From: a virus
Taxonomy: Duplodnaviria > Heunggongvirae > Uroviricota > Caudoviricetes
IMG/VR virus record: IMGVR_UViG_3300028833_000099
DNA: 64,000 nucleotides
Strand: one strand, 5' to 3'
Shown: positions 1 through 64,000 of the stretch, piece by piece
How the letters are laid out: each line of letters starts with the position of its first letter
Numbering within the stretch: position 1 is the first letter of the stretch
The notes under the pieces: model-generated
Told to the model about the DNA's origin: nothing
The model's database searches: none
Seen by the model: the letters and a program-made list of their open reading frames with translations, nothing else
Program-made: the position numbers and the translations under genes

Positions 1-322
1 TCAATGGATATGTTTTTTATTTGTTTTCGATGTTTGGAAACAAATTCTGATATACTAGTCATAATAACCAATTTAGACTAAAAAAACTACTTGAATTACA
101 AAATGGATGCAACTTACAAAACGCCATAAAACAAAAAAACACAATACTTAATGATGATAGCATAAGCCAATAAACAAACGCTTTTTTTTTGTTTTCTATA
201 TTTCCGAAACATATAAATAGAAACAAAAAAATAGAACCTATCATTACAGCACATAACATTATATAATCAACTGTATCCATTATGAAAAAAGGCTAGCCTT
301 TATCCAAAAGCTAGCCAACGTA

Positions 323-658
323 TTATTTCTCAATTAGTTTGGCTAAATTCTCGTCATATTCTTGGAATATGAGAGGGTAATACATGGAATAGAATTCACG
401 GATATTATCTAGTCCATAGTCCTTTTTCATTTGTCTAAGGATACATTTAGCCTCCAAGATAATAATCTTTTGGATGTGTATTTCTGGAACTTTACCATCA
501 CACCAATCTTCAGCCATTTTATTGAAAATGCTGACATATCCTAGGTATTCTGCAAAAAGGATAAACAAAGGTGCTTCAACAATTATCACCTCTTCATTTG
601 GCTGACTCTCCTTAACCTCAGTTTCAACTTTAGTTACTGTTTTTGTTTCTGTACTCAT
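323..658 (-). CDS. hypothetical protein
   Basis: 111-aa minus-strand ORF in the compact minus-strand gene array. No recognisable motif. Confidence 0.45.
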   Translation of the reverse strand: MSTETKTVTKVETEVKESQPNEEVIIVEAPLFILFAEYLGYVSIFNKMAEDWCDGKVPEIHIQKIIILEAKCILRQMKKDYGLDNIREFYSMYYPLIFQEYDENLAKLIEK

Positions 659-677
659 ATATTTTTATGTTATTAGT

Positions 678-893
678 TCACCAACTATTGTAATCTGTAA
701 TATTCTTGACTTTTCCGCAATAAGGACATACTATATCAACACCGTTACCTATTCCAGTTGGTGTGAATATGTATTTGTATGGCGCATACTGTGGAAACAT
801 ATCATTAGTGTTCTTTGGTCTGCACCTCTTATGCCATTGTTTAAAATCATTGGCTCTTTTTTCCTCTACGTCATTTAATGTAAAATTAGTCAT
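678..893 (-). CDS. small zinc-ribbon-like protein
   Basis: 71 aa with a CPYCG...C..C cysteine pattern. Confidence 0.4.
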   Translation of the reverse strand: MTNFTLNDVEEKRANDFKQWHKRCRPKNTNDMFPQYAPYKYIFTPTGIGNGVDIVCPYCGKVKNITDYNSW

Positions 894-1008
894 TTAATAA
901 TAAAATTCTGGGTATGAAGAACCTACATTCTTCTTATTTTCAGAACTAGTGCATTTGTTACTCATATTTCCTCCTACTATGGTAGCAGCAGTAAAAAATG
1001 GCTCATTA

Positions 1009-1464
1009 CTATAATCCGTCTGTTCCATCATCTTCAGTATCTTTAGCTATTGTTATTTTAAAATTCCTTTTGCACTTATCTTTCAACTTCTTATAAGGAT
1101 TATTATACCCACTAATATAACCATAATAGTTATATGCTGTTGTAGGAGCATATCTACTATCATCAGTTGTTTTACTTGCTGGATATGTCCTAGTATGGCT
1201 ACTATTATTTTGATTGAGCGGTTTATGCTTATCTCTTATTGCTCCATAGTCGTTGTAATCAGGAAAAAACCAAGATATTTCGTCAGCGTCTATACCGTTT
1301 CGTCTAAGATACTCCCTATCATCTTCATCAAAAAATGAATATATCACCCAAATCAATATTACAATTGGGAAAAATATATATTCATATTTATTAGTGGCAA
1401 TCATATTCAAAATTGCCATAAATGAAGGGAACATCAATAATATTCTAAAACTAATATAAAGCAT
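1009..1464 (-). CDS. membrane protein
   Basis: Hydrophobic N-terminal segments. A promoter motif (TGCAAAGATACA) lies just upstream at ~1479-1490. Confidence 0.5.
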   Translation of the reverse strand: MLYISFRILLMFPSFMAILNMIATNKYEYIFFPIVILIWVIYSFFDEDDREYLRRNGIDADEISWFFPDYNDYGAIRDKHKPLNQNNSSHTRTYPASKTTDDSRYAPTTAYNYYGYISGYNNPYKKLKDKCKRNFKITIAKDTEDDGTDGL

Positions 1465-1531
1465 ATTTTATTCTTTTGTGCAAAGATACAAAATTTTTTT
1501 TTAAATTCTAAATTTTGCGTCTTAAAAAAAG

Positions 1532-1798
1532 TTAATATTTTTTCCTCTTCACCATGAACTTAGCAAATACGCTAGTATCATACATTGTTCGTTCCTTCTG
1601 TTCAGTATCACCGATTCTTTTATAGGTGGCACTGTTTCCATTTTTTTTCAAAATCACAATCTCTCTTCTCTCAAGAGTGATAATAGGTGGAATGTGATAT
1701 ACACCCTTCTCTACTACCTCAGACCAAGGTGTAACACTTTTCAATGCTGATATTTCAGTCTTTAAATCTTGTACTGTTTTATGTTTAGCCATAAACAA
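1532..1798 (-). CDS. hypothetical protein (paralogous to the C-terminal domain of the adjacent gene)
   Basis: 88 aa. KGVYHIPPI...VILKK resembles GGVYVIPKI...VVIK in the C-terminus of ORF 1799..2482. Confidence 0.45.
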   Translation of the reverse strand: MFMAKHKTVQDLKTEISALKSVTPWSEVVEKGVYHIPPIITLERREIVILKKNGNSATYKRIGDTEQKERTMYDTSVFAKFMVKRKKY

Positions 1799-2482
1799 TT
1801 AATATTTTAATACTTTTGTGATAAATACCATGTCAATATCCCTAGGATATACAGAGGTCAAGGTTTGGCTTTCTTTGCCATATTCGTCTATCTCGCTACA
1901 ACGGAGTAGTGATTCTGTCTTAATCACAACCCTTACAACTTTCCTTGATTGATGTAATATTTTTGGTATTACATATACACCACCTTCTTCGATGTCATCC
2001 CATTCTATGTGTTTTGGGAGTTGCATCATTTTTTCCCTTCTTTCGCTATAGGTCATAGGTTTATTTATTTCTGTTTTTGAATTTGCTGTTGATACATCAT
2101 TTGGCGATGGTAATGATTTAATTTCGTTTTGTAATTCACTTGTGGTTAAATACTCTTTAGTTACACCTCTTTTCTTAGGACACCAATCTGGTGTAGGAAG
2201 AGGCAACATAGGACCAGTATTTACTTTAATTAACCTAGGTCTATGAGTGTTACCAAACTCAATGAGTGACCTACCGCAACAAGCGTTAAATTTAAGCCTT
2301 TCCTCGCCAATATAATTTTTAATCAAATTACTGCAACACTCGCAAGAGTCGTAATTATTCATATGTTGTTTACTTTTTTTATCTTCCACAAATAAATCCC
2401 TGTCAAACTTACAAGTTTCACATTCATTACAGTTCATTCCATAGCATGGATGGACTATATTGTCATCAATAATATGTGCCAT
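1799..2482 (-). CDS. cysteine-rich zinc-finger-like protein
   Basis: N-terminal CYGMNCNECETCKFD and further CxxC pairs. The C-terminal domain is duplicated in the downstream ORF. Confidence 0.5.
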   Translation of the reverse strand: MAHIIDDNIVHPCYGMNCNECETCKFDRDLFVEDKKSKQHMNNYDSCECCSNLIKNYIGEERLKFNACCGRSLIEFGNTHRPRLIKVNTGPMLPLPTPDWCPKKRGVTKEYLTTSELQNEIKSLPSPNDVSTANSKTEINKPMTYSERREKMMQLPKHIEWDDIEEGGVYVIPKILHQSRKVVRVVIKTESLLRCSEIDEYGKESQTLTSVYPRDIDMVFITKVLKY

Positions 2483-2487
2483 ATCTT

Positions 2488-3222
2488 TTAGTTAACAGTC
2501 CATTCCCAATCCTCATCGTCACCATCAAACAAGTCATCCCAAGGAATGTTCCAATCCATTGCCGTTCTAGGCTCGTATCTTGAAGGTGGCTCTATACCTA
2601 CTTTTAAATCGTCTAAATATCCTTGTTGTTTCAAGAAATTCATAAACTCTCTATTACCAAATAAACGTCTAGGGTCATCAACATCGTGATTTTCCATAAA
2701 CATTCTTTGTGCCTCAAGTATTTTCTTTATATTATCTGGTAATTCTTTCTCTGTTTCATCGACAAAGTTGTTACCAAATATCTTTCTACATACCATATCG
2801 AATGTTTCTCGTCCAATATCTTCAAGTTGACGGAAATCTTTCACGGTTTTCTCAACACAGCAGTGTATCAACGTATTAATTAACTGTGTGACTCTTGTTT
2901 GCACTTGTCCATTATCCCATTCATCTATAGTATCATACTTACCAAGCATTGCTTCAAAGACAGTAATTACACCACCCATTGTAGTTACACGGTAAAATGA
3001 ATTTTCCGATGCTTGAGATAGAGCCACGTTAACTATCGGCTTCATACATTGAAACGAAGAGTACAAGTCATAAAAGCAAGGTCTTTTTATAATTGATACA
3101 ACACCCTCTCCATTGCCAATAAAACATCTGAATCTATGATATATTTTTCTGTTTTTCAACACTCTGCATAGATATTTAAAAACTAGAATTTGTAAATCTC
3201 TATCACTAAATTTTCCATTCAT
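2488..3222 (-). CDS. hypothetical protein
   Basis: 244-aa ORF with an acidic C-terminus. Confidence 0.45.
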   Translation of the reverse strand: MNGKFSDRDLQILVFKYLCRVLKNRKIYHRFRCFIGNGEGVVSIIKRPCFYDLYSSFQCMKPIVNVALSQASENSFYRVTTMGGVITVFEAMLGKYDTIDEWDNGQVQTRVTQLINTLIHCCVEKTVKDFRQLEDIGRETFDMVCRKIFGNNFVDETEKELPDNIKKILEAQRMFMENHDVDDPRRLFGNREFMNFLKQQGYLDDLKVGIEPPSRYEPRTAMDWNIPWDDLFDGDDEDWEWTVN

Positions 3223-3448
3223 AATGCAAATATATAAGTTTTTAGTTCAATTTCAAAATATAAAAAGTTAATCTTTCTTAAAAGTCTCCATATCATCGTA
3301 ATATTTACAATTGGGGCAATATAGAAATGGTCTCATATCGTTTTGGGGTAATGTGACCATTAGAGTTTCCCAAGGGTAAAATTCTTTGCCACATTGAGGA
3401 CATTTTTGTATGTATTTGTCAGCGATTTTTTGTATTCCTTTATCCATA

Positions 3449-4132
3449 TTAAGTCTCTAGATATAACGGTTTGTACGTCATTTTATAGTCCTCATCCAAC
3501 AAAGACACACAATAGACATCAGTTCCGTTGTGCTCTGTTTTTTCGTGCTGCGTAGAATGGAGGTGTCCATGAAGCATCACCTTTGGTTTCGCCTTGTCAA
3601 CAAATCTTCTTAATGATTCGTTTCCGATGTGTGTGCCATCAGCCCACCAGCAATCTTTCTGTAAAATAATATCACTAATGCCATAAGGAGCATCGTGAGA
3701 CATGATGATGTCAATTTTGCCAATTATATTAAGATGCCTTTCGTATTTCTCGTCTTGTTCTTCATATGATGGCATAAAAGCCCATCTACCAAATGGTTTA
3801 CACAATGGAGTGCCATAGATTATTTTCCCTTGATATTCAAATGTCTCACAATCCAAATAGGTAATTTTGTCACCATTGTTTTTGAGTAATAATCTAATTC
3901 TATCTGGATGTCTCTCTAACCAATGGTCATGATTACCAGCCACAAACAATACTTTTTCACATGGAAGATTATTGCACCAAGGTATAAAAACAGTCGCAAA
4001 CCATTTTTCGCTTTGGGTTGAGTATGACTGTATATTAAGCGGAACAATATCACCGCAAATTAATACTATATCGCATGGTTCAACCTTAAAATCTAGTTGC
4101 CCATGCATATCTGAGAATGCGCATATTTTCAT
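3449..4132 (-). CDS. calcineurin-like metallophosphoesterase
   Basis: Motifs DMHG, GDIV, GNHD and GHLH appear in the canonical order. The start was trimmed to MKICAF (ATG at 4130-4132) because the terminator-promoter module at 4150-4200 sits inside the longer ORF. Confidence 0.75.
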   Translation of the reverse strand: MKICAFSDMHGQLDFKVEPCDIVLICGDIVPLNIQSYSTQSEKWFATVFIPWCNNLPCEKVLFVAGNHDHWLERHPDRIRLLLKNNGDKITYLDCETFEYQGKIIYGTPLCKPFGRWAFMPSYEEQDEKYERHLNIIGKIDIIMSHDAPYGISDIILQKDCWWADGTHIGNESLRRFVDKAKPKVMLHGHLHSTQHEKTEHNGTDVYCVSLLDEDYKMTYKPLYLET

Positions 4133-4149
4133 ATCAATATTGTGTTTTT

Positions 4150-4200
4150 TGGCAAATATATAAAAAAAAATTGGAATAAACAAATAAGTCATTCCAATTT
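4150..4200 (-). promoter_or_regulatory. terminator hairpin + Bacteroidota sigma-A promoter module
   Basis: Minus strand: hairpin ATTGGAAT...ATTCCAAT, T-run, then TATATATTTGCC (TAnnTTTG -7 box). Confidence 0.6.
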
Positions 4201-4263
4201 TAATAAATAAGATGATAATATACAAGTTGACCCATTGATACATGTATACCGTCCCCAATTTAT

Positions 4264-4623
4264 TTACCAAATTTTTTTGTAATGGACACAAATATACTCT
4301 ATTCCAGCAATAGAGGCTTCTTCCCATGAATCATAAATATAGCCCCATCCACGTGTACCCTCTTCTTTGTCTATGTCATAAGTTGGTACATCACATGGAG
4401 TCCCACTTGAAGTCTCTACAAGTTTGTTTGCGATTAGATTAATCAAACACCAACGCCATTTTCTCTTCTTCGTTCCATACTTATGGGTATCACAAAGTAT
4501 GTAAAATCCCTTGTTATCTCTTAACCATTTTAAGACCTCTGAAATGGTACTGTCTGTACTAAACTGTTTAATTCCATGAGAATTAAAAAGATTCACTATT
4601 TTTGCTGTTAATTTATCTTCCAT
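4264..4623 (-). CDS. hypothetical protein
   Basis: 119-aa ORF. Confidence 0.4.
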   Translation of the reverse strand: MEDKLTAKIVNLFNSHGIKQFSTDSTISEVLKWLRDNKGFYILCDTHKYGTKKRKWRWCLINLIANKLVETSSGTPCDVPTYDIDKEEGTRGWGYIYDSWEEASIAGIEYICVHYKKIW

Positions 4624-4659
4624 ATCTATTTTGGGTTAACTTCGATGTTATTACCATAA

Positions 4660-5196
4660 TTAATCAATCTGTTTTCTCGAACTAGAAGCTAAAATATTAT
4701 TCATCATGTCAAATGCTCCGTTTGCGCCTTTCATAATGAGTTCATATCGTTTAATTATCTCTTTTAGTTTAGTCTCGTTGGATTTACCTTTACCAAACAA
4801 ATCTTTCGATTCTGATATGATTGCCTCTAATGGTCTTTTAAAACTAGGAACTTTATCAACAACCTCTTGACAGTATTCCATGAATTCCTTTAGTTCATCA
4901 ACTTTTTTCTTTCTAGGTTTCTTCGGATAGTAATCGAGAATGATGTCAAAATCATAATCAATCATAATCTGAGATTTATCCGTTTCATCAAGCATATCGA
5001 TAACTTGGCTTTCCACAGAAACCGCTGGAAGGTCTACACCCATAAATTTAGTGGGAGGTATCTCTTCAAAATTATGCTCTATACCTATGTTTTTGTGAAC
5101 AATCCTACGTTCACTTATCGCTTTAAACGTTATAACCGTTACCATAGTTTTATTATTCAAATGAATATACATACAAATTATTGATAGAGAAGACAT
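4660..5196 (-). CDS. hypothetical protein
   Basis: 178-aa ORF. Confidence 0.45.
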   Translation of the reverse strand: MSSLSIICMYIHLNNKTMVTVITFKAISERRIVHKNIGIEHNFEEIPPTKFMGVDLPAVSVESQVIDMLDETDKSQIMIDYDFDIILDYYPKKPRKKKVDELKEFMEYCQEVVDKVPSFKRPLEAIISESKDLFGKGKSNETKLKEIIKRYELIMKGANGAFDMMNNILASSSRKQID

Positions 5197-5236
5197 TGCT
5201 TGTTGAATACATCTACTGCATTCTCTGTATCCATAG

Positions 5237-5554
5237 TTATTTCTTTTTTTTAGTTACGTTATAAGGATGGGTTGTGATTCCCTCAAGAATAGGAATCCAT
5301 ACAGTATGTATGTTTGGCTCACCGACTTTCAGCAATTTTGCATTATCTGGTCCGTATCCATAAGGACGAGGACCGTATTTTGCATTATGCATTTTTACAT
5401 ATTCCTCTTCATTATTGATGGGAATTTCTACCTCAATTTCTTTCCACAACCAAATGTAACATCCAGATACACTACCGTCTTCTTCTTTGAAAAGAAAATG
5501 CTTTCTTAAGTTTATTCCATGCGGCTTTATCAGACTTGAATTCCTTTGGGTCAC
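5237..5554 (-). CDS. hypothetical protein
   Basis: 105-aa ORF. Confidence 0.4.
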   Translation of the reverse strand: MTQRNSSLIKPHGINLRKHFLFKEEDGSVSGCYIWLWKEIEVEIPINNEEEYVKMHNAKYGPRPYGYGPDNAKLLKVGEPNIHTVWIPILEGITTHPYNVTKKKK

Positions 5555-5628
5555 AATGCCTTAAAGCATTTGATAATTTATAACGTGCCATTATTTTTAT
5601 CTTTTATTGGTTTGATTTTTTTATATTG

Positions 5629-5913
5629 TTAAATGTGAGAAAGCAGCAACAATAAATGTTGACATTCAGACATTCTTGCTTCTGTTTCTATACTATGAGA
5701 ATTGTGTTCTTTTTCTCTCCAGTATTCGTATCTTTTTTTGATTTCTTCATAGATTTTATTGACTTTATCAATATCTTTAGTTTCGAGAGTGTTGATAAAA
5801 TCAACCGCACTAGTAAGGGCATATTTTCCACTAGTTATTTCTGTTGGCTGATAAGAGTTTAACTCTTCCATTATCCACATTAATACTTTATTTTTTTCTA
5901 TATACTGTGCCAT
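5629..5913 (-). CDS. hypothetical protein
   Basis: Start trimmed to MAQYIEK (ATG at 5911-5913), downstream of the promoter module at 5935-5990. Confidence 0.4.
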   Translation of the reverse strand: MAQYIEKNKVLMWIMEELNSYQPTEITSGKYALTSAVDFINTLETKDIDKVNKIYEEIKKRYEYWREKEHNSHSIETEARMSECQHLLLLLSHI

Positions 5914-5934
5914 AATTATTATTTTTTTTTGTTT

Positions 5935-5990
5935 GATGCAAATATACGAAAAAAAGTTGAACTGACAAAACATCAATTCAACTTTTAACT
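5935..5990 (-). promoter_or_regulatory. terminator hairpin + promoter module
   Basis: Minus strand: AGTTGAATTGATGTTTTGTCAGTTCAAC, TTTTTTT, then CGTATATTTGCAT. Confidence 0.6.
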
Positions 5991-6157
5991 TTATTTAATA
6001 GAGGCTCGTATTGGATTTGCACCAATGTAGAACGTTTTTGCAGAACGACCGCTTACTACTCACGCAACGAGCCATTTAAAGAAGCCTAGTCTATTTTCAC
6101 AAACGGAACTAGGCAATGTACCAATCAATATGAACAAAAAGTTATAACATTTAGAAA

Positions 6158-6826
6158 TTACTCGCTCTTCGGTGTTCTACGAACAAAACGTCCGTTCTTA
6201 TCCCTACCCATCATTTTGGCATATTTGTTACCATTCTGACTAAGCTTTTGGGCGAGTTTACTTGATATGTGAGTCATTGTCTCTTCGTTAGGAGTATTCT
6301 CCTTTTCAGCAGCTCTTTTAGCTGCCTTTTTTCTCACCGCTTTTTTAGGCTTTTCAGTTGGCGTTACCTCTTCCTTTACTGGCTCAATCGCCTTTTTAGG
6401 AATAGTAACTGTAGCGGTTTTCAGTGTTGCGTTTTTGGTTAGTGTAATCTGCTCCAAATCGCAATTACTAGGAATCACTACAGCAGTTTTATTGCTTCTA
6501 GCGCTAGTCTCGTCCTCATAAGTAACCTCAATGTTGAGCTTACCGTCTTTAACCTCATATGAGATTTTTTCACCAATTGACTCATCAAAAGGTACAGTAA
6601 CTGAGAAATCCGTAAGGCTCTCTTTAACTTGTTTGAGCAATTCAGCAAAATCGCCAAACAACTCGTTTCCTCTCTTGATAAGTTCGTTTTTCTTCTCCTT
6701 GAAGAAATCAATCTGTGCGTCCATATCGAATGAATCTACAACATCGTTGAAACTTTCAATCAATGACTTTGCTTGTGACGCACCGTTGTCAATAAGGCTC
6801 AAAAGCCTACTTTTGAAATCTGCCAT
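6158..6826 (-). CDS. protein with lysine-rich C-terminal tail ending in an NGRFVRR motif
   Basis: C-terminus KKAVRKKAAKRAAEK...GRDKNGRFVRRTPKSE. The NGRFVR motif is shared with ORF 40307..40915. Confidence 0.5.
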   Translation of the reverse strand: MADFKSRLLSLIDNGASQAKSLIESFNDVVDSFDMDAQIDFFKEKKNELIKRGNELFGDFAELLKQVKESLTDFSVTVPFDESIGEKISYEVKDGKLNIEVTYEDETSARSNKTAVVIPSNCDLEQITLTKNATLKTATVTIPKKAIEPVKEEVTPTEKPKKAVRKKAAKRAAEKENTPNEETMTHISSKLAQKLSQNGNKYAKMMGRDKNGRFVRRTPKSE

Positions 6827-7053
6827 AGTTATAAATATATTTGTTATTTTAAAATTTTTAAAATTATCATAGTTATCACAGCAAGAAATGATACTAATGA
6901 AATAATATCAAATGTTCTGTATAATAATTTTTTGAATTCTTTTTCACTTTCCATATGTGTTGCAAAGATATATGTATTTTTTTGAAAAAACAAGTAAAAA
7001 AACGTTTTTTAACATTTTATTCAAGTAATTTGCACTTTTCTTCACTGAAATTA

Positions 7054-7632
7054 TTATGCAATTCTGTGAACCGCCAAATGAATGGCTCCATTTAGTTTTC
7101 CGTTTTTCGCTAAAACTTTTCTTGCGTTTCTAAATGCAGTTAATAAACCAATTACTGGATTTGTTGAGAAATTACATCCAGAAGCAAAACACTTCCCATT
7201 TACAGAACGCAGTGTTACATTACATTCATATGTTATGCCAATTCCATCATTTACTGCCCAAGGTTTTACTGATGCACGACAGCCATAATGTTTGTTAATA
7301 CCACCAATTATTTTTTCGCATCCATGTAAATCAGTTTTCACTTCTTCAAATAAAAATCCATCAAGTTTACCGATATACACAAGTTGCCCTTTATCATCTT
7401 TCAAATAATTGTCTATCATACATTCGTATATGCCCCCAACATGGAATTCCATCATTGTTTGAGGCTCATAATTAAAATAGTTGCCATTACCACAACTATG
7501 AGAACGAAGGTATGTTCTATTTGTCGGAGATTTATAATTTGTATGGAAAACATTCATTATAAATGCATTTACTTCCTCCTCATCGATTTCTTTGCATTTT
7601 TCGCAAAGATAGTATTTTCCAAATTTAAACAT
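7054..7632 (-). CDS. cysteine-rich hypothetical protein
   Basis: 192 aa with CEKCKE...C...C clusters. Confidence 0.45.
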   Translation of the reverse strand: MFKFGKYYLCEKCKEIDEEEVNAFIMNVFHTNYKSPTNRTYLRSHSCGNGNYFNYEPQTMMEFHVGGIYECMIDNYLKDDKGQLVYIGKLDGFLFEEVKTDLHGCEKIIGGINKHYGCRASVKPWAVNDGIGITYECNVTLRSVNGKCFASGCNFSTNPVIGLLTAFRNARKVLAKNGKLNGAIHLAVHRIA

Positions 7633-8890
7633 AATATCTAATTTTACAAAACATATCTACTAATTTAGATAGTTTGTCGTTTATTTTCTCACCGAAAAAA
7701 ACAATATCATCTTCAGAAATTGACCATTTAAATGTCCCATTAGATTTGTATATGTTTTCGTTTACAATTTCATTCGCAACAATAAAAATAGAAAGTATAA
7801 CATCCACTAATAGAATGATTATGAACAAAGCGATAGTTTGCCCATCGGTCATTTCAACGTTTATATAGTCAAAGTCCTTAAATTGCTTACGTTTCCAGAG
7901 TTTTATATTGTTTGCTAGCCAATCGCCATACTTAGAAATATCAAGTGTATTGTGCTCCCTAAAATACCTTTTTGTTGCCACCTCTAACGTAGGTTTATCA
8001 CACCATGAGAATGGGTTGCACCAATCTATTTTGTTTGTCTTAGTGTTATATCCTAGGCACAATACAAATTCGTTTTTGTTGCCTCCTTGCCAATATGATT
8101 TTTGCTGCTCAGATATTTCTATGGGTTTATCTTTGAAAATCAAAATATATAATCTGAATTGTCTTTTACCACCCATTGTGGCATTTAAAAACCTAATTTT
8201 TTTTTCAGTCTCCCTATCAAAGTTCATTCCCATGATAGGATTTTGGTCATAATCACATATATTTGGATACGAAAACAAACCAAGTTTTTTTGCTTGCGCA
8301 TCACTAATCTCTTCAAATTTAAATATTGAACGAGAAGCGATAATCTTATTGGTATATGTATGAGTTGTAGTTAGTGTCTTGCTGTTTTGGTATGTTCCGT
8401 CCCAATGGTATTCTTGCGCATCACCATCCTTAGTGTAATAGTCACGGTGCATATCAACAAACACAGCACTAGGATGATTTAACTCAGCCATTGCTAAGTC
8501 AAACTCTTTTTGGTTATAGAAATATGTTTCGTTTCCATTATTGTCAGTATATGTCCATCTTTCTGGGTGATAATCACTGTATGAGCAATCATATGTTTCA
8601 GTATGAGTTAATTCATGCCCATTTTCATCGTAGCCATCGTGTACTGTTCTAGTACATGTCCGTTCAATCCATTCATCCCAATCATCATAATGGGTAATTT
8701 TGGTAACATAACTGCCCCAATATTCTGTATCACTTTCATTGAAAGATACAAATGCTGTTTTCAATAATAATGTGAAAACAATAGACACTCCTATTAAAAG
8801 TATGTATTCCAACCAAGTCACTTGCTTTCTGAAAAACATCAAAAGCAAGAATGAAATGATAAAAGGTAATAAATAAATAATAACTAACAT
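7625..8890 (-). CDS. membrane-anchored hypothetical protein
   Basis: 421 aa with two N-terminal transmembrane helices. Confidence 0.5.
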   Translation of the reverse strand: MLVIIYLLPFIISFLLLMFFRKQVTWLEYILLIGVSIVFTLLLKTAFVSFNESDTEYWGSYVTKITHYDDWDEWIERTCTRTVHDGYDENGHELTHTETYDCSYSDYHPERWTYTDNNGNETYFYNQKEFDLAMAELNHPSAVFVDMHRDYYTKDGDAQEYHWDGTYQNSKTLTTTHTYTNKIIASRSIFKFEEISDAQAKKLGLFSYPNICDYDQNPIMGMNFDRETEKKIRFLNATMGGKRQFRLYILIFKDKPIEISEQQKSYWQGGNKNEFVLCLGYNTKTNKIDWCNPFSWCDKPTLEVATKRYFREHNTLDISKYGDWLANNIKLWKRKQFKDFDYINVEMTDGQTIALFIIILLVDVILSIFIVANEIVNENIYKSNGTFKWSISEDDIVFFGEKINDKLSKLVDMFCKIRYYV

Positions 8891-9435
8891 AACGCATTAA
8901 TTTCTTTCAATACTTGACCCAATTCTACGAGTCTTCGACCAATGCAAAAACCTTCAAAATATTCTTCTTCATATAACAGTATTGTTGTTTTTCTTCTTTT
9001 CGTATCAACTATAATATGTTTTTTAATATACTGTTCTGGTATTCCTCCTGCTAATGTGTATTCTCCGTATAGTGAAGAATTTGCTGTTAACCAAAACCTA
9101 AACAGCGAATATACTGAAGGAAAAGAGTAAATTATCTTGCGTTCTCCGTAGACTTTATGTTCAACGCCATCAATGGTTACAGTGCTTTCGACTGGCACAT
9201 AATTATTTAATTGGTTTCTTTCACTCTCTATTTTACGTTTCACAAAAGTAGTGAAATTACTAAAACCAAATATTTGGTCTATATATGTATGCATAGACCA
9301 ATGTTCCGTTTGAAACCTCTTTCCTTCATTGATTTCTTTAATTACGTATTCTTTCCAAAATGGCAATAGCCCAGTTTCTTTAAGAAACCTTAAAGCTATT
9401 GCCATATATTTTTTATTTACTCCAACATTTTTCAT
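8884..9435 (-). CDS. hypothetical protein
   Basis: 183-aa ORF. Confidence 0.45.
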   Translation of the reverse strand: MKNVGVNKKYMAIALRFLKETGLLPFWKEYVIKEINEGKRFQTEHWSMHTYIDQIFGFSNFTTFVKRKIESERNQLNNYVPVESTVTIDGVEHKVYGERKIIYSFPSVYSLFRFWLTANSSLYGEYTLAGGIPEQYIKKHIIVDTKRRKTTILLYEEEYFEGFCIGRRLVELGQVLKEINALC

Positions 9436-9986
9436 TTTTTAAATATGTCAACGTTATCATCGAGACCAGTTTCCATTGTTTGTTTACTATGAGTTGATGA
9501 TACTATTGTGTATTCTATTTCAGACGGGTTGGGAATGAACCAACGTCCTGGATATGTCTTGCATAATGTGCTATGCTCACGTTTTATGTCAATCATACGT
9601 TCTTGAGCCTTCATAAACTGAGTTCTTTGCACCTCGATTGCATCCATTACGTCCTTATAAAGGCTAGTGTCAAAATTAGGATTGGCTTCAGTAATCCATT
9701 TCATAAGTGACCCATCACCTTTTGAATACCGACCCTCAATGATGTGGGTATAAATGGAATCGAACCCAGCACGATACTCATTAGACACTTGCGCTTTCTG
9801 CGAAATAATCTTCCACATGGCATCGTGTACCCCTTCTACCTTTCCTTGCTGTGCCTCTGCTTGCTCACGAAGAGATACCTCCTTGTTATTGTAGGAAAAA
9901 TAACTTCCCACGGTGGCAATAAATCCCAATCCAAGGATAACAATAATTGAGACAGCCACAATTGTTTTTACACTTACGTTATTCAT
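9432..9986 (-). CDS. LemA-like membrane protein (tentative)
   Basis: N-terminal TM helix, then a YNNKEV...Q..KVE pattern and ANPNFDT...Y....FP pattern resembling the LemA family. Confidence 0.4.
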   Translation of the reverse strand: MNNVSVKTIVAVSIIVILGLGFIATVGSYFSYNNKEVSLREQAEAQQGKVEGVHDAMWKIISQKAQVSNEYRAGFDSIYTHIIEGRYSKGDGSLMKWITEANPNFDTSLYKDVMDAIEVQRTQFMKAQERMIDIKREHSTLCKTYPGRWFIPNPSEIEYTIVSSTHSKQTMETGLDDNVDIFKK

Positions 9987-10351
9987 TTTTTTGTAAATTT
10001 AAAATATGCATCGTATGTTTCGCAATATCCTGATTTATCGTATTCAACTTTCCAACCACTTTTTCGATATAAATCTTCAAAATCAAGCCAATGATTAGAA
10101 AGCACTGCGGCTCGGAATCTAACGCCATTTTCCAAACCTAAGACGTTACTAGGTTTTATTTCACTGATTATTTCGTGTTGCGTGATTATGGCTTTTTTGC
10201 CATCCCATTTCTTCTTCAACAGTTTGTTTACTGCTTCGATTACAAAACTAGGAATATCATTTTTCCTTGCCTCTTCAACTTCTTGAGGCGTAATTGGTTT
10301 TACTTCTCTAACATCCATAAGCCCTAACTTTTCTCCATGTGTATGTTCCAA
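9983..10351 (-). CDS. hypothetical protein
   Basis: 122-aa ORF. Confidence 0.4.
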   Translation of the reverse strand: MEHTHGEKLGLMDVREVKPITPQEVEEARKNDIPSFVIEAVNKLLKKKWDGKKAIITQHEIISEIKPSNVLGLENGVRFRAAVLSNHWLDFEDLYRKSGWKVEYDKSGYCETYDAYFKFTKK

Positions 10352-10811
10352 ATGAATCCCTCAAATATAGTTCTGGGAACAAATACCTCTCAATCTTAAA
10401 ACTGAAAGTGCTTCCGCTTCTTGTGAATCTAATATACCCACTACTATATGAATATGAATAAGTGTGCGTATACCAATCTGGATTTCTTCCAACCGAAAAT
10501 GTTATATCACACTTCCACTCATCAATGAACTTAATCTCTTTAAGTTCCATATCACCAACATAACTAGGGTAATCCATTTGCCAAGTTCCCAATAGTTTGT
10601 CAGCACTAAATACGTCACCATATCCGCTACCACTGTTACGGTTTACATATCCACGATTGCAGTTTGAGCATCCGTTTCTACTGAAATTGCAATATGCGCA
10701 CCCATAAGGCTTACAGTATTCGCATCCACGACCATCACAGTACATACAGCAGTTAACTTCACATGATGATAATGAAATAACTGCAAATAGGAGTAAAATA
10801 ATTTTCTTCAT
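10308..10811 (-). CDS. cysteine-rich lipoprotein
   Basis: Signal peptide with a lipobox-like LSSC, followed by many CxxC and CxC repeats. Confidence 0.5.
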   Translation of the reverse strand: MKKIILLLFAVISLSSCEVNCCMYCDGRGCEYCKPYGCAYCNFSRNGCSNCNRGYVNRNSGSGYGDVFSADKLLGTWQMDYPSYVGDMELKEIKFIDEWKCDITFSVGRNPDWYTHTYSYSYSSGYIRFTRSGSTFSFKIERYLFPELYLRDSFGTYTWRKVRAYGC

Positions 10812-10837
10812 ATTATTGTAGTATATTTAATCATATG

Positions 10838-10890
10838 ATGCAAATATACGAAAAAAAATTGAACTAGCCAAATATTTAGTCAAATTTTAG
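10838..10890 (-). promoter_or_regulatory. promoter module (TTTG...TATATTTGCAT)
   Basis: Same motif family. The CCAAAT box (TTTG on minus) sits ~20 nt from the -7 box. Confidence 0.55.
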
Positions 10891-11466
10891 CTCTTTACGA
10901 TGAATAATAATATATCTTTCAATTTTTTTATCAAAATCAAGCCCACAAAATATGGATTTTAAAACATCGGTTTTATTGTATGACCTTAACAAAAAATGTT
11001 TTGCGGTTTTGAGCGCATGTTTTAACGCAACTTCTTCAGAAGAAAAATATTTATTCTCATGGATGCCGTGTATTTCTGCTGTCAGTATAGTATATTTTTT
11101 ATTAGCCCAAGTTACCATATGTCTATCAAAACGGTCAAACAATCGATAATAGTATGCAAAGGAATCATCATCCTCAGAATAAGCAACATAGGTTTCTATT
11201 TTAATTCTAAAACGATAAAAAAGTAAATCCTTGAGTTTTAGAATTTTAAGTCTAACTGCCGATGGTAAATTAAAGAAATGTTGTACATATGTGCTAAATG
11301 GTAATGTTTTAGGCTTATAATGATTTCTTATTGGCTCGTATATTATTGCCCCACCACTACTCGGTAGAGGAATCATTGGATAGTAGCATCCGCTCTTAAA
11401 ATTATCAATATTGCATACGCACATACAAGGTCTTGTCCTTAATACTGTTTCTTTAACTTCTTTCAT
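10876..11466 (-). CDS. hypothetical protein
   Basis: 196-aa ORF. Confidence 0.45.
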   Translation of the reverse strand: MKEVKETVLRTRPCMCVCNIDNFKSGCYYPMIPLPSSGGAIIYEPIRNHYKPKTLPFSTYVQHFFNLPSAVRLKILKLKDLLFYRFRIKIETYVAYSEDDDSFAYYYRLFDRFDRHMVTWANKKYTILTAEIHGIHENKYFSSEEVALKHALKTAKHFLLRSYNKTDVLKSIFCGLDFDKKIERYIIIHRKELKFD

Positions 11467-11959
11467 TTTGTAAACGCTCCCTTACCTCATCTAATGCTTT
11501 TCCAAGAAGATTAGTACCTTTCCAGTTATTCTCGTCATCAATCATAGGGTTATTTTCCCCTAGACCAACGCCCCAAATTTTATCTATCGGACTAGCTTCA
11601 ACAAAGTGTTTTCCATTAAATTCGTCAGAAAGTATGTTACTTTTCAACTCTTCGTTTGATGAAAATTTAAGATAGCAAGCATCAACCATTACTTGATAAC
11701 GTTTTTCATTCCAAACATTATCATCATAATTTCTTACTTTGCGTCCAAGTGTTTTTGCAGTTTTGGGGTTTTTGCCCTCAAAGGCAATTTTCATGGCAAT
11801 TTCTTCATCACCAAACGTTTTAGCCTTTACAAACATAAAATACTGTTCTGAATTGTAGAAAGTATATTTTTTACCTTCATATTCAGCGTTAAAGGTACAA
11901 GGATACCAATTTGAAGGCCATTCGCCCCAGAAAAATATATGTTTATCAGTTATTCTCAT
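11453..11959 (-). CDS. NADAR-domain protein (YbiA-like, NAD/ADP-ribose metabolism)
   Basis: FFWGEW..SNW, YNSEQYFMFVKAK and KIWGVGL match conserved NADAR/DUF1768 blocks. Confidence 0.7.
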   Translation of the reverse strand: MRITDKHIFFWGEWPSNWYPCTFNAEYEGKKYTFYNSEQYFMFVKAKTFGDEEIAMKIAFEGKNPKTAKTLGRKVRNYDDNVWNEKRYQVMVDACYLKFSSNEELKSNILSDEFNGKHFVEASPIDKIWGVGLGENNPMIDDENNWKGTNLLGKALDEVRERLQNERS

Positions 11960-11961
11960 AG

Positions 11962-12351
11962 TTATTCTGTTAAATTATCTATTAACATTTTATTACGCCT
12001 ATTAAAAGTGTAACTTTGCTCTCTCAGTTTAAGCATAAAAACTAAAAGTTCAGTGGGTTTCATTTTTTCAATAGCCCCACTCTCTTTTAGCAAAAAAAAA
12101 TTGTCTTCAAAGGGCAGAAATCCTTTGATTCCAGCATCACAATACATATGGGTTGAAATTATTACTCCGTTTTCAGTAACTTTGAAATTTTCAAAACTAC
12201 CCCACTTGACTATTTTGTTATTAGATGTTATTTTAAAAAAATCCCCATCTTTAAACGATTTCAGTATTTTTATTTTTTTTGCGTGTAATATTTCATACTG
12301 TTTTATTAATTCTTCTTCAGTCATAGTAATTGGTTTTTTATAAATTAGCAC
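11962..12351 (-). CDS. hypothetical protein
   Basis: 129-aa ORF. Confidence 0.4.
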   Translation of the reverse strand: MLIYKKPITMTEEELIKQYEILHAKKIKILKSFKDGDFFKITSNNKIVKWGSFENFKVTENGVIISTHMYCDAGIKGFLPFEDNFFLLKESGAIEKMKPTELLVFMLKLREQSYTFNRRNKMLIDNLTE

Positions 12352-12483
12352 CGTGATTAATTGGAATACCTTTCAACCTATAATACTCAAGCATAATTTT
12401 ATGATATGCTTTACATTCTTTAGGAACTTTGCTGTATAAGTCTTCTAATTCTTTATCAGATAAAATGATTAAATTTCTCATAT

Positions 12484-12540
12484 ATTCGTTTTGGCAAATA
12501 TATAAAAAAAACGTGGAATAGCAAAATATCCCACGTTAAT
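12484..12540 (-). promoter_or_regulatory. terminator hairpin + promoter module
   Basis: Hairpin AACGTGGGATATTTTGCTATTCCACGTT, T-run, then TATATATTTGCC. Confidence 0.6.
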
Positions 12541-12552
12541 CTATGTTAATGT

Positions 12553-13776
12553 TTATCCTATCTGCTTTTGGATATAAACGCATTTCTCTGGATTTCCAAG
12601 CGTCTTACCCTTGTCGTTTGACAACTTGATGCAATCAAGCCATTTTCTGTTTTCGGTGATTCTCATTCCAACAAGTTTGATGACTATATTGGAATAAGGG
12701 AACTTTTCATTTGTTTCACGGTTGGTAACGTCAGCCATAAGATGCGTTCCTATACCATAAGAATCCTTCATGCGCCCATCAAGCCACTTATGCAAATCAA
12801 TAGCTTTATCTATTGTAAGGGCATTGGAATATACTATTGACTTGGTTCTAGGGTCAATACCAAGAGAGTTATATTTCTCAATCATCTTCTCAGTCTCTTC
12901 CCTTTCGTCACCGCTGTCAATTCGGATTCCGTCAAACATCTTAGCCATGTCTTTAGAGAAATTGGAAAGAAATATATTACTTCCAAAGCAATCTGGAAGG
13001 AAAATGCCAAGGTCTCCTGAATACACATCTGACCATTTTTTCATTAGCTGATGATTACACTCAAACACACCACTTACGCACTCTTCGAAAGAGCAAAGTT
13101 GATGACTCATAGTTCCAATAGGAGTGAGGTCAAACTCTTTTGCAAGCCATACATTAGATGTTCCAACGAATTTACCAGTGCATTTTTCGTTTAAAACGCA
13201 CAAAGACTCCGCATCTTTAAGTGCTTTAACCACATCATAGTGGTTCTGGAAATCAAAACGCCTTCTAGTTCCCATGTCACTCAATAGAAGTCCATTGCTA
13301 AATGCTTTAACACCTTTTTCAACAGCCTTTTCATATTCATATGTTCTATCTACTTTTTCAATGTCACTATTGATGATATGCATGAGTTCAGATATTGTTG
13401 AAAGAATAGGCATTTCCCACATAATTGTAGAATACCATTTGCCTTCAATCATGATGGACAGATACCCATCAAGGTCTTGGAAAATATGTACCTCTGAGGG
13501 ATTAAATCTAAAACCACGTAGAAAGTTGTAATACCATTCAGGGAGGAAGTAAATACGATTCTTCATAAATTCTATTTCATCCTCTGTAATCACAACATCT
13601 TTCATGCCATTTATCTGTTCTTGCAACAGTTCACTAAAACCTTTTGGATAACGTGTGTGATTGCGGTCAAAAAATGAATACCGCACCTCTGCACGAGGAT
13701 ATGTGTGAAGAATGTAATACTGGCAAGTAAAAGTATACATATCTTGGTCGGTGAATTTAGTTACGATTTGCTTCAT
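12553..13776 (-). CDS. pncB: nicotinate phosphoribosyltransferase (PncB-like)
   Basis: 407 aa. N-terminal FTDQDMYTF and FRFNPSEV...WEMPILSTISELMH blocks are collinear with the E. coli PncB N-terminal region (from memory). Confidence 0.8.
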   Translation of the reverse strand: MKQIVTKFTDQDMYTFTCQYYILHTYPRAEVRYSFFDRNHTRYPKGFSELLQEQINGMKDVVITEDEIEFMKNRIYFLPEWYYNFLRGFRFNPSEVHIFQDLDGYLSIMIEGKWYSTIMWEMPILSTISELMHIINSDIEKVDRTYEYEKAVEKGVKAFSNGLLLSDMGTRRRFDFQNHYDVVKALKDAESLCVLNEKCTGKFVGTSNVWLAKEFDLTPIGTMSHQLCSFEECVSGVFECNHQLMKKWSDVYSGDLGIFLPDCFGSNIFLSNFSKDMAKMFDGIRIDSGDEREETEKMIEKYNSLGIDPRTKSIVYSNALTIDKAIDLHKWLDGRMKDSYGIGTHLMADVTNRETNEKFPYSNIVIKLVGMRITENRKWLDCIKLSNDKGKTLGNPEKCVYIQKQIG

Positions 13777-13856
13777 ATATTTTTTCTTTTAAAATTTTTA
13801 AATTTGTAATCATATTTTCTTTTTTAATATTGGAGAAATACAATAATTTTATTTTT

Positions 13857-14291
13857 TTATTTTATTTTTTTTAATATTATATTATTTGTTTCGTTTTTCC
13901 TAAGAGGAAATTGTTTTACTAGTTTCAACCCTTCTTGAGCTATGACCACACCATGTTTAAACCTATCTTGAATGTAGCAGAGTATAGATTTGTCTCGTTC
14001 ATGTTCAGCAATTTTTATTATCTTGAAAAGTTGTTTATCACCTTCTTGTCTTCTTTTTTCTGTTTTTTTGAAACTACCAGGAGAATAATATGGGAAATCG
14101 CTGCTATTCGTAAAATAACGGAATGCTTCAATATATCTAGGATAAACATCCCCCCAATCTCTAACACGAACAATATCACCAATCCTAAAAGGCAAACAAT
14201 CTCTACCCCCACTAGCTTTGTAGTAAATAAACACTTCTTTAGCTCTAGGGTTTGAACGTTTCACTGATTGTATCTGTGTTAATTGGCTCAT
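13857..14291 (-). CDS. hypothetical protein (tandem paralog A)
   Basis: Shares MSQLTQIQ, RIGDIVRVRDWG, EGDKQLFKIIKIAEHE and GVVIAQEGLKLVKQFPLRKNET with the neighbouring ORF. Confidence 0.5.
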   Translation of the reverse strand: MSQLTQIQSVKRSNPRAKEVFIYYKASGGRDCLPFRIGDIVRVRDWGDVYPRYIEAFRYFTNSSDFPYYSPGSFKKTEKRRQEGDKQLFKIIKIAEHERDKSILCYIQDRFKHGVVIAQEGLKLVKQFPLRKNETNNIILKKIK

Positions 14292-14821
14292 AGCCCTGTT
14301 TCATTTATTTTTTTTAATACTATGTTAATTGTTTCATTTTTCCTAAGAGGAAACTGCTTTACTAGTTTTAACCCTTCTGGAGCTATGACCACGCCACGTT
14401 TAAGCCTATCTTGAATATAGCAAACTATATCTCCACTCATAAGCTCATGCTCTGCAATATTTATTATCTTGAAAAGTTGTTTATCACCTTCTTGTTCTCT
14501 TTTATAAAAAGAATAATATGGGGTTTCCCTACTTCCTGTTAGAAAAACGAATGCTTTTGTGTAAGAAGAGTAACAGTAACCCCAATCTGTAACACGAACA
14601 ATATCGCCAACTCTAAATGGAAAATATTTTGTTCTTCCATAAGAGGTTTGATACATAAAAACTTGTTCAATATTCGAGTCTAGGTGACGTTGTTGCGCTT
14701 GTATCTGTGTTAATTGGCTCATAGTCTCTTTCCTCTGTTTCTTCAACGTTACCGTATGGGTAACTCCTAGAGTTATTATAATATGGGTTATACCTATCAG
14801 TTTGGTTTTTTGATAGTTCAC
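14288..14821 (-). CDS. hypothetical protein (tandem paralog B)
   Basis: Paralog of 13857..14291 with an N-terminal extension. Confidence 0.5.
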   Translation of the reverse strand: MNYQKTKLIGITHIIITLGVTHTVTLKKQRKETMSQLTQIQAQQRHLDSNIEQVFMYQTSYGRTKYFPFRVGDIVRVTDWGYCYSSYTKAFVFLTGSRETPYYSFYKREQEGDKQLFKIINIAEHELMSGDIVCYIQDRLKRGVVIAPEGLKLVKQFPLRKNETINIVLKKINETGL

Positions 14822-14908
14822 CCATAAAATAGCATCCCTCTACGCAGCCACCCATTAGGCATAACAAAAGCAATGTTCTGATAATACCTCTAAATAAATC
14901 TCTAGCCA

Positions 14909-15820
14909 TCACTCTACCTTAATGTTTTCGATATTTTCGTGATACCATGTATTAAACTCTTCAAACTCTTCGTCTGAAAACTCCTTACGCACGGTATCGT
15001 ACTCAATATAATCGCAATATTTGACTTTTACGATGATTCTTTTACCGCTTCCATCGCAAAGTGGAATCACTGGACGAGCAACAATACCCTCCTCAATCAT
15101 AGTTGGGTCAGCAGCACCCTCAAACTGAGTTGTGAAACCACCCCTAACCTTATCTTCGATTTCCTTGAGTGTCATTATACCCAAGAAAGGAACAGTGCCT
15201 AGTCCAAGACCCTTACACAATGAGTCTCTTACATCCTTTGGTGTCCACCAACCTTGCTGTCTGATGTCAAACACACGGAATGCATTACCATTCTTAATGT
15301 AACGAGAACCGCACTTCTGAATACCAGTACCAAAATACTCTCCGTAGATATAAACTGGAACCTCTTCAAGTTCCACGCTGTAGAAACCTTTTGAGGGTGG
15401 CGTATCAATGATTGCATCTTTTCCAAGCTCTAGAGTATAGTACTGCACCTTGTTTGTCTCCTTATTTTTTACTGGAGTAAATCTAGCACTCTCTTTAGGG
15501 AACATTGCGCAAAGTTGTGGCTTGATACGCTCACCAATCTCTTGCAGCATTTCGAACTGCCCATGCTGAGAGCTTGATTTCTCGTTTTTACCTTCAATGC
15601 GAATCTCTTGGGTAGATGGGAAAAACGCAATTTTGCTACAAGTTCCATCAATCTTGCTATATGCCTCCCAAGTACAATTGAAAAGGTAACTAGCCTCAAT
15701 GTTTGAAAACTCGCCCAAGATTATTTTATTCTTGAACTTAAGCCACTTCTTATTTGGGCATTTAGACCCATCAAAAATATACCTTTTATACAAGGTGTTT
15801 ATTTTAGTGTATGCTTCCAT
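14909..15820 (-). CDS. Rnl2-family ATP-dependent RNA ligase
   Basis: Nucleotidyltransferase motif I SKIDGT, motif YGEYFGTGIQK...FRVFDI and EGIVARP are collinear with T4 Rnl2 (from memory). Confidence 0.7.
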   Translation of the reverse strand: MEAYTKINTLYKRYIFDGSKCPNKKWLKFKNKIILGEFSNIEASYLFNCTWEAYSKIDGTCSKIAFFPSTQEIRIEGKNEKSSSQHGQFEMLQEIGERIKPQLCAMFPKESARFTPVKNKETNKVQYYTLELGKDAIIDTPPSKGFYSVELEEVPVYIYGEYFGTGIQKCGSRYIKNGNAFRVFDIRQQGWWTPKDVRDSLCKGLGLGTVPFLGIMTLKEIEDKVRGGFTTQFEGAADPTMIEEGIVARPVIPLCDGSGKRIIVKVKYCDYIEYDTVRKEFSDEEFEEFNTWYHENIENIKVE

Positions 15821-15837
15821 GCTTTATTATTTTTTAA

Positions 15838-16092
15838 TTATTCTGTTTCTTCTCTCCACAAATTATTTTCCATTTTGTCAGAATTGGAAAATTCTATAAT
15901 TTCGTCAATGTTATCACATTTAATTTTTTTCAGCATATCCAATTCAATTTCTCCATTATTGATGCCTTCAACAAGAGCCAACAATGTTCTATATGGGGTT
16001 AATAAATTTCTAAGATGTGCCCCTAAAGTTTCTGTTGCCATTTTTTTATTAATTAGTAGGACAATGTGGACTCGAACCACAGACCTCCCCAT
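15838..16092 (-). CDS. hypothetical protein
   Basis: 84-aa ORF. Its 5' end overlaps the tRNA-like element at 16059-16140, so the start is uncertain. Confidence 0.3.
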   Translation of the reverse strand: MGRSVVRVHIVLLINKKMATETLGAHLRNLLTPYRTLLALVEGINNGEIELDMLKKIKCDNIDEIIEFSNSDKMENNLWREETE

Positions 16093-16140
16093 ACTAGTGT
16101 TTCCACGTTCTGGTGTACTCTACCAACTGAGCTATCGTCC
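16059..16140 (-). tRNA. tRNA-like gene (82 nt, anticodon arm not resolved by eye)
   Basis: Canonical D-arm (GCTCAGTTGGTAGAG), T-arm (GTGGTTCGAGTCCAC) and a complementary acceptor stem. The central ~33 nt is too long for a type I tRNA. Confidence 0.45.
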
Positions 16141-16401
16141 TTAATGCAATCTTCATGCGGCTAGCGTTTCCTTCTTCCGCACTCATCTAAGTAATTGCTT
16201 GATAACTGACTGTTTTACAATCTCGGTCAAACTAACTCCATTGCAAGCATCAATCTGTTCCGAAGTCGAGACTGTTATATCTTAGCAATGTCGTGTGGCA
16301 GGACTGCCCTCACCACGTCTTTCAGTTACCGTTTTGAAGCTTCATGGTGCAAATGTACGAAATTAAATTGATATATCCAAATTTTTTTATCTTAAAAAAC
16401 G

Positions 16402-17106
16402 TTAATTTTTATAGATTTTTATTGTTACTCCTGCACAATATACCAACAATAACCCTAACATTGTTATCAATACAGAACATCCCCACATATAGTATATAAG
16501 GCAGAACATTAAAACAAGCCCAACTACAGTAGAACCTATTCCGAATAGGAATTGATAATACAATAACGAGTGCTTTATTGGATAAGATTTCTTACTCAAG
16601 TAATCTTCAGCATAGAAGCTTAAAAAATTAGTTATACTACTTCTATAATTTAATTTTTCCCATTTTTTAACATCATAATTGTTTATATAAGTCATTCTGC
16701 AAAGTATTTTAAGCCTTTTTATCAAATCAGAATCATTTCTCATATTATACAATGTGATGCCTTTCAAATAAATAGGAGAGTTGCCTCTTAGCGCACTTCT
16801 TTTTTGTCCTGGAGGAACGTCTTTTATCGAATATCTCATGCGGAATAGACCAAAAACTTTTTTGTTTTTTAACGCCCTACAAAAATCTTGCACTAGTTGG
16901 TGATTTTTACTAATCCCACAGAATTCAGAATCAATATCAGCATATGGGTCTTTTTTTATTTGTTCTTCCACCTTTTTAGCTTTTTTTAGTTTTCTTTTTA
17001 TTCTAAGTTGTCTTAGTTTCTTGCTTTTTCTCATCCTTTTTGAAGACTTCTTTAAATGGACTAATAATGTTTTTCCAACTAAAGATTCTGTTAAGGATTC
17101 CTTCAT
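16402..17106 (-). CDS. membrane protein with lysine-rich N-terminus
   Basis: K/R-rich N-terminus and C-terminal transmembrane helices. Confidence 0.45.
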   Translation of the reverse strand: MKESLTESLVGKTLLVHLKKSSKRMRKSKKLRQLRIKRKLKKAKKVEEQIKKDPYADIDSEFCGISKNHQLVQDFCRALKNKKVFGLFRMRYSIKDVPPGQKRSALRGNSPIYLKGITLYNMRNDSDLIKRLKILCRMTYINNYDVKKWEKLNYRSSITNFLSFYAEDYLSKKSYPIKHSLLYYQFLFGIGSTVVGLVLMFCLIYYMWGCSVLITMLGLLLVYCAGVTIKIYKN

Positions 17107-17266
17107 CTTCTAAATCCATAACAAGACTTTCCAAAATGCCTAATTTCTCTTTATATATTGCTGTTTCCTTTGAAACATCAACTAGAGTTTGTTCCAATGA
17201 CTTAACTTTGCTTTTCAAGTCATTATACTCTTTCATTGGTATCTCTATCCTTGCCATATTACCCAA
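17003..17266 (-). CDS. small coiled-coil protein
   Basis: 87 aa with a heptad-like pattern. It overlaps the neighbouring ORF, so it is doubtful. Confidence 0.3.
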   Translation of the reverse strand: MGNMARIEIPMKEYNDLKSKVKSLEQTLVDVSKETAIYKEKLGILESLVMDLEDEGILNRIFSWKNIISPFKEVFKKDEKKQETKTT

Positions 17267-17834
17267 TATTGACTCTTTCTGAATTATTGATAAAGTTTAT
17301 AACTTTTTCCTCCCCATCTTTTGTTATTGCTGGGCAAAAATCAATAAGAACGTGGAAATTAACATTTGGAAATGCCCTTAAACCATCTTTCAATGAATCA
17401 AAAAGACACACGTCTAAAGCAATGCCAGCCAAATCAATATCAGTTACTTTCATCATTTCACAAATATTACTAAGTAATGCATTAGACTTTTCATTCTTAA
17501 ACACTGAATATTCCTCGTGGTCTTCATCGACCCCTTTAGTCAAGACAATATAGTCACTATTAATAGCGTTCAAAGCATCAATAATTGGCTGATAGATTGC
17601 TGCATCATGCGTATGTTGTACGCAATGTTCAGGCCATACCCCACCGTTTGCCTTGAATGAACAATGTGTATGCGGATGCCAATCTGCTGTTAGAAATATC
17701 TTATCATATGCTGGACCGTTTTCACGTATAAATTCAGCAAGACGATTCATTTTATGGGTTGCACCTTCCACTGGAAGATTACCGCCCTCTAGAAAACCAT
17801 ATTGACAATCTATTAAAATCAAAATTTTATTCAT
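17259..17834 (-). CDS. pncA: nicotinamidase/pyrazinamidase (PncA, isochorismatase family)
   Basis: ILIDCQYGF, TADWHPHTHCSF and GIALDVCL correspond to the catalytic Asp/Lys/Cys blocks of PncA. Confidence 0.8.
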   Translation of the reverse strand: MNKILILIDCQYGFLEGGNLPVEGATHKMNRLAEFIRENGPAYDKIFLTADWHPHTHCSFKANGGVWPEHCVQHTHDAAIYQPIIDALNAINSDYIVLTKGVDEDHEEYSVFKNEKSNALLSNICEMMKVTDIDLAGIALDVCLFDSLKDGLRAFPNVNFHVLIDFCPAITKDGEEKVINFINNSERVNIG

Positions 17835-17846
17835 AATTTATTCTGT

Positions 17847-18362
17847 TTAATTATTATTATTTTCACATGCGACAGCAGCAGTGGTAAGATTTCCAACAAT
17901 TTCTGCTATAGCATCATTTTTAATCTCTGCTTCTTTCTCAGCCTCTTTTGGTTTTTTGACCTCTCTTGACTTTGATGTTTTTTTGGTCTCTTTTGGTTTT
18001 TTGACCTCTCTTGACTTTGGTGCTTTTTTAACTTTAATTGTTTTTGATGTAGTCTTTTTTTGCGTTTCTTGAGTGTTTACAACATCATCAGTAGGCATTT
18101 CCACTGTTTCATTTAATGCCTCTGTATCAATAGTTTTTTCTTCATTATTGATGGTTGTTTTCTTTTCATTTGCTAACTCCTCAAGTTCTTTCATGAATTT
18201 CTCTTTTTCTTGTTTCACCTTATACTCGGTAATATCATATGTAACACAAGAATTATGATATTTTTTTGCAAATAGGGTCATACAAGAATCAGTTTCTGTC
18301 TTAAGACCCTTGCAAGGACAGTTTTTACATAGTGTACCCATAGTTTTTCTTTTTTTATGCAA
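17847..18362 (-). CDS. Cys4 zinc-finger and lysine-rich repeat protein
   Basis: N-terminal CKNCPCK...C, then tandem KKPKE(T/A)KKTSKSREV repeats encoded by DNA direct repeats at ~17930-18060. Confidence 0.5.
   Translation of the reverse strand: MHKKRKTMGTLCKNCPCKGLKTETDSCMTLFAKKYHNSCVTYDITEYKVKQEKEKFMKELEELANEKKTTINNEEKTIDTEALNETVEMPTDDVVNTQETQKKTTSKTIKVKKAPKSREVKKPKETKKTSKSREVKKPKEAEKEAEIKNDAIAEIVGNLTTAAVACENNNN
17930..18060. repeat. tandem direct DNA repeats inside ORF 17847..18362
   Basis: GACCTCTCTTGACTTTG(A/G)TG(T/C)TTTTTT(GG/AA) repeated. They encode the KKPKE.KKTSKSREV repeats. Confidence 0.5.
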
Positions 18363-18464
18363 ATATACTAAAAATAATTTAAATATAAAAATATTATATT
18401 ATATATTATATTTTATTAATATTATTTAATATATTATATTATTATAATTAAAGAACCTAATGGG

Positions 18465-19871
18465 TCATACCGTTAGGCTCTTTAATTTATTTTCAACAAT
18501 CTCAAATGCTTCATCTTTAGTCATATTAGGATTTTCAAAATATGCTTCTTTAACAGCCTCTAAAAGTATTCCAATATTTGGTCCACTTTTTAAATGAAAT
18601 TCCTTCAAAATATCGTCTCCAGAGATAGGAAGTTTAACATTTGCTGCTTTTTCAGCATCTTCCATTTCCTCTATTCTATTGAGAATATCAAGAACTTGCC
18701 GTTTTTTCTTACCAAAGGTGCAATAAAGATTATTGGCGTTCATTAGGTCAGCAGTTGCCCCCAAATCATCACCAGTTAAGTTGATAAATTTTCTAATCTT
18801 CTTATCTGGCGGTAATACGCCATCGGCATAACTTGCAAAACCTCTATGATGCTTAATGGCGGTTTCAACAGATTTGATGATATAATTAGGGTATTTCATG
18901 TCCTTCAAGTCGCTTGCAGCAATTTCTGCACTAAACTTATCTGGCATCACATCCCTACGTTTCTCTGTTATAATTCTACCAACATCATGGAACAAAGCAG
19001 CCAATCTGTTTTCTAAATAAGGCTGAACAGTATCTAGCACGTTCATCGTATGGTCAAATGTGCTAACCATAGGATTCCTTGACTCATAGGCGTAGGTTGT
19101 ATCATAAATATCGGGCATTACTCTATGCAAAATGCCACAGAAATACATTTTCCGAATACCGATGCTTGGTTTTTCACAAAGTAGAATCTTGGATATTTCG
19201 TCACTAATTCTTTCTTGCGATATAATTTTAATGCGGTGTGCATTTTTAATCATCCCTAACCAAGTGTTTTTTTCAATATCCCAACCGAATCTAGTTGAAA
19301 AACGAATTACACGTAAGATTCTCAATGGGTCATCATTGAACGTAACATCTGGGTCAGTTGGAGTCTTTATTACTTGATTTACCAAGTCATCTATAGAGCC
19401 GTTAAAATCATGTATTTTCTCTGTGCTGATGTTATAATACAGAGAATTGATAGTAAGGTCACGCCTTTTTGCATCCTCTTCAAGGCTTCCGAATACAGTT
19501 TCTGGGTTTCTGCTTTCCTTGTGGTACTGTTCCTTTCTAGTTTGGACGCATTCAATCTCTATATCTTTAAATTCATCGTTCTTGAACAATTGGAACTTCG
19601 CAGTTCCATAGTTTTCAAACACTACTGGATTAGTATTATGAATAAAACATTGGTGTTTTATTGCCATATATACAGCAAACAGCATTCCACCGTTTTTCAT
19701 TTCAACAACGATGTCAATGTCTTTAATGGGTAATCCTAACAATGCATCACGCACACAGCCACCAACCAAATATACTTTTCCTTCAAAATGAGTGTTTTTG
19801 ATTGACGCTTGTATGAGGTCAATTAGGTGTTTGATTCTATCATCAACTTTTTTAAATAATAGTTCGTTCAT
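18465..19871 (-). CDS. cca: tRNA nucleotidyltransferase (CCA-adding enzyme) with HD domain
   Basis: Pol-beta nucleotidyltransferase signature GGCVRDALLG...DIDIV plus an HD motif LFHDVGR. Confidence 0.85.
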   Translation of the reverse strand: MNELLFKKVDDRIKHLIDLIQASIKNTHFEGKVYLVGGCVRDALLGLPIKDIDIVVEMKNGGMLFAVYMAIKHQCFIHNTNPVVFENYGTAKFQLFKNDEFKDIEIECVQTRKEQYHKESRNPETVFGSLEEDAKRRDLTINSLYYNISTEKIHDFNGSIDDLVNQVIKTPTDPDVTFNDDPLRILRVIRFSTRFGWDIEKNTWLGMIKNAHRIKIISQERISDEISKILLCEKPSIGIRKMYFCGILHRVMPDIYDTTYAYESRNPMVSTFDHTMNVLDTVQPYLENRLAALFHDVGRIITEKRRDVMPDKFSAEIAASDLKDMKYPNYIIKSVETAIKHHRGFASYADGVLPPDKKIRKFINLTGDDLGATADLMNANNLYCTFGKKKRQVLDILNRIEEMEDAEKAANVKLPISGDDILKEFHLKSGPNIGILLEAVKEAYFENPNMTKDEAFEIVENKLKSLTV

Positions 19872-19872
19872 T

Positions 19873-20829
19873 TTATTTTATTAATTCTAACGGATACATA
19901 AATTTAGCCAATTCGTGGTCATAGTAGAAAACTAAATCTGATGGCGTTATTTCCATCCCATTGAGTAGTTTATACACTTGTGGGTAATAAGTGTCAGGAA
20001 CGCAATGTAAAGTGTGTTTCCTGCCATTTAAATAATCTTCTTTAATATATGCCGTGACAATTCTGTCAGAAACTCCACGTTTGAAGTCTTGAGACATAAG
20101 TTTAAATTTATTAACTCTAAATCGGAATCCCATAAACTCTTCGTTAGTAACAGCAAGTTTTTTAAATTCCTCTTCTGTACCCAAGAACTTGAGAATAATT
20201 TCATCAGTCTTGATAGAGTAGAGTTTCATTTTATCATCAAATCTTTCGGCAAGTTTCTTTGCAAACTTATTAGATATTAATTTCTCAATGGCAGATGTCC
20301 TTTTACCGTTAAGTTTACCAAACAGCATTTGTCTAAGTTGTTTTGCGTGTTTGAAATACTCTATGTCAGTGAATTTCTCGATAAACTCTTCATAGGTATC
20401 ACAATCCTTTACAATTGCTGGGTCTGCATAATTTAATGCTTGGAAGTTTGCCTTAATCATGTCATAAGACACAAAAAAACAATTACACTGTTCCTTCGTA
20501 TAAAGCTCTGGAGAACCTACAATTGGTGTCTCTGAAGCTATCTCACTCTTAGCACCATTAAATGCCTTGTAAGCCTCGGAGTTGAGTATATAGGCTAATA
20601 TTTGGTCTTCTATATTATGCCGATACTCAAGGAATTTCTGCATATTACCGTCAAATTTATCCCTAACAGTTTCTAACAAGGTGAGATATTTTGTTTTTGC
20701 CCCACAATCATCCTCAAGTAGTGTTATATGCTCGTCAAAATAAGGCGATTGAACTACTTGGATAGGCAAATTGAAATCTTTAACAAATTTACTTCTAAAT
20801 TGTTTGAGTAACAGTGTATTTTCAGCCAT
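19873..20829 (-). CDS. hypothetical protein
   Basis: 318-aa ORF. Confidence 0.45.
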   Translation of the reverse strand: MAENTLLLKQFRSKFVKDFNLPIQVVQSPYFDEHITLLEDDCGAKTKYLTLLETVRDKFDGNMQKFLEYRHNIEDQILAYILNSEAYKAFNGAKSEIASETPIVGSPELYTKEQCNCFFVSYDMIKANFQALNYADPAIVKDCDTYEEFIEKFTDIEYFKHAKQLRQMLFGKLNGKRTSAIEKLISNKFAKKLAERFDDKMKLYSIKTDEIILKFLGTEEEFKKLAVTNEEFMGFRFRVNKFKLMSQDFKRGVSDRIVTAYIKEDYLNGRKHTLHCVPDTYYPQVYKLLNGMEITPSDLVFYYDHELAKFMYPLELIK

Positions 20830-20850
20830 AATCAGTTTACATTTTACGTT

Positions 20851-20905
20851 AATGCAAATATATGAAAAAAACGTGAGACTGCAAAATTATCTCACGTTTT
20901 TTAAT
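20851..20905 (-). promoter_or_regulatory. terminator hairpin + promoter module
   Basis: Hairpin ACGTGAGATAATTTTGCAGTCTCACGT, T-run, then CATATATTTGCAT. Confidence 0.6.
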
Positions 20906-20910
20906 TTTTT

Positions 20911-21681
20911 TTAACCATTATTGATTGAGCATTCAAAAATGGTAACTAAATCATTTGGTTTGAGACCTTCCACGAATCTAGAATAGAATTCATTTATCCA
21001 TTCTTTTTCATCCCCAGAGGAATCTACGTCAACCCATCCATTTTCATCTGCATAGGCATAGTTCCAATATGAAGTGCTATAGGTGACATAATCCTCTTTT
21101 GACTTGAAATTACTGAAATAGGCTTCTTTATCCTTCATTGATTCGTAAATGGTCTTCTCTTGGTCGTTTTGCGGCTCTCTACCATCTACCACAAGTTCCC
21201 AAGCTGCTTCATATACCTCTTTGTTAGCACCATTCATTGCATCCCAATCAATATCTTTAGCCAATGCACTATATGATTCACTGCCATCTTTTAGTTTAAG
21301 AGGAATGCAGAAATTTCTTCCAATCCTACAAGTATTATATTTGACGTATGGGTTTTCGTCTGATAATGCATCACCATTTTCATCATAGTACATACCATCG
21401 GTAAGTTCTCTGTAGTATTCAAATGGAGATAGTTTTTTGATGGTGTCTAGCCTATCTTCCACAGCCTCTTTGGTTATTGGTAAATCTATTTTGTCAATAT
21501 TTGCTAATATGGTATCAAGTGTTTTAATTGCGGTATCTTGATATTTTTTAGCGTTTAGGTATTTGTATTTTACATGTGGTTCTGTTTTGTATTCAGAACC
21601 ATATTTTTCCACTATGCTTTTAGGGTTTTCACCGACAACCATCAACGAATAAAATTTGCTATTGGTTTGTGCCATTTTCAC
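20911..21681 (-). CDS. hypothetical protein
   Basis: 256-aa ORF, acidic. Confidence 0.45.
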   Translation of the reverse strand: MKMAQTNSKFYSLMVVGENPKSIVEKYGSEYKTEPHVKYKYLNAKKYQDTAIKTLDTILANIDKIDLPITKEAVEDRLDTIKKLSPFEYYRELTDGMYYDENGDALSDENPYVKYNTCRIGRNFCIPLKLKDGSESYSALAKDIDWDAMNGANKEVYEAAWELVVDGREPQNDQEKTIYESMKDKEAYFSNFKSKEDYVTYSTSYWNYAYADENGWVDVDSSGDEKEWINEFYSRFVEGLKPNDLVTIFECSINNG

Positions 21682-23089
21682 CTCCTACATTTGTTGTTAA
21701 TTGCGCTAACTCTTGCTGCGCTAACTCTTGCAATCTTTCATAAACCTCTGTTCTCTCAGCAGTTGCTATATTATCTTCAGCTATAGCATAACGTCCAGGT
21801 TGTTCCCAATAATGTACCACACTAGGACCAAAATACGGTACTCCATTCATTTCATCAGCATTACCGCCAATCTCTTGCGCTGTTTCAATATTTGGATTTG
21901 CCATTTCAAAATCTTCCTCCACTTCTCTTTCTTCATTATCTTCAGCAGGACCATCTTCATCAGTTTCTTCATCAGCATTGCCAAAAATAGCATCATTAGT
22001 AAAAGCATCCCTAAAATGCCCTATTGTTGATGAAACGGTATAATAACTTTTTTTATCTATCGAAAATTCATTTTCTTTAAGCTGTTTAGAAAAGTCGATG
22101 TTAAAGTAGTCTGCTGCTGCGTTATTAAAGTTGAAAAACTGAAACGGGCACAATGACTGAAATAAAATGTCGTTAATTACGGATTGATTGGATTCATCAA
22201 ACCTACTATAAGTCCAGATATAAGGTTTGCTTTTACTTTCAATCATTCTATTATATATTTTATCCATTACCACTCTTTCATCGTTAAGGTCATTTAAAAG
22301 AGTCTTATCTTTTGTGACCCAAGGGCTTTTCTTGAAAGCGTTTGTTCCTGGATATGCGAATGATGGCGAACTAGGCGTAATAATACAAGATATTTTATAT
22401 TCGGAAAGTATTTCATTTAACCCATCTTCATCAAATCTCATACGTTCATTTACCCAAAACATTTTTTTACCTATTCTTTTTTCTTGCTCAGATTTCCAAA
22501 GCCTATCCAATGAAACTTGACCACCGATACATAAACAGTTGAATTTGTTTAGTTTAACCACAGAATAATCTTGAATAGTTTTCACATTACTAAGATTAAG
22601 TAATTCATCCGTAAAATATTTGGGGTCATCATTACCTCTCACAAATAGGATATGCGTGTTATTATCGGCTAACACATCATTTAGCATATTAAATTTGTCA
22701 TAATAATATTTCAAATCGTTTTGACCAAATGTATTTGAGCCATTGACAATTAATACTGCGTTATCTAAAGAATAGCCACAATATTTTGGATGTTTGCTCA
22801 TTTTGTTTACATACCTTCTAATGGTATTGCCATGTTGGTCACGAGGTTGTGGAATACCGCCACCTATGCCAAATGGGTTGTGTATACCACCAAATAATGA
22901 TTGGGTCTCTTCTTCTTGTTTTCTTCTAATCCTTTCTTGTCTTTCTATTTCTTTTGGGTGCTGCTCAACTTTATATTTACTTATGTTGGTTAGACTTCCA
23001 ACAATCATTTTAACAAAACGGTCAACGTTCCCATTAATGCTTCCGCATATTAAACAAGTCTTGATTTTACCATAATCATAAATTTTCAT
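21659..23089 (-). CDS. hypothetical protein with degenerate calcineurin-like signature
   Basis: 476 aa. LICGSINGN and LFVRGNDD resemble the GDxHG/GNHD blocks but lack the metal-binding His residues. Confidence 0.4.
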   Translation of the reverse strand: MKIYDYGKIKTCLICGSINGNVDRFVKMIVGSLTNISKYKVEQHPKEIERQERIRRKQEEETQSLFGGIHNPFGIGGGIPQPRDQHGNTIRRYVNKMSKHPKYCGYSLDNAVLIVNGSNTFGQNDLKYYYDKFNMLNDVLADNNTHILFVRGNDDPKYFTDELLNLSNVKTIQDYSVVKLNKFNCLCIGGQVSLDRLWKSEQEKRIGKKMFWVNERMRFDEDGLNEILSEYKISCIITPSSPSFAYPGTNAFKKSPWVTKDKTLLNDLNDERVVMDKIYNRMIESKSKPYIWTYSRFDESNQSVINDILFQSLCPFQFFNFNNAAADYFNIDFSKQLKENEFSIDKKSYYTVSSTIGHFRDAFTNDAIFGNADEETDEDGPAEDNEEREVEEDFEMANPNIETAQEIGGNADEMNGVPYFGPSVVHYWEQPGRYAIAEDNIATAERTEVYERLQELAQQELAQLTTNVGGENGTNQ

Positions 23090-23119
23090 AACAAATTAGG
23101 TTTTAATTGTTTAACATAA

Positions 23120-23225
23120 AATTTTCTTTTTGCAAAGATATGTTTTTTTTTCTTAAAAAACAAATGAAAAGATAAAAAAAATGAGTGATGAAATTATTTT
23201 TTTTTCTTTATTCATCACTCATTTT
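23120..23225 (-). promoter_or_regulatory. terminator hairpin + promoter module
   Basis: Hairpin AATGAGTGATGAA...TTCATCACTCATT with T-runs, then ACATATCTTTGCAAAAAG. Confidence 0.55.
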
Positions 23226-23233
23226 GATGTTAA

Positions 23234-25294
23234 TTATGCTTTTGTAAGCTCTAATTCTAATTCCTCTTCTTCTGCTAAAGCACCTACTTTCTCAGTAGTA
23301 TACTTTCCGAATATTGAGTCAGTTGGCTTTATGTATTCGTCCAAGTTAATACCGAATTCTTTTGCCAAACTTTTATCCTCTTTTCTTATTTTCAAATCTG
23401 GTCGTTGTCCAAGAACTTTAAGTGCCTCAAGGTTGTTGTTTCTGATACAATTACCAACTGCTGTGCAATCAAAATCGTTAACAACGTTTACATCAACGTT
23501 TTTATTGGAAACTAGCTCTTTTACAATCCATACCTCATTTGTGTACTCACAAGCAGTATTAAGAGCGCAATCGTTATTGATGTCTTTTGCTGCAAGATTA
23601 AAGTTTTTACTAGAAAGGATTGACTTAATCATATTAGTCAATATCTTGTTATCCTCTTCTGAACTTGCAACCTCATCACTTCCATGCAAATAGATTAATG
23701 ACTGAAGCAAAGTTTCGCCAAAACCATCCTCAATTTGTGAGTTGAATCCATCACAATTAACAATAGTGTCAAAAAGTTTGAACATTTTGTTAGTTATTGC
23801 TGAGAAAACAGGGATTCTCTGGTTAAATTCGTAGTTAACATTAATATTACCACGTTCTTTCTCAATCAACTTGATAGCCCCAATCTCATCGTTCTCATCA
23901 ATGAGTTTGTGAAGAAGGATTGATGGGTCAATTGCCTCACGATTTAGATACTTATCCGTAGAAATACCAATTTTTGATAAATATCCTTCTTTTGAAATTT
24001 CAGCACCAAAAATGTCATACATCACAGACAAAGACAATGTGCCATACATATCCTTGCGATATTGCATTGCAATAAGTGACCTTTCATTGTTTATTGGGAG
24101 GTTAAAATCCATAAACAAATAGGTTTTGTTGTTATTGTCAATGGAGTTGAAATTGTTGGTTTTGATGAAAGTCTTTTTAACAAAATCATTGAACACTCTA
24201 GAGTTAAGGACATTTATAATCAAACGTCCATCACCCTCATATGCAATAGCAAATGATTCTGGAGATTTTTTGACCATTGCTATCATATCGGTAATGTTCC
24301 AAGAGAATCCTAGTTCTTTAGGCAAACGCATGAAAGTGCTCATTTTAATGCCGAAATTATCGAACACATTATAAATACTTAGATTTTCGTTGCCTTGTCT
24401 ATAAGGATTAATCATTGAATAGTTATGGCAAGTTTGTGCTTCAACAATGCCAGTTCCACCCTCAACAGTAAAACCAATGTGTGCAAATGCATCACTTTCT
24501 TTTCTGCTAAAGTCGAACAAGAAATACTGACTACGATTCGCCTTACTTGTTACATAACTCTTGAAATACGACTCTTCACGAGCGATACACCAACCAGTAC
24601 GTCCATTACCGCATAGTTTATGACTAGATTGGAACGATGGAACATAAACAACTACACAAGGACCTTCGTTGAAAACCACTTCGCAGTCTTTTGCATTGTG
24701 TTCTATATAAGCAAGAAGGTCTTCTTTACCCTCTTTCCAATCATAAGTTCTATTGAGGCAATCTAGAATTGCTTGATGGAGTGATGCAGCGTTTTTAAGA
24801 GCAGAACTACTGCTGTAGAACTTGTTCTTAATATTCATAGGTTTTTTATTGAACGTCTTGAAAACATCATACCATTTCTTAATGTTTGCATTCTCATACG
24901 CCTCAATTGGAGTATATTCCTTACCCAAAATAGATTCAGTCAGAATCTTTTTCTGCTCTGTATTGAAATGAGAGATAATATTCTTAACAAAAGCAATACG
25001 CTCAAGACCCTTAATCTCTTTAAGTAATTGGGCAACTCCACTTTTATTAGAGTATGATACAACATTCTTCTTTTCGAGCTTGTTAATCATGTTACTGTTG
25101 GTAGTAATCCAAGTGTGAATGGTTTCCAACTCTTCAAAGGTCATTGACTGAGAGAATATCATTCTAACAGCCCAAATCTGGTAATTTGACTGACCATCGA
25201 ACATTTCACATACTTTAATAAATAATTTGTTAGTCTCTGGATTGATGCCATACTTATCAATCAAAGGCTGCATCTGTTTTTTATTATAAGTCAT
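23234..25294 (-). CDS. large hypothetical protein (paralog 1) with C-terminal ankyrin-like repeats
   Basis: Start trimmed to MTYNKK (ATG at 25292-25294), downstream of the promoter at ~25328-25345. Shares DKYG(I/L)NP, WAV, NT.QKK, TxWCI and Q(Y)(F/M)(L/I)FDFS blocks with ORF 25630..28110. Confidence 0.55.
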   Translation of the reverse strand: MTYNKKQMQPLIDKYGINPETNKLFIKVCEMFDGQSNYQIWAVRMIFSQSMTFEELETIHTWITTNSNMINKLEKKNVVSYSNKSGVAQLLKEIKGLERIAFVKNIISHFNTEQKKILTESILGKEYTPIEAYENANIKKWYDVFKTFNKKPMNIKNKFYSSSSALKNAASLHQAILDCLNRTYDWKEGKEDLLAYIEHNAKDCEVVFNEGPCVVVYVPSFQSSHKLCGNGRTGWCIAREESYFKSYVTSKANRSQYFLFDFSRKESDAFAHIGFTVEGGTGIVEAQTCHNYSMINPYRQGNENLSIYNVFDNFGIKMSTFMRLPKELGFSWNITDMIAMVKKSPESFAIAYEGDGRLIINVLNSRVFNDFVKKTFIKTNNFNSIDNNNKTYLFMDFNLPINNERSLIAMQYRKDMYGTLSLSVMYDIFGAEISKEGYLSKIGISTDKYLNREAIDPSILLHKLIDENDEIGAIKLIEKERGNINVNYEFNQRIPVFSAITNKMFKLFDTIVNCDGFNSQIEDGFGETLLQSLIYLHGSDEVASSEEDNKILTNMIKSILSSKNFNLAAKDINNDCALNTACEYTNEVWIVKELVSNKNVDVNVVNDFDCTAVGNCIRNNNLEALKVLGQRPDLKIRKEDKSLAKEFGINLDEYIKPTDSIFGKYTTEKVGALAEEEELELELTKA

Positions 25295-25387
25295 GTTTAA
25301 TAAAAGAATTAAATTTGTTTTTTCCGTTTGTTTGTGCAAATATATAATAATTTTTCTACTCTACAAAATTTTTTATGTTAATAAAAA

Positions 25388-25576
25388 TTAAAAGAAAGAA
25401 AAATATATTGTCCATGAGATAATGATTATTATCATCATTATAAATGAATAAATTGCACTATTTTTTGTTTCATCTTCGTTGAAGGCGATGACCCTGACTG
25501 CTTTACTGAATTTATCGTTTATAAAAAAAACGGTAAATGCAATAGCAATAAACAACGTAAATGTTTTCATCATCAA
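25388..25576 (-). CDS. small membrane protein
   Basis: 62 aa with two hydrophobic helices. Confidence 0.3.
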   Translation of the reverse strand: MMMKTFTLFIAIAFTVFFINDKFSKAVRVIAFNEDETKNSAIYSFIMMIIIIISWTIYFSFF

Positions 25577-25629
25577 AATGAATTAAAAATGTGGTGTGTA
25601 AATACCTTACACACCACTTATTTTTTTTT

Positions 25630-28110
25630 TTAGAATGGTGCGTCAATTACAAATCTTGAAACGTTTGCCGTAGTTACAAATGCGCTAGAATTGCGAGAAA
25701 TGAAATCTTCATGCTCTTTCTTTGACTTTAAAGCACTTTCATAGACTGGTTTAATCCATTCATACTTATCAGCAAGTTTTTTAATTGCTTCTTGCATTTC
25801 TTCATCACCATATCTAACGAAATAGTTAACGATATATGACGGTGAATCCTTTTTACTAGACATATTCAAATTATTAAGCATCATAAACATGAACTCTTTT
25901 ATAAGGCCTCCACTAAGGCCTGAGTTGAAAATGTTACTCAATAATTTTACATAGGCGATATTGAAATCCATTTTGTTACTGTTGTTTTCACTACCCAAGA
26001 TACGTTTTATCAAAAGATAATAGCCGACATAGATGACATCATCACGATTAGGTATCTTTTCGTCATAGAACAGATGTATTCTCTCTTCACTAGGTTTTTC
26101 AAGAATCCCATTCCTATACAACTGTCTAGCAGCACTTTTCAGATAGTTAAACAAGTTCTTCAGTAATTCAGCAATATGTGAGGAATCCATATACTCTACA
26201 AGATAATGACCGTTGTCATATATCAAATCTAGATAATCGAAAGACAAATAATCTACAAGTGACGAATTGATGTAGGAATAGTTATTTCCGATGTCAAAAT
26301 ATTCATGCATTGCCCTGTGCAAGCAATTTTTATCAACCTTTATGCATTCCTTTAACATCTTAGTATTAAACGATGTATAAGCATTCCTTACTTTTTTGTC
26401 AATGTCATCAGTCCTTCTGATAATATCGTAAGGTACGCCAAACTCAATCAGCTTGCCATCGAAACTAGCACGTGTCTGGGTAGATGACTCATTGAATACG
26501 TTGCTTGGGTAATCTTCCCCACAACCACCGTCGTATATTATGGTAAACAGCAATTTATTTGAATCATATTGGCTGATAGAAAAATCGGCAAATATGATGT
26601 GCTGTAGCTCATAATCATCTGACGAAATATTATCCATATAGGCATCACCTAACAAATATTTGATGTTCTCATCACGGACAGAGAGTACTAGTTTATCTCC
26701 ATCGTGTTTGATTATGTCAACATTGTTTTTATCAACGCATTCGTAAAGGTACGACATGAAATGGTCATAATCCCACTGATATTGAGGTCTGTCATAATGT
26801 GCAACAAGTGTTATGTCAATACCACAATTTTGTAGCACACTATATATGCTATTCCTACCGTTAAATCTAGCCAAATATGATTTGAGCATAATTGCGTTAG
26901 GATTGTTACCAGCATCCATTAGATTGTCGTTAATGAAATTATGCGCTGATGTAATGCCTTTGTTGTGCGTGGTTGTAAATCCAATAATGGATAGTTTATC
27001 ATCCTCTAACTTTGAGAAATCAAATATCATATACTGGGTAGATTTACCATGAGTGTTACCGACATATTGATTCCAATATGTTTTGTTTTTAGAAATACAC
27101 CAGTTAGTAGTCTTACCCAACTGTTTTATCGTGTCGTAGTCATCAACTTTAACCAAGACTACATAATCGTTTTCAAATATTACCTTGTAATTAATTCCCT
27201 CTACATTATTGATGAAATCCATAAAGGAATCTTTGTTCCAGTCAAAATGAACACTTGTCACATGCCTCATCTGACGCATAAGTTCATTGAAATCATCAAT
27301 CGTGGATACTTTCTTAATGAAGTTTATCTTTTTTATCTCTGAAAGTTTAGAGAATCTTGCAAGGGTTTTTTTATCGGTATCAGATAATTCGTTGTTTCTC
27401 AACAATTTTTTCTGAACCGTGTTAAATTCGTTAATCGCATCGCCAACTCTCTTCTCATTCCTTAATACTGACAGCTCTTCCATAAGGTCGTTTATGTTAC
27501 TCTGTGTAGTATACGCAGTTATTGTACCCTTAGAAAGTTTCTTAGTCAATTGTTTATAGTATTCATTCCATAATAAGATATTATGTATGGTTCTCATAGA
27601 GCAATGCGCCTTGAAGTATACATCAACAGCCCACTGGAAAAAATTCTTAGAGCCATCGGTATATATGTACAATCTCTTGCATTGTATATCATTTGGGTTT
27701 AAACCATACTTATCTGAGAGGCTTTTAATCATTTTTGCATTTTCTTTCAAAAATGCTTGATAATCCTTATCAAATGATTTTGGCAATAGAGTGATTTCAG
27801 TCAAAACATTAGCATAATCGCCAAACCCATTTGATGTTTTACTAACCTCTAGTAACCTAGGATGGTTAATGCATTGTAAATCATTCGCAATCTCTTTCGA
27901 AAGACTAGCCAAAGCTGAAGTTCCGAAGTTGTGATTATTAAACCAATTATTGAAAATGAACATTTTTTCACCAATCTGTGAATTTGGGTTTGTCTTTAAA
28001 ACCTCACAAATGTCAAAACCATGTTCTCCAGCCCTAACTAAAATCTTTCTAAGAGAGTAATCAGACACCCTAAACAAGTGTCTGATTCCTCTTATATTAG
28101 TACCTATCAT
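25630..28110 (-). CDS. large hypothetical protein (paralog 2)
   Basis: 826 aa. Its central region is paralogous to 23234..25294. Confidence 0.55.
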   Translation of the reverse strand: MIGTNIRGIRHLFRVSDYSLRKILVRAGEHGFDICEVLKTNPNSQIGEKMFIFNNWFNNHNFGTSALASLSKEIANDLQCINHPRLLEVSKTSNGFGDYANVLTEITLLPKSFDKDYQAFLKENAKMIKSLSDKYGLNPNDIQCKRLYIYTDGSKNFFQWAVDVYFKAHCSMRTIHNILLWNEYYKQLTKKLSKGTITAYTTQSNINDLMEELSVLRNEKRVGDAINEFNTVQKKLLRNNELSDTDKKTLARFSKLSEIKKINFIKKVSTIDDFNELMRQMRHVTSVHFDWNKDSFMDFINNVEGINYKVIFENDYVVLVKVDDYDTIKQLGKTTNWCISKNKTYWNQYVGNTHGKSTQYMIFDFSKLEDDKLSIIGFTTTHNKGITSAHNFINDNLMDAGNNPNAIMLKSYLARFNGRNSIYSVLQNCGIDITLVAHYDRPQYQWDYDHFMSYLYECVDKNNVDIIKHDGDKLVLSVRDENIKYLLGDAYMDNISSDDYELQHIIFADFSISQYDSNKLLFTIIYDGGCGEDYPSNVFNESSTQTRASFDGKLIEFGVPYDIIRRTDDIDKKVRNAYTSFNTKMLKECIKVDKNCLHRAMHEYFDIGNNYSYINSSLVDYLSFDYLDLIYDNGHYLVEYMDSSHIAELLKNLFNYLKSAARQLYRNGILEKPSEERIHLFYDEKIPNRDDVIYVGYYLLIKRILGSENNSNKMDFNIAYVKLLSNIFNSGLSGGLIKEFMFMMLNNLNMSSKKDSPSYIVNYFVRYGDEEMQEAIKKLADKYEWIKPVYESALKSKKEHEDFISRNSSAFVTTANVSRFVIDAPF

Positions 28111-28121
28111 AAATTGTTTTG

Positions 28122-29540
28122 TTAGAATTTAATTTCATTACTAAATTTATCATTGATAACCTTTTCGAATTCACTGAATTCTACTTTAGACTTTTCGCAC
28201 AAAGCCTTAACCGCCTCAAGAACATCTTCTTTGATGCCAAGGATATGTGAATCATAGCGATTAACAATATACTTGACTGTTTCAAACTTGAGTTCATCTT
28301 CTTTCTTTGTAGTGGTTGTGGTAGTTGTACGAGTAGTCTGGCTAGCGAATCCATAATTGCTCCTACGGCAGTTATCTCCAAGGTCTCTAAGCAATTCAGT
28401 ATCGTCAGTTGTGATACACTTGTATGTACCATCAGCGTTGCGCTTGTACGTATTATTTGTACGGTTAGTCCAACTGCTAGTGCTCTTGAGTTTATGCTCT
28501 GTGCAGCCAATGTTATCAACAAGGTCAATACCCATACCGCAAGCACTATCCATATCCTCTATAATTGTATACTCCGTAGGAGAGTGAGGATTATAGCCAC
28601 CGTTACCAAAGTTCATACATATAATATCCGTTTTCTCACGAATATTCTTCACATCGGTATAAGGCTCAGAGAAGAAACATCCTTTAGTAAGACCCCAACG
28701 GTCGCATACGCTTTTCATATGCTTTGTGTAGAAATCATAGCTAAAGAGTTTAACACTGCTACATGCCCAAGCAGCACGATAAAGTTCTGGAGAGTCGAAT
28801 CCAATAACGTAACCGACATTTTCAAACCATTCTTTATCCAAATTATCAGAGCCGTGACATCCAGTTTCCTCATCCAAGAAGAAGCAAGCCTTGAGTTTAT
28901 CTACATAATTGAACATGGTCAAACAGATGCAGACACCACCCTTGTCATCAGCACCAATACCAATAGATGCTCCACCATTCGAGTCAACACTAATTTTATG
29001 GTCTCCCTCCTTAGTTCTCTCTGTTTTAATATCAAGAGGAACGCCAGCATAGATATATGGGTCTTGTCTATCTTGAACAGTGTCCAAGTGGGAAGTTACA
29101 CAAGGATAAAATTCTCCCTCTGCAAGTTCACCCTTTGTGAGGTAAATGTTACCGAAGTCATCGAATTCATAGGTAATGTTATTCTTTCTAGCCCATAACA
29201 TAATGAATGTAACCATACGATACTCTTTCTTAGAATGAGTTGGTACAGCCATGCACTCATATACGAATTCTTTATCCAAGTAAAGGAGTTTCATATCATC
29301 ATCCCTTGGGTCTTCTGGAAGCGTCTCCTTTACATCTTCATTGGACTTTGACTCAGTTGAGGAATTAGCATTGTTGTCGGTAGCAACAGTGTTAGAAGAT
29401 GTTTTCTTTTCATCTTTATTCTCTACATTCTCGTTAGAGTCATTTTCATTTGTTTTTACCTCTTGCGTAGGAACATTTTCCTCATAAGGTGTGTTGGCAA
29501 CAACATTGCCATTCTCATTTAAAGTCTTTGAGTCAGCCAT
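28122..29540 (-). CDS. M20/M28-like metallopeptidase (tentative)
   Basis: VTSHLDTV and GADDKGGV resemble the H-x-D and G-x-D-D-K-G metal-binding blocks. Start trimmed to MADSK (ATG at 29538-29540). Confidence 0.45.
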   Translation of the reverse strand: MADSKTLNENGNVVANTPYEENVPTQEVKTNENDSNENVENKDEKKTSSNTVATDNNANSSTESKSNEDVKETLPEDPRDDDMKLLYLDKEFVYECMAVPTHSKKEYRMVTFIMLWARKNNITYEFDDFGNIYLTKGELAEGEFYPCVTSHLDTVQDRQDPYIYAGVPLDIKTERTKEGDHKISVDSNGGASIGIGADDKGGVCICLTMFNYVDKLKACFFLDEETGCHGSDNLDKEWFENVGYVIGFDSPELYRAAWACSSVKLFSYDFYTKHMKSVCDRWGLTKGCFFSEPYTDVKNIREKTDIICMNFGNGGYNPHSPTEYTIIEDMDSACGMGIDLVDNIGCTEHKLKSTSSWTNRTNNTYKRNADGTYKCITTDDTELLRDLGDNCRRSNYGFASQTTRTTTTTTTKKEDELKFETVKYIVNRYDSHILGIKEDVLEAVKALCEKSKVEFSEFEKVINDKFSNEIKF

Positions 29541-29634
29541 TTCTATTATTGTTTTAATAAGTTTTCGCAAAGATATAAAAATTTTTTAATTAAACAAATT
29601 ATTGATATTAATTTTAACTTTCTTTAACTCGGAT

Positions 29635-29880
29635 TCATTCTATTATCGCACATCTTACTAATGGTGAATGTTTGATTTTAGGTTCAATCTGAATTCTTCT
29701 TTCTTTTCTTTTACCAATTGTAATATCCTTTTCTTTACAGTCTTTAGTGGCAACATTAACGCCTATCTTATACCCAAGTTCTTTTATGAGACTAACTCTG
29801 AATTCAATCTCTTTGACGTGGGTAATAAAATAACAAATGTCTCTAATATCTCTATTTACATTTTTTACTTTCTTACGCAT
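29635..29880 (-). CDS. hypothetical protein
   Basis: 81-aa ORF. Confidence 0.35.
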   Translation of the reverse strand: MRKKVKNVNRDIRDICYFITHVKEIEFRVSLIKELGYKIGVNVATKDCKEKDITIGKRKERRIQIEPKIKHSPLVRCAIIE

Positions 29881-30235
29881 TGTGCAACACAGAATTTAAA
29901 AGTTTCTTTTTGTCATGCGGAGAAAGTTTAAACCATTTACTTGAGAAATGAGACAAACCAAATTCTCGTTTAATTTTGGTTTTATCTACATTTGCTAAAG
30001 AGTCGTAAGTTCTAATCAATTCACCTTTAAGTAAAATATTTTTTTGCTGGTTTGTTAATCCATCAAATCTATTTGCCCAATCATTAGATGGCAAGTTGTA
30101 TTTTACAAAAATGTGTTTATACTTATAACTTGCGTGTATTCTTTCTTGTATGGTTTTTGAGTTCCACTTATCGCATGCTTTTCTCTCTATTATTGTATGA
30201 GATAGAATATTACTGACGTTTTCATTTTCATTCAT
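29873..30235 (-). CDS. hypothetical protein
   Basis: 120-aa ORF. Confidence 0.4.
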   Translation of the reverse strand: MNENENVSNILSHTIIERKACDKWNSKTIQERIHASYKYKHIFVKYNLPSNDWANRFDGLTNQQKNILLKGELIRTYDSLANVDKTKIKREFGLSHFSSKWFKLSPHDKKKLLNSVLHNA

Positions 30236-30237
30236 TT

Positions 30238-30756
30238 TTAATCGTTCTTCTTTAAAACATGGAAGCAGAACTGAGTTCCATTACCTTGCAACATTGATTT
30301 GTAATAGGTTCGCCATTCCTTTTCATCAAACTCTGGAAAAAATGTATCTCCATCATCATCATCTTCCACAATAGTTAACCTTAACTCGTTGACAAGGTTT
30401 CTCTCCATAAACTGACGGTATATCTCACCACCACCGATTACGAATAGTTCCTTATCAGAGAAAAAAGCGTTACACAATTCGATAACGTCATCAATTGAGT
30501 TTACAATGTATACGTTATCGTATTCACCACTTACTCCAAAATCTCTAGAAGTCGTAAGAATAATGTTTATCCTATCTTTCAGAGGCACACCATTGGGAAG
30601 GGATTCGAAAGTTTTTCTACCCATAATGACAACTCCATTATGTTTAGTCATCCTAGCAAAATTATTAATATCGTTATCTATCCGATACAATAATTTACCA
30701 TTTTTTCCAATTACTTGTTTTCGATTCATACAAGCAATAATAATAAATTTAAGCAT
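30238..30756 (-). CDS. folA: dihydrofolate reductase
   Basis: IIACMNRKQVIGKNGKLLYRI, VIMGRKTFESLP and FVIGGGEIY are classic DHFR blocks. The start was chosen at MLKFIIIACMN to avoid overlap with the upstream gene. Confidence 0.85.
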   Translation of the reverse strand: MLKFIIIACMNRKQVIGKNGKLLYRIDNDINNFARMTKHNGVVIMGRKTFESLPNGVPLKDRINIILTTSRDFGVSGEYDNVYIVNSIDDVIELCNAFFSDKELFVIGGGEIYRQFMERNLVNELRLTIVEDDDDGDTFFPEFDEKEWRTYYKSMLQGNGTQFCFHVLKKND

Positions 30757-31684
30757 ATATAATATTATTTTGGTTATAAATGTTTTTATAAATTCTATCA
30801 CTAAAAATATTGTATTTTTTTACTATTGATTCCCTAATATAATATTTTAATTTAATTCCGTGTGCTTCACAAATTTCTTTTTTTCTTAAGTCTCTTTCTA
30901 TTTCGTTTTCTAAAGAACTTGTAAAAAAACTAGATTCAATAAAATGCTGTATTCCTTGACACTCGATAGCCACATTTTCTTTATCCAAATAAAAATCCAC
31001 ACTTTGATTACCAAGAATACCGCCAATATTACTATACCTTTCATTAGAAATACCCATTCCGTTTAGAATCAATAGTATTTCATTTTCTAACGTACTATTT
31101 TTACAATCTGGACACCCTTGACCTCTTAAATGTGCTGAAGGTATCTGCCAAAATTCGCCATGCTCTGGACATATTATGCACACTTTTGTCTCATTATTTA
31201 TATATTCTACTTTAGAATAGTCATACTTATCACCATGAACTTTTTTAGCATCATTAATAAAGGCATCTAATTTTTTTTTCAATTTATTTGCTGCATTTTT
31301 TCTACCGCAAATTGGACATCCTTGACCTTGAAGATGATTTATAGGCTGCTGCATAAATTCTCCATGTATAGGGCATCCTATTTTAACTTTAGTATGATTA
31401 GTTACATATTCTACTTTAGAATAGTTATATTTATCACCATGAATTTGTTTCGCCTCGTTAATAAATTGCTCTGTAGTTTTGCGATAAATTTTAGACCTTT
31501 CTTCAATTCCACATTTTTTACAGCCATGACCTTGAAGATGGTCGTTTGGTCTTATAAAAAATTCCCCGTGTTTTGGGCATATTATACAAACTTTTTTATC
31601 ATTTCTCTCATATGCAACTTTCGAATAATCATATTTATCTCCGTGTATTTTTTTGGCTTTTACTATAAAATTTTCACTATTCAT
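30749..31684 (-). CDS. homing-endonuclease-like protein with three zinc-ribbon repeats
   Basis: Three tandem repeats of K.HGDKYDYSKVEY...CP.HGEF...HL.G.GC..C, followed by a C-terminal domain that may be a nuclease fold. Confidence 0.45.
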   Translation of the reverse strand: MNSENFIVKAKKIHGDKYDYSKVAYERNDKKVCIICPKHGEFFIRPNDHLQGHGCKKCGIEERSKIYRKTTEQFINEAKQIHGDKYNYSKVEYVTNHTKVKIGCPIHGEFMQQPINHLQGQGCPICGRKNAANKLKKKLDAFINDAKKVHGDKYDYSKVEYINNETKVCIICPEHGEFWQIPSAHLRGQGCPDCKNSTLENEILLILNGMGISNERYSNIGGILGNQSVDFYLDKENVAIECQGIQHFIESSFFTSSLENEIERDLRKKEICEAHGIKLKYYIRESIVKKYNIFSDRIYKNIYNQNNIIYA

Positions 31685-31805
31685 ATTATTTGTTTTGCCA
31701 TAAATATATGATTATAGCAATTTATTACCCATAACTTAATAAATTAAGTAATTTTGATGCAAAGGTATAAAAAAAAAATGAGAGTTCAAATAGTGAACCC
31801 CCATT

Positions 31806-32138
31806 TTAATATACTTTAACATTTAAAATCGTGCGCCATAACATTTCGCTAAAAAGTTTGTTTACAACTTTTTCATATTTATAATTTTCCAAATCTTCTA
31901 GCATTGGATATTGTTTTTTCAATGCTGTCGGTTTTTCATTAATTGGATATGCAATTTTGATTTTTATTGGTTTCAAATTATCCTCCGTATAATTATTTCC
32001 ATATGGATTTATATCATATGAATAATACGCAGTAACCTCTTCAACATCGTAATGATTCATTGCAATAAGGTTTTCGCATTTCCAATCTTCTAATTCAATT
32101 TCGATTTTCATCTTTCCAGTAGCAATATAAACAGCCAT
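31806..32138 (-). CDS. hypothetical protein
   Basis: 110-aa ORF. Confidence 0.4.
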   Translation of the reverse strand: MAVYIATGKMKIEIELEDWKCENLIAMNHYDVEEVTAYYSYDINPYGNNYTEDNLKPIKIKIAYPINEKPTALKKQYPMLEDLENYKYEKVVNKLFSEMLWRTILNVKVY

Positions 32139-32868
32139 TGTTACATTTATGCGGCTTTATTTTTAATAATTCTTTTTTATTACTAGGGCAATGACAACTG
32201 TTTCGTTGTCCTTTACTTCCTTCCAATGTAATGTCATCAGTAAGACCTAAAATATCAATATCTTTCTGAGAAAGACAAGGTACGCTCTCAATTCCTGGTT
32301 CACCACAAGCTTCAACAGATTCATAACCGCATTCTTCAGCACAATATTTAATTGCTGTTAAGTATTTGAGCCTTTCTTTTAGTGGGGCATGAAATTCACC
32401 ATTATATAGTTCAACCCCAATCTCTTTAAAACGCTCTCTGACGTGTTTATAATTATCCAAGAAGGAAATCCTTACCCTTTTAATCCCAAGCCCCCTAAAG
32501 AGTCTTAAAACGCTTGTAGCGGTGTTTAACCCTTTAATAGTTGGAACTATTGGGTCAACCCTTAATACTATATGGTCTATTGGGAAACCACCATCAATCA
32601 ACTTTTGTAACTTTCCTAAAGTTGCTTGCGGACTAGGAACAAACGGTTCAATACGAGTGTTACCCATACCAGTCACGGTAAGATGTAATATTATCTTATC
32701 TTTATACTCGATAAGTTTTTCTATCAATTTATCGGTTAGCCTTTTTGTGATGATAATATTAGCCTTATATAGCCTATCGAAAGCATCTAGGTTATAAGCG
32801 ATTTCACCTGATTCCGTGGTCCCAATTCTATTTCCTATGTCTGAAACTGATTTTTTTGTCGAAGCCAT
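32095..32868 (-). CDS. hypothetical protein with C-terminal CX3CX2C motif
   Basis: 257 aa. The C-terminal CNNGCLYC and preceding CHCP cysteines point to metal binding. Function unknown. Confidence 0.45.
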   Translation of the reverse strand: MASTKKSVSDIGNRIGTTESGEIAYNLDAFDRLYKANIIITKRLTDKLIEKLIEYKDKIILHLTVTGMGNTRIEPFVPSPQATLGKLQKLIDGGFPIDHIVLRVDPIVPTIKGLNTATSVLRLFRGLGIKRVRISFLDNYKHVRERFKEIGVELYNGEFHAPLKERLKYLTAIKYCAEECGYESVEACGEPGIESVPCLSQKDIDILGLTDDITLEGSKGQRNSCHCPSNKKELLKIKPHKCNNGCLYCYWKDENRN

Positions 32869-33592
32869 GCGATTCTATATGTTGGTCGTTAGTTCTTGTA
32901 TCTTCAAATTCTTTATCTCTTAGAGAAGATATGTATTCATAAAGGTTATTCCATGCTTCTTTAGCATCAATAAATTTCGGTATGTATGTGCTATAAAGTA
33001 TTGGATTATACACTATCTGCTCTTTATCATCATCATATATTTTGAAAACATTTTTATATTGTCTAGTTATCGGAAGGATTGAAATTGGGGCATAAGCCAC
33101 TCTATCATCTGCTTTTTCAACCCTTTCTTTTTTGATTAGACGGTATTTTAAAATTAGTTTTTTATCATCATTATCATCTATGTATCTTTCAACTTCAAAT
33201 ATATAATGATAAAACCCAATTTCAAGCAAGAAATGTAGTATTTTACCTTCCATTAAATCAACTGGTGATTTAATTGGTTTAACTCTATGTCCTTTACTCA
33301 AAAGCCTCTCCCTCTCTTTCTCTTCTTTTTCTATTGACAGTCTAGTAGCAACAGAATTAGAATTGTAAATTTTAATCGGTTTCCTTTTTATGTCATCGTA
33401 AAGTATCTCACGTCTAAACCAGCGGTCAAAATTGGCGTTAGTATAATTGCCACAGTAAAGACCTCTATCGCATATTGGCTTGGAAACTTCAATCGGAAAC
33501 GAGCCTCTTCTATCATAAACCACCAACTCATCTATGCCATAGATTCCTTGCAAATAGTCATAATAATCTTTATTTTTATCTATAATTCTCAT
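32828..33592 (-). CDS. hypothetical protein (C-terminus paralogous to 57399..58151)
   Basis: C-terminal SHGFDKKISFRHRK matches SHGFDLKMSFRKRK in the other ORF. Confidence 0.45.
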   Translation of the reverse strand: MRIIDKNKDYYDYLQGIYGIDELVVYDRRGSFPIEVSKPICDRGLYCGNYTNANFDRWFRREILYDDIKRKPIKIYNSNSVATRLSIEKEEKERERLLSKGHRVKPIKSPVDLMEGKILHFLLEIGFYHYIFEVERYIDDNDDKKLILKYRLIKKERVEKADDRVAYAPISILPITRQYKNVFKIYDDDKEQIVYNPILYSTYIPKFIDAKEAWNNLYEYISSLRDKEFEDTRTNDQHIESHGFDKKISFRHRK

Positions 33593-33964
33593 AGTCGTAA
33601 AACAATTAAACGCTAGACAATAAACTTTGTTATCATCTAGCGTTATTTAACATAATAATCTTTCTTCACTAAAGATTACTCAGCTACCACACTGTCAGCC
33701 TCAACTACAAGAGAGTCAACAACAGTAGAATCAACTACTGCTACGCTGTCAGAGTCGTTTGCTGGAGTCTCGCACTTACTTGTTCCGCAGTTGCAAGAAG
33801 CAAATGTCATGGCAACGCTAGCCATAAACAAAAATACTAACTTTTTCATTTCTAATTTTTTTTAATTTTAAATTGTTATTTAACTTAAATAAATATCATC
33901 TTTTTGAAATTTGTGCAAAGATATAAATATTTTTTTAAAATTCCAAATTTTTAATGCAGAAATT

Positions 33965-34549
33965 TTATTTTATTACTTGATTGAAAATTTCTACTATACG
34001 ATTCTTATGATTAAAAGCCCATTCATAATTATCAATGTCCTTGACCTTAACCCAAGTAATCTTGCCCACCTCTTTACCTTCATTATGTTCTTTAGAGAAT
34101 TCAAAATCAGATGTAATGCGGTCTTCTATTTTGGCAGCAAAACGGAAAGTAACGTTCTGCCTATTTGCTTTAACTGGGTCATCCTCATAACCAATGAATA
34201 TCAAACTTTCAATAGGAAGTTTAACACCTGTTTCCTCAAAGCACTCACGCACAGCACATTCTTTGGTGGTTTCATCATAATCAAGATAGCCACAAGTGCA
34301 ATTCCACATGCCTCTGAAATCTGCCGCCTCTTCTCCACGCTCTGATGCTAGGACGCACCAATCGCCTTCTTCATCCTTACAGAATGCAAATAGGGCTGTT
34401 GCCATTGAACGGCTAAACCAACCAATAAAACATTTATTGATAAGTTCCAAGAATACTTCTTCATTAATACCGTTTTTTTTGCAAATTTCTCTTATGCCTT
34501 CGATAAGTTTATTCATGTCCAGACAAGGACGATTTGTCATTTTCTCCAT
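33965..34549 (-). CDS. Nudix hydrolase
   Basis: Nudix box GYLDYDETTKECAVRECFEETGV (G-x5-E-x7-REUxEExGU). Confidence 0.8.
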   Translation of the reverse strand: MEKMTNRPCLDMNKLIEGIREICKKNGINEEVFLELINKCFIGWFSRSMATALFAFCKDEEGDWCVLASERGEEAADFRGMWNCTCGYLDYDETTKECAVRECFEETGVKLPIESLIFIGYEDDPVKANRQNVTFRFAAKIEDRITSDFEFSKEHNEGKEVGKITWVKVKDIDNYEWAFNHKNRIVEIFNQVIK

Positions 34550-35010
34550 GCTTTTTTATTATATTTATTTTTTTCGTAACTTTTATTATACCAAGGTTGT
34601 TCTTCTTTTTCTCTTGGGTGATAGCTACTGCTTATTTTGTTGTTAGACCTATAAAGTTTTCTAGATAACTTTCTAGATAATGTAATTGGTGGGTGTCTTA
34701 AAGTATAAAAATTATGATATATTTGAAACCAATCTATTTTTGATGAACTGTAATAAGCAATAGTCCATTTTAAATCACGAGCAATCCTATCTATTACATA
34801 TCTAAGACCTTTATCGTTTGCTACGCCAAATGAATTGATAATTGTGTCTATGTAGTCAGATTTTCCGCATAGACCAAAAATATAGCGCCTTGGATTAGGA
34901 GCGTTTTCACATGCATACGCACATAACGATAAGTCGTTTTTCCATGTGCCATATAGCTTTTTCTCATGTAGATAATCTATCCAATCTAGATATAATTCTG
35001 GGTATTCCAT
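34537..35010 (-). CDS. hypothetical protein
   Basis: 157-aa ORF. Confidence 0.4.
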   Translation of the reverse strand: MEYPELYLDWIDYLHEKKLYGTWKNDLSLCAYACENAPNPRRYIFGLCGKSDYIDTIINSFGVANDKGLRYVIDRIARDLKWTIAYYSSSKIDWFQIYHNFYTLRHPPITLSRKLSRKLYRSNNKISSSYHPREKEEQPWYNKSYEKNKYNKKAWRK

Positions 35011-35504
35011 TATTTCGTAAATAACTTAAAAAAACCGTCCACTAATGTATCATATATACTTTTCTTTAGTTTACTGCTTCCGATGTATGTAGAATGATGT
35101 TTCTCTTTTTTATCAGTCATATACAGTCTAGCACTCATAATATGGTTAATGCTTGCTTTATTCTCTTCGAACATAAATTCATCATATACGTTTTGCCACC
35201 AACGGTATGTTCCGTTGCCACTTATGAATTCATCTATGCGTCGGCATATTTTTTTGATTGTGCCAGTGTATTCTAAACCAAAATAACTACCGCTAAATCC
35301 TCTTCTTTGGCACATTTCATTTATTCTATTGACGTATTTTTGGAATAATTTTCTTTTTTTTAGGAAAGCGTACCATTTTCTTTCAATATTACAATGCCAC
35401 AATTTATGTCTCTTGTTATTCGCAAGAACAAGTTGTTGCGCCAAAAACTTAATTTTATTGTGTTCTGTTAGTCTTTTATTCATATAACCATACCATTCTG
35501 CCAT
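35010..35504 (-). CDS. hypothetical protein
   Basis: 164-aa ORF. Confidence 0.4.
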   Translation of the reverse strand: MAEWYGYMNKRLTEHNKIKFLAQQLVLANNKRHKLWHCNIERKWYAFLKKRKLFQKYVNRINEMCQRRGFSGSYFGLEYTGTIKKICRRIDEFISGNGTYRWWQNVYDEFMFEENKASINHIMSARLYMTDKKEKHHSTYIGSSKLKKSIYDTLVDGFFKLFTK

Positions 35505-35714
35505 ACCATTTTGCCATATAATGCAAAGATACTAAAAAAAAATTGAATATCCAAAATAAAACCGTTAAAAAAACAAAAAGTTGGTGCATCTGCATCAACT
35601 TTTATTCAACTTTTTTTAATAATGCCTATATGAATATTTATAATATTTCTCATTATAGCACTGTGCATACTGGTTAAAATACCATTTAATTGCTTTCTTA
35701 GCTAAATTACCAAT

Positions 35715-36370
35715 TGTCTTCATAATTATTTCCCTTTCTTCACTTAATTAAAAATTTGTTTAACTCATAAACATCAAATCCCCTATTAGTTAGGGTAATG
35801 TTAAGAAGCGTCAAATACTTACGATATTGTTTATCGTTCAAGATATAAGACATATATTTGATATTCTTCTTAACAGCGTTTGCAACGATTTTCTCGCTGC
35901 TCTCTTCTGTATCCATGCAAGATGCAAAAACCAAATCTCTCTCAAGTTCTGAGATTATTTCATCCGACATTTCCATCTGGTCTTTTGACATATTCAACGC
36001 ACATGCCAATTTACGATGATTTACTTTCAACTCATACTTTTCAGTATTTGCTAACTTAGTTGCATTGTTATCCTCTGCAAATGAATACACACTCATGGTG
36101 AGCATCATCACCATCATTAAAAAAAACTTCTTCATAATTATTTCCCTTTTTACACTTATTTACTTACTTTTTTTTTAAGGAACTGTTAAAGGGTCTAAAC
36201 CCCCAACAATTCCGCTGCACTTACTGTTCTTTTCGTTTGGCTAGGGCAAAACTTCCCAAGCTGTCATTACACCAATGGAATCATTCCAGTGGGAGTCATG
36301 CTAGCATAGTTGTTAAGCCAAGCATGTAGATAATTTGCTATCTTCTTCATAATTATTTCCCTTTCAATTT
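35715..36370 (-). repeat. three copies of a conserved 5' UTR/start element, AAAGGGAAATAATTATGAAG(A/G), heading small ORFs
   Basis: Copies at ~35717, ~36133 and ~36348 on the plus strand as CTTCATAATTATTTCCCTTT. Each precedes an MK(K/T)... small ORF (131, ~28 and ~35 aa). Confidence 0.5.
35740..36135 (-). CDS. secreted small protein
   Basis: Signal peptide MKKFFLMMVMMLTMSVYSFA. The conserved 5' element AAAGGGAAATAATTATGAAG is shared with two small ORFs nearby. Confidence 0.45.
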   Translation of the reverse strand: MKKFFLMMVMMLTMSVYSFAEDNNATKLANTEKYELKVNHRKLACALNMSKDQMEMSDEIISELERDLVFASCMDTEESSEKIVANAVKKNIKYMSYILNDKQYRKYLTLLNITLTNRGFDVYELNKFLIK

Positions 36371-36888
36371 AAATTTAACAATCTGATATAGATATGAAAA
36401 ATAACCATATAGGTCTTTGTAATACTCATCAGCCAATTTCAACTTAGACCATTTATAATACCCTAGCTTTATAAATCCTACAGATGAGAAACTTTCTTTT
36501 GCACTTCTTCCTATTATTTTTTCAAGTTCTCTACTGTTCCTTGCTTTCTAGTGATTACATAACCAAGGTTAAATTTCAAGTTTTCTATATCAACCATTAT
36601 TCACTCACTTCCTATAATATATATTATATAATTTTTTTAAAACAATCATTTTATTAATCTATTTTCAAAAAACACCCTTAATTTTGACGTAAGTCAATTA
36701 TGTGTGTGCGAACACACCAATCATTTATAACATTGCAAAGATATGAAAAATATAATTAATACCCAAAATTTCCAAAGTAAAATTGTTGTTTTTACACTTT
36801 TAATTGATATAAGTCAGTTCTTAATAATTATCTAAAAATGAAAAAAAGCACTCATTTCTGAGTGCTTGGATATAAAACAAGAAGCATT

Positions 36889-36962
36889 AAAGGTGGGATT
36901 CGAACCCACAAAAGATAGTTTTGCAGACTATTGAGTATACCATTCCTCCACAGAGTTACTTG
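36889..36962 (-). tRNA. tRNA (anticodon loop CTGCAAA, GCA, Cys-like)
   Basis: T-arm GTGGGTTCGAATCCCAC and anticodon stem ATAGT/ACTAT. Acceptor pairing is imperfect. Confidence 0.4.
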
Positions 36963-36976
36963 CTGTATGCTTCTTT

Positions 36977-37061
36977 GTAGCGAGGGTTGGTTTCGAACCA
37001 ACGATGAGCCGAAGCTCCCTTCCTTATGAGAGAAGTGCGATAGACCACTCTGCCACCTCGC
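36977..37061 (-). tRNA. type II tRNA with anticodon loop CTCATAA (CAU)
   Basis: Acceptor GGCGAGG/CCTCGCT, Leu/Ser-like D-arm TGGCAGAGTGGTCTA, anticodon stem CTTCT/GGAAG and a long variable hairpin GAGCTTCGGCTC. Confidence 0.5.
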
Positions 37062-37134
37062 CATTAAGTAGCTGCGTCACTAGAATAAATCCGTTCACTA
37101 TGTTTAAGGTTGTGTACACATACCTACAGCTACT

Positions 37135-37722
37135 TTATCTTCTATCAACGAAATTTAAAAGAAGAAAACCATTTTCATTCTCATATTTCTTGATGTAGTA
37201 TCTATTTCTGAAACTAGATAGGATTGGAAGTAAACGATAAAACCAATTACTATTGCTCATATCAATAATGTTAGGAGTTCCGTTTTTCGCTTCATACTTA
37301 AAGGTATGCAACTTTTCCCCATCATATTTCCTATGACCACCTATATATTTAATGTTTGGATATATGGTTTCCATTATCCCACATATTTCAGAGAATTTTT
37401 TCTCAATTCTTTTGTATTCTGTGTCGTTATTCTTATCGTATAAAGACGCTTCAAAAACCACATTAAGAGTTACATCACCTTTATCATTGAGATATTTGAG
37501 CGTTTCATAGAATGAAAACAAATTATACTCATATTTTCCATTTTTTACAATGATATGGCAATGATTATCAGCATATAAATGGAAATCAAATAGTCTCACG
37601 CCACAATATGTATACTGCTCTTTGTAGTCTGCCGATTGGCATCTTCCAAACCATTTGAAAGCCTTAGACCACCATGTAGATGGTCTAAGGTATGTTAATG
37701 AATTATTAGACCCTATAAACAT
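37135..37722 (-). CDS. hypothetical protein
   Basis: 195-aa ORF. Confidence 0.45.
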   Translation of the reverse strand: MFIGSNNSLTYLRPSTWWSKAFKWFGRCQSADYKEQYTYCGVRLFDFHLYADNHCHIIVKNGKYEYNLFSFYETLKYLNDKGDVTLNVVFEASLYDKNNDTEYKRIEKKFSEICGIMETIYPNIKYIGGHRKYDGEKLHTFKYEAKNGTPNIIDMSNSNWFYRLLPILSSFRNRYYIKKYENENGFLLLNFVDRR

Positions 37723-37792
37723 TACTTACTTACACTATTAAAATATATTATTTTCTAATATATAATAAATATTCCCCACTTTTCAATAGTTC

Positions 37793-39088
37793 TTAATACC
37801 AAACTACAGATTTATCTTTTACCCAATTAGGGAATAATGTATATCTTGTGTAGATAGGCTCTCTTTCATCACACCATACGAATCTTGTCTCTACGGCAAT
37901 CTTCTCTGGAGCACGACCAGTCTCTACCTCAAGTTCAATAACGTTATTACCGTTCTTAACGATTACAGGAATTGACTTAACAGCATCTGCACCACTAATG
38001 TTCCAATTAGCTGCTCCCAAGTCAACTTTAAAGCTAACTGGAGCCTTAGATACTGTGTTACGTCTTGTGTTAACCATTGTACTAGTTGATACACCAAATG
38101 CTTCGTGAACCTCTTTACCACCAACAGTTAAAGGTAGTGTTCCACCAGCTGCTTGAAGTACTATGTAAGCAACAAGACGGTTGTCATTAAGTTCGCCATT
38201 CCACTCATTAGCTACCTTTGCGTCAAATACGACATCATTATAGTCGAAATCTGACTCAGAAGCACCAAGGTCTTCAGCAATGATTCTTACTGCACCTTCC
38301 ATGTTGTACATAGCAGGAGAAATTTTTACAATCCAATCATTGAAAACCCAATCCCTATCTACGTCCATATTAACATTAGCATCTTGTCCTACTGGATGGT
38401 ATCCAACAATGTCAAATCCGACATAATAAGCACCATCAATCTCAAGCACAATGTAATCATAGTGATAAGATGCATCTGATGTGTTATGATAACCAAATTG
38501 GTCTGCGACATCACCAGTACCCATGTTAATCATCAATGTTGTGCCGATAAACTTTTCATGTGTAACATCATCTGTATACTCAGTTGTGTTATTAGCGTTA
38601 TTGAAATTATAAACATGCTCATAACTATTTGTGTTATAGTTCCATGCAATAAGTTGGTTCATAACGCCACTAGGGAATACATGCGTTCCGTTTCCATCTA
38701 CTGAGTAATTAGTTCCTTGATAAACTTGCTGTACCCAATAGTTATCCCAAGGAAGGTTTATTGTGTGGGTTGCACCCTCACGAACCTTTGAAAACTCAGA
38801 AACAACCTTTGTTTTTTCTGCATCTGTAACGTTTACAGGACGTTCCCATTGCTGATACCACAAGTTACCATTAACATTATTCCCTCTTGTGGTTGCTTTT
38901 GTAAAATCGAACACCTTAATTGATTCATCGAATCCCCAAGTCTGTGTCTTGTCAATCTCACCAAAAGTTTTTGCGAACTCAGCTTCAAATTTGGCATTTG
39001 CTGCCTCTTGTGGGCTATAGTCAAAGTCATTCTTGTTACAAGCTGTAAATGACAAAAGGGCAATTATCCCAAAAATAATTTTTTTCAT
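37793..39088 (-). CDS. Bacteroidota-type lipoprotein
   Basis: Signal peptide with lipobox LLSFTAC, 431 aa. Confidence 0.55.
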   Translation of the reverse strand: MKKIIFGIIALLSFTACNKNDFDYSPQEAANAKFEAEFAKTFGEIDKTQTWGFDESIKVFDFTKATTRGNNVNGNLWYQQWERPVNVTDAEKTKVVSEFSKVREGATHTINLPWDNYWVQQVYQGTNYSVDGNGTHVFPSGVMNQLIAWNYNTNSYEHVYNFNNANNTTEYTDDVTHEKFIGTTLMINMGTGDVADQFGYHNTSDASYHYDYIVLEIDGAYYVGFDIVGYHPVGQDANVNMDVDRDWVFNDWIVKISPAMYNMEGAVRIIAEDLGASESDFDYNDVVFDAKVANEWNGELNDNRLVAYIVLQAAGGTLPLTVGGKEVHEAFGVSTSTMVNTRRNTVSKAPVSFKVDLGAANWNISGADAVKSIPVIVKNGNNVIELEVETGRAPEKIAVETRFVWCDEREPIYTRYTLFPNWVKDKSVVWY

Positions 39089-39829
39089 CGTTTCAATATT
39101 TTTTTAATTAAATTATTATAACTAATGTCGGTAGTCATGGATTTGCACCACTGCTGCCTAGGTCAACATTCTCGTACAATGTACTACTACCGTTGAGAAA
39201 CAAAAAGGTTAACCCCTATGCAATAGTTAGCTACGCCATTGCTAGTTGGATTAACCTTAAAAGCCCTTGCATCCCAATCTGCCTCACGTGCTGGCTAGGT
39301 GATACAAATATAAGTCTGTTAAACCACAAGCATAATTTTCTATTAATATATAATTTATTATATTATAGTTCTATATTATATTATAGTTCTATTTAAAGTG
39401 CTTGCATAATTATTCTATAGGGCTATTCATACCCCCTCCCATAGCATTAGGGTCTTGACCACCCATAGCGTTTGGGTCTTGAGGTATACCGCTTAATTGT
39501 CTAACAAAACTTTCCTTAAGACTTTTTAGCGTATTCTATGCCGTATTCAAAGAATTTCCTACATAACTCGCTCACTTGATTGTGCGTCATTAATGATGAT
39601 TCACCAAGTAAAGCTATCCTCAATTTCTTACGGAAATAATCTTGCATTTCTTTATCCTTTGACATCATCATAATTTTATTCTTATTTTAATAAGTTAATT
39701 TTTCAAGAAATTCATCTTCATCTTCTTCTTTAACATATATTCCCATATCGAAAATACATCTAGGTCTGCGATTCGCAAATTCGCACCTAAAATATAATTG
39801 ACATTTTTCATCACATGGTATCATAAATA

Positions 39830-40117
39830 TTATGTTTTAAGAAAATTATTTGAAATATCTTTTCCTTCTTTTCGTTGTTTTTTATTCTTTATATGCGATT
39901 CTATTTTTTCATACACATAAGACCATTTTCTAGTAACAGTCTTATACTGTTTAGCTTTACTCTCTGGAGTATCTAACTCTTTCCAGTTTTTCGCATGTCT
40001 CCATTTGTTAGGAGCATTTTTATCTTCGACATCCCAATAATATAGAACTTTTTTCAGCCTAGATACATATTTCATGTGGTCTTTCCACCTTCTATATGCT
40101 TTATCCCTAGTTTTCAT
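39830..40117 (-). CDS. basic hypothetical protein
   Basis: 95 aa, K/R/W-rich. Confidence 0.35.
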   Translation of the reverse strand: MKTRDKAYRRWKDHMKYVSRLKKVLYYWDVEDKNAPNKWRHAKNWKELDTPESKAKQYKTVTRKWSYVYEKIESHIKNKKQRKEGKDISNNFLKT

Positions 40118-40166
40118 AATTATAAATATTCGAATACGTACAAAAATAATTAGTATCTGAAATTAG

Positions 40167-40250
40167 AACACCACATGGGATTCGAACCCATAAGACCTTT
40201 CGATACCTCTTTAGGAGAGAGGGACGCTTCCAATTACGTGCTAGTGGTGC
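40167..40250 (-). tRNA. tRNA-like gene (anticodon loop CTCCTAA, CCU; extended variable region)
   Basis: Acceptor GCACCAC/GTGGTGT, anticodon stem CCTCT/AGAGG, T-arm ATGGGTTCGAATCCCAT. At 84 nt it is atypical. Confidence 0.4.
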
Positions 40251-40306
40251 GTTTTAATAAAAAAAAGGCTTATCATCCATTCTCCTAAATGATAAGCCTT
40301 AGTTTT

Positions 40307-40915
40307 TTAGTGTCTACCGAGTCTGAACCTACGATTCATAACGGTATCAGCACTCTCTGCCACTGGAGGATTCTTCCAAGGCTCGTTGCTTCCAAGAACA
40401 TCATCTTCAATAAGTTTTTTGTCTGATGGTGTTTCATCTTTCTCTAGCTTGCGAACAAAACGTCCGTTTGCGTCTCTCTGAGCAGTGCGCTGCTCCATTG
40501 CACGATAGTTAGCTGAAGCAACTTTATCGATGCTAGGACGTGCCACACGTACCTCTGGTCTACCACACTGACTCTGCCTTGGCTGTACGCAGCCATTCAG
40601 CAACTCAGTAACAACGCAAAGCAACACAGCCGAAGCAATTTGAAGCTCTGGAGTACTGTCAATCAAGTAAACGTGTCCACTACCACAGTCAAAGGCAAGA
40701 ATCGCATGCACACCATTACGTGCCTCATTGCGGATTGTACGTGCCTCTTCACTAGTGAGAGTAAGCTGACGAACCTCGTTAGGGCCAGTTGCACACTCTA
40801 CATGATTTTCAGAGAGGTGATAAATAACGAGACGGAGATTAGACTTGTCGCTGCACTGTGACAAAATCTCAGCCATAGGGCTGTTGTCAGAATGAAGTTT
40901 TGCGAATTTCCACAT
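40307..40915 (-). CDS. hypothetical protein in a GC-rich island, with C-terminal NGRFVRK motif
   Basis: 202 aa. Local GC is far above the window background. C-terminal RDANGRFVRK. Confidence 0.5.
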   Translation of the reverse strand: MWKFAKLHSDNSPMAEILSQCSDKSNLRLVIYHLSENHVECATGPNEVRQLTLTSEEARTIRNEARNGVHAILAFDCGSGHVYLIDSTPELQIASAVLLCVVTELLNGCVQPRQSQCGRPEVRVARPSIDKVASANYRAMEQRTAQRDANGRFVRKLEKDETPSDKKLIEDDVLGSNEPWKNPPVAESADTVMNRRFRLGRH

Positions 40916-41009
40916 AAAGTCTCTTATCTTTTTAAGTTAATACTTTGAAAAAAAGTAGGTAGCCATTTTGGTGGCTACCCACCTAGCTTAGATGCGCCTC
41001 TAACTTTGA

Positions 41010-41357
41010 TTACTGAGCGTCAGCAGCATCCTCATCGTCACCACCGAAGAACTCGTCATAAGTTGCCTGAGCAATCTTCAGTTCAACACCAAGCTCGTAG
41101 AGACGAGTCTTAGCATCCTGCAGGTCAGCAGCCCACTTGTTAGGATTCCAACCCTTTACACCAGGGCGCAGAGAATCAGTGGTGTCTGGAGCGAAGTCAG
41201 TCAGACCCTGAATCTGCATTTCAACATTGGTTTTCTCAATCTTGAGCTTGTGGATAATCTCCTCCTGGGCAATCTTTGCCTGAGTGTTAATTTGTGACGC
41301 ACGTGCTACAAGAGCTTTCGAGTCATTCTGACTCATCATCTGTAAAAACTTTCCCAT
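41010..41357 (-). CDS. coiled-coil protein in a GC-rich island
   Basis: 115 aa, GC-rich codons, an acidic C-terminus GGDDEDAADAQ and the same GC-shifted composition as ORF 40307..40915. Confidence 0.45.
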   Translation of the reverse strand: MGKFLQMMSQNDSKALVARASQINTQAKIAQEEIIHKLKIEKTNVEMQIQGLTDFAPDTTDSLRPGVKGWNPNKWAADLQDAKTRLYELGVELKIAQATYDEFFGGDDEDAADAQ

Positions 41358-41439
41358 TTTGTTTAAGTTTTAAAGTTAATAAAAATTGTGAATTGTGAAA
41401 TATTTGTCTGCAACTTTCGTTGCTAGTTTGTTTTTGTTT

Positions 41440-41600
41440 TACATTGCAAAGATATAAATTTTATTTGTAATTTCCAAATTTTTTCGTGTTAAAAACATTT
41501 AAAATTTAAACCTCATTTTGTATATTGTTTTCGTTTCCGAATCACATTGCAAAGATATAGAAAATTTTAGAGACTTCCAAATTTTTTCGTATTAAAAACT
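41440..41600 (-). promoter_or_regulatory. two tandem promoter modules
   Basis: Two copies of CATTGCAAAGATATA...TTCCAAATTTTTTCGT ~100 bp apart, upstream (minus sense) of gene 41010..41357. Confidence 0.55.
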
Positions 41601-41613
41601 GTTAATGTTTTAA

Positions 41614-42231
41614 CTACTTCCTTAAAATCAAAAGGTTACGTTTGTAATCAATAGAAATATCGTCACCTAGTTTTTTTAAAACGCTCATACCTAATAGTAA
41701 AGGAGCGTCTTGCTGTTCCATAACAACGCAAGGTATGTTATTAATCTTTATGCCTCCTACTTCTACCTCATTTATAATGATTGTATAAGACTTTACCGTA
41801 TCTCCATTGGCAATTCTACATTGACCACTCTCTAGAGTTGAATCATTGAGTAATTTTTGCTTTTTTAAGAACAAATACTCAACAACAGAAATAGAAATGT
41901 CGGTAGCACCAGTATCCAATGTCATTATCATCGGTATTCCGTTGATTTTAGTGGGAACAAGGTAGCAATTATTCTCATGCTGTAGTTTGACCGCTAATTT
42001 AAAATCATTTGGAACTTGTTTCAAAACCTTTGTGGTATCAGTCTTCGGTATTGTATCTGATTTGGCAATCTGAACCACTGTGGTCGTGTCTTTCTCGATT
42101 CCTAACGCCTTGGCTTCTAATGTATCATATGCTCTAGGAAATAGTTTAGAGAACGCCCAAATGAATCCCATCACTATTATAACCCCTAAAAAAAGTTTGG
42201 TGATACAACCAGATAATGTTATTTTTTTCAT
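41614..42231 (-). CDS. retropepsin-like aspartic protease with N-terminal TM anchor
   Basis: Active-site motif MTLDTGATDISI (DTGA). Confidence 0.65.
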   Translation of the reverse strand: MKKITLSGCITKLFLGVIIVMGFIWAFSKLFPRAYDTLEAKALGIEKDTTTVVQIAKSDTIPKTDTTKVLKQVPNDFKLAVKLQHENNCYLVPTKINGIPMIMTLDTGATDISISVVEYLFLKKQKLLNDSTLESGQCRIANGDTVKSYTIIINEVEVGGIKINNIPCVVMEQQDAPLLLGMSVLKKLGDDISIDYKRNLLILRK

Positions 42232-42241
42232 AAGTTTTTAT

Positions 42242-43225
42242 TTATTTAGCAAAAGTTTCAAATGCATCATCAACCAATTGCGAAACCATATCTATCTGGT
42301 ATGTCGCTAATTCGCTCCTAAACATTCTTCCACTCATTGTTCTTCTACCTTTCTTTTTCTTAGACACGAAAACTGTTTTACCACCTTTATTATCTTTCGA
42401 TGGTTTAAGCTGCTCGTCTTCAGTAGAATACCCAATATGGGTGAAACCTAAAAATGAACCGTTTTTCTCAATTTTGCAGAGTTCAACATGATTTGCACCA
42501 TATTTAAACTCTCCAGTACGAACCTTAATTTGTTTAATGTACCTTGTTGAGGGGTCTTTAAGACTCATACCAACTGCAAACATTGCATCAAAGAAATTAG
42601 TTAGTTTTTTACTACCACTTAGGCTGTTCTGCGTAAGTGGAGAACCCAAATTCCTTTTTGGCGTGTGCGAGAGAACTAGAATACTCATTCCGTATTTTTT
42701 CTTTAACGTACAGAGATTTTTCATAAGTTTTCCAGCAGTAGTTGCAGTATCTTTCATATTGACAAGCCAACTAAGGTTATCAACAATTATAATTTTTGAA
42801 TTGTATTTGTTAATGTTAGCCTCAATTCCACCAATAAGAACATCATCGAAACTTTCTTTTGTCGCATCACAATAATCTTTGACTGCATCTGAATCAAGTT
42901 CCACTCTAATGAACTTATCACTGAAATTAAAGGTATCCTTTGTTTTCTCGTCAGTATATCTAAGCTCAAACTGTTTTTTACTCAACTCAAAATCGTAGTA
43001 TAAAACAGTCTCACCGTTTTTCACTTTTTCAGCAATGGCATTACCAATCTGAACGGCAAGAATACTCTTACCTACATTTGCGTCAGCAAAAAGGCAACAG
43101 ACCTCATTTTCAAACCAAAACTCTTTCCAAAGTTTCTTGGGGTCTTTCTGCTCTTTCGCTTTAACAATTGTCTCATTGGCACTCATGCCACTGAATATGT
43201 CTGCTAAAGATGGTTTATTTGCCAT
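42242..43225 (-). CDS. RecA-superfamily P-loop ATPase (AAA_25/DnaB-like)
   Basis: Walker A ADANVGKS and Walker B-like IIVDNLSW. Confidence 0.6.
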   Translation of the reverse strand: MANKPSLADIFSGMSANETIVKAKEQKDPKKLWKEFWFENEVCCLFADANVGKSILAVQIGNAIAEKVKNGETVLYYDFELSKKQFELRYTDEKTKDTFNFSDKFIRVELDSDAVKDYCDATKESFDDVLIGGIEANINKYNSKIIIVDNLSWLVNMKDTATTAGKLMKNLCTLKKKYGMSILVLSHTPKRNLGSPLTQNSLSGSKKLTNFFDAMFAVGMSLKDPSTRYIKQIKVRTGEFKYGANHVELCKIEKNGSFLGFTHIGYSTEDEQLKPSKDNKGGKTVFVSKKKKGRRTMSGRMFRSELATYQIDMVSQLVDDAFETFAK

Positions 43226-43518
43226 TACTTTTGTATTAAAGTTAGAGTTATTTCGTTATTATCGTAGTTATAAACCCTATTAATTATTTTCCAATAAATC
43301 CCACCTAATACCACAGTATCGCCTAAATCCAATACTAATGCAGTATTATTAACGTAGAAATACATGTCATGCTTTACAAGTGTCCCACATTTAAGTATTT
43401 CTTTCAATGTGCCATCTGTAAAACCATCTGGACGAGGGAAATTCCCTTTAACGATATATTCCTCAATGAAGTCTCTATCTTCTGAAATATAAAATCTAGT
43501 TCTAGTATAATAATCCAT
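43225..43518 (-). CDS. hypothetical protein
   Basis: Start trimmed to MDYYTRT because the longer ORF runs into the tRNA-like region at 43535-43645. Confidence 0.35.
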   Translation of the reverse strand: MDYYTRTRFYISEDRDFIEEYIVKGNFPRPDGFTDGTLKEILKCGTLVKHDMYFYVNNTALVLDLGDTVVLGGIYWKIINRVYNYDNNEITLTLIQK

Positions 43519-43534
43519 AACGTTTTCTTTTAGA

Positions 43535-43645
43535 GTGCGGTAGAGGAATCGAACCTCTGTATTTGTCCTACCCATAGACGAATCACAATGTGATGGTGGG
43601 CTCGAACCACCTTTCATGAATCCTAACCACTAGATGAACCGCACA
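43535..43645 (-). tRNA. composite tRNA-like element with two T-arms
   Basis: 5' acceptor GTGCGGT plus D-arm, then an internal T-arm-like hairpin GGTGGTTCGAGCCCACC, then a second T-arm AGAGGTTCGATTCCTCT and the matching 3' acceptor ACCGCAC. At ~110 nt this is an interrupted tRNA or fused fragments. Confidence 0.35.
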
Positions 43646-43987
43646 TATAAAAACTGACTGCTAGGGGCAGACCCATTCTAATGTTTATCCCCTCTTAAAG
43701 TTGTACGCCCATAGGTATTATTACGTAATTATCCCCTATTGCTTTCAACGTCCTGTGGTACACCTTACTCAAATTACGTGCTCAACAGTCAGAAAAATTG
43801 TGGTGACTAGAAGAATCGAACTTCTACCAAAATATACGTTATCAGCAAATTTAAATTGCGATGTCTAGGTGTTTCCTAAGTTTATTTAAAGAGCGTTTTA
43901 TACTAGGGTCTTTCGCATTCACTCTCTAGTCTGCCAATAGTTTCATTCTGTAACCGTTTGTCACCAAAGCAAAGAAACTTTATTATT

Positions 43988-44431
43988 TCATGAGTGAAAA
44001 AATGATAAGGCTTTATCATTTTTTATTTCCATATTTTTTGTTTCCATGTTTCCAGAAATAGTAAAATATCTTTTGACCACATCTATATCTGATAAGGATG
44101 GACGAGTAAAACACTCAGTTTTTCCATTATAACATAATATATCCATATTACCAAATTTAGAATGTATTTCTTGTAGGTATTTAATTAAATTTTCAAGGTC
44201 AAAACTTGCGCCATAATTAGTCGTTTTCACCTTTTTCCTCGTATCACGTAATTCCTTATAACAAATATTACTTACTAAAAGTGGGGAAAATGTTTTTTTC
44301 CTTTCATTGGCTTCACCAATGGTGATTTTTTCTTTTTCAACCCCATCTATTATAACACTTACAACTTTTTTATCCATATTCCTAAATGTTTGTACCCCCT
44401 CAAGGAATCGAACCTCGTTCTCCAGCGTCAC
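43988..44431 (-). CDS. hypothetical protein
   Basis: 147-aa ORF. Confidence 0.4.
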   Translation of the reverse strand: MTLENEVRFLEGVQTFRNMDKKVVSVIIDGVEKEKITIGEANERKKTFSPLLVSNICYKELRDTRKKVKTTNYGASFDLENLIKYLQEIHSKFGNMDILCYNGKTECFTRPSLSDIDVVKRYFTISGNMETKNMEIKNDKALSFFHS

Positions 44432-44475
44432 GCTATTGTTGTCCTAACCTTTAGACGAAGGGAGTATAGCGGTGG
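44398..44475 (-). tRNA. tRNA-like element (no clear anticodon stem)
   Basis: T-arm CGAGGTTCGATTCCTTG and a complementary acceptor. Its 3' end overlaps ORF 43988..44431 by ~34 nt, so either the ORF start or this element is wrong. Confidence 0.3.
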
Positions 44476-44667
44476 ATTGATTTTGCTAGCGTTGCTCATT
44501 CCACCTAAAGCAAACAGTTGTACTCAACCAACGAGACGGTTTAGTCCCCCGCAGACTCGAATTCCGACAACCCAGTCAGTTGCTTTAGGGCAACCACTCC
44601 ACAACCTTATGCGTCATGCCATTACGCAATAGAAAAGGGAAGGTTGTGTACCCTTAGTATGTCTAGT

Positions 44668-45492
44668 TTATCGTCTGACATTCCACATTTGACTAGCGTT
44701 ACCACCAACTAGCACATCAATATTAGCGCCTTGTTTTGCAGCAATAGTTTCAATCCACTTAAGACTGATGAAATCTTGTGTACTCAAACCAAGTTCCTCA
44801 CGATATGCCTTATCAGCCTTTGCCCTCTGACGTTCAGCCTTTTCACGAGCCAACTGTACCTCTGCCTCACGCTCTTGAGTCTGCTTTGCTTGCACAGCCT
44901 TTGCAGTCTTGTTCATTTCAGCCAACTGTTCCTTATTAGGCATAGCCTTACCAATGGTAACTTGTTTTACGACAACTGGAAACTCTTTCTCCTTGGACAA
45001 CTTTGCCACATAATCTTGCATCTGCTTAAGCACCTTTGCGTCAATTTCATTGAGGATTGCACGATTACTCATAAGGTCAAAAGGACTATGCTGAGAAATA
45101 TGGTCACGTACCAAGTTGCAGTAATAGTTATACAAGTTAGTATTAAACCAATCTACACCATAATTCTGCAACAGAATAGGAGACTTACCCTTCTCAATCT
45201 GTGTGATGATAATGGTATGGAAATCCAACGGTGTGTTGTCATCAGAGAACAAATCGTCCATATCAACTTGATGTTTGAACGGAACAATTTTAAATGTCTC
45301 AGAAGACGTGCTCCACCAAACCCACGTCAAACCTGTCTGTACTGGAGTCATGTCAATGCCGCCATGCCCAAAAAACCAAGGCTTTTCAATGAGAACTGAT
45401 TCCTCATCAGCCCCTGGACGCACACCATGACAACTTGTCATACTAGCCATTGCTACAACAGCAAGCGAAAATACTACTAAAAATTTCTTCAT
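44668..45492 (-). CDS. SPFH/band-7-like lipoprotein (tentative)
   Basis: Lipoprotein signal ASMTSC. A C-terminal AEVQLAREKAERQRAKADKA coiled coil is typical of HflK/C-like SPFH proteins. Confidence 0.45.
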   Translation of the reverse strand: MKKFLVVFSLAVVAMASMTSCHGVRPGADEESVLIEKPWFFGHGGIDMTPVQTGLTWVWWSTSSETFKIVPFKHQVDMDDLFSDDNTPLDFHTIIITQIEKGKSPILLQNYGVDWFNTNLYNYYCNLVRDHISQHSPFDLMSNRAILNEIDAKVLKQMQDYVAKLSKEKEFPVVVKQVTIGKAMPNKEQLAEMNKTAKAVQAKQTQEREAEVQLAREKAERQRAKADKAYREELGLSTQDFISLKWIETIAAKQGANIDVLVGGNASQMWNVRR

Positions 45493-45521
45493 GTTTTAAT
45501 ATTTAAGTTAATTGTTTAAAA

Positions 45522-45575
45522 TTCGATGCAAAGATATGAAAAAAAATTGGTTTAACCAAATTTGTTAACATCATT
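45522..45575 (-). promoter_or_regulatory. terminator hairpin + promoter module
   Basis: GATGCAAAGATATGAAAAAAAATTGGTTTAACCAAATTTG with the palindrome TTGGTTTAACCAA. Confidence 0.55.
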
Positions 45576-45581
45576 TAAGAA

Positions 45582-45941
45582 CTAATCCTCAGTAATCGTA
45601 TCTACAACCCATTGGATAAATTTATCTTGGAGTTTTGCTGCATCCGCATGGTTAAGATGATAACACCCTTCACTAGTTCCAGTGAGTTTTCTCCAACCAC
45701 GAACCATAATCAGATTACCTTTGATGTATAGCTTGTCTTTCTCTACAGTTACATCTTTTTTATTGTATTTTTCAGATGACTCACCATTGAGAATGTCCAC
45801 AATATTAAACATATGCGATTGCGCAACATCCCCAAACGCTGTAAACGTTTTAGTTCCGTTCTTGCTGAAACCATAAATTTTGAACCCACCAACATAAAAT
45901 GGTGGCATATATACGTCTTTAAACGTTAATTCTTTATTCAT
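45582..45941 (-). CDS. hypothetical protein
   Basis: 119-aa ORF. Confidence 0.4.
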   Translation of the reverse strand: MNKELTFKDVYMPPFYVGGFKIYGFSKNGTKTFTAFGDVAQSHMFNIVDILNGESSEKYNKKDVTVEKDKLYIKGNLIMVRGWRKLTGTSEGCYHLNHADAAKLQDKFIQWVVDTITED

Positions 45942-45959
45942 GCACTATATATTTCTTAG

Positions 45960-46032
45960 TTGCAGAAGATAGATTCGAACTACCGACCTCCCCATTATGC
46001 GTGGGGCGAGCTACCGACTGCTCCACTCTGCG
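45960..46032 (-). tRNA. initiator-like tRNA-Met (CAU)
   Basis: D-arm TGGAGCAGTCGGTAGCTCG is nearly identical to bacterial tRNA-fMet. There is a C1-A72 mismatch, the anticodon loop is CGCATAA and the anticodon stem is G/C-rich. Confidence 0.6.
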
Positions 46033-46138
46033 ATGCTATCTGTTTATATCGTCTATTATAGCAAAGACCTAAGTACCTAGAATGGTATCGAACTTTCAAA
46101 AGGTAATGGCCTGTCACCTAATGACTCTGATACCATCG

Positions 46139-46212
46139 TGGGCCTAGCAAGGCTTGAACTTGCGACCTTCAGATTATGAGTCTGCTGCTCTAACCAACTG
46201 AGCTATAGGCCC
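46139..46212 (-). tRNA. tRNA (CAU; elongator Met or Ile2)
   Basis: Perfect acceptor GGGCCTA/TAGGCCC, D-arm GCTCAGTTGGTTAGAGC, loop CTCATAA, T-arm GCAAGTTCAAGCCTTGC. Confidence 0.7.
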
Positions 46213-46536
46213 TAGTGCCAAAGGAACTTTCAAATTAATTCTATCGCATATACCGTGTTTTACGCCTAGACTATAACACATTTAAGCTAATATCCTTCCG
46301 TTTTAGCGCATATACAAATCCTACGTTAGACTCTCTTTGGCTATATCTTTATTTATTAACCCCAATCATCATCATAGTCTTCATCGTATTCATCAGAAAG
46401 AGATTCATCGCAATCCTCTTCATAATCATCATAAAGGGATTCATCTAGATAATCGTTATACTCCTCAACCATAATTTACAATGTTTTTTGTTTCACAATG
46501 CAAAGATACGGAAAAAAAATGTAATAGCCAAATTTA

Positions 46537-46947
46537 TTAACTTTTTTTACAAATTGTAACTATTCCAATTATCACCAAAATTATAGCGCATAAAATAAAA
46601 ACGATTAAAACGATAGCTGCCATCCCAATAATAGTAACAGATAGTTTTAAAAGATTATTCGCTAAATTTTGAATGAATGCAGCAGTCTTTTTTTCTTTTT
46701 CTATTTTTTCATCTATTTTTTTCTGTTTCTCTATGGAGTCGGTTTTAGATATTATAGGAACTAACTGCAATTTGTCATTTTCATCTATCTTGAGGCCAAT
46801 ATCAACTCGTCCATCATTGAAAATAAGATATTCTTTGCCATTTGCATCTTTTCCCTTTACCCCTTGAAAATAATAGGTATCAGCATATGTAAACAAAGAC
46901 AACGATAACGCAATCACAATTGTCCAAATTTTTTTTTCACCAATCAT
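46537..46947 (-). CDS. membrane protein
   Basis: Signal-like N-terminus and a long C-terminal TM segment. Confidence 0.45.
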   Translation of the reverse strand: MIGEKKIWTIVIALSLSLFTYADTYYFQGVKGKDANGKEYLIFNDGRVDIGLKIDENDKLQLVPIISKTDSIEKQKKIDEKIEKEKKTAAFIQNLANNLLKLSVTIIGMAAIVLIVFILCAIILVIIGIVTICKKS

Positions 46948-46948
46948 A

Positions 46949-47317
46949 TCAGTATTTTTGTTTAGATTGAATTACACCTCTCACACCCCCTCTTGGGTCT
47001 TCGCAATCACCATTATATCTAGGTATAATGTGTATATGGCAATGCATAACGGTTTGTCCAGCAGCCTCGCCACAATTCACCCCTATGTTATAGCCATTTG
47101 GCTGGTATTTAGAATCAAGTATTTCTTTAACGTGGTCAACTGCACCAACTAGAGCACCCAATTCCACTTGGTTTAAATCAAAATATGTTTCACAATGCCT
47201 TTTGGGAATTAATAGGGTATGTCCTTTCGAAACTGGATAACCATCTGAAATAGCCACCCATAAAGAATCTTGATAGATTATTCTATCTTCTTTGATACCA
47301 CAAAATACACAGCCCAT
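46949..47317 (-). CDS. HIT-family hydrolase
   Basis: Histidine triad HCHIHIIPR and upstream HTLLIPKRH. Confidence 0.8.
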   Translation of the reverse strand: MGCVFCGIKEDRIIYQDSLWVAISDGYPVSKGHTLLIPKRHCETYFDLNQVELGALVGAVDHVKEILDSKYQPNGYNIGVNCGEAAGQTVMHCHIHIIPRYNGDCEDPRGGVRGVIQSKQKY

Positions 47318-47817
47318 TATTCTTCAGCAGTAATGCGTTTAACTTCAACTATAAGAGCGTCTAAAGCAGATTCAATTACAGTTTCAATATTTTGACCTCG
47401 CAGACCATCTACTTGTATTTTGCTATATTTAAAATCTACTTTCTTATCTGTCATTGTTGCAATACAAATCCAAACGACATTATGAGTCTCCTCATTAAAG
47501 TCTTCCGTAGGTGATACATTACCAACCACCGCAACACAAATATCTGTATCTAACTTATAAAGACCATTTAAAGCCATTTGGCAAGCCACTTGGGAACTTA
47601 CAAGCCCATTGTTTTTTATTGCGTTAGATGACACATCTAACAGTTTTTCCATGTGAGGCTGGTCAACAACAACTATTGTTCCGCAATAAACTGTATCTAG
47701 TCCACACATACTTGATATGGATGCGCCAAGTAAACCACTAGTACAATGTTCTACTGTGCCAATCGTTAAGTTTGAATTAAGTAACTCTACGCCCAATACC
47801 CTTAATTTATCCTTCAT
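47317..47817 (-). CDS. CinA C-terminal-domain protein (PncC-like NMN deamidase)
   Basis: TVEHCTSGLLGASIS resembles the ESCTGG active-site block of CinA/PncC. Confidence 0.65.
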   Translation of the reverse strand: MKDKLRVLGVELLNSNLTIGTVEHCTSGLLGASISSMCGLDTVYCGTIVVVDQPHMEKLLDVSSNAIKNNGLVSSQVACQMALNGLYKLDTDICVAVVGNVSPTEDFNEETHNVVWICIATMTDKKVDFKYSKIQVDGLRGQNIETVIESALDALIVEVKRITAEE

Positions 47818-47822
47818 ATGTT

Positions 47823-48296
47823 TTATTTTTTATACAATTCTTTTTGGAGAGCAAGCATTTTCTTATCAACGTTTCTACGCTCTTCCCTTAGTCTATTAAT
47901 AACTATATTATATGCATCCTCTTTTTGAAGGTAGATGCATATATCTGCTCTACCCCTATAATACCAATGGTTTCTAATCATCGAAGATTCTCCAACTAGT
48001 TTAGTGGTGTTTCTAGGTGATGGTGTGGTAATACCATTAGGTAATATGAAGTAAGACAAATGTATAATAGTATCATAACCAGTTTGCCTACCTAGTTTAT
48101 CATATTTCATTAATACTAGGCTATTGCCATAACCATTATATCTAACTTTCGCAGTTCTAGGGGTGACTTTGTTTCCACACACCTCATAATACTGAATCAT
48201 TTGTCCGTTTAATTGTTTTAAATCATTAAATGTCATTGCATAATAATTTATAATTTCATTTTGCGCAAATGTATAAAAAAAAATTGAGAAAGACAA
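47823..48296 (-). CDS. hypothetical protein
   Basis: 157-aa ORF. Confidence 0.4.
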   Translation of the reverse strand: MSFSIFFYTFAQNEIINYYAMTFNDLKQLNGQMIQYYEVCGNKVTPRTAKVRYNGYGNSLVLMKYDKLGRQTGYDTIIHLSYFILPNGITTPSPRNTTKLVGESSMIRNHWYYRGRADICIYLQKEDAYNIVINRLREERRNVDKKMLALQKELYKK

Positions 48297-48317
48297 CCAT
48301 CTTCCTCAACTTTAAGC

Positions 48318-48725
48318 TTATTTAACAGTTAGTGCCTTTATTTCTATTTGTCGAGCAACATCCATCATCGTTTCGCTTGTGATGCTGTTTTCAAAATAAG
48401 TATATATCTCTTCTTTACTTTTTAATACAGCACCCTCTTTGTGGTAGACTGTTTTCATGAGAAACCTTTCTCCATATTTCTCATATAATGGGTCAAAACT
48501 TTTGCGAACAACCAATTTTGAAGCCGCCTCAATAGAATCACGCAGTTCATCGGCATCAACTGAATAATACCCCTCAGTATTGTATACTTTCAAGGTGTAT
48601 TCTAGTTTAACGCTATCTTTAAGTGCCTCATAAGTTGTAAATGCACACTGAATGTCTAAACCAGGGGTTTCATTACATGATGCGAGACATACAATCGCTA
48701 AAATTGCTAATAAAATCTTTTTCAT
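48318..48725 (-). CDS. lipoprotein
   Basis: Lipobox CLASC after a signal peptide. Confidence 0.5.
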   Translation of the reverse strand: MKKILLAILAIVCLASCNETPGLDIQCAFTTYEALKDSVKLEYTLKVYNTEGYYSVDADELRDSIEAASKLVVRKSFDPLYEKYGERFLMKTVYHKEGAVLKSKEEIYTYFENSITSETMMDVARQIEIKALTVK

Positions 48726-48744
48726 ACTGTTTATTGTTTTATTG

Positions 48745-48800
48745 ATGCAAAGGTACGAAAAAAAGCTGAACTAGCCAAATAATCAGTTCAACTTTAACAA
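48745..48800 (-). promoter_or_regulatory. terminator hairpin + promoter module
   Basis: GCAAAGGTACGAAAAAAAGCTGAACTAGCCAAATAATCAGTTCAAC. A near-identical module lies at 49422-49478. Confidence 0.55.
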
Positions 48801-48803
48801 TCT

Positions 48804-49385
48804 TTAATCATTTATTAAACATCTTCTCTTTTTGGGCTTATAGTCATATGTGAATTCAAATCTTTTAAGCATTTGGTTGACTGTAAGCATTAAAATATCT
48901 TTAAGTTTGTTTTTAAAGAATTCTTGATAATCTTTATATGGAAAATTTTCTTTTTTTCTTTTCCAGTATTTTGTTTTATGCAGTTTGCTCAAATTAAAAT
49001 AAAAATTATATCCGTCATACATTTCATCCCCTAAAGATATTGTGTTATCGTTATTTATTTTGAAATAAAATGATATAAATGATGTTGGAGAAAAATCGTT
49101 AAAAATTGATTTTGTATTTATTAAGAAACCTTTTTGTTCTTTGCAAAATTTATAATGTCCAAATACATAATTATCATAATAATAATATTTGCTTCCACAA
49201 GGTTTTTCATCCAAAGAACTTGTGAGAATTACGCAGTTATGTAATCCGATAAACTTTAACACTGCTGGTGCTATTGGACTTAATGGAACAAATAAAAGAT
49301 AATCACCAAACATAAAATCTACATAATCAACCCCATAAATTAATTTTTTTTTGTTTTTGTTGTACTCTTCTATAAAATTTGTCAT
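48804..49385 (-). CDS. hypothetical protein
   Basis: 193-aa ORF. Confidence 0.4.
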   Translation of the reverse strand: MTNFIEEYNKNKKKLIYGVDYVDFMFGDYLLFVPLSPIAPAVLKFIGLHNCVILTSSLDEKPCGSKYYYYDNYVFGHYKFCKEQKGFLINTKSIFNDFSPTSFISFYFKINNDNTISLGDEMYDGYNFYFNLSKLHKTKYWKRKKENFPYKDYQEFFKNKLKDILMLTVNQMLKRFEFTYDYKPKKRRCLIND

Positions 49386-49689
49386 AAAAAAATATTTTTA
49401 TTACTATTTTAATTTATAGTGCAAAGGTACGAAAAAAAGTCGAACTAACCAAATAATTAGTCCAACTTTAACAATCTTTAACTTTACACTTGTTTTGCGC
49501 CTTGTTTATCTTAGGTCAATAATATAGAATAGGTTTACCTATACCAACCATAAAGGTATCCTCTTATCCATCAAGGAACTAGGGTAAGGGGCTAATCCTC
49601 GCACCGCATTACTGCTTCACCTACCATTTCTTACGTGGTTTGTGCTGTCTTACCTATTTCAGTACTTCACTTGAGTACACCAGCCGTAG

Positions 49690-49780
49690 TGAGCATAGTA
49701 GGATTCGAACCCACGATGAACTTTCTCAAGCCCATAACGGTTTTAGGGACCGCCACAATCGACCACTCTGCCATATGCCC
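49690..49780 (-). tRNA. type II tRNA with anticodon loop CCCTAAA (CUA), a candidate amber suppressor
   Basis: Acceptor GGGCATA/TATGCTC, Leu/Ser-like D-arm TGGCAGAGTGGTCGA, anticodon stem GCGGT/ACCGT, ~20-nt variable arm and T-arm GTGGGTTCGAATCCTAC. Confidence 0.5.
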
Positions 49781-49789
49781 AGTTAAATA

Positions 49790-50110
49790 TTAAGATTCAG
49801 ATAATCTTTTTAATTTATTATTAAGAACAAGAATCATACCTTCAGCGATTAGTTTCTCATTCTCATAGTGTTTTATTCTTTTTTTCAAAGTTTCAACTAG
49901 TACTTTATTTGCTTCTTCTGTGGTGTCATATACTACACTGCCGTTAATTAGATAATCACCATTTGCTAGGTCTTTCCGTCCAATTTTGAAAATAGGGCGT
50001 TCCCTACCATCATCAATTGGTTTACTAACTACGACACTAGTAGTTATTTCATCATCACCACTTATATATATGGCAGTATCGCCAACATTTAAATCTGCTG
50101 CTTTTTTCAT
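49790..50110 (-). CDS. hypothetical protein
   Basis: 106-aa ORF. Confidence 0.4.
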   Translation of the reverse strand: MKKAADLNVGDTAIYISGDDEITTSVVVSKPIDDGRERPIFKIGRKDLANGDYLINGSVVYDTTEEANKVLVETLKKRIKHYENEKLIAEGMILVLNNKLKRLSES

Positions 50111-50211
50111 AATGCAAATATATGAAAATTATTTTAAATAACAAAATATTTTCAATAGTTTTAACAAAAAAAAGCACTATAAGCTAAAGCCTATAGTACT
50201 TTTATATCGCA

Positions 50212-50511
50212 TCAGTCTTCGGTTACTGTTTTCAAATTTTTAAATAGCTCTTCGTGTCCGAAAACCGCCAAGGCTGTTGTTTTATAGTTTAAATCTGGTT
50301 CTTTAAACTCGGTATAGTCAATGCCATACCCTTCAAGCCTTCTTTTCCACTTATCTACGTCAGCATATAGATAAATCAAATAATCGTTACTCCATTCAAG
50401 GCTATTGGGATGCTCAATCATCCATTGAGCCACTGCATGACCTCCTTGAACACAACCATATACTGGTTTTAACGCTCTATCTACGAGTATGTATAACTTC
50501 TTTTTAATCAT
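50212..50511 (-). CDS. possible PTH2-like peptidyl-tRNA hydrolase (tentative)
   Basis: YILVDRALKPVYGCVQGGHA and TALAVFG resemble PTH2 blocks (V..DL.MGKGK.AAQ..HA, TVLAIGP). This is a weak call. Confidence 0.3.
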   Translation of the reverse strand: MIKKKLYILVDRALKPVYGCVQGGHAVAQWMIEHPNSLEWSNDYLIYLYADVDKWKRRLEGYGIDYTEFKEPDLNYKTTALAVFGHEELFKNLKTVTED

Positions 50512-50815
50512 TGTCTTCTACGGATGCAAATTTGTTATACTCCTCGATAACGTAATTTTTAAAAAGTGGAATTGCATAATTCTCAGTCATATCACCACCA
50601 CTACCAACTATTCTACCATTGTAGAGACCTTTATGGCAACGAGTCTTAACCTCTTCATCAAGGTACTTATCACGTTCCTCACCTTCAATACGATGCTTAA
50701 AAATGTAATATGCTACGTAAGTCCAATGAGAATGCTCTCTACTTTTGATATACTCCTTAAATTTAAGATACTGTTCTTTAGTGGTTGTGTTGTTTGTAAA
50801 AATTTTTGTATTCAT
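50504..50815 (-). CDS. hypothetical protein
   Basis: 103-aa ORF. Confidence 0.4.
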   Translation of the reverse strand: MNTKIFTNNTTTKEQYLKFKEYIKSREHSHWTYVAYYIFKHRIEGEERDKYLDEEVKTRCHKGLYNGRIVGSGGDMTENYAIPLFKNYVIEEYNKFASVEDND

Positions 50816-51024
50816 ATTTTTTCCTTTTATTAATTCGTTATATTCTTTAAATGTTAAAAACTTTACTTCACTTTTTTTCCCTAACGAATTAATTTTAGGA
50901 GTACCACGAACACGATTCAGCTACCAAAATTGGCTGAAAACCTACCAAAAACTGTTTTTCTTCATAATAATAATTTTTATTTTAATTAGTTAATAAAAAC
51001 GGAAGCATTTTCCTATGTCAAGGT

Positions 51025-51100
51025 GGTTGGATTCGAGCCAACGCAAGCGTTTCAAGCGTATACGGCTTATGAGACCGTCATGTTACCACTACATCACCCC
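51025..51100 (-). tRNA. tRNA-like element with anticodon-like hairpin ACGGT-CTCATAA-GCCGT
   Basis: T-arm GTTGGCTCGAATCCAAC with a CAU-type loop. The variable region is unusual. Confidence 0.3.
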
Positions 51101-51511
51101 ATGATTAATAAAACTTACGGATATACTTTATCAGGAATCTTGCTTTCTCTGCTGAAGACTTATTTTTACCTATCCACTCATAGGAACTTCACAGAGTGCT
51201 TCGCACACCATTAGGTAGCATCGAATGAGATAGTATTCCATACGCTAGTGGAACTATATAGACATTGTTACATACCTCAATCTACATTCTTCTTAGTGTG
51301 TACCCTTGCGACAAATGTACCCACGCTTGTATATCTACGCCTCTATCGTAAGTTTTATATTGAAGGGAACTTTTTTTCGGTTTTATTCGTTTCAAGCAAA
51401 TTCCATATAGTCATTGCTGTAAGTTCCCACTATTGGTTAAGGAATTGGAAACGGTAGAGCCACACTACGAAACTCTCTACCTACTCATCGTAGCATTATC
51501 CAAAACCTTAG

Positions 51512-51585
51512 TGGACAAGATGGGACTCGAACCCACGACCCTCTGAATGCAAATCAGATGCTCTAGCCAACTGAGCTACAAGCCC
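51512..51585 (-). tRNA. tRNA-Ala (UGC)
   Basis: D-arm GCTCAGTTGGCTAGAGC, anticodon stem TCTGA/TCAGA with loop TTTGCAT, T-arm GTGGGTTCGAGTCCCAT, G3-U70 wobble. Confidence 0.6.
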
Positions 51586-51719
51586 TAGAAAAATTGTTAG
51601 TTTTTTATACAGAACTAACAAACTGCATAGAGTTCTCAGCTTATTCGTCTTTAGTTTGCTCACTTTGAACCTCTTTTGTTAGTCAGAAGGAATCGAACCT
51701 TCATTACAACCATTTGACC

Positions 51720-52046
51720 TTAAAGAATTTCTACTACTTTTCCGTAGATTTGGTTTCTACCTACCCATCCGTTCATATGTCCGTGATTGTTACCAATAAG
51801 ATATTCACTATCATTTTTAATTGCATGGATTAGGTGCAGATAATGATGACCTCTAACTTTGCAAAGAACAATATTTTTCTTTTCTAGTTTTGTGTCATCT
51901 TTTACTGGTTCACATATAACCGCTTGTCTTGATTTAAGAATAGGGGCCATAGAGTTACCAATACCAGTTACTTTACACGTCTCACCTCCTCTGAGGTGAT
52001 TGCAAGTTTCTTGATTTTCGAAACCGCTATAAGTAAATTCTCTCAT
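51720..52046 (-). CDS. S24/S26-like serine peptidase domain protein
   Basis: GNSMAPIL resembles the GDSMxP catalytic-serine motif of LexA/UmuD/signal peptidase folds, with a downstream conserved Lys. Confidence 0.5.
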   Translation of the reverse strand: MREFTYSGFENQETCNHLRGGETCKVTGIGNSMAPILKSRQAVICEPVKDDTKLEKKNIVLCKVRGHHYLHLIHAIKNDSEYLIGNNHGHMNGWVGRNQIYGKVVEIL

Positions 52047-52192
52047 ATGTTAATTGTTTAAGTGGAGTATTGGAGATTCGAACTCCAAGAGGTCTTATGT
52101 TTCCCGCCTCTCGTATGGTCTTCTTATGCATGAAACCGACCAGCAGGTCACCACCCAACGTGTTTATACCCCATGAGAATTACTTATTGCAG

Positions 52193-52310
52193 GGACTGAC
52201 GGATTCGAACCGCCATCGTTTATTAACAGTTAAAGGCACACTCTGTTCCGAGGTCGAGAGTGCTTTATTCCTTAAAGCGCAACAAATTACTTTACCATTA
52301 AGCTAAATCC
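52193..52310 (-). ncRNA. elongated tRNA-like RNA (Ser-GGA-like anticodon hairpin)
   Basis: Complementary termini AGGGATT/AGTCCCT, D-arm-like GCTTAATGGTAAAGT, hairpin GCTTT-AAGGAAT-AAAGC, a long hairpin CACTCT...AGAGTG and T-arm GGCGGTTCGAATCCGTC. At ~118 nt it exceeds any tRNA. Confidence 0.3.
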
Positions 52311-53377
52311 CTATATAAATACAAAAGACTGAGAATGTTGTCTTATTGTTAATGCCATTTTACAAGCGTTGGAACTTGCTATTCACACGTCACCTTACGA
52401 TGAACGTAGACATCATGCACGGAAGTCTTGAGAAGACAACCAAGAATCTTACTAGTTTAAACCTTGCGGTGCAGCATCATAGCTTTCAGTTCTTCGCCAA
52501 GCTCTTGCGGATTCATAGGATGCCTCCTATTAACTCAGACGAGTACTTTTACACGCTCATTGAATTCCTTGCGAGTCCTCAATGTCTCAATATTTCATGA
52601 GAATAAGTGCATTTTAGCTGCCTAGTGTCGCACACTTTTGCTTAAATTGATTTTTGAATCATATTTATGTTCCGTAGGCGGTTTGGAAGACGAGGTGCGA
52701 CTAAGGACATCTGTAACTTTTGGCTACAGCCCATCCAATCGCCTCCCTGTGCTAGCTCACCACAAGCTATTCACTATTATACACCATCACCTCATATGAG
52801 TTCTTACACATTTCTATGTAAGACTAGTGCATAACTGAGTACAACACGCCAACTGGTGATTATTGCATCATACTCCATACAGTAATCTATCGTGTCACCA
52901 CTCATTCAAAGATTCCTCACCCTTGAAAATATACAACTTTGGTGTTACCCACATTGTATACCGTACTGTATGCTTTTCAGTGAAATACATGAGAGTTTCT
53001 CATATATCTGCAACGTTTACCGCTAGTACACGTCACATTTATCCCATCACTGGATTATCCTTCCATCTGGCTACGAAAGCTAGCCATTAGCCTCATATCT
53101 TTCGCAAGATATTTCCTCATGGAAATTGGCTTATTTCTTGAGTTTTTCATTCGTTTTCAGTTTATTATAATAGGTAAACTGCTTCCTCTTTAGAGGTGGG
53201 TTCATATCCCAAGCTCCTATTTTTTAGCCCTACATCGAATTTTTTTACCCAATACTTACTTTTTTCTAGTACACGTTCTCTAGAATATGGTTCCCGAAGT
53301 TACCATTGCTATGGATTGTTTAACCACATAAAACCCATTTTTACCGTTGTCTACGGCACGAAAAGGCATATCTCGTT

Positions 53378-53530
53378 GGTTAGAGCAGATTTGCACTGCT
53401 GAAGCTTCCGAAGAAACACATCAAGCACGAACTTGATGCCCATTTGTCTACATCGTCATTGCTGACGTTCTCCTCTGGTACTAACCAAAAGGTGGTTTTT
53501 TGACTTGTCCACCACAAGGTATAGTGTGTA
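53378..53530. repeat. ~150-bp structured element, copy 1
   Basis: Copy 1 (~53378-53530) and copy 2 (~53683-53835) are ~90% identical direct repeats. Compensatory changes preserve two helices: AGCAG...CTGCT versus GCTAG...CTAGC, and TTGGTTAG...CTAACCAA versus TTGGTAGA...TCTACCAA. Confidence 0.6.
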
Positions 53531-53682
53531 GTATTGTAAAGGCTAATTCATTTTGCAGAACTAATTTAATGGTAAAGGACATCTGCTATGTTTCATACAG
53601 TTGTGTGTTTGTCGCAACCTCACTTTCCTCGCCAACCTTTACTGCCGATTGCACCTGAGCGTTTATACTACATTTGTTGGTA

Positions 53683-53835
53683 GAGCTAGATTTGCACTAG
53701 CGAAGACTCCGAAGAGCCACATCAAGCACGAACTTGATGCCCATTTGTCTACATCGTCATTGCTGACGTTCTCCTCTGGTATCTACCAAAAGGTGGTTTT
53801 TTAACTTGCCCACCACAAGAATAGTTGCGGCAGTA
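53683..53835. repeat. ~150-bp structured element, copy 2
   Basis: Second copy of the element at 53378-53530. It carries paired substitutions that maintain the helices. Confidence 0.6.
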
Positions 53836-53899
53836 GGAGTCGAACCCACTGTTACTAGGTTATGAGCCTAGTGTGTAAACCGTTTCACTCTGCCACGAT
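53825..53899 (-). tRNA. tRNA (CAU)
   Basis: Anticodon stem CTAGG/CCTAG with loop CTCATAA and T-arm GTGGGTTCGACTCCTAC. The acceptor has a position 1-72 mismatch. Confidence 0.45.
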
Positions 53900-54040
53900 A
53901 TTATGTATTTAAATCGGAAACTTTTTCTAAACGTTTCAAAGTGACAATTTGATGTTAAGAATAGTTTGCTGTGAGTTTCCTTTATTGTTTTCAAATCAAC
54001 AATGCAAAGATATGAAAAATATTTTTAATATCCAAATTTT

Positions 54041-54310
54041 TTAAGATTTCTTTGCATTTTTGGCGAAATACTCTTTGAGTTTAGCCCATTCTGAAAGGAT
54101 GGTACTATATTCATCGGCACTAAGTAATACTTCCTCTTTGCCATGCTCAATACTATCTGCTTGCCCCCTAAGTTTATCAACTAAATTGATTTTAAGAGCC
54201 TCATAATATTTTACGCTAACAATATTAGTAGCTTCTCCTTTGCTATACCCAGCCTCTTGAAGGTTTTTATATAGTTCACTTCTGAAATCTTTATCTAAAA
54301 TTTTACTCAT
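54041..54310 (-). CDS. hypothetical protein
   Basis: 89-aa ORF downstream of the promoter at ~54338-54380. Confidence 0.4.
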   Translation of the reverse strand: MSKILDKDFRSELYKNLQEAGYSKGEATNIVSVKYYEALKINLVDKLRGQADSIEHGKEEVLLSADEYSTILSEWAKLKEYFAKNAKKS

Positions 54311-54390
54311 TGTATGTCTTTTTCTTTAACAGTGCAAAAATATACAAAATTTTTGAAAGTTCCAAATTTTAAGCGATTTTTTTAAAGATT

Positions 54391-54651
54391 TTAACATCTT
54401 CCTTCATATAAATCATCATAATTGGTTTTACCTCTTTTGAATATTGTAATATTTTTTGCGTCTTGGAAAAGACACCAACCAATTGTTGACAAACATATTC
54501 CCACGATAACGCCAATGCTTAACCATGACAATAAACCACATACAAATGCAGCAATCAAATCAGCAAGAGTTACGACTCTAAATTTTGGGCATCTAACAGC
54601 TAGTGTTAGAAAAAACGCAACAATGCATCCAATAAAATAAATACTTCCCAT
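54391..54651 (-). CDS. small membrane protein
   Basis: 86 aa with three hydrophobic helices. Confidence 0.4.
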   Translation of the reverse strand: MGSIYFIGCIVAFFLTLAVRCPKFRVVTLADLIAAFVCGLLSWLSIGVIVGICLSTIGWCLFQDAKNITIFKRGKTNYDDLYEGRC

Positions 54652-55165
54652 AACTAAATTGTTTTTTTACTTTAAAAATAATCAGCTACACGAACCTCTT
54701 CAATGTACTTATGAAAGATTCCCTTCCATACATGTTATACAGATTAACGCATGACTTATATCCTAATATAGCCTAACTTTACTGTAAAAGTTTACTTCAT
54801 CATCCAACCCTGACTGATTATTTAGTGGACTTGCGCAGAGTCGAACTGCGGTCCAAACAACCATTCCATAAGAAATTATACAAGCTTTGATTTGGAAAGT
54901 TGACAGCAAACGCTGCCCTCACCGCTACCTTATTTTGCGAAAACAAGGAAAACTATACAAAGATGACTAAAGAATAATGCTAGGGTGTTCTGTTCCTAAG
55001 AGCCTAGCCTCTCGGCTTACATTACGCAGCTATAGCGTACTCGTAAGCAGGAGAATCAACATTCTCGCCAGTTATATTTTTTTGCTATTGAAGTGTATGC
55101 CCACTGCTTGTTTCTTACCAAATGCATTGCTGTCAAATCCATTACAAGCCCATGATAAAAAATTG

Positions 55166-55239
55166 TCGAGAGGGTAGGACTTGAACCTACGACCTTCATC
55201 TTATCAGGATGACAATCTAACCAACTGATATACCCCTCG
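55166..55239 (-). tRNA. tRNA-Ile (GAU), copy 1
   Basis: Acceptor CGAGGGG/CCTCTCG, anticodon stem TCATC/GATGA with loop CTGATAA, T-arm GTAGGTTCAAGTCCTAC. Confidence 0.65.
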
Positions 55240-55379
55240 ATAAGCTAGTTTGTGGAATTCCGATTCTTCACCACACAAGTTTCACTAGACCTCCTAATGT
55301 TATATGCGTCCGTTATAGGATACCAACGTTATACGCTTGCCAATTTATTTATCGTACTGCGGAACTAGCTATATTCCTA

Positions 55380-55940
55380 TTACACGTCTTTAAATGCTTC
55401 AATAAAATGTTTCAAAATCATTGCATTTTCTATGACGCAAGTCGGAACTGCTTCTCTAAGGCTTTCAACATCCTCTTTCAAAATCATTTCTCTTACTTTC
55501 GTAGCAGAAAGACTATTATGGATAGTTCCTCTTGCATTAAGTTTGAATGATACGAAATCTCTCGTAATGAAAGGTGGAAACCACTGCATAATTATCTCAA
55601 AACCATCAGAGTAATATATTGTAAACTCTGGAGATTTTGTAAACCCAACAATGTGGCTATAGAGATAAAAACCCCAATCATGAGAATTGTCCGATTCATC
55701 TGTAAGGTCTGCTAATGGTTGTATTATAACCCTTTTAGAGTCCTCTTTAAATGCCTCTTCTATCGCCTTATTAGCGAGTTCCAATCTCATGGCAATTGGT
55801 ATTGGATTCCTTTTATTGAGTTTATCAGCAGAACCAACGAGCAGAAGAACATTTTCATTCTCGTTTAGTGCTTGCCGTATTAACTCAAGATGCCCTTTAT
55901 GTATGGGCTGTATTCTTGCAATGATAACACCTACTGCCAT
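55380..55940 (-). CDS. nadM: nicotinamide/nicotinate mononucleotide adenylyltransferase (NadM-type)
   Basis: N-terminal ARIQPIHKGHLELIRQA carries the (H/T)xGH nucleotidyltransferase motif, very close to archaeal/bacterial NadM GRFQPFHKGH. 186 aa. Confidence 0.75.
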   Translation of the reverse strand: MAVGVIIARIQPIHKGHLELIRQALNENENVLLLVGSADKLNKRNPIPIAMRLELANKAIEEAFKEDSKRVIIQPLADLTDESDNSHDWGFYLYSHIVGFTKSPEFTIYYSDGFEIIMQWFPPFITRDFVSFKLNARGTIHNSLSATKVREMILKEDVESLREAVPTCVIENAMILKHFIEAFKDV

Positions 55941-56437
55941 TATAAATATTGTTTTATGTTAAAAAAAAAATACGGAAACATGTTTTTAGAAATCAAAATT
56001 AAAAGTTTTGCTCTTAAAAATTCCTAATATTTGCTGTATGTTTCCTTAGTGCTTGTGATAGGATTTGAACCTACTGTACCCCACTATAAGATGGCGTGTG
56101 TCTGCCAATATATCACCCCTCAAGCATGTTTCGCCTACTGTACCCCTTCGAGCCATCGCAGACTTGTCTTGCATTAACGTAGTTAAGACCAATATACGGC
56201 ATTCTTAATCTAAAGTATGCTTACGAGCACGTTATAAAGAATATGGAGTTGTTTAACTTGTCCTGTTTATAAACCCCTAACGTACAAAAGGTTATTTTTC
56301 AGTATATCTAAAATGAAAACCACAATGAGGGCATAAAAACACCTCACCATTCTCATCAATCGCATTGGAAACGTCAATTTTGACATGATTTCCACATCTT
56401 ACACATTCTACTTCCATAACATTTATTTTTATAATGC

Positions 56438-56495
56438 AAAGATATGTAAAAAAAATGAAATAGCCAAATATTTTAACATTTTTTTTTATGAAAAA
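56438..56495 (-). promoter_or_regulatory. promoter module
   Basis: AATGCAAAGATATGTAAAAAAAATGAAATAGCCAAATATTTTAAC. Related modules lie at 54003-54045, 54338-54380, 56758-56805 and 60043-60105. Confidence 0.55.
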
Positions 56496-56506
56496 GTAGG
56501 GTATGA

Positions 56507-56577
56507 CGGAATCGAACCGCCCTTCTTAGGATGTAAGCCTAATGTCCTTCCGATGAACGAATACCCTAGTTTGGCAC
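56507..56577 (-). tRNA. tRNA-Val (UAC)
   Basis: Perfect acceptor AGGGTAT/ATACCCT, D-stem GTTC/GGAC, anticodon stem TTAGG/CCTAA with loop CTTACAT, T-arm GGCGGTTCGATTCCGTC. Confidence 0.65.
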
Positions 56578-56814
56578 GAACATCTTGTCATATACACATT
56601 GTATATTACTAGACAAACTCAGTGCCTTTTCCGTAAGTTTATTAGCCTATTAGAGACCAATCTTGCCTTTGTACTTATAAGCAAACCAACCTACAACGCC
56701 ACCAATGATAAACTCAATCATAATCGTAATTTATTTAGTTAGACATTTAATTTAACAATGCAAAGATATATAAAGTTTTTGAAAGTTCCAAATCTTAATA
56801 GTTAAAATATGTTT

Positions 56815-57402
56815 TTAATCAGATAAAATATATTCACGTTCCGCATCTGTTAGTGGCGCATGTTTTCCTTTGACTACTTTCTTCGTGCGTACTTTTTTAT
56901 TTTCACGAGTTATAGCGTTTTTCCCATCACCCCAACGATATTGAAGCCATCCTTCATATTCACCAGTATCAAAAACATAGTCTTTAGGTATTTCGTCTTC
57001 GCCCCTAAATAATTCATCAAGCATTCTAAGACTTACTGGTTCTGACCCCCAAATTCCTATACCATATTTATGATATTTATAGATTCCGTCACCACCAACC
57101 CTAATAACTTTTTCTTTTTTAAAATCAAGGACAAGGTAGCCCCAAAATCTACTGTTTATTTCAAATTCCCATGTTTTCTCATGGTATTTAGAACCCTCTT
57201 TCTCTACTTTATACGGTCTAGGGGTATCTGCATATACATCTTCAATTAATTCTACTTCCTCTTTCCATTCTGATTCAGTATCAAATTCGGCTTCAGAATA
57301 AGTATATTCTTTAAGATTAAACAGCCCCCTCATATCTTTTGCAGACAGAGACTTTCCCCACATAGAGAAAATGACCATAAATCGTTTTGTGTGCTTTTTC
57401 AT
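56815..57402 (-). CDS. hypothetical protein
   Basis: 195-aa ORF. Confidence 0.45.
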   Translation of the reverse strand: MKKHTKRFMVIFSMWGKSLSAKDMRGLFNLKEYTYSEAEFDTESEWKEEVELIEDVYADTPRPYKVEKEGSKYHEKTWEFEINSRFWGYLVLDFKKEKVIRVGGDGIYKYHKYGIGIWGSEPVSLRMLDELFRGEDEIPKDYVFDTGEYEGWLQYRWGDGKNAITRENKKVRTKKVVKGKHAPLTDAEREYILSD

Positions 57403-58151
57403 GCTTCTTTTCTTTTCCTAAATGACATTTTTAAATCAAAACCGTGAGAAAGAATCTTTCCTTCATTCGTTTGGGATTTCATTCCATCTGGAAAACCAAA
57501 CAAATTTGTGAATACATCATTTTTAAACTCTGAAATCTTTTCTTTATTATATAGTTTTGTTCCATACATGAAATTAATAATATCATTCAGAACCTTTTCC
57601 AAATCCTTTATAAAATGGTCTGGCATTCCATTACCACTTAAATCCCAAGGTCTTGTATCATGGCATATTGAAGTATTGTTGTACGAAACAAGATATTTTA
57701 TTTCATACCTACCACCGTCAAAAGTGATAATATATCTCTTTCTAATGCCGCATTCATCATAAGTCGTTTTATAACGTATATCGCTTTCATTTTTAAAATA
57801 ATAGAAACCTAGGGGCGATTTACATTTTATCTTACATTTCCGTCTCCCCTCTTTAGATACGATTCTATCACCGTTTATAATCTCCTTACGTTCACCAACA
57901 TGAAAAAAAGATTCACTATGAGTGATTGAATATGAGTCTATTGTGTGATTATCGTATTTTTCAATAATAACATCACAATTACTGAATAGTATTTTTTTCT
58001 TTTCAATTACTTTATCATTCATTGTCAAAACAATTTCTAACGGCTTTAAAAGGCCAAAAAAATATAAAAAGCATGAGCAATAACGTAGCCATTGCATCTG
58101 ATGCATCACCACGTTCTTTTGCGTACTCGTATTCTGCCTTATACTCATCAT
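57399..58151 (-). CDS. hypothetical protein (C-terminus paralogous to 32828..33592)
   Basis: C-terminal SHGFDLKMSFRKRK matches the other ORF. Confidence 0.45.
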   Translation of the reverse strand: MMSIRQNTSTQKNVVMHQMQWLRYCSCFLYFFGLLKPLEIVLTMNDKVIEKKKILFSNCDVIIEKYDNHTIDSYSITHSESFFHVGERKEIINGDRIVSKEGRRKCKIKCKSPLGFYYFKNESDIRYKTTYDECGIRKRYIITFDGGRYEIKYLVSYNNTSICHDTRPWDLSGNGMPDHFIKDLEKVLNDIINFMYGTKLYNKEKISEFKNDVFTNLFGFPDGMKSQTNEGKILSHGFDLKMSFRKRKEA

Positions 58152-58338
58152 TCCACCACATAAATGCTAGCGATGTTCCAATTACAAAATACAAAATAGT
58201 AATAATATATTCAATACTCATAACAATAGAGTAGGCTTCCTCTACCTACCACGACAGTTAACGGTTTTTGTTAGTTCAAGGTACTAATAGACCAAGCGCA
58301 GTGCTCTGTTACACCGTAAACACCGATAAGGATTATCG

Positions 58339-58427
58339 CACACAGGGCAGGATTCGAACCTGCGGTAGGATTTTAAACCTACGTTAGTTTTGGAGACTAA
58401 TGGGTTAAACCACTCCCCCACCTGTGT
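58339..58427 (-). tRNA. type II tRNA with anticodon loop CTCCAAA (CCA)
   Basis: Acceptor ACACAGG/CCTGTGT, anticodon stem TTAGT/ACTAA, variable hairpin CGTAGGTTTAAAATCCTACCG, T-arm GCAGGTTCGAATCCTGC. It has a Leu(CAA)-like body with C35. Confidence 0.45.
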
Positions 58428-58495
58428 GTATTATATTCCTAAATAATCTTTTAATTCTTTTTTACTAATTGGCAAATCATTTGGTTCGATTTTCT

Positions 58496-58993
58496 TTAAA
58501 AAACCCAGCCACTTTGGTTTGTAAATTCTATTTTCTTTCCTTTATAGACTATATAACCTTTTTTGCCTTTATAGATGATTGGACAAATTTTAGGCATTGA
58601 AATGCTGCATTTATTGCTGTTTCTCCAACCAACAAGTGCTTTCTTCTTACCAAAAAAATCAACAATGCAAAGGTCTTTGTTTTTGTTTTTAATTAACTCA
58701 ATTGGCTTGTTAAATGTCAACGCATGTTCTGTGAGCCATGCATCTTCATCATTTGGTTTCTTATGCTTTTTATGCAGTTCCTTAAACTCCGTTTTCAATT
58801 CCTCGTCAGATGGGCATTCATCTTGCCATTCCTCGCAAATTCGTTTCCTTTCGTCTTTAAACTCTTGAAGAGTCATTAAACGAGAGGATTTTGGTTTTGT
58901 ATAAGCCCCATCAACCCTAGTTAGATATTTATAAGGAACATTCAAATAATGGCTGTCAACAGACCTATGTTTCCCAAATTTATTTACTGACAT
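58496..58993 (-). CDS. hypothetical protein
   Basis: 165-aa ORF. Confidence 0.45.
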   Translation of the reverse strand: MSVNKFGKHRSVDSHYLNVPYKYLTRVDGAYTKPKSSRLMTLQEFKDERKRICEEWQDECPSDEELKTEFKELHKKHKKPNDEDAWLTEHALTFNKPIELIKNKNKDLCIVDFFGKKKALVGWRNSNKCSISMPKICPIIYKGKKGYIVYKGKKIEFTNQSGWVF

Positions 58994-58994
58994 A

Positions 58995-59669
58995 TTATTT
59001 ATCTTCTACATACACACCACAATATTGAGGTTTGCCCAATTCAACCCATTCATCGTGAGTCATAATGTGATATGTCTTGTGTTTCGACTGTTTTTTATCA
59101 CCTACCGATTTAATGTCTCTTGTTTTAGAATCAACGGATTTGATAATATCTGGTATTCTATAATTACCAACCATTTGCTTTATTAACGATGCATAATTAT
59201 TAGTGAAATACCACTCAGAGCATGTTATCCATAAAGGTGTCTTTGAGTTACCACGTAAAATTTCAACACAATCTGGTATCTCACAATGGTATGGGTTTTT
59301 AGCAATCCCAACAATTGATATATCTGGTCTGTTGTATTTTTCCATTAAAGCATTTGCCAAACGCATACCAATTCCAGGTGTTTTATCTTTTCCGTTTTCA
59401 GATAGCCAAACAAATCCATCAACGATAATTGTGTCAACATCATCTAGGTCTATCATTTTTAAACACTGCATAATACATGGTAGTTCACGTTTATATAATT
59501 CTCCTGGTTTGTACTCTGCGTCAATTGTTTCTCTTTTACTTGTAATGAAATATTTTACTTTTGTGTCTGCCCAACTTTCAAACACCCCACCAACGGTATA
59601 CGAATACCCATCGTAATAGTATGTATCAAATGCAATAATCATTTTAGTGTTGTTTCTATTGCTTGCCAA
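58995..59669 (-). CDS. nfi: endonuclease V (Nfi-like)
   Basis: IAFDTYYYDG and IVDGFVWLSENGKDKTPGIGMRLA...IVGIAK are collinear with EndoV catalytic blocks (D..Y, DGxG...HPR-like, GVAK). Confidence 0.65.
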   Translation of the reverse strand: MASNRNNTKMIIAFDTYYYDGYSYTVGGVFESWADTKVKYFITSKRETIDAEYKPGELYKRELPCIMQCLKMIDLDDVDTIIVDGFVWLSENGKDKTPGIGMRLANALMEKYNRPDISIVGIAKNPYHCEIPDCVEILRGNSKTPLWITCSEWYFTNNYASLIKQMVGNYRIPDIIKSVDSKTRDIKSVGDKKQSKHKTYHIMTHDEWVELGKPQYCGVYVEDK

Positions 59670-59675
59670 TTATAA

Positions 59676-60077
59676 CTACCAAGTGAATATTACTTTGTAA
59701 CCGTCTCTGTTACATAAGAAATCAAATACACACCCACAATTTTCGACTTGTAAAGTTATATGAAAACCAAGCACATTGAATTCTTCTTTAATCATAGATT
59801 CAATAAATTTAGTTTGTTTTTCTCCATAAACTCTAAGACGCTTTGGTATCATAATCTCAACTTTTTGCTCATCATAATTTTTGGACAATACTTTTTTTAT
59901 CTCATCCTCATATGTTTTTTTCAAAAAGCCAATAATTAAATTGCCTTTATCGTGCAATTTTTTTTCTTCTTCCATTCGGTTTAGTTCAGCCCAATATTTA
60001 GCTGACTTATTATCAAAAACTTTTTCCATATTTTTTGTGCTTTTATGGCGCAAATATATGAAAAAAAAATGAAACAA
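59676..60077 (-). CDS. hypothetical protein
   Basis: 133-aa ORF. Confidence 0.4.
   Translation of the reverse strand: MFHFFFIYLRHKSTKNMEKVFDNKSAKYWAELNRMEEEKKLHDKGNLIIGFLKKTYEDEIKKVLSKNYDEQKVEIMIPKRLRVYGEKQTKFIESMIKEEFNVLGFHITLQVENCGCVFDFLCNRDGYKVIFTW

Positions 60078-64000: not shown

Follow-up and report, generated by a model that had tools for sequence, protein, structure and literature searches.

A probable non-coding RNA operon fills the gene-free stretch on the minus strand of a ~295-kb phage contig. It comprises, in order, a promoter, tRNA-Met, a pseudoknot with a tRNA-like element (TLE), a spacer RNA, a second pseudoknot with a TLE, a 248-nt segment, a GOLLD RNA of ~800 nt, and an insertion-bearing tRNA. 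The TLE, which is the duplicated element described in an earlier sequence-only reading of this DNA, is a previously uncatalogued ~118-nt tRNA-shaped RNA and represents a new, abundant family. The window is the whole 64-kb stretch of the contig that was analysed. Its relevant features are as follows.

54005..54036, minus strand: Bacteroidota-type promoter motif (TTTG-N-TAnnTTTG), a pattern match ~108 nt upstream of tRNA-Met
53825..53897, minus strand: tRNA-Met (CAU), the first gene of the operon (ARAGORN; Rfam tRNA 49.7 bits)
53792..53819, minus strand: H-type pseudoknot 5′ of TLE copy 2 (covariation among 40 variants)
53674..53791, minus strand: TLE copy 2 (model R1, 144.5 bits, E 5e-36)
53535..53673, minus strand: structured, conserved spacer module between the TLE copies (13 sequence variants, compensatory changes)
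53491..53518, minus strand: H-type pseudoknot 5′ of TLE copy 1 (covariation among 40 variants)
53373..53490, minus strand: TLE copy 1 (model R1, 141 bits, E 5e-35)
53125..53372, minus strand: extra 248-nt segment from copy 1 to the GOLLD 5′ domain (alignment of ten 5′ regions)
52748..53124, minus strand: putative GOLLD 5′ domain, the variable half (alignment of ten related loci)
52326..52747, minus strand: GOLLD 3′ region, the conserved half including the linker (Rfam RF02032, 85.7 bits, E 3e-22)
52190..52313, minus strand: tRNA-shaped gene with a 53-nt insertion (Rfam tRNA 42.1 bits; ARAGORN with the intron option)

The promoter motif is the likely start of the operon. Its pattern matches 30 times in the window versus 5.0 expected, with 27 of the 30 on the minus strand, and the next downstream minus-strand match comes only at 50145. 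The promoter type suggests a Bacteroidota host, and the promoters together with the nearest relatives of the divergent GOLLD branch point to the same group of hosts. ARAGORN and Rfam confirm the neighbouring tRNA array. The window ORFs also include an RNA ligase (14912-15820) and a CCA-adding-enzyme-like protein (18468-19871), while the domain search was uninformative for the small ORFs flanking the region. No isolate phage is closely related to the window as a whole.

Two covarying copies and their RNA family

The two copies of the ~150-nt element are real, although the sequence-only reading had placed them a few bases off. A repeat search aligns 53387-53518 with 53688-53819 at 91% identity and an offset of 301, and the repeat units including the pseudoknot span 53373-53518 and 53674-53819 on the minus strand. 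Between the two 118-nt TLE cores there are 17 differences, 16 of which fall in eight base pairs, each altered on both sides with pairing kept (three in P1, two in P4, and three in P5), and the sole unpaired difference lies after the element. The compensatory substitutions first noticed in P1 and P5 are genuine, and a third change is found in the UUCG hairpin, from GUUUC/GAAGC to GGCUC/GAGUC. The hairpin CATCAAG...CTTGATG occurs in both copies as described. The GGTGG...CCACC pairing is also in both, but it is stem 2 of an H-type pseudoknot and not a plain hairpin. The window copies are positional orthologues of copies in two related loci, L006 and L063, and thus do not stem from a recent duplication.

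The TLE belongs to a large RNA family that covariation supports; large viral and metagenome contigs contain at least 143 distinct full-length members. The fetched loci and the metagenome scan hold at least 183 non-redundant copies. The viral-contig scan used a gapped pattern, as a 14-mer gave mostly chance matches. In an alignment of 134 distinct sequences, 99.1% of cells are paired versus 33-46% in slid controls, and 26 of 33 pairs are changed on both sides; in the D-like stem, one pair occurs as CG in 90 sequences and as GC in 43. The alignment has 128 G-U cells that would read as A-C mismatches on the other strand, which fixes the strand of the TLE. About 50 unpaired positions are more than 97% invariant. 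The earlier proposal that the duplicated element is a selected RNA structure is borne out by covariation both between the two copies and across the 134 distinct homologues.

Many TLE copies have a 5′ H-type pseudoknot, in which stem 1 is CUUG/CAAG and the loop GGUGG pairs with CCACC past an A-rich linker. Among 40 variants, 96% of its cells are paired, with one stem-1 pair occurring as CG (16), GC (13), and UA (9), and one stem-2 pair as GC (37), UA (2), and AU (1). The 13 sequence variants of the spacer module come from related contigs and Flavobacterium phage FpV4-type genomes, and show compensatory changes in three hairpins.

No Rfam 15 family matches the TLE, and a search with the element alone (53365-53530, E up to 10) returned only noise and no tRNA. 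BLAST against 50,697 isolate phage records found no real match to the TLE, the GOLLD 5′ domain, or the 248-nt segment. Across 185,579 bacterial and archaeal genomes, a scan for the exact pattern returned 0 TLE matches, and model R1, run with filters off, detected none in Flavobacterium phage FpV4 or Prevotella phage Lak-A1. No published description of the TLE was found in the portions of the literature that the search covered.

Likeness of the TLE to class-II tRNAs

The TLE fold has the cloverleaf layout of a class-II tRNA, with the arms in the same order. The acceptor-like stem P1 of 7-8 bp is followed by a two-nucleotide UA linker and a 3-bp D-like stem, as in class-II tRNAs. The "D loop" of ~33 nt contains invariant purine-rich strands and an extra GNRA hairpin. 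The variable-arm hairpin has a UUCG loop and is followed by three nucleotides ending in C, again a class-II likeness. The 7-nt T loop UGCAAAU is closed by a G-C pair and keeps U1, C3, and A5; loop and closing pair read GUGCAAAUC in 132 of 143 sequences. P1 and P5 abut without a linker, which resembles the stacking of the acceptor on the 5-bp T stem of tRNA. An A and then a C follow the acceptor stem, and the 3′ tail is CAAC in 142 of 143. In contrast to tRNA, the TLE lacks an anticodon loop: the 7-nt loop with U33 and an anticodon is absent, and the arm at this position is a 7-bp stem (6-7 bp across the 143 sequences) capped by the 6-nt UUCGUG (98/143) or the 5-nt GGUAA (23/143). No tRNA has a D region nearly as large, and G occupies T-loop position 2 (position 55). 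At the base of P1, the lowest three pairs and the U and C beside them hardly vary, whereas the inner P1 pairs covary freely. Such constancy is not needed for simple punctuation, and something specific therefore probably reads the helix end.

The tRNAs of the phage share several of these traits. Those for Met, Arg, Trp, and the CUA suppressor have the class-II shape, those for Arg and Trp have 3-bp D stems, and the variable arm of tRNA-Met is capped by UUCG. The TLE ends in ...CCAA-C-N and matches the pattern of phage tRNA genes, since all 17 ARAGORN tRNA genes checked end in N73-C followed by a non-C base. The model built on TLEs also picks up the phage tRNA-Cys, whose T arm has the identical UGCAAAU loop, and tRNA-Met in L068, a related phage contig. 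Two TLE family members have the canonical UUCAAAU T loop. The TLE itself is missed by the Rfam tRNA model (E above 10) and by ARAGORN.

YrlA and other bacterial Y RNAs resemble the TLE in their length of ~100-120 nt, their tRNA-like T and D features, and their occurrence in bacteria and phages. According to PMC4201824, the 5′ and 3′ ends of YrlA form the Ro60-binding stem and its acceptor-like stem is a closed hairpin, whereas the ends of the TLE form the acceptor-like stem P1. The GNCGAA motif is also not seen in the TLE consensus, and Rfam reports no Y RNA match on the TLE. A Pfam scan of the 66 window ORFs (23 families; 64 kb of the 295-kb contig) contains no TROVE/Ro60 protein. The T4 tRNA cluster encodes two stable small RNAs to which no function is assigned, species 1 and 2 (rnaC and rnaD). 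They are transcribed together with the phage tRNAs and mature through tRNA-processing enzymes. Compared by description only, they differ from the TLE in being single-copy, and they are not known to be linked to GOLLD. Plant-virus tRNA-like structures (Tymo_tRNA-like, RF00233) similarly combine tRNA mimicry with an adjacent pseudoknot, but they are 3′-terminal in RNA virus genomes and have the pseudoknot inside the acceptor arm. The sole RF00233 match is the true tRNA-Met (E 0.22) and not the TLE.

The divergent GOLLD and the genomic contexts of the TLE

Knowledge of GOLLD goes back to 2009 and that of its nanocage structure to 2025, but its function is, to our knowledge, not yet established. 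The sequence-only reading had guessed an RNA of the GOLLD/ROOL type. This is right for the region, as the Rfam check matched RF02032 at 52326-52747 on the minus strand over full model positions 1-416. It is wrong for the duplicated element, which is outside the conserved structure of GOLLD or ROOL: GOLLD lies downstream, and 250-700 nt separate the element from the core of the GOLLD 5′ domain. The Rfam matches listed for 51900-54100 (E up to 10) do not include ROOL. The 85.7-bit match falls below the Rfam cut-off of 150 bits for RF02032; at gathering thresholds only tRNAs appear in the gap, and GOLLD emerged in E-value mode alone. The GOLLD relatives found here all score 70-85 bits, under the curated 150, and thus constitute a divergent branch. 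For the Lak-phage relative, Rfam gave no match at E up to 0.01.

The 3′ region has 13 homologous loci by a family HMM. Its Rfam alignment spans all helices of the 3′ domain, including the pseudoknot strands, and RNAalifold on the 13 homologues gives 99 pairs, 41 of them with double-sided changes. The variable GOLLD linker can carry an embedded tRNA, as described in PMC12286853 and PMC12990946, and a tRNA occupies the same linker position in five of the 13 homologues (L006, L019, L131, L142, and L144). The putative 5′ domain is a conserved block of 377 nt in all ten related loci aligned, compared with 420 nt given for env-38 GOLLD in PMC12286853. The putative GOLLD in total spans 52326-53124 (799 nt), with the 5′ half likened to published GOLLDs by layout and size. 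It resembles these in its layout, an RNA of ~800 nt with a putative variable 5′ half, a conserved 3′ half, and a tRNA-accepting linker. Its place in a phage tRNA island downstream of tRNA-Met is also that of env-38 GOLLD.

The cassette of tRNA-Met, TLE(s), GOLLD, and insertion-bearing tRNA is found in the window, L006, L047, L063, and L068, and L019 has the same cassette with the insertion-bearing tRNA not detected. This tRNA begins 13 nt past the GOLLD end, an arrangement that is repeated in relatives. Of the ten 5′ regions aligned, those of the window, L006, and L063 alone contain the 248-nt segment. In every tRNA-array locus with TLEs, GOLLD follows 340-630 nt downstream of the last of one to five copies. 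Among the at least 183 non-redundant copies, 66 follow a pseudoknot, 34 lie directly after a tRNA 3′ end, and 31 abut another TLE with a spacing of 115-117 nt, in head-to-tail arrays of up to five. The stand-alone unit comprises a promoter, a pseudoknot-TLE, a second tRNA-like piece, and a GC hairpin with a U run; these hairpins were read directly from the sequence, as a simple terminator scan misses long loops. TLE units without GOLLD in the fetched locus exist, one of them elsewhere on the same contig. What is new is a divergent GOLLD branch from large phages, in which one to five strongly conserved copies of a tRNA-shaped RNA always precede GOLLD and the same RNA is also an independent gene. 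An abundant new RNA family thus adjoins a giant RNA.

Proposed maturation and alternative readings

The best explanation, which is reasonably probable, is a non-coding RNA operon in which the TLE is an anticodon-less tRNA mimic matured by the tRNA machinery. This machinery would cut up the operon transcript. RNase P would cut on the 5′ side of each acceptor-like stem and free the pseudoknot leader, 3′ trimming would halt at the A-C end, and a CCA-adding enzyme, of which the phage encodes a likely example, would complete the 3′ end. The predicted product is a stable, abundant mimic of ~115 nt. The same cuts would define where GOLLD starts, and its 3′ end would be defined by the downstream tRNA. 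The invariant core is most likely a tRNA-elbow-like surface that would bind a putative factor recognising the tRNA shape. A precedent is the YrlA of M. smegmatis, a tRNA-like RNA with a 7-bp acceptor stem that is cut by RNase P and receives CCA (PMC4201824). Several points count against the proposal: the Rfam tRNA model and ARAGORN miss the TLE, its D region and the G in its T loop depart from tRNA, and the constancy at the base of P1 exceeds what punctuation requires. The TLE is a new substrate for asking how tRNA-maturation enzymes treat anticodon-less mimics, and it connects, in a testable way, the tRNA biology of phages with tRNA mimicry and with giant RNA cages.

The tight linkage in every tRNA-array locus indicates that the TLE could work with GOLLD and not merely beside it. 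A rather unlikely extension is that the TLE is a CCA-bearing, perhaps aminoacylated mimic that works with GOLLD as nanocage cargo or ligand, or as a decoy, present in high copy, that diverts tRNA-shape-recognising host enzymes or immune nucleases. If true, the strict linkage would offer a concrete handle on the role of GOLLD.

It is unlikely that the TLE is instead an integral outer domain, partner, or cargo of GOLLD, attached at its 5′ end or docking in trans to the nanocage. The constant presence of GOLLD past the last TLE and the tRNAs in the linker of five homologues agree with such a role, as does the proposal in PMC12286853 and PMC12990946 that GOLLD cages hold tRNAs. The hairpin ending the GOLLD 5′ domain also has a UGUGGUG loop that resembles the pseudoknot hairpin. 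However, some TLEs form promoter-to-terminator units of their own, with GOLLD absent from the fetched locus, and the TLE copy number before GOLLD varies from 1 to 5. Between the TLE and the GOLLD core lie 0 to 248 nt of unrelated sequence, so that no fixed geometry links the two. The only conserved complementarity between the invariant TLE strands and GOLLD is a single 7-mer inside a GOLLD helix, which was judged not significant.

It is improbable that the TLE is a novel self-cleaving ribozyme whose cuts would turn the polycistronic transcript into RNAs of unit length. Phage RNA islands often carry ribozymes, the TLE has invariant junction strands in a multi-helix junction, and the unit boundaries (UUUG...CAAC) are conserved in head-to-tail arrays. 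Against this, each TLE helix maps to a tRNA arm, and the N73-C74 pattern common to phage tRNA genes accounts for the conserved boundaries. No Rfam ribozyme family matches at E up to 10, including hammerhead, twister, twister-sister, pistol, hatchet, and HDV-like ribozymes.

The copies lie in a tRNA island yet are unrecognised as tRNAs, and could be taken for pseudo-tRNAs in decay, or for repeats that act at the DNA level, such as recombination sites or iterons, and not as RNA. This very improbable reading is already contradicted by the covariation, as all 143 or more distinct full-length sequences retain every helix through double-sided changes. The invariant unpaired positions, the strand-specific G-U cells, and the orthology by position to the copies in L006 and L063 also stand against it.

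As the sequence-only reading had claimed, the region is free of ORFs: no credible ORF lies in 52313-53824, whichever stop codon is reassigned. The longest minus-strand stop-to-stop frame is 55 aa with standard stops. Read-through of TAG (111 aa), TGA (74 aa), and TAA (143 aa) each gave no plausible ORF. A protein under an alternative genetic code, hinted at by the suppressor tRNA(CUA) at 49689-49780 (ARAGORN) and by a slight rise of the window's coding coverage with TAG read-through, has a negligible chance and is already contradicted, since the 111-aa frame crosses both structured copies, the substitutions between the copies track base-pairing and not codon positions, and most of the remaining region is covered by GOLLD and tRNA models. 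The elevated GC content noticed earlier is likewise confirmed, at 40.3% for 52313-53824 versus 34.2% for the window.

Covariation and tRNA likeness of the duplicated element

Almost every gene of the AT-rich window (GC 34.2%) is on the minus strand, as are a tmRNA and 19 genes that ARAGORN calls as tRNA or tmRNA. The region from a tRNA-shaped gene to tRNA-Met holds no credible ORF and is non-coding. Its longest minus-strand stop-to-stop frame is 55 aa, and read-through of TAG, TGA and TAA extends this to 111, 74 and 143 aa, respectively, again without a credible ORF. Its GC content is 40.3%. The sequence-only reading had described an ORF-free stretch of raised GC; both points hold, and none of the three alternative codes yields a gene.

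Features in and around the gene-free region
52063-52173, minus: candidate tRNA-like RNA of about 110 nt, T arm UUGGA-GUUCGAAUC-UCCAA, acceptor UGGGGUA/UACUCCA
52190-52313, minus: tRNA-shaped gene with a ~53-nt hairpin insertion near positions 31/32
52326-52747, minus: match to the giant phage RNA GOLLD
52748-53124: 377-nt block upstream of the GOLLD 3' region
53125-53372, minus: extra 248-nt segment with several hairpins, from copy 1 to the 377-nt block
53518-53373, minus: repeated unit with copy 1 of the tRNA-like element (TLE)
53535-53673, minus: conserved spacer module between the TLE copies
53819-53674, minus: repeated unit with TLE copy 2
53825-53897: tRNA-Met
54036-54005, minus: promoter motif, about 108 nt upstream of tRNA-Met

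A repeat search aligns 53387-53518 with 53688-53819 at 91% identity and an offset of 301 nt. The 118-nt TLE cores are unlike at 17 positions, 16 of which lie within 8 base pairs; the sole unpaired difference is downstream of the element. All 8 pairs are changed on both sides with pairing kept; the acceptor-like stem P1 and the T-like arm have 3 each, the UUCG hairpin 2. The compensatory changes first noticed by eye were, if anything, understated.

An exact 26-mer from the TLE matches IMGVR_UViG_3300021256_000001 (295 kb, the contig holding the window) and 3 other viral contigs. The gapped pattern AGAGGAGAA-N10-20-ATGTAGACAAAT finds 28 stretches in IMG/VR viral contigs, many of them 100-412 kb, at least 119 in metagenome contigs, and 0 among 185,579 reference bacterial and archaeal genomes. 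BLAST against 50,697 isolate phage records gives no TLE match. The source samples are, going by the sample series, presumably rumen or gut metagenomes. A covariance model, R1, built from 17 TLE copies has exactly two strong hits within the window, scoring 144.5 and 141 bits; it matches 49 times in viral loci, one of these being a true tRNA, and 151 times in metagenome loci among the matches listed.

Across 134 distinct sequences, among the matches listed, 99.1% of cells are in standard pairs and 26 of 33 pairs show double-sided changes, in an alignment fitted to R1 and hence biased in favour of pairing. Sliding the partners by 1-3 columns lowers pairing to 33-46%. An unfitted MAFFT alignment of the 17 copies is 96.9% paired versus ~40% in its control. 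The 128 G-U cells indicate an RNA read from the minus strand. Covariation bears out the proposal of a selected RNA structure: the TLE is a structured, conserved RNA laid out like a tRNA, and it also occurs as a gene in its own right. It matches no Rfam 15 family, and no description of it was found in the searchable literature.

The 5' part of the consensus is nUUUG-NNNNN-UA-CCA-GAGGAGAAC-(GNRA hairpin)-GAUGUAGACAAA-UGG-G-(7-bp stem, loop UUCGUG or GGUAA). The 3' part is -U-(5-bp stem, mostly UUCG)-UUC-(5-bp stem, loop UGCAAAU)-NNNNN-CAA-C. The CCA/UGG helix shows a perfect C-G/G-C swap (CG 90, GC 43, other 1; n=134). The arm order is that of a class-II tRNA: acceptor, D, anticodon, variable, T. 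The T-like arm, a 5-bp stem whose 7-nt loop has a G-C closure, adjoins the P1 3' strand without a linker. The phage tRNA-Cys (6001-6073) and a tRNA-Met in the related locus L068 share its loop, UGCAAAU, as their T loop, and two family members have the canonical UUCAAAU. The variable arm of the phage class-II tRNA-Met, GAGC-UUCG-GCUC then AUC, closely parallels the UUCG-capped arm and UUC of the TLE. In contrast to tRNA, the TLE has no anticodon loop, its 'D loop' of ~33 nt includes an inserted hairpin as well as two purine-rich strands that are invariant, and T-loop position 2 is G. Neither the Rfam tRNA model nor ARAGORN detects it. The invariant core and invariant P1 end imply a specific partner.

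A pseudoknot precedes 66 of 183 non-redundant TLE copies among the matches listed, both window copies included. Its sequence is CUUG-U-GGUGG-A-CAAG-(A-rich 6-11 nt)-CCACC-UU. Stem 1 covaries across 40 variants (CG 16, GC 13, UA 9), G-C is swapped to U-A and A-U in stem 2, and the stem 2 pairs and four stem 1 core pairs are unbroken in 40/40. GGTGG and CCACC, earlier read as a simple hairpin, do pair, but as a stem of what by its covariation is an H-type pseudoknot.

GOLLD and its neighbours

The earlier guess of a GOLLD/ROOL-type RNA was right for the region, where a GOLLD homologue lies; the TLE itself is outside the GOLLD model and also stands elsewhere as a gene of its own. Rfam's E-value mode aligns all 416 positions of RF02032 at 85.7 bits (E 3e-22), below the curated threshold of 150 bits. 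Five TLE-bearing relatives score 70-85 bits. The model length is consistent with residues 421-833 of env-38 GOLLD, its conserved 3' region (PMC12286853). A family HMM for the 3' region finds 13 loci, among them Prevotella phage Lak-A1 (L002 2367-2769, E 1.6e-35), which Rfam at E up to 0.01 does not report; Lak megaphages have a GOLLD-like 3' region, with no TLE nearby. RNAalifold predicts 99 pairs over the 13 loci, 41 with compensatory changes, and 5 of the 13 have a tRNA insertion in the linker, a GOLLD feature described in PMC12286853 and PMC12990946. All ten loci aligned share the 377-nt block, which is compatible with a GOLLD 5' domain; the extra 248-nt segment occurs in three of the ten (window, L006, L063). 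The window thus adds a divergent GOLLD to a family already known. A recurring cassette is formed by tRNA-Met, TLE(s), GOLLD and the insertion-bearing tRNA, and env-38 GOLLD is likewise downstream of a Met-tRNA (PMC12286853).

At the end of this putative 5' domain, a hairpin (52752-52766, plus-strand coordinates) has a covarying stem and the conserved loop UGUGGUG. The likeness of this hairpin (repeat family D4) to pseudoknot stem 1 may be fortuitous or reflect a docking motif common to both.

The spacer module has 13 variants in related contigs, compensatory changes in three hairpins, and no Rfam match. It is 76% identical in genomes of the Flavobacterium phage FpV4 type, lying in FpV4 (L001 2474-2604) ~420 nt upstream of the tmRNA within a 2.3-kb ORF-free gap. 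Relatives of the insertion-bearing gene (L047 6136-6261, L063 10358-10481, L068 3877-4000, L006 7731-7854) and the window gene itself are always directly 3' of GOLLD. When introns are allowed, ARAGORN assigns this gene to Asn(GUU), but its anticodon stem is weak, so the gene may encode a further tRNA-like RNA that does not decode. The 52063-52173 candidate is missed by both ARAGORN and Rfam.

Transcription and proposed processing

The promoter motif TTTG-N17-23-TAnnTTTG, of an established Bacteroides type, occurs 30 times in the window versus 5.0 expected, and the minus strand has 27 of the 30 (further examples there: 54335-54366, 56437-56468). Together with the relatives in Prevotella and Flavobacterium phages, it points to a Bacteroidota host. 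Downstream of 54036-54005 the next minus-strand match is at 50145, and no terminator-like site lies within the region, which is most simply one transcription unit.

TLE copies lie directly after a tRNA 3' end in 34 of 183 cases and adjoin another copy in 31 (among the matches listed), in arrays of up to 5 copies spaced 115-117 nt. L010, on the window's source contig outside the window (15 motifs versus 0.96 expected), has a Bacteroidota-type promoter, ~100-nt leader, pseudoknot-TLE, a second degenerate tRNA-like piece, a GC-rich hairpin with U run, and the next promoter. The second piece (about 5440-5520, minus) has a P1 like that of the TLE; its T loop is UUCGAUU and its tail ...CAAC, and ARAGORN is silent on it. 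It also occurs just downstream of the TLE in L005, L015, L133, L136, L140 and L143, with the anticodon-arm region of some copies extended by long insertions.

Small RNAs are known to mimic tRNAs. We infer that tRNA-maturation enzymes process the transcript: RNase P would cut at the P1 base, and the TLE 3' end would be trimmed and its CCA completed, the phage having a CCA-adding-enzyme-like protein and an RNA ligase. All 17 window tRNA genes checked end discriminator-C-non-C, encoding only the first C of CCA, and the TLE end ...CAA-C-N has the same pattern. The product would be an abundant anticodon-less tRNA mimic, and processing of the TLE and its neighbours in the window operon would also define the GOLLD ends. 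M. smegmatis YrlA is a precedent (PMC4201824).

An integral role of the TLE with GOLLD, for which their linkage speaks, is rather unlikely, as some TLE copies are stand-alone units. A new self-cleaving ribozyme, for which the invariant junction strands might speak, is improbable given the tRNA-like arms. Non-functional repeats are hardly credible beside the double-sided changes, and coding sequence is virtually dismissed by the short frames.

Other genes in the window
14912-15820, minus: RNA ligase (PF09414)
18468-19871, minus: CCA-adding-enzyme-like protein (PF01743 and PF12627)
36977-37062, 40166-40250, 58338-58427, minus: tRNAs for Met, Arg and Trp
49689-49780, minus: amber-suppressor-type tRNA, anticodon CUA
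54823-55151, minus: phage tmRNA, tag GENVDSPAYEYAIAA

These four tRNAs are 85-92 nt with long variable arms, a class-II shape unusual for their types, and tRNA-Arg and tRNA-Trp have 3-bp D stems. The tRNA(CUA) hints at possible TAG recoding; its pairing with a tmRNA recurs in related contigs. An NAD-salvage set (NAPRTase, NMN-adenylyltransferase-like protein, NADAR, NUDIX and CinA; including 12556-13776 and 55383-55940, both minus) is also present, as are DHFR and HIT genes.
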